Source of the DNA: Thelocarpon superellum
Lineage: Eukaryota
Reading direction: 5' to 3'
Assembly: GCA_026025795.1 (NCBI GenBank)
Contig: JAPEUG010000136.1
Span: 1 to 38,458, forward strand
DNA length: 38,458 bases
Each line of letters starts with the position of its first letter. Positions within the stretch are counted from its first letter, which is position 1. Below, piece by piece: positions 1 through 38,458 of this stretch. The position numbers were made by a program, and so were the translations under genes. The notes beneath the pieces are model-generated. The model ran no database searches. It worked only from the letters and a program-made list of their open reading frames with translations, and was not told the origin of the DNA.

Positions 1-800
1 TGGCTTTGGCAGCACCCCCGGCAGCATTCCCGGTAGCAGCCCCGGTCGTCTCGCCAGTGGAGAATTTGGGGGCCGTGCTTGCTACCGCTGCGGCGGGAGC
101 AGCGGCGACGGCATTGACGGCACCAGTAGCGGGAGCGACGGAAGCACCAGTAGCAGGAGCAGCTGCGGCAGGAGCGGCGGGAGCAGCGGCGACGGCGTTG
201 GCAGCACCAGCAGCGGGAGCGGCGGCGGCACCAGCAACGGGAGCGGCGGCGGCACCAGCAACGGGAGCGGCGGCGGCACCAGCAACGGGAGCGGCGGCGG
301 CACCAGCAACGGGAGCGGCGGCGGCACCAGCAACGGGAGCGGCGGCGGTACCAGCAGCGGGAGCGGCGGCAGCGGGAGCAACAGCATTAACAGCACCGCC
401 AGTCGCAGGAGCAGCAGCTGCTGCAGGAGCAGCAGCTGCCGCAGCCGGCGCCGCAGCCGCACCGGCGCCGGCACCAGCACCCATGAAGGTCTGGATCATC
501 GTCTCGGGCTGCACCGGTCCACCGACACCCGTCTTCCCCAGGGGCGAGCCGGCATTGGTCTTCATGACCGAGATGTCACCCTCGCCCGCTTTAGTCGTCG
601 TCGATCGATCGGTTCCATCCACCACTAGAGCACAAGACGTCAGCGCGTGCGTCTCGCGTCGCTGCCATCGACCGCCGCCATCGCCTACCTCCATTGCCAG
701 GGATCGTGGCTCCATTCGTGCCGGTCATGGACGTAATGGTGCTGTGGGCGTAGGCCTCCTCGCAGGCCCAGGCCAGCACCACAAAGGTAGAGAGACGCAT
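1..800 (-). CDS. Secreted Egh16/GAS1-like (DUF3129-type) protein with Ala/Gly/Pro-rich repeat region; 3' end runs off the window
   Basis: ATG at 800. Signal-peptide-like MRLSTFVVLAWACEEAYA followed by HSTITSMTGTNGATIPGNG. Intron 625-688 (GTAGGC...GCTGAC...CTAG). Exon 2 reads VVDGTDRSTTTKAGEGDISVMKTNAGSPLGKTGVGGPVQPETMIQTFMGAGAG..., which resembles the 'H..I....G.NG...PG..V.DGT.R' and 'SPLG.T...GPV' pattern of Egh16/GAS1-like proteins. Gene structure is firm; family call is from recall. Confidence 0.7.
204..371. repeat. Coding tandem repeat, 7 x 24 bp (GCACCAGCAACGGGAGCGGCGGCG), encoding GAAAAPVA on the minus strand
   Basis: Five identical central units (228-347) plus two slightly diverged flanking units, read directly from the sequence. 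Confidence 0.95.
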
Positions 801-977
801 GTTGAGGGAGTCGATCAACCAGTGATCAGGGTATTAGATAGTAGGCGGTCGGTGGTCAGTCCAGACTGAGACACGATCCGGCACCGGGCCGACGGGGGAA
901 AAGAGAGTGAGGGAGCCGTGCCACGGAGCGACGGACGATAAGACTTGCTCTTTCCAAGCCGAATGGGAGACAGAGGA

Positions 978-983
978 TTTATA
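978..983 (-). promoter_or_regulatory. Putative TATA box of the Egh16-like gene
   Basis: TATAAA on the minus strand about 180 bp upstream of ATG 800, followed by a CT-rich tract on the minus strand (about 895-915), typical of fungal core promoters. Confidence 0.4.
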
Positions 984-3099
984 TCGGTCTATGCGGTAGG
1001 TTATCCCTTCGCTCACCCCGAGACACGGCCGCACCATGCTCCTCATCCGTTCCTCTTCCCCAGTCCCTGACAGACCGCCCCCGCATCTCACGATCCATCT
1101 CCCGACCGCTCTCCTGACGCATCGCCCGCCCATCGCTCGCCCGGTCGTGATACTGGTTGTGAGACAGGGCAGAAGGCGCAGAGGCTGGAGCCAGGGCGAC
1201 GCTTTGACGCGGCCAGGGTCGTGACGTCGGCCCACTAGCGTCCGAGGGGCAGGAGAGCGCGGCGAGAAAGGCGGGGACGACGCATGATGGGATCGGAGAA
1301 GATGCACTGAGACATGGAGTGACGGTGGTGAGCCCGCGGCGACTGGTGAGCGTTGCAGTCGCGAGGTGGCATGATCATATTCATGCACCTGACATCTTTG
1401 CTGCACTACGACCAGGGTGAGACGGTCGATCACCCGCTACGCGACCAAGCCACCACAACCATCTCCCGAAGCCACGCTGCAAGCGACGGCCCGTCCGCGG
1501 CGATCAGGCCGTCTAGAAGAGGGCCAAGTGTCTGACCAGGGCAACTCTAATGCGGGATTGCCTCGCTCCACCTGGCATAATCCTCCCGGGCACCCCGTTG
1601 GCCGTGCGGTGCGAGGATATCGAATGTGGCGCCACGGCAAAGCGAATAGCAGACGTTATAGTAGCCTAACTAGAACCCTACTTTAATCGTCCTTGCCCTA
1701 CTCACACGTGCCCGCCTACGTCGGAACCTCTGGATAGGTCCGCACCATAGAGCCTATCAAGATGAGCTGATACCTATCCCACCTCATCAACAGGAAGAAG
1801 TGATGCTCACGGGAGGCGTCGGACGTAGATTGTGAGGTCCTGTCCTACCAGTGTTGTTGTAAGGCTCGATATCACTCGCCAGACGCAGAGAGCTGGGTAG
1901 AGCCACGGACCAGGTGTCACCCGCCCACTGCACCGTGCGGCGAGTCGAGAAGCGAGAGTCTGAAGCGAGCGGTCACATCTGCTGAGACTCGACGCCGCGC
2001 TCCACGACACTACGACAAGTGCGACGGTCTGCGACAGCCGCAGTCTAGAAGTTAACGAAGCTTCGACGTCTCGATACGCGTCAGCAGCAGTTGCTACCCG
2101 CGGACTCGGGGATGAACCGGGAACTGCGTCGTCAAATTCATGTACGCCTCTTTGACCTCGCCGGCCGAGGCTAGATCCGGTGAAAGCGGTCCGCGCCCGT
2201 CCACGCCGCCACAGTCGATCCGGTGGGTCTTTGCTGGAGATCGACGGATCGACGGCGTGGGTTCGTCGTGCAATGGCGGACAGAGGGTACAATTGCATAA
2301 TCACGGCGCCCACATCGATCCATGACCTGTACTTTGTAATGGGTAGACTCGTCGCCGAGACTCATCGTCGACACAGCCCTGCAAGGCCGGAGTCGGAGCC
2401 TCAGACGCGATATAGACATGGCACGAAGGTGGTCGGAACAGGAGGGGGAGAAGCCTGGAAGGTTCTTTTGGAAACTCGACCCACAACTTGGGCCTCCTTG
2501 CCGCACCTGGTGCTTTCGACCAAGAGTCTCGAGAGACTTCATCACCTGAGCGGCACCACCTGGATTTAGCTCGTCTGCCGGCCCACAATCTCGCCCCAGC
2601 AATTCACGACCTTGGCTTGAGGCGAAAGAAGTCGATCAGCTTCACAGGTCATGAATCTGGCGTAAGGTTGGCCGATGGATGGGCATGGCAATAGGACGCC
2701 CGCCAATGTCTCCGAACCTGTTCATCATGCCCGCGTCTCACCCACCCGCCCTTGATCGAGAACGTGCACGGAGCCACATACTTGGCCGTCGTCCCAGGTG
2801 CGACACGGAGGCTACGCCGCTGGATTGGGCCCGTCAACAATCCCCGTCTGTCACGCTACACTCGACCCTCTATGGATTACGCATCCCAGCCGGAAATGTA
2901 TGCAGCATGCACAAAGCTGCATACCGCTTGTAAATGCCACGCTCGGCCACGCTGGCACGCTGGCATGGTGGCGCTTCGGCCCCCTGGCGCCGCAGCGGCT
3001 GCGCTCATAGCGTGGCTTGAATAGAAGTCATGGGCTTTGGGTGTTTGATCAAGAGTGGCCCTCCTCCCTTCGAGCCGTGCCGCACGAAAGGAGACGACG

Positions 3100-4454
3100 T
3101 CAATACTCGACGGCGCGCTTGATGGCGTCATACACTCCTGAACAGGCTGTGAGCATGATGCTGTCTCGGCCGGCGGTGAACGGGGGCTGGGGAACTCACG
3201 GGCGACATCAGGGATGTTGAAGCGCTCGTAGACCAAGCCCATGTGCGTACTCCAGCCCGCGACCCGCTGGACGGGGGCCTCCAATCGCAGAAAGGCCTGA
3301 TCTTGGATGGTGGCGGCGACTTCCGCCCCTACCCCGGCATTGACCATGCTCTCGTGCACGATGACGGCGCGCCCCGTCTTCCGCACGCTCTCCAGCACGG
3401 TGGGTCGGTCCCACGGGTAGAGGGTGCGGAGGTCAATCAACTCCACCGAGACGCCGAGGTCGCGCTCGACCGCTGCGGCCGCGGCAGAGCAGGTGTACAT
3501 GGGGTGGCCGTATGACAGCAGCGTAACGTCCTGCCCTTGTTGCACAACCTCCGCCTTCGAGAGGGGCAACGTGTAAAAGGCCGTGGGCACATGTTCGACC
3601 GCCGCGCGATAGAGCGCCTTGGGCTCGAGGAAGAGGACGGGGTCGTTGCTCTGGATGGCGGCTAACAAGAGCCCTTTGGCCTGCACGGGAGAGCGCGGCA
3701 TGACGACCACCAAGCCGGGGATGTGGGTGAAGAGCGATTCCGGCGACTGCGAGTGGTATCTAACCCCGCCGAGCGTCAGCCATCGTCCGCGACGTGTCTC
3801 GTGCATGCACGTGGGCATGAACAGAGCATACAGCGCGCCATGTCCGACCCCTCCACACGGCATTCGCACCACCAGACCTCCAATGTCATGGCCCGTCGTG
3901 CCGGCGCGATACCGAAACTTGGCGGCCTCGTTGACCAGCTGGTCAAAGGCCGGGTAGACGTAGTCGGCAAATTGAATCTCGGCCACGGGGCGCATGCCTT
4001 CGGCGGCACATCCGATGGCAAAGCCCGCGATGCCCTGTTCCGACAGGGGCGTGTTGAAGACTCGCTCCGATCCGAATTCCGTCGCCAGATTCATCGAGCA
4101 CCGAAACACCCCGCCAAAGGCGACATCTTCCCCGAAGAGCAAGACGCGCTCGTCGGCTGCCAGCGCCGTGGCCAGGGCATCGTTGATGGCCTGGAAGAGG
4201 TTGAGACGCTTCGTAGAAGAGGATCGAGCGGGCTCGCATAGCTCGGGATTGGCCAGGCAGGTCTGCGGGGCATGGCTCAGGATCGGAGTCGAAGCAAAAT
4301 CCGTGGGCACGTTTAGCCGGGCATTCGACGGCTGCCCCGAATAGGCCCGGCACGGACGAGTCTTTGTCGCCGCCGACAGCAGAGCCCCCGTCCGGGCCCA
4401 TGAGTATGTCGGTGATCGCGCGATCGAACGTACCACGAACGGAGACACGGTCAT
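3100..4454 (-). CDS. BCKDHB: 2-oxoisovalerate (branched-chain alpha-keto acid) dehydrogenase E1 beta subunit, mitochondrial (about 406 aa)
   Basis: Exons 4454-3832, 3759-3200, 3137-3100. Introns 3760-3831 (GTATGC..TAG) and 3138-3199 (GTGAGT..CAG). Motifs LFGEDVAFGGVFRC, RVFNTPLSEQGI, AEIQFADY, GHGALYHSQSPE, LEAPVQRVAGW; ends RVYDAIKRAVEY*. Arg/Ser-rich N-terminal presequence. Confidence 0.95.
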
Positions 4455-5862
4455 TCTACCTACATTTCATCCGCGCGTGGAGCGGGTGAAACCTGGCCGG
4501 ACCGAGAGGAAGAGCTTGCTGGGCCCTATCCAAATTTTACTGCGGGGTAGGAAACACAGCGCGGCGCATGCGAGCGACATCACGAGTTAAGTCCGTGCTG
4601 GTGTCCCATATATCAAACGGCAGGATACATCTCAAGTCGAGCTGAATCAGGTCTTTACAGAGTAGACTACATTAACACTCTCAAGTATGAACTAGTAGTT
4701 CTAGGCGTTGAATGTAATCGATGATGTTTATCCAGCTTTCGATCATTACTTGAGCAAGTGAAAGGCGAGCGAGAGCGGGTGGACCATCGCAGACGATTAG
4801 TGCCTGCGTAGATTCATCCTCTTGAAGCGGACGTCGGAAAACTGCTTGCCCATTTTACCAGAGATTGGCGGTTGTGTAGATGATTCTTTGGAACCTGTCC
4901 TTAAGATTGTCCTTCTGGGGGGGGCTTCCGCATCGCCGTCGGATCTGCGCTTGTGGTACCCGGCCTATGTTAGTGGTACGAAGTATTTTTTGCGGTGTGT
5001 CGCGTGGAGCGCCCCTGGCGCCGGTGCTTCAGGCACTTTACGCACGCTATGTTACTTTGTCCTTCATGCATGGTGGGACGGTGCCTCTAACCCCACGCCC
5101 AGTGGCGATCGCTTGCATTACTCGTCCTCATGCGTACTTGTACGAGGCGTACATCACCAGTCGGAGCAAGACCGAGTCACTGCTGCCCAGGCTGCAAGCG
5201 GCTTGACTGGGCCGATGCTGATCCGGGTAAACGGTGCGTTGGCCTCTAAGACAGTCATTGACGAAGAAATTTCGCAGGTCCCAGTACCCTGTAGAGCCTC
5301 AATAATATTGGCATGTATTGGAACAGGCGCCAGTCTCCGGAGCCCAAGTATATGTTAATGTTAGGGCCAAGACACGCATCCGCCGCTTCGTAGGACCTAG
5401 CGTGTTGCCTCCCACAGCCGGCGCAATGGGTGTAGACGGCGCCCGCTCGTGCATTGTCGTAAATTACTTCACACCTTCGGGTGTGCACGGGCAGGATCAT
5501 CTGTGCGTTCACTTGCGAAGGACCTCTCGCGACCTCATTCGCCCAGTCGGTCTACGGTTCGCCTGCCCCCCACCGCTGCCCCACGAGGCATTTCTGCTCT
5601 TCAACATGCCTTTACTTATCGTCCTGCGATCCGCACCATCCCTGCGAGGACGATTCTCGAGCTCGCAGCAGTGAATGAGCGCTATCCGGGCGGCGCAATG
5701 GTTAGGAGAATCCCCACATGGCGCGGACCGATGGACCTAGCTCGCGTTTTCCGCCTCAGAATGCGAAACGGGCATATAACGACACGGCACCGCGTCGCAC
5801 TTGATTGATCAGATCGCGTTCCATCTACCCTTCGATCCTCACTGGCCGTCTTTTCCGAGCTC

Positions 5863-7208
5863 ATGTTCATCTCGGGCGCGTGGGTGGTTCTGGTCGTCTC
5901 CTGGACCTTGGCCCTAGCCTCTCTGCTTCAGTTCGTGAAGCCCATCTCAGCGCGATATGATGGGACGCAGCAAGTTCAGAAGCTCGCCGCGGAGGACGGA
6001 AGGGTCTCCACTCCTCTTGACGAGGATGGCGTGATGGACGCAAGTATGGAGTGGTGTAGGTTCTCTTCTCTGCCCGGGAGCGTCACATTTGACAAGTAGA
6101 ATAGCTGCGGTCGACGATCAGACACTTCACCAGTTATCCCGGCGAGAAGAAACGACCAACTCCTCTGCCCTATCCACGGCCTCCACGGCTTCCTCTAACG
6201 ATTCCGACGTACATCCGCCGCTCACTCACAGGGTGGCGGAAGGGTCGGGTTCGACGGGTGAATTTTGCACCCAACCGTTCTTCCTCCGTAGCTCCCAGAT
6301 GTACGTCCTGGAGTTTGAGGAGGGGACCCGTCCCCGTCATGATGGTATGTAGGGCTGAATGGGCCCAGCCGTGCCCCCGCACGAGAGCGAGACTGATGTG
6401 TCGCAGCGATGCTTCTCCTCGTCCGACGAGGGCGGACGGTACATTTCATGTCCCCAACCGAGACCAGTCAGCATTTTCAGGTTAGACGGTCGGGTCATTA
6501 CGAACTCTCAGGTCGAGGGTTTTCGGTAATCATTTGGGCCATTTGGAATCTCTGTGAGCGCCCCAGGCCGCGCAAAAGGGTCGCGCAGCATTGCAGCGCG
6601 GCCATCGGTCGTCGACGATGACCTGGATCGGGCGATTGATAGGCAATAGGGCCATTCCCGCAGCATCACCGCAACATTGCTGTAGGCGGTAGTGGGATTC
6701 TTCCCCGAGACGTGGATTCGTCCATGTCCAGCCTAACGTCACGAGACATGACGCTGTCGCGGCGACAGGAGTCGGGCTCATCCGTGCGGCACTTGATCGT
6801 GCAAGGCATGGCGCGGCACCATGGTACCTTCTCTCAGATCTTCTGGCTTCAGGCCAACTCGCCCTACGCCATCCAGTTCTCGGCTGCAGGTGGTACGGTT
6901 GCCTCTTCCTTCTGAAGCTTGCCCCTCATACCGGTACACCATGATACATGGTCTGACGCGACGATAGTGAGATGGGCGGTTGAAATGATGCGTGTGGGCT
7001 CCCGCCATTTCAGCTGGCAGCAGTGGTCGGGGCCACGAGGATCTCACGAATGGTACTTCACCACGGATGTGGATGGCCTCTATGAACTTGTGGTAAGTTG
7101 ATCGGCGACCAAGTCATTGCTACACAAGTCTCCCGGCTCATGTGGTGCGTTCAGTTTGAACATGTTTTGCGCCCTACAAGATGGAAGATCTTGTCGATCG
7201 AAGGCTAG
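5863..7208 (+). CDS. Orphan secreted protein (about 329 aa, 6 exons) with two diverged ~95-aa beta-rich internal repeats
   Basis: Model: 5863-6043, 6105-6344, 6407-6553, 6650-6892, 6968-7092, 7155-7208 (990 nt, in frame). Well-supported introns: 6345-6406 (GTATGT..ACTGAT..CAG), 6893-6967 (GTACGG..CTGAC..TAG), 7093-7154 (GTAAGT..CAG). Boundaries of introns 1 and 3 are less certain (alternative donor 6056, alternative acceptor 6685). Hydrophobic N-terminal signal peptide; the two halves align with each other. Confidence 0.65.
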
Positions 7209-8125
7209 CCCTCACCTTTGCCACTGCTAAAACGGGGCCTGATGAGGTGAAAACAGACGATGTTTTCTCTGGACTTTAGGCGAGTACTCGTGCGCCTCGC
7301 CCCGTGTACGCATGTCCGTAGGTAATCACACCCACTAAGAAACATGGGAGGCGAAGGGAATTGCAATGTGCGTCGAGTAGGCAGGAAGCATTCGTAATAA
7401 CTATCCCCCCCACTACGTGTACAGCACGTATAGCCATGCCCCTGCCTCCCAGCGCGTACAAAATCTGCGTCGTGATGCCCCAGGCTCCTGGTACAGATAG
7501 AGCAGCCAGAAAACTAGTTACTTCCCGGCTTCCCGTATGTACTGAACGCACATCTTGAGACCCCAAGCTTCTTGTACCTCCTTGAGGTGCATCGGGAGAC
7601 TCTTGACCTCCACACCTGCTGACATGCATCATGATGACCCCGGCGTCCTGGATGCACCAAGCTCACATCACAATACCCCCGCCATCCTGTAGCTGCCGAT
7701 TATGTATCTTACTGTCCCCGCCTTCCGGTACCTTCTCGATGCATATCAAAACGCTCCCGCCTTTCTGTTCCTACAGAGAGTGCTTCATGACACGCGCCGC
7801 CTCACATATGCCTTTAGTTCCAGGTCGGGTAGTCACGAGTCCTGATAGAGGAGGGGCCGCTCCCTTTATCGGCAGCGGAGGCGATATCATGACGCCAGAA
7901 TAGAGTTCGGTGGGCAGCGAAAGGCATTGGCTAGCTCCCCACGATAGTGAGCGGAAGGTGCAGGGAGCTCGTCCCAGTGTAGTAGGAGCACGCCGTACGA
8001 GTGCCGTACCATAGGTACCGATCCATTGGAAAGCTCTCTCCATCCACAACAATCAATCATCCTCGCGCGATTGAGAGTTGATAATCCTCAATCGAAGTGC
8101 CCCGCTCTCAGCGGCGGCGACAGAA

Positions 8126-10732
8126 ATGTCTCTGCCAGGCTACAGCAGCTCCCGCACCATCATCCTGACCGTCGCCAAGCTGCTCATGCTGACGGTCAGC
8201 CATGTCCCCCTCCTCCACGCCGCCCCGCTCGAGGCCTGGTTCCGCGTCGCCGCAGAGAACGAGGGAGGAGAGCCAACGAGCGAACCAACGCTGTGGATCT
8301 ACCTTACCACCGCCGTCGTCCTCGTGCTCCTGGGTGGAGCGTTTGCCGGCTTGACCATCGCGTTCGTCTCATTCTTCCAGCTCGTCGTGACGACACTAAC
8401 GCGAGATGTAGCTTGATGGGCCAGGACGACGTCAACCTCCAAGTTATCCAAGCCTCAGGCGAGGAGCGGGAGAAGCGCCATGCCGGCCGCGTCCTTGGCC
8501 TGCTGAAGAAGGGCAAGCACTGGGTGCTGGTGACGCTACTCTTGGGCAATGTCATCACGAACGAAACCCTCCCCATCGTCCTGGATCGTTCGCTGGGAGG
8601 CGGATGGCCCGCCGTGCTGGGCAGTACGGCGCTCATCGTCATCTTTGGCGAGATCATCCCGCAGTCCATCTGCGTCCGCTACGGACTTCCCATCGGCGCC
8701 TGGATGTCGCCACTGGTCCTGATGCTCATGTACATCCTCGGCCCCGTCGCCTGGCCCACGGCCAAGCTCCTCGACTGGCTCCTCGGCGAGGAACACGGCA
8801 ACGTCTACAAGAAGGCGGGTCTGAAGACGCTCGTCGATCTCCACAAGACGCTCGGCACCAGTCCGCACGAGCGCCTCAACCAGGACGAGGTCACCATCAT
8901 CAGCGCCGTCTTGGACCTGAAGGACAAATCGGTCGGCAGTATCATGACGCCCATCGAAGACGTCTTCACTATCCCGAGTGACACGGTCTTGGACGAGAAG
9001 ACCATGGACACCATCTTATCCGCCGGCTATTCGCGTATCCCCATCTTCTCGCCCGAGCTCGAGACGAACTTTGTGGGCATGCTACTGGTCAAGATCCTCA
9101 TCACTTACGATCCCGAGGATTGCAAGCGCGTCAGCGATTTCGCCTTGGCCACCCTCCCAGAGACGCGTCCCGAGACGAGCTGCCTCGATATTGTCAACTT
9201 CTTCCAGGAAGGGAAGTCGCACATGGTCTTGGTCTCGAACTTCCCAGGAGAGGATCATGGAGCCCTTGGGGTAGTCACGCTGGAGGATGTGATTGAGGAG
9301 CTCATTGGCGAGTACGTGACCGGAATGATCTTGCCCCGCTCGCTTGGACTGACGCTTGCATAGGGAGATCATCGACGAATCCGACGTTTTCGTGGACGTT
9401 CACAAGGCGATCCGACGCATTACGCCGGCCCCCAAGGCGCGTCTCCCAAAGAATCAGGCGGCGAACGCGGGAGAGCCGGTGGACGACGTGGAGTCGGAAG
9501 ACCTGATTGAAGTGGGAGCCGACGAGCTGCCGTCGGCCCTCCAATCCCGCCACGCGTCGCTGGATGGATCGGCGGATGCCCGTCCAAAGGCTAAACCCTC
9601 CATGTCAGACTATGGCGCGAGTCCAAGAAACTTGGGACTTCAAAGGCCGTCGACTCTGCTTGGATCGAGCAACCATGCCACGGCCGGGATGAAGGTCGGC
9701 GCCCCGGACATGTTCGACCAGCTCAAACATCTGGGACCGTCCAACTTGGCGAGCCGTCCGCGCACGACGCGGTATAACACGGTGAAGATCAAGCCGGGTG
9801 GGGGAGGCGGCGGAATCGAAGAGACCGGGAAGAATGTGGTCGGAAAGATTGTCGAGGAACCCTCCTCGCCCAACGCGGTGTCTCCCGCGCCTCAAGGCGG
9901 CATTGGCACTGGGCTCGTGACCTCGGCCGGCAAGGATGCCTCGGATGGGGTGTTTGCCCTCCAAGCGGGATACGGTAGCATTGCTAGCCCGCCAGCCTCG
10001 TCCCGCGAGAACGAATCTCCGTCGTCGCTGGATACGACGCCAACGGCGACGCAGCCACGTCGATCCAAAGCCGAACCTGGCACCCCGGTTACGGTGCGGA
10101 AGGTGTTGGATTTCGGCAAGCCTTCCACGCAGCAATCGTCGACGCGACACGTCTCTACGCCATATCCTACCACGCGGCATGTCTCCACGCCGTATCCCAC
10201 CGCACGTTCTACCTCCACGCACCATGCCGATTCGACGGGTTCGCCCTATCTACAGCCGAGTGCCAAGCAAGGATCGATGTCGGTCGCGCTCACAGGGACG
10301 ACGGCTCGGTCGGGCAGCATCACGGAGAACGTGGTCCATGCCGGCGGCGTGCGCAAGGTGATTCTCGAGACGACGAGTGGGAGCTCGGACGAAGCCGACG
10401 AGCACGATGGCGTTCCCGCGGGCGAACCCTCGTCGCGCAACGTCTCGACTTCCAACGTCAACACCCCGGCCCCTCGCAATCCTTCACCCACCGCGGCAGG
10501 CTCCGACGAGGCGGTTGGCTCGCCAGCGGCTACTCCTATTCCACGCCCGGGCACAAGCATCGGCGCGAATCGGCGACGCCGCCGCCGTCGCAAGCACAGG
10601 GGTGGTAGCCGCGACGATGGCGATGGCGATGGCGGCAAGCCGACGCAGAATGGAGACGACACGGACGAGACTGGAAACAGAGGCGCAGAAGATGGCGAGG
10701 AGACTCCATTGCTTGATCGTCGGGCGCATTAG
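8126..10732 (+). CDS. MAM3: CNNM/Mam3-family metal homeostasis membrane protein (DUF21 + CBS pair), about 834 aa
   Basis: Exons 8126-8361, 8412-9311, 9364-10732. Introns GTTCGT..CTAAC..TAG and GTACGT..CTGAC..TAG. Motifs [84 protein letters not shown]. Confidence 0.92.
10142..10201 (+). repeat. 30-bp coding tandem duplication ([10 protein letters not shown] x2)
   Basis: ACGCGACACGTCTCTACGCCATATCCTACC followed by ACGCGGCATGTCTCCACGCCGTATCCCACC. Confidence 0.9.
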
Positions 10733-11201
10733 GCCGTTTCCATGGGTGGGACGGATGGCTGCTTGGCGGTCACCTGCATTGCCACTGGCATCGTTACTTG
10801 TTTGCCACTTGCATCATTACCGGGCATTACTACTTGCATTTTTACTCGCGTGGGCGGCTCTCTCTTTGCTTTTGTATCGCCATGAGCGCGCCATTTGGAT
10901 GGACGAGCGCAGTCTGGATGGGGCCGACTTTCACTCATACCTTCGTTCATTCCCCTATCTCGTTTCTCTCCATAGGTATAAGTACCATTCGTACCTGTGA
11001 CTACTCCACTTGAATGGGGAGGCAGTCCTCGACGGGTACCTGAGCGAGGGCGTAGCGGGTGGGAGCCGTAGAGGAGGTTCGAATCGCACCGGTTCGTCTG
11101 GCGGTGAGCTATGCGCAAGGTACGATGTACCGCTCTCTACTAGTAAGGTAGGAATCATGTATGCACATATCGCTACTCCATCGCACACTCCCCGCGCTAT
11201 C

Positions 11202-14200
11202 CTACCAGATCCGCTTCGCGACCATGGCGTACCGACTCACGGCGCCGAAAGACGGCGGCGCTTTCTTCTCGCCTTTCTCGGCCGCTTTGTCTCCTCCCCT
11301 CTGTGCCGCGGAAGCGCTCAGCTCGCCCGCTCGCTCCCGTACCCGCTCCCTCTCCTTCCACGTCCGCGCGCCGTCGGGATCGTCGGCGTATATCCACCGC
11401 TTCTTGTCCTCGTCCACCTCCACTGTGCCCCATCCGCCCACTCGCCGCCCTGCCGTGTCCATTTCCAGATGCTGCTCGCGCTCTTTCATGGACCGGTAGC
11501 GCGACCGTGCGAACGAGAGCAGGATCATGCCCAGTACCAGCTTGAGCCCGAGCAGGATCAGAAACGTGGCGAGGAAGAAGGTGAAGGTGGTGAGGAGCGC
11601 AATCACGTCGTCGAATGTGTACGTGTAGGGTGTGCTGGACGTAGTGGTGCTGCCGGCGCCGAAGGAGGACCGGCCGAGAGCCCGTCGCACAATGGCGTCA
11701 AAGTGCGCGAGGGCCGCCGTGGCCACGGGCGTGCTGGTGGAGGTGTCGGTTAAGGAGGTGGAGGATGCTGGGAGCGGAAGCGGCATCGTGCTCGCGAGGA
11801 ACATGTGGTACGTTTGCAGCGACGCCCGGATGAAGAGGCACGAGAGCGGGATGACGGGGAGGCCGAGGCGACGGGTCAGATTCTGGTCCGAGAAGGCCTG
11901 GAGGATTAGTCTGGAACAGTGGCGACGAGGAAGTAGTGGGACTCACATCTGAATAGTAATCCTTGGCCAGGACGTCGAGAAAACGTCCGTAAATGGCGGG
12001 TTTGGTGCTGTTGAATTTGGTCACGTACGCGTGTTTCAACCAGTCCACCAGCATCTCGCTGCCCAAGACCAACATGAACGGTCCGAGGACTTGTCCGGTC
12101 CACTCCGGAAGGATGGTGAAGCTCTTGGGAATGATGGCCCCGCTCCCCATTGGGTTGGTGCTGTTCCCGTTCAAGCCGCTGGAGCTGCCAAAAGTGGAGC
12201 TGGATGACGCCATGGTCAGACCTCCCACCTCCACCAAGTTCCGCATCGCGATGATCAATAGCATCAGCCAGAGCTGGAAACGTTCCACCACGTCCGCGCA
12301 CGTCAGCTGGAAGAGGTTCTCCTTTTCGAACTTCTTGAAGACCGTCGACTTGATCTCGACGAATTGGTTCGACATGAGCAACGTTAAGAGCGCGTTCGAG
12401 TACGAGTTGACTGCCACATTGAGCGTGATGACTTGGTAGAAGAGTGCCGTGGAATGGATGACGCTGTAGGCCAGGGCCAAGAGGAACATGCCAAACGGTC
12501 GTAGGATCTTGCTTCGTCCGTCGGCGTTTCGCTCCAGCGTCTCGCGAGAGAAGAGACATTCCAAAACATCCTGTCCCAGCGCCGAGAATAACCGATCACA
12601 GACCTGTCACGTCAGCGAGGTCGGCAGTAAGATTCGGACGTGCCTCACCTCCAATACGTTGTAGATCACATAAAGCTTGATCGCTGCCTGACCTCGAATA
12701 CCATGATACATCCGACTCGCATCAAACCGCATCAAGACCAAGCAACTAAACAGTACCAAACAGCCCTTCAGCAGGTCGGCTTTGTGACCGGGTGACAAGG
12801 TGGATGGAGTCGTTTTTGTCTGTCGATGCCGACGTGACGTCCGATGATGTCGACGATCCGCATGGATTTGAGTCAGAGTGGGACTCCCAGTCTCATTTGG
12901 AGGGATGGGAGAGACCCTCCTGTTCGAGGGAGTTTTCACTGAGCCCGAAACTCCTCGTGATCGTGAAGCTTCTAGAGGTGACGCTGACATCGTCCCTGAC
13001 ACCAAACCGACGTGCCATCGCTGCCACACGCGGCCCGCGCCCGAGAAGATGAAAGTAGTAATCTCCGTCACCTCTTTCGCCAAATTCAACCCCCACCAAT
13101 GACAGAGAAGACCCAGGGCTTTGACGAAGCGTAAGGGCAAGATGGTGAAGGTATAAAGCCATGCATCGAGACACGCCAGGGCGCCAAACCACAGGACTCC
13201 TTCCAGCTGAGGAGGCAAGAGCAGAAAATTCAAGAGACGCTCAAACTTGATCTGGGATGATTCATAGGGATAGTCGCGAGCCGCCGAACGATGAATGTAC
13301 AGAGGAGAGGGCCGCGACGACGATAGCTCTAGTTGGAGATAGGTCGGAAAGGACAATGGCGGGAGCGGGATGGTCGGCGGCATGGGTGAGGGTGAGGGAT
13401 CAGGCGCGACCTGTGATCTGGGGCCGGCTGAGCCGAGCACATTTGAGTGATTCGAAGATTCCAACGGAAGGGGAGAAGGCGCGGCGCGCGTCGATCTAGA
13501 CAGCGATGACGGCTGCGCTGTGGCATTCAATCGACTGGAGGAGTTTCGTCGCCGGGTCAACTGGGGAGTGGAGATGGCCCGTGGTGAGGGTCCAGGCCGT
13601 CCCACATCTGATGATGCGGACTCGGTATCAAACACCGATGGCGTTGATGGCGATGGCACCCCGGTGGCCGCGGCATCCCCGAGCGATTTGGCGTGACCTC
13701 GGCGCTGATCGGTATGGGCCGAGAGCCGGCCAATACTAGCGGGGTTCTGTAGTGGACGCGGCGTATGATTAGTTCGACGAAGGGCCAAGGACTCGGGCGA
13801 CGACGTGAGCTCCTCGAGTTCGGTCGACGACAGCCTGAGCACTTTGTCTTTGCCTCGATCTCCCGTGACCGGCGGATGGGATTCTCCGGCTGCCAAGGTC
13901 TCGGTTCCTCTCGTCGCATCTTTCCCCGGAAGCCCGCCCGCCTCGACCGCCGACGAGTCATGACCTCCATTCATGAATCTCCTTTCCTTCCTCTCTTCTC
14001 GAGCCCAGTCCTGTTTCGCCTCGGTCGCTGGCCGGGCATTCGGTCGATTGGGAAGTTTGAGCGAGCCGAGCGGCGGGCGTCGTTTGATCGATTGATCGGA
14101 TAAGGCCTCTGACTGCTGCGACGAGACTTTGCCGGGCAAGGATCCATCGGCCTGGTCAGGAAGTTCCTCTGAGTGTATGTAGGGCTCGGCCTTGGGCGCG

Positions 14201-14328
14201 GTGCTTGTGCCATCGGCCATAATCGACCCGTTGGTGGGGAGCCCGTCAGGATCATGATCGGCGTAAAGCTTCAGAGGCGCCACGACGGAATGATCCAGGG
14301 CCAGACCCCCGGGAGAATGGCCGTTCAT
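11202..14328 (-). CDS. EMP65: TAPT1/Emp65-family ER membrane protein (DUF747), about 1010 aa
   Basis: Exons 14328-12649, 12603-11947, 11897-11202. Introns 12604-12648 and 11898-11946. Motifs FGALACLDAWLYTFTILPLR, DASRMYHGIRGQAAIKLYVIYNVLEVCDRL, LLMSNQFVEIKSTVFKKFEKENLFQLTCADVVERFQL, EMLVDWLKHAYVTKFN; ends RYAMVAKRIW*. Confidence 0.92.
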
Positions 14329-14643
14329 CCTTGGCCGTTATGATGAGGACAAGGACAGAGCAGTCATGTTGTCGATGGGGTGCCGCATTAGCTGTGCTGC
14401 ACGCATTTCCATATTCGTGCTCCACCCGACGCGTATCTCCGTCGTCCCGTGCTCGTCTGCTAATTCGTTCTCACTCGACTCTTGACTATGCTCTGGACTC
14501 TTTGATGACTAATCAAGTCCGCAAGGCTGGCCGCAGAAGTCTTTGCCCGCCGGGAGTGTCGATACCACCACCAAAACTCTGGCCTGTAGGAATCAAAGCT
14601 GAATTGTTAATTTACACGTAGTCGGGATAGTAATAGGAGTGGG

Positions 14644-14662
14644 CACGTGATCAGATCACGTG
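14644..14662. promoter_or_regulatory. Perfect palindrome carrying two inverted ATCACGTG (Cbf1/bHLH E-box) sites in the EMP65/DUG2 divergent promoter
   Basis: CACGTGATC-A-GATCACGTG, read directly. RTCACGTG is the known Cbf1-type bHLH motif. Confidence 0.55.
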
Positions 14663-15333
14663 TGCGCTCCTACAGGCCGAGACTTTTGCTCGCGGCCTCG
14701 GTCTTTGTCCTGCCGCACCGATCCTCGGAAGCGGTGTAAGCGGATGAGGCTGCAGGTACGATACGAGGTAACATAAGTAACAACTACTAGTCGTTACCTG
14801 CAGCTTTTCGTCGGAAGCTTTGTGTACAAGGGCGGAAGAATAGTATCGGTCCGCCCTCGTACAGGTATGCGATAGACACGGACATCAAGCACGTATGTTC
14901 TCACAGACCGCTACTTAGTCGCCATCGAGACGCTGAATGACGACAGCAGCTTGTAGTGAAGCTGTCAATTACTACTGCAACACTGCAGCATGGACCTCCT
15001 CCCGGAACAGCCAAGCCGCCTCAACTGCGCGGGGTGGGCAGGGTGTGCCACAGTACCAATAATTCCCCCACCTGTTACGCTAAAACTGCTTGATTGAAGC
15101 GTTTGTTCCGCCCAAGCCTCCAACCCGCGGCCGCCTGTGGGGCGTACGACTGCAACGTAAATCAGGGCCCGTCGCCTGGTGACGAATTATTCTTGCTTAA
15201 GCAATCGGGATGCCCCTCGCTACCAAACCCACCAGCACCGCCTAACGCCAGTAGCAGCTCCAGGTATAAATGGCAGGACGAGCATATGATACTTAGCAAG
15301 CCGCAATACAGCCGTCGACGCATCTGACATGGC

Positions 15334-18300
15334 ATGGCCAAATTTGATTCCGTTCCACCGCGGGTCATGAGCACCTTGGCGGAGGGTTCTCATCTCGGCC
15401 AGGCACAGGCCAGACCGACTTCCTCTCGAGACCTCAAAACCCCGGCCAATGGACTTCGTTTCGCTGCGTCCCCCGGGAATGATCCAATCACGTCTTGCCT
15501 TCCGCAGCATCAAGATGACGCCCCGTCGCTGTTCCATCGCATCCGCCACAACCGCTCCATCCTCTCTCTAGCCGTTTCCGAACAGTCTCTATTCGCAGGA
15601 ACTCAAGGTGGCGACATCTTGGTAGGTCAATCGATGGATTCCTGACGCCCGTGGCTAATGTCGTGCCAAAGGTCTGGTCCTTGGAGACGTACGGACTGAT
15701 TTCCACGGTCCATGGTCACAAGGGAAGTGTTCTCTGTCTGTTCCTTTCTCCGGAAGAAAGACTTTTGTTTTCCAGCGCGGGCGATGCGATTGTCAACGTG
15801 CGTTCTCAGTGCATAATTCCTGAGCACAGGAGCATCCTGACCCGGCCTCAGATCTGGTGTCCCAAGACCCTCCAACGGCTCTACAGCATCTACTCGACTT
15901 ACGACGTGGGGGATGTCTTCTGTGTGGCCTACGCGTCGAGCGTGCGTACGGCGTACTTTGGCGCGCAGAACACCAGCATCCAGGTAATTTGGATCGTTGC
16001 TTCCTCTGGCCTGCTCTCACCAACGTCACAGTGGTATGATTTAGGTCAGAAGGACTCTCGGCCGCCGCCCAATCCCATCCACCATCCCTCACATCGCAAC
16101 CACCGATTCTTTGACTCGGTTGGCCCGGGTGGTCTCTCGACTCCTCGGCCAACCTCCTCGGGGGAGACGTCGCCTCGTGACTACGGAGGCCGAGATCTAG
16201 AGATTGACAAAGACCACATCTTTCAGTACGCTCATTATGGCTATGTCTATTGTATGCTACTCGCGAGAGGCCTGGGCAAGAGCGCCCTGGACGAGGAAAC
16301 ATTGATTTCAGGAGGAGGCGATGGCACGATCAAGCTGTGGGCCTTGGATGCAGATGATGGCGCCATCTCGGAGATTGATGTGCTCGAATCTGGCGATCAA
16401 TCAGTCCTGTGCATGGCGTTGGATGGAACGATCCTGTACAGCGGCATGCTCGAGGGTGACGTCAATGTCTGGGACCTCGACACAAGACAGCTGGTCCGGA
16501 CGGTAAAAGCTCATCCAGAAGATGTCCTGACCTTGTCCATTGGCGGGGGATCAATCTTCAGCGGAGGGGCAAAAGGTGTTGCACGGGTAAGTTGATCACA
16601 CTTTGTTGATGGATGGACACTAATCGGCGTAGACCTTCAACCAACGGTACGAGTGTACCAGTTGCTGGGAGGCTCATGCTGGTCTTATCCTTGCCTCGTC
16701 CATCACGACGTATCATGGTCGACGACTGTTCATCACGGGAGGGAACGATGACTGCGTGGCCATCTGGGACGTAGGTGACTCGGACGTCTCCGCTGGCAAA
16801 GATTCTCAGACCAGCAATGGTACGGGTCCTCCCTCGAATGCCGTGCATCGGGCTGATCTGATACATAGAGCAACTGCTCGGATCGCTCTCCAAGTTGGTC
16901 TCGTATCGCACCGTCTCTTGCGATTCTCAGTATGCAGAAGATTGCCGCCGTGGTGCCACATACCTTCGGATGTTGTTCAAGCGGTTCGGCGCCACGACGG
17001 AGATGCTCAACACCGAGGGGAATCTCAACCCGATTGTGTTTGCCCGGTTTCATGGCCATGCAGAGGATCCGGTTAGAAGAAAGAAGATCCTTTTCTACGG
17101 TCATTACGACGTGATCGCAGCGGAGAATGATGAGGACAAGTGGATAGCCGATCCGTTTCGGATGGAGCCAATCAATGGTTTTCTGTACGGAAGAGGGACA
17201 TCTGACAACAAGGGACCGATCTTGGCAGCGCTATACGCGGCCGCGGAACTGCTGAGGGAAGACGCCCTGCTCTCCGACATTCTCTTTCTGGTTGAAGGCG
17301 AAGAGGAATGTGGGTCACGAGGATTTGCCGATGCGGTACGGAAGAACAAGCAGATGATAGGCGACGTCGACTACATCATCCTCGCAAACAGCTACTGGCT
17401 TGACGACGAAGTACCATGCTTGACATACGGACTTCGAGGGGTCATCCACGCCAGCGTCTCTGTTGAGAGTGACCGACCAGATCTCCACAGCGGGGTGGAC
17501 GGCAGCTCGAGGATGGATGAAGCACTCAAGGACCTCGTCACGCTTCTCGCCCAACTCAGTGGCCCACGCGGACGAATCAAGATCCCGGCCTTCTACGACC
17601 CGATTCTGCCCATCAGCCGGGTCGAGCGACAGCGGTACGACGCCATCACACGCTCCCTCCTCGGCCGCAACCCGACGCTCGCGGACCCGGAAACACTCGC
17701 GACATCGCTGATGCAGAAATGGCGCGATCCATCGCTGACGATTCACCGCTTCGAAGTCTCTGGACCGGAAAACTCCACCATCATTCCACGCCTGGCCCGG
17801 GCATCCCTCTCCATCCGCCTCGTACCAAACCAGGAGTCATCGGCTGTGAAGAAGGTGCTGATCGATTACCTCGAGACCTGTTTCGCACAGCTAGACAGCC
17901 AAAACCACCTCTCCATCTCCATCGACCACGAAGCCGACCCCTGGCTCGGCGACCCGGATAATGAAGTCTTTCAGACACTGGAAGAGGCCATTGTGGAAGT
18001 TTGGGGAGAGAGCTTGAGCAGCAGGACGTCTCCCAACTCATCCCGCTCTTCCTCTCCTACTCCCTTATCCACATCTACAGCAACCGCCCCCACCTCCTCT
18101 TCCCCTCCCTTTCCCTCCCCCTCGTCGCCATCCTCCCGAAAACCCCCAAAGTCGAAGTCGAATTCGAAGTCGAAGTCGAAATCGAAGAAGCAAGAAGTGC
18201 TCTACATCCGCGAAGGCGGCTCGATCCCATCGATTCGCTTCCTAGAGAAAGAATTCGACGCCCCGGCGGCCCATCTGCCCTGTGGCCAAGCAAGCGATAA

Positions 18301-18388
18301 TGCGCATTTGAACAATGAGCGTCTACGGCTTACGAATCTGTACTGCTCCAGACGGATCTTCAAGTCTGTTTTTCGGCGGTTGCATTGA
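15334..18388 (+). CDS. DUG2: Glutathione degradosome subunit Dug2 (N-terminal WD40 repeats + M20 peptidase-like domain), about 935 aa
   Basis: Exons 15334-15621, 15672-15797, 15852-15983, 16032-16586, 16633-16819, 16869-18388; all introns GT-AG. WD repeats (GH..SVL, SGGGDGTIKLW, VNVWD) and M20 motifs LFYGHYDV, YGRGTSDNKGP, EGEEECGS, DLHSGVDG, IREGGSIP, DNAHLNNERL. Confidence 0.92.
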
Positions 18389-18666
18389 TTATTTCCCCCT
18401 CTTTCTCTTCTTCTCCTCGTTCTTCTCATTTCGCAGGGAACTGGGGCAGAGGCCTGGGAGATGAAACATAAAATGGATGGGAGTAAAAGGGTGAGGATTT
18501 TATTCCCGGAGTTCGACCTTTCCGAGTCTCGATGAGATGGATCAGGATAGCCTGTAAATCACATCACATCATCGCACCACGCTTTACAACACCGCACCCG
18601 CATCGCTTGCCAGTTCAAGCGCCACGCTAGAGTGGAGATGAAGGATCAAAGGGACAAGCAAGCTAA

Positions 18667-20048
18667 CTAGCGCAACAAATCACTGAGATGGAACCCTCTC
18701 AATGGCATTTTCTCCCGCCGCTGACTCTCCCTGTCTTTTCGCCTTTTGCCCTTGCCCTTGCCTGTACTCGAGCCCAAACTCGCACCCGCACCCGTAACTT
18801 TTGCGCTGCTGTTACCATTCCCTCCTTGCGCGCCGTCATCCGTCATCATGGTGGATCCTCCGGCGACGCTCGTGCCTCCGCTGCTTCTCCGCTGCGGCTT
18901 CCCTTTCCTGTCGCGGTCTCGGTCTCGGTCCCGTGGCGTGATCGAGCGGGCCTTCTCCCTCTCCTTTCCCCTCTCGCGATCACTGTATTCCACCATTCTT
19001 CGTCGCGAGGAATGAATGGCCGCGGCGTTGGGAGAGATGAACTCGCCATCAACGCTCGTTTGGTCCGTGTTGTCGATATCGGCCTCCGTGACGCCGCGGC
19101 GCCAGGCCTCGATACGATTGACGTCCGCGCCCATATCCAGGTTGTCGTTCGCGGAGGCGTCCTGTCGCGCTTTGATCTTCTTGATGATCTTGTATCCGCC
19201 CAGTGCCACCACTACTACCCCCACGCCTAGACCCGCTGCGATCATGAATTGCGGACTGGCGAGCAGGGCGAATACCGCGGGGAAGCTGCCCTTCATGGCC
19301 ATGAGCGCGCCCGGTGCCAGTTTGGCCGCCACGTTGCTGATTTCGGCGAGGGTGAGCGCCACGGCTGCTAGGGCTTCCGGGTCACGCTGAAGGGCGGCAA
19401 TTGTGGCGGTGACGGAGTGTTGCACGCAGTGGGCTTCCATCAAAAGGCCGTCCACTTTGGACATGAGACCTTTCAGTTCCGCTTCGCGGGGGCTTTGGGG
19501 TGGCAGAGGAGGTGGGATTTCTCCGTACGCCAGGTCCATGTCAATGTGGGCGTCGGGAGCGAGGGAGGTGCTTCGGAGCGGCACGGGCCGACGCTGGATT
19601 AGCTGGCCTTCAGGAGTGGTCTGGCTGCGGTGAAGTCGAGGTGAGGCGGGGTGCGGTGCGCTTGGCGTCATGCCGTCGTCAAGATCCATGGGAGAGTGTG
19701 TAAGGCTCCGTTCGCTCCGCGACGGACTGTGCCGTCGTGGCTTCGACGGTTTGCCGTGTTTAGGTCGGCCTGACTTTCGGGCGTGGCCGCCTCTTGATGC
19801 TTCGTCCTCGGCCGCCATCATCTTCCGGCCGTCTTTGGCTCGTGCCTTCAAATGTCGCTCGGCCACCACCTCGGCCTTTCGTTCTTTGTAGGCAGCTTTG
19901 GCATCTTTCAAGACGGAGAAGACCGTTTTGCTCTGGTCGACGTCTGAGCACACGGTCGTCAGGTTCAAGGTGTTGCACCTACCGAGCTGATGACTTTGCC
20001 AGACCGATCCACCACGGCGATCGTCTGCCCGATGAGTGCCGGATTCAT
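18667..20048 (-). CDS. Uncharacterised fungal protein with one hydrophobic segment and a basic low-complexity tail, about 443 aa
   Basis: Exon 1 20048-19983 (MNPALIGQTIAVVDRSGKVISS), intron 19933-19982 (GTAGGT..CAG), exon 2 19932-18667. Ordered core DMDLAYGEIPPPL...LLMEAHCVQHSVTATIAALQRDPEALAAVALTLAEISN...FPAVFALLASPQFMIAAGLGVGVVVVALGGYKIIKKI. Confidence 0.8.
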
Positions 20049-21223
20049 GGTGGCGCCGGTCAAAGGTGACGGAGAGGAGACGGGTGTCTTCCTCGCTCTG
20101 ATCAATTGCCTTAGAGTCTGGTGAAATTATTCATCAAACATGGTAGATTGACAGCACGAGGATCGCACGCGGAAGGGTTGCTGAAATCAGGCGGATGCTG
20201 AACCGGCCAGCGGGTATCGTATACGCGGAGTGCGAGCAGACGCGGGCAGGAGCAGTAAATCTGGTGAGGCGGTGGAGCGGACGAGTCCTCGGTATTTGTA
20301 TTCGGGTCGGGCATTGATCGAGATGAAGTGGCTGCAGGGTGCAGTGTACCGGTCCCGATCAGGGCTCGCTGTGTCGTGTGCTGATCTGGCTGGGAACGGT
20401 GTGTTGGTCGAGAAACACAATCGATCCACAGGGACCAGACCCGACCCGACAGCCCCAACGACTTGTGACAGGGTGCCGGGGTGAAGGGGTGATAGGACCC
20501 TTCGACCCCCATCCGAGGGCAAATCGAGGGTGGTGGCGCGCGCCAACCAGGTTGGCTCCATCCGAGGAAGTCTGACGATCCTTGCGAGAGTTTACCGGCA
20601 AGCGACCATGGCCAAGCCCCACGGTGGCCGCGTCGCTGGCCGGGCCCAGCGCTCGTTACGAGACGAGTCACCTGAGGGAATAAATGCACGACTACCTACG
20701 GCCTACGGTAATAGGTGATGTGCAGCAAGTACCGGTGTGTGGGCGCAGGCCAGTGGCGGCGAACAGCGTGCCTGACGCGCAATGGGGCGAAGGCGAAGGA
20801 GGATGGTGCGCGAGATTGCCGCCCAAAGGGTCCCCGTAGCGTAACCTTGCCTTCAGCACGACCGAGCGCAGTGGCGTCTGGAACAGCCGGTCTGCTCCGT
20901 AGACCGGCACCATCCGTCTCCTTCAGCTTCCATGGTCATGCGTGGAAGGTGGTCGCTGGTGAGGCCATGTGGGAGAGAGACAGTGCTCGAACCCGCGTTT
21001 AATCGATGAGACAAGGTGACCAGATAGTCTGCTGTCTCAAACCTAACCAGACTCATGTCGAGCCGCGGCATGCATACCTGCCGACCTCGTAGACGCTCAT
21101 CGGCGTATCTCCGCGACTCGTGCCTCTAGATGCGAGAAAGGGCCGTCGGATTTACTGCGACAGCCGAGCTTGACCAGAACCGTCTCCATTCAAAATCACT
21201 AGGCTAGAGTGACACTCTACAAG

Positions 21224-22917
21224 TTACCATCCATCCAACACCGTCATCCTCACCTGCAGTCCACCCTCGGGCTTCGACGTGAGGGACGACGTGACCTTCA
21301 ATTTGTGATCCTTGTCCGCCAGCTCCATCTCGAACCGACCCACAATCCCCGCCAGGATACACGCGAACTCGGACCGCGAGAAGCTGGACCCAATGCAGCC
21401 GCGGGGCCCGTGTAAGAAGGTCAAGAAAGCGTAGTTGCTCTCGGCGCCGCCCGTGTTCGCCAGACCAGGCCCCATCCACCGATCGGGGTTGAACTCGCCC
21501 GCATCGTCACCCCACAGCGCCGTCGATCGATTGATGGCGGCCGGGGCGAGGACGATGCGTGTACCACGTGGCACGGGAGTGCCGAGAATGGTGGAGTTGG
21601 ACGAGATGGCATCCCGGAAGACAACGGGGACGGGCGGGAAGAAGCGCAGGACCTCGTTGCAGACGGCATGGAGATATGGCAGTTGGTCAATCTCTGCCGC
21701 CGTCATCGGGGTGGGGTCGTCGATCGACTGCAGCTTCCCGCGGATCTCCTCGCGGAGCCGGCGCTGACAGTCCGGGTACTTGCAGAGCAGGTAGACGGCC
21801 CACGTCAAGGACGTCGATGTCGTCTCGTGTCCGGCGGCGAGGAAGGTCATCAGCTGGTCCACCAAGTTCGCGTCACTGAATCCCCCGGATTGGAGGGCGA
21901 CGGAAAGGATGTCATGCCCGATTTCCTGCCCCTTCTCAAGCTTCGCCTTGCGTTCTTGGATCAAGTCTCGACCGATCCGCTTGATCACCTCGGCCGCCTG
22001 ATTGATATCACGGTTGCGCCGCATCGGCAGGCGAGACAGCAGCCAAAAGGGGATCAGGAGGAACATGAGCCGCCAGATCTTCTCCCCCCCACCTAGCCGA
22101 AAGACCTTTCGGTACGTCGCGGCCAGCTCGGCGTTGGGGTCTTTGATCGCGCCGAAGTCCTTTCCGAAGCCAGCTAGGCCGATGATGTCCAACGTGACGC
22201 GACTACACCAGTCCGGCATCTCCACCACGGCGGACGGGGGGCTCCCATTCTCCGACCGTGCCTCCTCCGTCACGGTCTGCGTCAAGGCGTCGATAAACTC
22301 TTGCGTCTTGCTCCAGAAGACGGGGTACAAGTCCTTGATGTGACGGAAGGCAAAGGCCGGTTGCAGATTCCGACGTTGGATCTTGTGCTCCTCGCCCTCG
22401 GCCAGCAGGATGCCCACGCCCAGCAGTCTCTTGATCCCGCCGATCAAGGCCTGGGGCTTGCCAAACTCGTAGCTCTTGTGTGAAAGGACCTCGCTGAGTC
22501 CTTTTGGTGAGGTCACAAGGAGCCGTTCGTGTCGAAAGAGACCGGTGTAACGGATGAGGCCATCATTGGGAATGTTGGCCTCCCAGTCTCGATGCGGCAC
22601 ACCCGATTCACTGTTGGTGATGTAGAGGAATTGCCCCCACAAGAGATTCTCGTTCTGTCACCCACCGGTCAGTCATGATGACGCAGCATCAGCCCAGATC
22701 GCAACCTTACCGGAGCCTGGGGGAGATGTCGAAGGGGACTAAAGTAGCGCGGCCAAAGCACCAGAGTCCAGATCGACCAAGCCGTTACTTGCAGCACGAA
22801 GAGACCGAGGCCCAACAACGCGTAGGAGGTGGTCCAGGTATATTGGGGTGCCCGATGCAAGGTAACCGACCCGGCGATAGAAGAAAGGGTGAACTTGATG
22901 ATGGGTGGGCCAGACAT
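21224..22917 (-). CDS. Cytochrome P450 monooxygenase, about 545 aa
   Basis: Exons 22917-22711 and 22654-21224; intron 22655-22710 (GTAAGG..CTGAC..CAG). N-terminal membrane anchor followed by SPLRHLP; I-helix AAGHETT, K-helix EVLR, PDRW, heme motif FLHGPRGCIG. Confidence 0.95.
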
Positions 22918-23507
22918 GGCGGTCGATGGATTGTACAAGCTTTGCGTTGCGGAGACCCTTGGCCGCCGGTGGGAGCCGTGACAGAGAAAAGATCAAGGTA
23001 GTAGCAGGAGATGTGTCGATGAGGAGGGGCACAAGATCGGGTACGTGAGCGATGAGGGTCTAAAACCTGGCTACAGATTCAGCTTCTAGGCAGACGCCGG
23101 GCTGGCATCAACGAGAAGCGGGGAGCAATCACCCTCAGCCTCAGACGCGGCATGGCGTCCCGTGTTGAGACGGGCCTGGGGGAACTTCGGATCCGACTCT
23201 CGGATCCGAGTACGAGGAACGTAGCCAGGATGCTCGCGGTCGGAAGCATACTAGCCCGGCGGCCGAACCAGAGTCAATGGCGGATTGATCAGCCACCTGT
23301 GCGAGTACGAGTCTGTTGATTGTAACTCGTAGACGCCCTATCCACGCCACATGGTCGAAGTCCTGTCAAAGTCCCCTCCTAACCGAGGCTCCATCCTGTT
23401 CAGGCTCGCGCCGGGAAGGGCCCCTAATAAAGCTGTCGTGCATGCCGATAAACGACGCTGGCCCGAGTTTTCTCTGAAGAAAGGTATTGTGATGGGCCAC
23501 ATCCGCC

Positions 23508-24794
23508 ATGGAGAAGTCCCCCACCTCCTCCGTGACAGGCACGCCCCGTCTTATCCTCCACGGGGGTGCGGGGAACATCACGCGGAGGAATCTGGGCCCC
23601 GAAGCATGGGCCCAATACCGCGCCGCGCTACTGGAGATACTCCGGTCCACGAACGACGTGCTCTCCAATGGCTCGACGGCGCTGGATGCCGCCACCCACG
23701 CCGTCACGCTCCTCGAGGCGAACGCCCTCTTTAACGCGGGGCATGGCGCCGTCTTTACTCGCGCCGGCACCAACGAGCTGGAGGCCTCGGTTATGGTCTC
23801 GCGTGGGAAGCGGAAGCGCGGATGTGCCGTGAGCCTGCTCCGGCACGTCAAGCATCCTATCCTCTTGGCCAAGGAGATGCTCGTGCGGGGAGAAGAGGAC
23901 ATCGTCCACGGCGGCGGAGCGTATCAGCATGGCCACCTCAGTGGTCCGGAGGCAGAATCGCTGGCGGCTCAATGGGGCTTGGATCTCGTGGAGCCCGGCT
24001 ACTTCTGGACGAAGAAGCGGTGGGAAGACCACCTGCGCGGCTTGGAACGGGAGAAGAATGGCACGGGTCTCCCCCATTGGCACCCAGACATGTATGTGCC
24101 TCAAGGGACCGTGGGTGCCGTGGCGCTCGACAGGTATGGCACGTTGTGCGTGGCCACCAGCACGGGCGGTCTCACCAACAAACTGCCCGGGCGGGTTGGA
24201 GATACGCCAACGCTGGGAGCAGGCTTCTGGGCCGAGGAATGGGAGGTGAATCTGCCCGCACCCTCGTCGAGGGCAATGCTACGCCGGACCATGAAAACCT
24301 TACTGGGAGATTGTTTTTCCGTCATTCGTATCCGATCCTCTGTGCCTCGTCGCGAGAAGAGGGCGGCGCCGCCGACGCGCGCCGTAGCAATGTCAGGAAC
24401 CGGTAACGGCGATTCATTTTTACGACTGTGTGCCTGCCATACTACTGCCGCCATGGCGCGTTTCTCGCCCGGTCCTCGTCTTCCCCTGCGGTCGGCCGTC
24501 ACTCGTGTTGCCGGCCCTGGCGGGGAGCTACAACGGTCGGCGGGCGATCGATGGGGCGAGACGGGCGAAGGCGAGGGCGGCATCATCGGCATTGAGGTCT
24601 CGAGCAACGGCCAGGCCGAGATTGTGGCGGATTTCAACTGCGGGGGCCTCTTCCGAACCTGGATCGACCATGTGGGCAGGGAGCATTGCATGGTCTTCCG
24701 CGAGGAGTATGAGTTATGGCGGGAACACATGCCCACGGGTTTGAAGAAATATCTGCATTGGGCGGTGTATCGAGGAGAGAATCTAATCGAGTAA
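23508..24794 (+). CDS. Type-2 (plant-type) L-asparaginase / isoaspartyl peptidase, Ntn-hydrolase
   Basis: Single ORF with ILHGGAG, FNAGHGAVFT, ELEASVM, the autoprocessing site G|TVGAVALD (Thr nucleophile), TSTGG, GRVGDTP, SGTGNGD and GEGGIIGI. The exact C-terminus is less certain. Confidence 0.9.
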   Translation: MEKSPTSSVTGTPRLILHGGAGNITRRNLGPEAWAQYRAALLEILRSTNDVLSNGSTALDAATHAVTLLEANALFNAGHGAVFTRAGTNELEASVMVSRGKRKRGCAVSLLRHVKHPILLAKEMLVRGEEDIVHGGGAYQHGHLSGPEAESLAAQWGLDLVEPGYFWTKKRWEDHLRGLEREKNGTGLPHWHPDMYVPQGTVGAVALDRYGTLCVATSTGGLTNKLPGRVGDTPTLGAGFWAEEWEVNLPAPSSRAMLRRTMKTLLGDCFSVIRIRSSVPRREKRAAPPTRAVAMSGTGNGDSFLRLCACHTTAAMARFSPGPRLPLRSAVTRVAGPGGELQRSAGDRWGETGEGEGGIIGIEVSSNGQAEIVADFNCGGLFRTWIDHVGREHCMVFREEYELWREHMPTGLKKYLHWAVYRGENLIE

Positions 24795-24974
24795 GCTTCC
24801 GAGCTTGCTCAGGGCATTGCGAAGACAGAGCGGAGTGTTCGCAGCAACGAGGCGGGAGACGGGACTCGTGCGTGGTCAGTTTCTTTGACAGGATGAAACG
24901 AAAAGAAGCGGCGAGAGAGACACCGGGACAGTCGGGGAAAACAGATACGATCGTAGCACGCCCTCTGCATGGGA

Positions 24975-27709
24975 CTACCCCAGCACCGCGAGCCGGTCCT
25001 GAGCCCGATGCAGGCGTTCCTTCTCTTTCTTCAGCTGGACACGTCGGGCCTCACGGTGAGGGTCCTCGGCCATGAGATAGGCACAGTGCTCTTGGGCTAG
25101 AAGACGACGTCAGCTGAGGATTGCTGCCGACGAGGCGGAAACGGTAGGGTTTGGCTCACCGTCCGCGCGTTCAAGCCCAAGGCCCTCGACGAGCGAGCGC
25201 ACCAGCAGCTTCCGGCACTTCAAGAAGAGGTTGCCCAGGACCCGGCGGTGGATGTTGTCGACGAAGCGCCACAAGGCGATCTCGTGATATCCACGCACGT
25301 GAGCGACGATGTCGACCTCCTGCCAGAACTCGTCCTTGCCCAGCCGCTTCAGATCGAATTTGGCCACCTTGGCCTCGCGTTTGCTTCCTTCTGTGACATT
25401 GTCCCCCTCATCTTCGTCCAGGGCCTCGTTGATGCGGAGCTCTAGCCGCATCTTTTGGAATCGCTGCTCCGCGTGCAACTTCCACTTTTCCTTGCCGTCT
25501 TGGTCCAACGTGGTGATGTATCGCATCTCCAGGTCAAATATGGCGTTGGCCTCATCGCGTTCGTCTTTTAGCCAACGTTCCAGGCAGCTCTGGATGAGCG
25601 ATACGAGCACCTCGAAGAGCTTGGTCGGCTTCCAGCTCCCCAAGGCATCCTCCAGACGAGCCATGACTTGCTGCCGGAGGAGCTCCGCCGACATGTCAAC
25701 AAAGTCCAACATGGGTCCTTTCCAGTGGGCCGCGCTCTGGCGACTCAATCGATCCACCGTGTGGGAGTCGATCAGTCCCGGCATCCCGGTCGTACGACCG
25801 CTGCAAAGCTCCTCCCGGATTCCAGTGAGAGTGAAGGTGGTCCCAACGACTGCGCGGAAGCGTGAGATAGGATTGGCACCCGCCTGCTTTGGACGCTTCT
25901 GTGGCGTTGACGTGGGGATAGGGGCTGGTCCCGAGCGCTTACGCTTGTTGGAGTCTGGCTCGCGCTTCACAGGAGTGGCTTCGTCCCCGCTGCTCACGAT
26001 CTGGAAGGATTCCACGCGATTATTCTTCCTCGACGGCGTGGGCGTCTCTGGGGCAGCTTGGATCGTACGTGGGCGTTGCCGAGGTCGCGGAAGGCCTGCA
26101 GCTGGGTCGGGATGGAGATCGGGGCGCGTCGCCATCAAGAGTTGACGGAAGGCAAGGGCGAGCTGGTTCCACTGCTTGTGGAAGGTATGGTAACCTGCAG
26201 CATCGTCAAGGTAGTGCTGCAGCTCGCTGCCCATCTTGTCTAGCTGCCCTTGGAGCTTGCGCGGAAGATCTTCCGACGGTGGGTCTGGCAGGGTCTGGAG
26301 CTCTTGCTCGATTTGCTCCACCTTTTTGCGAACCTGCTCGTTGATCAGGGGAATGCTAACGGCGGCGAAAGTCAGCGAGCAAGACCGGTAACGGAGACGT
26401 GGCGTCACACGAACCTCTTTTTGATTTGGCTCGTGAGCTTCTCCGAGAGTGCAAGCTGCAGCTTCTCCGTGCCAAAACGGTCGGCGTAGGGCAAGAACTC
26501 GGTGTTCCATGGCGCCTCGCGTCGAAAGAAGTCGGCTTCGGCGGTCCGGGCCTGCTCATGGCTGAGGGTCTGGTCACGAAGCCCTCGCTCGGGTTGGCGC
26601 GTCACGAAATAGCCATGGCCTTGCTTGAAGGACTTTCCGGCGAGCAGCTCGCCCCATTTCTTGTGCGAGAGCTTGCGGATGAGATCCGGCTTGGTCAAGA
26701 CTCCTGGAGCGGGATGAGACTGTGACGTTGTGGGAAGTCTCACCTCACATACCGATGCAGCGCTCGTCGGCCTGGACCTCCTTCACATAGCGTCCGGCCG
26801 TCGAGTTGTTGGCATCCTCGGTCATAGGCCTAGCCAACAGGACCAGAGAGTTGTCGTCCCGGATATAGGATTTGACAAGATTCTCCACGAGGCTCACCAC
26901 GTGGCCATGGTCATCCTACCCTCAATTTAACAGAGAACATCAATCACAGGCCCAGTCGACCCACATTATCCGCTTCCTGAATCACGCCGGGCAGGTCGGT
27001 AAAGGACAAATTTGGAAGGTTCGGGCCAGAGATCTACTTTCCATCAGTCATGAGTTCATCCCCCGCCATGTTCAGCGGACTTACATCTAGTCGGACGACA
27101 TTTGGAGAGAATTGCTCCCGGCTCGAGAGATGGTGCGTAAGTCCATCGTCATGTCGATATTTCATCGGGTTTTCATGAGGATTGAGGATGGCCTGCTGGG
27201 CCTGCGAGATTACCTTCTCGACCTCGTCTTTGCTGTGTATGGTTTCAAAGGCGACGTCCTCCGGCAGCTGTGGCACAAAGTTTCCAAATCGTCGGTCGGA
27301 CTTCTGACTCTCAAACAATGGGTCATACATGTACCGCATGTGCAGCGAGACTTTGCATGCCCACTGAGCACCTTCCGTGTTGTTTTCGGTGAGATTGATC
27401 TCGAGCGGACACTACCGCTCCATTAGCCTGCGTCATCGATCCTCGTCTGTCACCAGACAATCATACTCGGGTACAGGTTCCGACGTCCCGGGGCACTTTG
27501 ATCTCACTCATGGCCTCGATCAGGGAGCTCTTTCCCGTCGACTGGTCACCCACGACGACGATCTTTGGGAGCGATGGGATGAGATCTTCCACGCCTTGTC
27601 GTCTCAAGTCGTTGATCGCCTCGACGTACGGTTTGACGCCATGGGTCAGACGATCCAGACTGGCTGACCCGCCAGGCGGGGTGTCTTCCTGCGGGGTGTT
27701 GCTGGCCAT
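24975..27709 (-). CDS. Dynamin-superfamily (Mx-like) GTPase with middle domain and GED, about 802 aa
   Basis: Seven exons: 27709-27467, 27411-27085, 27033-26965, 26915-26753, 26703-26415, 26355-25160, 25096-24975 (2409 nt, in frame). G1 LPKIVVVGDQSTGKSS, G2 GTCTRCP, G3 DLPG, G4 VLTKPD; GED YHEIALWRFVDNI...LMAEDPHREARRVQLKKEKERLHRA. Confidence 0.9.
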
Positions 27710-29081
27710 CGGCGCTGCTTCGTGATCCTCATTAGCTCACAACGAAGAGAGCACAATTACACTAAATGGAGCAATAGGGCTGCAAACTCGGAGAGGTTGG
27801 AGATCCGTTTATGAAAGCCGGACGAGTACTGCCGTCGTCATCGATCCGCTCCGAGTGAACTGCATTCTCCGCTTCATTGGGCCCGTCAAACGAATCCATG
27901 GGGAAGTGCAGCTGCCCGCCAGGGGTGGATGATGATGAGCCCGGATCTGGAGAAGAACACTTCTGTCCGACTGGAATGATCAGCTTTTGCGAGGTCCCGC
28001 TTGGCGAGAATCATCTGGATCTCACTCACCCGCCTTGGTTGCTGCTGGCTCTTCAAGGGTCATCGACAGTTTGCACTGGGTCTACGAGAAGTTGAGAACG
28101 CGGTGTCGCAGCGGCAGGTTCAGATGGGGTGAGAGGCAGCTCCAAGGTGCCCAAGGTGCCCGAGGGAAAAGGGACGCAGAAGGGTTGGAGCGGGGACAGG
28201 ATATTGTGACGAGTGAAAGTCCTTTAAGTCCTTTGGATTGTGAGATTGGCGTCACATTAACTGTATACCACTGGAGACATGAGAATCGTAATAAGATAGA
28301 CGTTGGTACAAATTGACAGGATGATGCACACAAGCAATTCACTGGGTGTGGCACGGTCGATGAGGGCACATCTCGCGGATGCAGGCAGCTGATTCCGGTA
28401 GCCCAAAGTTCGAATTGCAGTCCACCATGGACTGCGGATGCAGCCACGGCAGTAAGCACGGCCACAGAAACTCCAGCTTTCTTGGTCTGTTGTGAGCGGC
28501 CGAAAGGTGTATTGGGATGCAAATGTGACATGACAGGTCAAACACGAGTCGGCGACGAGAAACGACGCAGCGAGTGTCTGGTCAACGTTCGCTACGTCCA
28601 AGAACCCAGACTGACAGTAACACATTTCAAGTCGCACGCACGCCCGTGGCCACTAACGCTCCGTCCAGGACATCGGGTACGAAGCACTCGGTACTCGTAC
28701 GTGGAGGTGTCAGCCACCACAGCCAGAGATCCCAACGAACATACGAAGCATTGCCCCACCTGTCCCAACTCTGCACTGCCAAGGACCCCTCTGTTTCCAC
28801 AGTCACGTACAACTAGTGCTTCGCACGTTGTAGAAACCCGCCGTCCGCTGGCTCTTTTATCGGCTAGCTTGATCGGTCGTAGATGGACGATTTCCGTGGG
28901 AACCAGCTGGCGATCTTCTCAAAGTTAAACCAATCCAATCCAAATCTCCCACACCTGGAATCTCGGGTCTGAGAAGTCGCTCATGATAGCCACACTCTGA
29001 CCCTCCATCTCCTTCGGGACTGCCTGTCTCATCTTGCTGAGTCTCACGGCCTATGAGATTTCCCTGACGACACCGGGCACC

Positions 29082-32000
29082 ATGGACGAACAAGAATTCG
29101 TCCAGCTCCTCGAGAGCGTGCTTGCCCGTAACCCTTTTTCCTCCCCACGGTGCGTGGATCGTGGGCTAACCATGGATGATGGCACAGCGGATACGGAACG
29201 GGTCAAGGCGGCCACGGCAACGTTGCGCAAAAAGTTCTACAGCGAGCCCGCATCGCTGCTCCTCCTTCTCAAGATCGTCACGTCCCATGACTCCGGCCCA
29301 GTGCGTCAACTCGCCGCCGTCGAGGCCCGAACCTTGGTCGCCAAACATTGGGAGTCCGTTCCGGCGGAGCAGAAGCAACGGATTCGTACGGCCCTCCTAC
29401 AGGCTAGCCTCAGCGAGCAGATAGCCCTCGTGCGGCATTCTGCGGCCCGCGTCATCTCGGCCATTGCCAAGATTGACCTAGACGACGGCGAATGGACGGA
29501 GCTGCCGGGCATCTTGCAGGCCGCGGCCACCAGCGCCGACGCGGCCCAGCGCGAAGTTGGCGTGTACATTCTCTTTACGCTGCTCGAGATCCTCGGCGAT
29601 GGCTTCGTGGAGAAGTTGGCCGACCTCTTTACCCTCTTCAGCAAGACCATCCGCGACCCCGACAGTGCCCAGGTGCGGGTCAATACGATGCTGGCCCTGA
29701 GCAAGATCGCCATGCTCCTTGATCCCGATGAGGATCCCCCGTCCCTTGCCGCCTTTCAGGCCCTCTTCCCCCACATGGTCGCCGTGCTCAAAGGCGCCAT
29801 CGATGCAAGCGACGAAGATCGGACGACCCAGGCTTTTGAGGTCTTTCAATCGCTGCTGGGCTGTGATTCGCAGTTGATGGCCGCGCACTTTAAGGATCTC
29901 ATACACTTCATGGTCGAGGTGGCCGCCTCGCGGAATCTCTCAGACGATGCGCGCGCGCAGGCGCTGTCCTTCCTCATGCAGACGGTCAAGTACCGGAAGA
30001 TGAAGGTGCAGGCGCTGCGCGTGGGCGAGCAACTCACGCTCAAGTGCCTGGAGATCGCCACCGAGCTGGACGAGCTGAAGAATGAGGATGAGGATGTGAC
30101 GCCGGCGGCAACGGCGCTGGGATTGCTGGACACCATGGCCCAGAGCCTCCCGCCTAGTCAGGTCGTGGTGCCGCTCCTCCACGCCTTGCCGCCCTACGTG
30201 AACAGCCCGGAGCCAGACCGACGACGAGCGGGCTTGTTGGCGCTGGGGATGTGCGTGGAAGGGGCGCCAGACTTCATCGCCACCCAGCTGAAGGAGATCT
30301 TTCCCGTCGTCTTCCGATTGCTGCAAGACCCGGAGATTCGCGTCCGACAAGCCGCCCTCCACGCCGTGGCCCGATTGGCAGATGACATCGCGGATGATGT
30401 GGGAAAGGAACACGCCAAGCTGGTGCCGGCCTTGGTGACCAATCTCGACTCGGCGACGGACCAAGTTCAGAGCAAGATCGACGGCGAGCGACAGCTGGAC
30501 ATCATCAAAGCCTCGTGTGGCGCCATCGACTCGGTCTTTGAGGGTATCGAGCAAACAGACGCGGCCATGTACATTGCCGAGCTAGCTCCGAGATTACGTC
30601 GGCTGTTCGATCATCCGGACTTCAAGGTCAAGGCCGCCGCCGTGAGTGCTCTGGGTACAGTAGCGTTGGCCTCGAAAGAGGCCTTCATGCCCTACTTTGA
30701 AGACACCATGCATGCCATCTCGGGTTACCTGACGATGAAGGAGAGCGAGGAGGAGCTGGACCTTCGAGGTCACGTGTGCGATGCGCTGAGCAGCATGTCC
30801 CAGGCCGTGGGGGCCGTTGCGTTTCAGCCCTTCGTCGGGCCATTGATGCAGGCGACCGAAGAAGCCATCCATCTCGACCATCCCCGCGTGCGTGAGACGA
30901 GCTACATCTTGTGGAGCACGCTCTCCAAGGTATATCGACAAGAGTTCACTCCCTACCTGGACGGCGTGGTCAAGGGTTTGACGCAGTGTCTCCAGCAAGA
31001 AGAGTCGGAGTTGGAGGTGGAGCTGGGCGAGGAGGCCCAGGATCTGCTCGGGAGTGAGATTGTTGTGGCGGGGAAGAAGATCAAGGTGTCGAGTGCACGC
31101 GACGGTCCGGCGACCCTCAGTCAGGCAGAGGACGAGGCGGACGGCAACGACGTGGAGATTGTCGATCTCGACGACGATGATGACGATGATGCGTGGGACG
31201 AACTCACGGGAGTGTCGGCCGTGGCCCTGGAGAAGGAGATTGCCCTGGAGGTGTTGGGGGATCTGCTCTCGCATTGTGGGGACAAATTCCTCCCCTACTA
31301 TGAGCCAACCGTGGCGCAGGCCATGGGATTCGTGGACCACGCCTTCGAGGGTCTCCGCAAGGCTGCGATCGGCGTGCTCTGGCGCGCATATGCCACGTTG
31401 TGGTCGGTGTGTGAGGAAGGGGGACAGATGGAGAAATGGAAGCCAGGACTCCCGCTACACGTTCCACCGACGGCGGACTTGACCAAGCTGGGACACGTGG
31501 CAATGACGGCAACGCTGGCATTATGGAAGGATGAAGTTGACAGGTGGGTTCTCTTTTCTTGGTTCTCGCCGTCTCAACGTGATGAAATACCTTCGTTACC
31601 CAGCTCACTTTGACGTTTTTACGATTGATGTGAACGCGAATCACTTCTGATTGGATGACATTCCATGGATACCCGGATGATGGTCGAGGGGATCTATGCT
31701 GATGATGGCAGTGGTACCGTGGTGGACATCAACCGGAACGTGTCGGCGGCGTTGAAGATGTGTGGCCCCGCCATCCTTAACGACGAGGGAGTGGTCAATC
31801 AGATCAGTGAGTTGGTGATCAGTCTCATCCGAAAGCAACATCCATGTCAACAAGATGTGGGCGACGACGAGGATCTCGAAGGACTGGACGAGTCGTCGGA
31901 ATACGACTGGTTGGTGATTGAGACGGCCATGGACGTGATTGTGGGCATGGCCACGGCGCTGGGACCAACCTTTGGCGAGCTGTGGAAGAAATTTGAGAAG

Positions 32001-32861
32001 CTGCTGTTGAAGATTGCCGGGAATAGCGAGGCAATGGAACGAAGCACGAGTGTGGGTGTGACGGCCGAGATTGTGGTGGCGATGAAGGAAGGCGTAACGC
32101 CGTACACAACAGTGGGTGCACCACTCCCAGCCGGGGTGGTAGGGCGTGACTGACACGCGTGACATCAGAGCCTCCTCAAGATCTTCCTCCACCGACTCAG
32201 CGACGAAGACGCTGAGACCAAGTCCAACGCGGCGTACGCCACGGGCGTCCTTTGCGAGCAGTCGACCGCGACGGCGGAGATCACCAAAGCCTACCCTACC
32301 ATCCTCACGAAGCTCGAGCCCATGCTGCACGTGACGGACCAAGCGCGCATGATGGACAACTCGATGGGATGTGTCAGCCGGATGATCGTCGCCCATCCGG
32401 ACGCGGTACCGCTGGCTGACGTGCTCCCTGTCGTGGCGGGCCTCCTTCCACTTCGCGAGGACTGGGAGGAGAACGATGCAGTATGGGGAATGATAGTGAC
32501 GCTGTGTGAGGATCTGAACCCTCCTTTCCCCCTCCACCTCCACCTCTACCTTCTCCCTCCCTGTCTCCCTGCCTCCCTCTTCCACTCTCCACGCTCCCGC
32601 TCTCCCCTTTCTCCCAACTCCACGAGACTAACGAGATTCGGGGGAGGGAAAACAGACCAGAGCAACAGCCCGGCAATGCGAAGCCAAACAGCGACGTTGC
32701 TTCCGAAGATCAAACATGTGCTCTTCGCACCGCCAAAGGAGCAACTGAGCGACGAGACGAGAGAAAAGGTCGTGGAGCTCGCCAAATACCTCTTTGTGCA
32801 CCAGCCTGATCTGGTGCGCCAAGCTGGCGACGGCTTGGTGGAGGCGTTGGGCCTTGAATGA
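29082..32861 (+). CDS. KAP123: Importin beta-4 / karyopherin Kap123 (HEAT repeats), about 1114 aa
   Basis: Exons 29082-29127, 29188-31543, 31712-32111, 32169-32505, 32656-32861 (3345 nt). IBN_N-like N-terminus (VRQLAAVEAR), HEAT repeats, acidic loop before SAVALEKEIALE, ESSEYDWLVIETAMD, KSNAAYATG, DNSMGCVSRM, LPLREDWEEN. Confidence 0.9.
31574..31654 (+). ncRNA. Intronic box C/D snoRNA, snR71-like (predicted guide for LSU rRNA 2'-O-methylation)
   Basis: Lies in the 168-nt intron 31544-31711. Box C GTGATGA 31579-31585; guide ACCCAGCTCAC 31598-31608, complementary to the conserved LSU rRNA sequence GUGAGCUGGGU; D' TTGA 31610-31613; C'-like TGATGT 31626-31631; box D CTGA 31647-31650; short terminal stem CAA/TTG. 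Confidence 0.8.
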
Positions 32862-32905
32862 ACCCAAACCAAACCCAAGCTGCGTCAGGGGGAAACAATT
32901 TTGAT

Positions 32906-32974
32906 GATGGGATAAGATGAGATGAGATGAGATGGATGAGATGAGATGAGATACGATACGATAGATAGATGATG
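32906..32974. repeat. Compound microsatellite (GATGA)n-(GATAC)2-(GATA)n in the KAP123/MAK5 convergent intergenic gap
   Basis: gatgggataagatgagatgagatgagatggatgagatgagatgagatacgatacgatagatagatgatg, read directly. Confidence 0.85.
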
Positions 32975-32982
32975 CAACGAGG

Positions 32983-35435
32983 CTAACGTAGTAAAACACG
33001 CGCATCGAGCAACGAGCCCAGGAACAAGTCCGCTCCCTCACCCTTCCCGTTGCCCTTGCCCTCTTCGTCTCCCTTCAAGCGCGCCTCTCGCTCCGCCAAC
33101 AGCGCATCGACATCGACTCCACTCTGCGCGCCGGCAGCCGCAGACGGGAGAGAAAGGGCAGAAGTGAAGTAGCGCGTGCTCACGCCGAGATTCAAGCGCT
33201 GGGCCAGTAGACGCTTCAGCTCTGCTTTCAGCGCCGCTGTCTCGCCTTTACTCATGGTCTTCCCTCCCCCTCCTCCTTCCTCTTTCCCGCCGTCATTTTC
33301 CTGACCCCTTTGGTCGCCTCGCCCTCCCTTCCTGGACTTAGAGGAGGCTTTGGTGAACTCCTCGCTGTCGTAGTCGACGCCCAGATCGGCCGCGGCGCTC
33401 TTGAGCCAGTTGTCTTCGTGCGCGTGGCGCGCCGCGGCTTGTTGAGATTCTGTCAAGCGCTGGGCGAGGCTCATTCGTGGTTTGAGCTTCGAGAGGAGCG
33501 TGGAGTCGAGTGTTAGGGCTGGGATTGTGTTCTTGCTCTTCGACTCGGAGCGGGAAGGGGAGGGAGCGGAAGCGGGAGCAGGTGCGGAGTCGGCGGATGA
33601 TGGAGCGTGGATCTTGTGAATCAACCGCCGTACGCCCTGGACTTCTCCAGGTGCACACATCAGGATGCTTCGCCCGATCTGGCCCGCCCGTGCGGTTCGC
33701 CCCGAGCGGTGCACATATGTGTCTGCTGCTCGCGGCACGTGGTAGTGGATGATCAGGTCGACGTGGGGGATGTCGAGGCCTCGAGCGGCGACGTCGGTGG
33801 CAATTAGAATCGGGTGGACTGCGGAAGAGGCGGAGGCGGACGAGAATCGCTCCATCGATCTCATTCGTGCCTTCTGCGCCATTTGCGAGTGCAGTGCTTG
33901 GACCGGGAGATCCAGATGTTGGAATAAGGCCGTGAGGCGGCGGACGGTCGAGATGGAATTCGTAAAGATGAGGATCCGTTGCTGCGTGTGGTACATAATC
34001 AGGGTGTACAGGAAGAGGTCCTGTGGTCATTAGTTTGGGCTTTGCCACTCGAGAGAGAATCTCACCTTCTCCATCCCTCCGCATTCCACCAAGCCTTCTT
34101 TCAGCCCCTCGGCCATTTGCGATTGTGGATTGACATCCACCATCTTGGGCGGTTGTCGGAACTTGATCTTCTTCATCAAGTATTCCGTCGACAATGCTCC
34201 GTCCGTCACTCCTCGTTTTCCCTTGCCGCTCAGCTTCCGTTGGAGATCTTGGTGAAAGGTGGCAGAGAAGACGAGAGTTTGACGAGATTGACGGGGTTGA
34301 CGACCCTTGTGAGCCTGGTCATCCACCTCCAAGACGTCCAAGATCTGTTCAAACTCCCTGTAATGTCCCTCATCGACCAATCGATCGGCCTCGTCCACTA
34401 CCACGAACTTGACCCGTCTCATCCACTCCACTAGCGCATTTCCATCCCCTAGCACATCCCACAGTCGTCCCGGTGTTCCGATGACGATGTCGGCCTTGGC
34501 CAATAGTCGTTGTTGCTTCTGGACCGACAGTCCACCTGTGACCGTCACAATGGACGGTGATGCAGATGGCGTGTGGGCGCAGAGCGCCGTCAGATGTGAC
34601 GACAGTTGATGGGCTAGCTCTCGCGTCGGGGAGATGATCAGGGCACACGGGTCCGGTCGACTCGCGGCCCCCAGACCCTTCTCTCCCCCGCGGTGCTCCT
34701 CTCGCTCCTGAAAATACTCCAAGATCGGAATGGCAAAAGCAAGCGTCTTGCCAGATCCCGTAGACGCCTTTCCAATCACATCATGTCCTGCTAGCACCTC
34801 AGGGATGCTGGCCGACTGAATAGGCGTAGGTCGGGCGAAACCCAGTCTCGACAACGACGTCATCGTCTCGGAGGACAGTCGCAGAACATCCCAGGCTGAT
34901 ACTGTCGGACGATTAGGAGGAATATCAAAGGGTCTTGGGGGCTCCTACCATCAACTCCATCATCCGTAGCTTGCTCGTCTAGGTGGGCAAATCCATTGGT
35001 CCCGCCCGGCGGCCCCTTATGCGCGGCCTTTTTCTTCCTCCTCTCGGTCGGTCTCCCAGGACCCCTCGCCGGGGCAATGGTCGCATCGCCCAGCCCTTTC
35101 CATTCGCCGCCTTCACCCTCGCTGGCCTCTCCCTCATTGCGTCTCTCCTTGTCATGTCTGGTATCTGAGATGCGATATGTCACGGTTCCCTTCTCAAGCT
35201 CTCGGACGACCTCGACATCGTCTACCTCCTCGAGTCCGCAGAAACCCTCGGCATCTTCAAGCCGATCCACGCTCACCTCCTTCCATGGAAGCTGCTGCGA
35301 AGAGACTTTTACCAAGGTCGTCTGGGTTGGGCCCGTCGTCGTGACCAAGTCTTCATGTCGTTGATCGACCTTTCGACGCTTGACCCGTTGGTCGTTTCTA
35401 GATCCCATCTTCCGTTTCGGAGAGATGGTGGACAT
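32983..35435 (-). CDS. MAK5: ATP-dependent DEAD-box RNA helicase Mak5/DDX24 (60S biogenesis), about 786 aa
   Basis: Exons 35435-34949, 34901-34066, 34020-32983; introns 34902-34948 and 34021-34065. Motifs [55 protein letters not shown], plus Mak5-typical [33 protein letters not shown] and [18 protein letters not shown]. Confidence 0.92.
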
Positions 35436-37325
35436 GTTTGAGGAGACTGATCATGATTGAGAGCCTCATCCAGAGAATCATTGAAGATTGAAGATTGGTG
35501 ATTGCATGTTCACCAACATCGAGAGTCACCAATCATGTCCGACATCTGCCTTCGTGGGGCCGGTAGGAGCATTTGGCCCAGGTAGACGAAGGGCCGCCGA
35601 CCGGAAAGTCGGTGGCGCCTGACGAGCCTCCAGCCGCCGCAGCCGTAGCGGGCGACTGGGGAGTCCGCCAGCTCTCCGTGCCCAAGCGAGAGCTAAATGC
35701 GTGGCGGCTCCCTGGACAAATGGCGGGCACTAGTGTGCGCTCACCTCTAGGGCGCAGACGGACGACTCTTAGGTTATCATGACCACACTAGCGCAGCTAA
35801 TCGGAGCTCCCCTGTTTACTCGTAGAGAGTAGATATCCGGAGCATTCCCTCTCGTACAAGCAGCAGCATAGACAGTTTTAGGAGCAGGAGACCCCTCAAG
35901 GCACCAAGAGTGAATGGTATCCAACATTCGGCGAGAGCGTGTACAAACTTTTGCCTGTCATTTGTTGGACACCAACCAGACACGAGTCTGCGAAGTCATT
36001 CATGCAAAAGTACGATTGAATTGCACCTTCTCCTTGCACCTTGAACGGCACTTTGTGCCACTCAAAACACTTAGGCCTTCATATGACTGGCCTGTCGAAG
36101 TGGCCGCCATCTCACCGCGCTTCACAGCTGCGGCGGAATGTCCTCTCAGCCTTGTCAAGCCCACGACCTTCCACCGCTACAATCTCGTCCCGTTGAAACC
36201 TCGGCCCACAGTGGCCTACCACGAGGAAGGAATACCTAGTGCCGCAGCCAGCGTCACTGCTTTCATCCAGATCTCCAGGAAGGCGTCGTGTTTAAGCTGT
36301 GACTATTACTCGGTGGTTAAGCGGCGGGTCAGCCGGTGCGTGCAAGAGCAGAGCAAAGTGGAAGAATGGAGAGAGCTCCAATACTGTTGCCATGGGGTGT
36401 GGAAGAAGCGCGATGATGACGCCGGCTTGGACGAATCTGACGACGAATCTACCGACGACGGTGATATCGACGACGGCGACAGGCGGTACAGCAGCGCCTC
36501 ACAGCGCGGCGAAGCGCCGACGTGGCTCTACCGAGATGGCGGGCACAGAGGACCTTGGCCATGCCTCCGGGACCGGGCGCGTCGGGGCTCGTTAGATGCA
36601 AAGACCAGACTTGATTGGGTGAAAGCCCAAGTCCGCAGCGGTGATGGTGGAGCTGCACTCCAGAGTCACACCAGCGGTATGTGAACGCGTGACCGCCACT
36701 GAGTTGGAGCACGCGAAAAACCTTGGCCGCGATCGAGTTCTCCTAGTGCCGGTCGTGTTCTGGCACCGGGTGAGAGGATTGTGGAGTCGATGCCCGTGGC
36801 AGATGATCGCCGAAGTGCCACGCCAACAGATATTGCAACATCGACATTGAGGGCCGGCGATGCGGGGGCCGGCGATGCGACGGACGTCGAGACCAGGCAG
36901 GACCGTGCCCGCAACGGCAATGGGGGCCGGTCAAACAAGATAAAGGCACCGGTGCAGACGCCGTTTCGCCGGAGCAGACGGGTGGGGGGGGAGACGAAGC
37001 AGAAGCTCGAGATGGGACGGACGTCGAGGGACAGAAGGGGCAGACACAGAGGCAGCAGATGTGGCCAGCTGGGAAGCAGTGAAAACGCCGGCTTGGTCGT
37101 CAGATGTGCGTGAGGGAGGAGCGGGCGCAGGAGCAGACCCTCGGTCAGCCAACGTCCTGTGGGACCATTTAGTGGATAGCCATCGAGCATCGGGATGAAG
37201 TCGGGGTGGGTTTTCGGGAAGCAAGGCAATACTAGTGGCATAGTCCATCATCGTCATTAGCAAAGTGCTCTGCCGTCTCTATTGATGAACATTGGTCCTT
37301 TCCGAAGCTTGGGAGCAGTCCCGAG

Positions 37326-37453
37326 GTACAAGCACGGGTAAGTACAAGCACGGGTAAGTACAAGCACGGGTAAGTACAAGCATGGGAAAGTCCGAGCACG
37401 GGAAAGTACAAGCACGGAAAAGTACGAGCATGGGAAAGTCCGAGCACGGGAGT
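37326..37453. repeat. Minisatellite, 8 x 16 bp (consensus GTACAAGCACGGGWAA)
   Basis: Three identical GTACAAGCACGGGTAA units followed by five variants (GTACAAGCATGGGAAA, GTCCGAGCACGGGAAA, GTACAAGCACGGAAAA, GTACGAGCATGGGAAA, GTCCGAGCACGGGAGT). Confidence 0.95.
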
Positions 37454-38065
37454 GGTCATTGCTGACCGGTCAGACAGACCAGCCGTAGCGGATCAGCACT
37501 TCCGACAGAGAGTTAGCTGAAGGTCAGTTGAGAAGTAGCTGGCTTCTAGAATCAACCTGGCTTGAGAAGTGCACGGTGGGGCGACCTGCTGGAGCCGCTG
37601 TCTTTCGCGTGAGTGGAGAGGGGACAAGCACTCGTCGACAGCAACCACAAAGAATCATCTTGACTCCCTCTGACCTTCTTTGTGCACGGCAGACGGACGA
37701 GTGCTACTCGTGGGGGAATGTGGCGGTGAGCGTGAGCATGATGACCGTCGACGTTAGTAGCACAGTCAGTGGCACGGCCGTTGGGATGTTCACGTCATCC
37801 GTAGGCGTGTAAGCGAGCTCGACCGGCTTCAGACACTACCCGTGCAATGAGCCACCGCCGCTCCTGATTCATCGAGAGGACGGAGGGATCTTCACATCCG
37901 GCATGAGGTCCTCTTCAAAGACATGCTCATGGTCGAGAAGGCAACACCCACGCGGTCAGCGTAAGAGTACGGCGTGCTTACTAAGGACCAGCTGGGTTTC
38001 TAAGAGATTCGTGTTTCCTACGTCCGCAGTGTTTCGTACTTCACAAGTCCTCACGGTGGCTAAGG

Positions 38066-38458
38066 ATGGGGAAATCGTCCAAGGACAAGCGGGACGCATA
38101 TTACCGATTGGCCAAGGAGCAAGGATGGCGCGCTCGGAGTGCCTTCAAGCTGCTCCAGCTGGACGAAGAGTTCCAGCTGTTGCACGGCGTGACCCGCGTC
38201 GTCGACCTCTGCGCCGCCCCCGGCAGCTGGAGCCAGGTGCTGTCACGCGTCCTCATCCAAGGCGATCGCCCGGGCGGCCGCGCCGGATGGGATCGGCAGC
38301 AGGCCTTGGCGCGCGCCAGGATTTTCGGCGATAAGGCGCCTGGCTCACAGGGGCTGGGCCCGGAATCCCATCCGGCGCCCGTGGGGTTGGCACGGCCGGA
38401 GCTACCGCCCAGCGACGGCCGAGGGGGACCGGGCGGAGCAGAGGAAGCGGTCAAGATC
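38066..38458 (+). CDS. TRM7: tRNA (C32/N34)-2'-O-methyltransferase Trm7 (FtsJ/RrmJ family), 5' part only; runs off the window
   Basis: ATG 38066: [64 protein letters not shown]..., the characteristic Trm7/FTSJ1 N-terminus with the SAM-binding DLCAAPGSW motif. Confidence 0.93.

Follow-up and report, generated by a model that had tools for sequence, protein, structure and literature searches.

The chagasin-type inhibitors of cysteine proteases (family I42, PF09394), which include chagasin, amoebiasin, Pseudomonas ICP and Cip1, are described as carrying three inhibitor loops: one with the motif NPTTG, one with a pair of hydrophobic residues and then GxGG, and one with RPW/F (PMC2607524, PMC5014320). 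A two-residue deletion in the NPTTG loop is reported to weaken chagasin drastically (PMC2607524), as is a two-residue deletion in the same loop of Cip1 (PMC5014320). A partial literature search, covering titles and the beginnings of abstracts, returned no description of a fungal chagasin-like protein. In the secretome of the lichen fungus Xanthoria parietina, 205 of 608 secreted proteins are reported to have a signal peptide and no domain annotation, with 33% up-regulated in thalli (10.1101/2024.08.16.608140); secreted orphans of this broad kind are thus common in fungi. The gene described here, from Thelocarpon, a genus counted among the semilichens of microbial crusts (PMC12783798), resembles the X. 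parietina orphans in its predicted signal peptide and lack of domain annotation, but its product is larger, nearly Cys-free, internally duplicated and apparently unrelated to them in sequence (10.1101/2024.08.16.608140). It is also comparable in principle to the bicycle genes of aphids, described as secreted, internally duplicated orphans in which exon structure outlives sequence similarity, although these belong to another lineage and form a large family, whereas the Thelocarpon gene is single-copy (PMC9168663).

The window analyzed here is a complete contig of 38,458 bases from the 19.15-Mb, 797-contig genome of Thelocarpon superellum. A sequence-only reading of it had proposed a hidden six-exon gene, and the six exons do join into a single 329-aa frame ending in a TAG stop (5863–7208, + strand). 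The five introns are all GT-AG, measure 61, 62, 96, 75, and 62 nt, and lie in phases 1, 1, 1, 1, and 0. Upstream, a TATA-like box (5775–5779, +), which may act as a promoter element, is followed by a pyrimidine-rich leader that runs to the ATG. Exon 1 (5863–6043) encodes a signal-peptide-like segment and the start of acidic linker 1, and is separated by intron 1 (6044–6104; alternative in-frame donor at 6056) from the 240-nt exon 2 (6105–6344), which encodes an S/T-rich linker and, from about 6224, the first half of repeat 1. Intron 2 (6345–6406) lies within repeat 1, the second half of which, bearing the motif F-x5-G-x-Y-E-L, is encoded by exon 3 (6407–6553). The two modules of the protein are separated by intron 3 (6554–6649), which has a weak branch site and alternative in-frame acceptors at 6685, 6709, and 6745. 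The 243-nt exon 4 (6650–6892) encodes S/T-rich linker 2 and, from about 6784, the first half of repeat 2; intron 4 (6893–6967), which contains one in-frame stop, lies within this repeat; exon 5 (6968–7092) encodes its Trp-rich middle, again with F-x5-G-x-Y-E-L; and intron 5 (7093–7154), which has no equivalent in repeat 1, precedes exon 6 (7155–7208), which encodes the end of repeat 2, with R-P-x-x-W at the position of the I42 RPW motif, and the TAG stop. In introns 1–5 the distance between a branch-like site and the acceptor is 12, 10, 10, 11, and 14 nt, comparable to the 12 nt in an intron of the neighboring Mam3-like gene; this spacing would also account for the passing over of closer AGs in introns 1 and 3. 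Seven splice models exceed 300 aa, and the in-frame alternatives at the intron-1 donor and intron-3 acceptor alter the linkers only.

Several statistics indicate that this spliced gene is probably real. A splice-aware search for the longest frame in the region yields 329 aa on the forward strand vs. 83 aa on the reverse strand, and none of 150 composition-matched Markov-1 simulations of the region reaches 329 aa (maximum 263). The codon score of 0.010 bits/codon compares with an intergenic null of −0.25 ± 0.05, and 0 of 3000 null draws attain it. That the frame belongs to a decaying or unexpressed gene, or was stitched together by chance, seems very unlikely to us: its codon bias is indeed weak, lying below that of 14 of 15 neighboring coding stretches and negative in exon 3 alone (−0.18), the branch sites of introns 3 and 5 are weak, the sole product on record is a fragment call of 63 aa, and atlas recognition is low for two 48-aa pieces (1406, 1501), scores that do not decide whether a gene is real; yet 329 codons are free of stops and frameshifts, both nulls are empty, and a repeat persists in the protein although similarity at the DNA level is gone.

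That repeat had been attributed to an old intragenic duplication, which stands up when the protein is cut solely at its introns. Module A (exons 2–3) and module B (exons 4–6) are identical at 21 of 101 positions with two single gaps, and their alignment score is reached by 0, 4, 6, 8, 11, and 24 of 4000 shuffles under six settings; with two hand-set splits of the protein, 6 and 162 of 5000 shuffles reach the repeat score. Exons 2 and 4 form the sole significant pair among 10 exon pairs (2 of 3000 shuffles), exon 3 compared alone with exons 5 and 6 gives no significance, and no DNA-level similarity between the two modules remains. The duplication, as judged from these alignments, is old, intragenic and real but weak in sequence. 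Because both the modules and exons 2 and 4 align, the repeated unit is linker plus domain, with phase-1 introns at both ends, the pattern expected of in-frame duplication of an exon module. Each repeat was also said to have a phase-1 intron shortly after its Y-x3-F motif; presence and phase are borne out, but equivalence of position is not, since the introns lie 10 codons past the motif in repeat 1 and 5 in repeat 2, so that they are better called near-homologous than identical in position, and they coincide only if two compensating 5-residue gaps are allowed.

The protein opens with an uncharged hydrophobic run (residues 1–25) that lacks a basic n-region and whose hydrophobicity (2.5) falls within the range of 104 p24 signal regions (1.6–3.2; median 2.3, median length 25), in agreement with the N-terminal signal-like segment noted earlier; by the −3/−1 rule, applied by eye, cleavage is possible after residue 19 or 30. 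A hydropathy scan finds no second membrane segment (best window past residue 30, 0.95), and no GPI-like tail is apparent by eye; the product would be secreted via a signal peptide. An uncleaved N-terminus would instead keep the product anchored, as a type II protein, in a membrane of the secretory pathway or at the cell surface, with the domains acting as GOLD-like adaptors for cargo or enzymes; the length of the uncharged run, its missing n-region and an F-x5-G-x-Y motif common to GOLD (17.3 bits, reached by 1 of 100 shuffles) speak for such an anchor, which we nevertheless consider highly unlikely, because the hydrophobicity and length of the run fit p24 signal peptides, the GOLD match covers just 18 columns at 2.2%, and adaptors of the secretory pathway tend to be shared widely among fungi, whereas this protein has no detected relative.

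Linker 1 is acidic and S/T-rich, with two N-glycosylation sequons (residues 79 and 92), and both domains are basic and aromatic, with three Trp in repeat 1 and six in repeat 2; the two domains together hold 9 Trp, 11 His and the single Cys of the whole protein. In AlphaFold2 models, the two halves of repeat 1, modeled separately, are both all-beta, the first (exon 2) being a beta-hairpin and the second (exon 3) five beta-strands, which supports the description of the domains as beta-rich. Strand alternation on the Kyte-Doolittle scale (0.88 and 0.89) is below that of 215 of 218 beta-sandwich controls and near that of helical controls; a second scale places it at an intermediate level. Foldseek with the exon-3 model gave no match at E ≤ 0.001.

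Of the folds suggested in the sequence-only reading, PPC and GOLD found no family-level support. PPC (PF04151) shares with the repeats the small secreted beta-sandwich form, often in tandem, and a G-x-Y-x-L motif; membership was rejected because the repeat profile scored 0.36%, vs. 96–99% for true two-sequence PPC queries (20 of 20 trials), and this genome has no PPC domains. GOLD (PF01105) of p24 proteins is likewise a beta-sandwich of the secretory pathway with an F-x5-G-x-Y-x-x-x-F strand motif, but the orphan lacks the conserved cysteine pair, the coiled coil and the C-terminal membrane anchor of p24, and the p24 genes of this genome are located away from it. Two-sequence PPC queries score a rough 0.08–7.2% against GOLD, so that at this depth the comparison is blind to a shared fold.

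The best match of the two-repeat profile is chagasin/I42, at 67–82% probability and a pairwise E of about 1e-5, a score reached by 0 of 200 shuffles. I42, which the sequence-only reading had not named, was picked afterwards with the help of the fold list, in which no row stands out; the E-value holds for one pair and rises to about 0.3–0.5, which is not significant, when all of Pfam (about 25,000 families) is taken into account. A PPC decoy pair scored 65.9% in the same comparison, an independent set of 10 new I42 sequences matched at only 18%, with 2 of 75 decoys scoring higher, and single repeats reached 1.8% (repeat 1) and 9.8% (repeat 2). Against a home-built profile of 26 I42 sequences the bit scores are 7.5 for repeat 2 and 0.3 for repeat 1, vs. 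21–85 for left-out true members; the repeats are therefore not members of I42, and PF09394 has no match in this genome. The orphan domains may nonetheless be built like the chagasin fold while standing outside the family: they share with it a size of about 95–110 aa and an order and spacing of strands in which G-x-x-W, F-x5-G, and R-P...W align over 60–74 columns, they may share its Ig-like arrangement, and bacterial I42 forms are reported to be secreted (PMC5014320), as is predicted for the orphan. They differ from I42 in that the NPTTG, GxGG, and RPW loops are lost or changed and the score is far lower, and in that two tandem copies are set on S/T linkers and encoded by a gene with five introns.

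The loops bear directly on whether repeat 2 could be a diverged but working inhibitor of chagasin type, blocking the papain-like proteases that algae, competitors or grazers produce, a prospect we regard as decidedly unlikely. At the NPTTG (L2) site repeat 2 has a different loop, shorter by three residues and with only the G kept, where a deletion of two residues cripples chagasin (PMC2607524) and Cip1 (PMC5014320); at the L4 site it reads G-P-R-G in place of GxGG; repeat 1 retains none of the three motifs, with no glycine at the L4 (GxGG) site and nothing similar to RPW/F at L6. In favor of inhibition, three features survive in repeat 2 when it is aligned with I42, namely G-x-x-W past strand 3, a G-x-x-G ahead of the F-x5-G strand, and R-P-x-x-W at L6; 13 of the 36 I42 members compared also lack an NPxTG-like motif; and a lichen secretome study reports putative inhibitors of papain (10.1101/2024.08.16.608140). 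A more specific history is in our estimate quite unlikely: a gene for a chagasin fold would have passed from bacteria into this semilichen fungus, acquired introns and duplicated its domain, and its two-headed product would now inhibit or bind the extracellular proteases that belong to algal partners, competitors or grazers.

The same secreted product could instead be a glycan-binding adhesin or lectin, in which Trp-rich sandwiches would bind the polysaccharide of algal walls or of the biofilm gel and the likeness to chagasin would reflect a common Ig-like arrangement. The abundance of Trp and His and near-absence of Cys, the S/T-rich linkers, a fold list full of Ig-like modules from adhesins and carbohydrate enzymes (Rib, LigA, Big_2, PKD), and lectin-like genes reported as up-regulated in the thalli of another lichen fungus (10.1101/2024.08.16.608140) fit this account. 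We hold it to be rather unlikely, as CBM4/9, PA14 and PKD reach 0.25, 0.79, and 0.47% vs. 67–82% for I42 (comparisons without a positive control, and for CBM4/9 with a profile of five sequences only), and the protein shows neither a further membrane segment nor, by eye, a GPI-like tail. The part of effector or adhesin suggested in the sequence-only reading would be played in a fungus of lichen type, which infects neither people nor animals nor crops.

Searches for relatives agree with the statement that the protein belongs to no recognized family. Exons 3–5 gave five matches at E ≤ 0.001 among 1.84 billion protein representatives: one is the 63-aa fragment call of the orphan locus itself, for which no spliced product is on record, and the other four are tandem-repeat proteins that were dropped as spurious because their scores are sums of weak stretches. 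Exon 2 has no relative at E ≤ 1 among 130 candidates; the best match among PDB sequences is a designed repeat protein (E 0.027), and half-repeat profiles against PDB sequences gave a best E of 1.3 for one half and no match for the other. No Pfam match was found on pieces of the protein, none of the 596, 10, and 17 matches to a pattern in metagenomes, prokaryote genomes and viruses, respectively, was confirmed, and an atlas search with two 48-aa pieces of repeat 1 gave no usable match. Within its own genome the orphan is single-copy by sequence matching and by motif pattern: exons 1–5 individually and the entire 3.6-kb region match only themselves, and the pattern occurs at 10 places (control, 7), two of them in the orphan and eight unrelated. 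Since the spliced proteins of both Thelocarpon genomes are in the searched collection, the gene seems to be unannotated in its own genome and absent, unannotated or strongly diverged in T. impressellum.

As had been stated, the gene sits between housekeeping genes. To its left, and head-to-head with it, lies a 2-oxoacid dehydrogenase E1-beta gene (2877–4454, −; PF02779, PF02780), which from motifs we take to be of the branched-chain type; to its right is a Mam3-like CNNM/CBS gene (8126–10732, +). E1-beta is found near Mam3 in 14 of 80 fungal loci (L018, L026, L040, L042, L043, L046–L049, L066, L072, L075, L078, and L080), head-to-head in seven, upstream on the same strand in two and downstream in five. 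The seven head-to-head loci, four of them distinct, have spacers of 597–2545 nt with spliced frames of at most 137 aa; the orphan's own spacer measures about 3.7 kb and holds the spliced frame of 329–333 aa, and fungal Mam3 loci totaling 872,504 bases contain no match to the orphan. Because the seven syntenic loci hold no such gene, the orphan was added to an old spacer in a lineage-specific manner. On the reverse strand of the whole spacer the longest spliced frame is 118 aa, and the spacer has no Rfam match. Unique non-coding DNA flanks the orphan over about 1.3 kb (4500–5800) and 0.9 kb (7250–8100). A transposon origin was rejected: neither terminal repeats nor target-site duplications were found beyond chance-level pairs of 13–23 nt, and the genome holds no repeat copy.

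The rest of the contig carries ordinary fungal genes (DUF747, WD40/M20, P450, asparaginase-type, dynamin-like, importin-beta, DEAD helicase). The dynamin-related gene is a fragment (25113–26555, −) with a Dynamin_M score of 26.5 bits, below the cut-off of 28.5. A gene at 18670–20130 (−) falls into no Pfam family; of 8000 candidates, at least 1548 are related to it at E ≤ 1e-20, most of these being named as hypothetical proteins and coming from filamentous ascomycetes, lichen-forming ones included; for its ORF at 18670–19920 (−) the nearest match outside the species is T. impressellum (58%). From 800 (−), another gene with a signal-peptide-like start enters an Ala/Pro-rich tandem array at the contig end (90–444; periods of 24, 72, and 84 nt); its first exon has no Pfam match, and its start may resemble Egh16/GAS-like proteins. 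Another tandem array, with a 16-nt unit in 7.9 copies (88% matches), lies at 37326–37451, outside any frame examined.

The orphan product is probably a secreted tandem Ig-like binding protein, and its domain possibly a repurposed chagasin fold. The analysis establishes the frame, the duplication, the single copy, the synteny and the beta character of the half-domains, whereas expression, secretion, the fold of the whole domain and the target are inferred. Our preferred reading, to which we assign a rough probability of 0.45, is that of a secreted two-domain Ig-like protein that would bind a protein target in the gel between fungus and alga through its loop ends. A single-copy, lineage-restricted gene would have entered, or arisen in, the old head-to-head spacer between E1-beta and the Mam3-like gene, and one module of linker plus domain of about 90 aa, between phase-1 introns, would have been duplicated long ago. 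The product, once expressed, would leave the cell through its signal peptide as two Ig-like beta-sandwiches, closest to the chagasin/I42 fold, on flexible, S/T-rich and probably glycosylated linkers, and would most likely serve as a two-armed binder in the extracellular gel common to the fungus, green algae and other microbes. Each sandwich would grip a protein target, such as a surface protein or a secreted hydrolase, by the loops at one end in the manner of chagasin; because these loops are remodeled, the target would be other than papain-type proteases.

For most of the proteins considered as candidates for contact between such fungi and their algae, no fold can be assigned. The orphan's internal duplication provides a two-sequence profile, which makes the fold testable and sets protease inhibition against glycan binding. 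Without a link to chagasin or a larger family, the orphan would be of moderate interest. If the history of bacterial derivation were true, it would represent a branch of the I42 fold in fungi that is invisible to sequence searches, and would offer a specific candidate for the way in which loosely lichenized fungi manage their algae.
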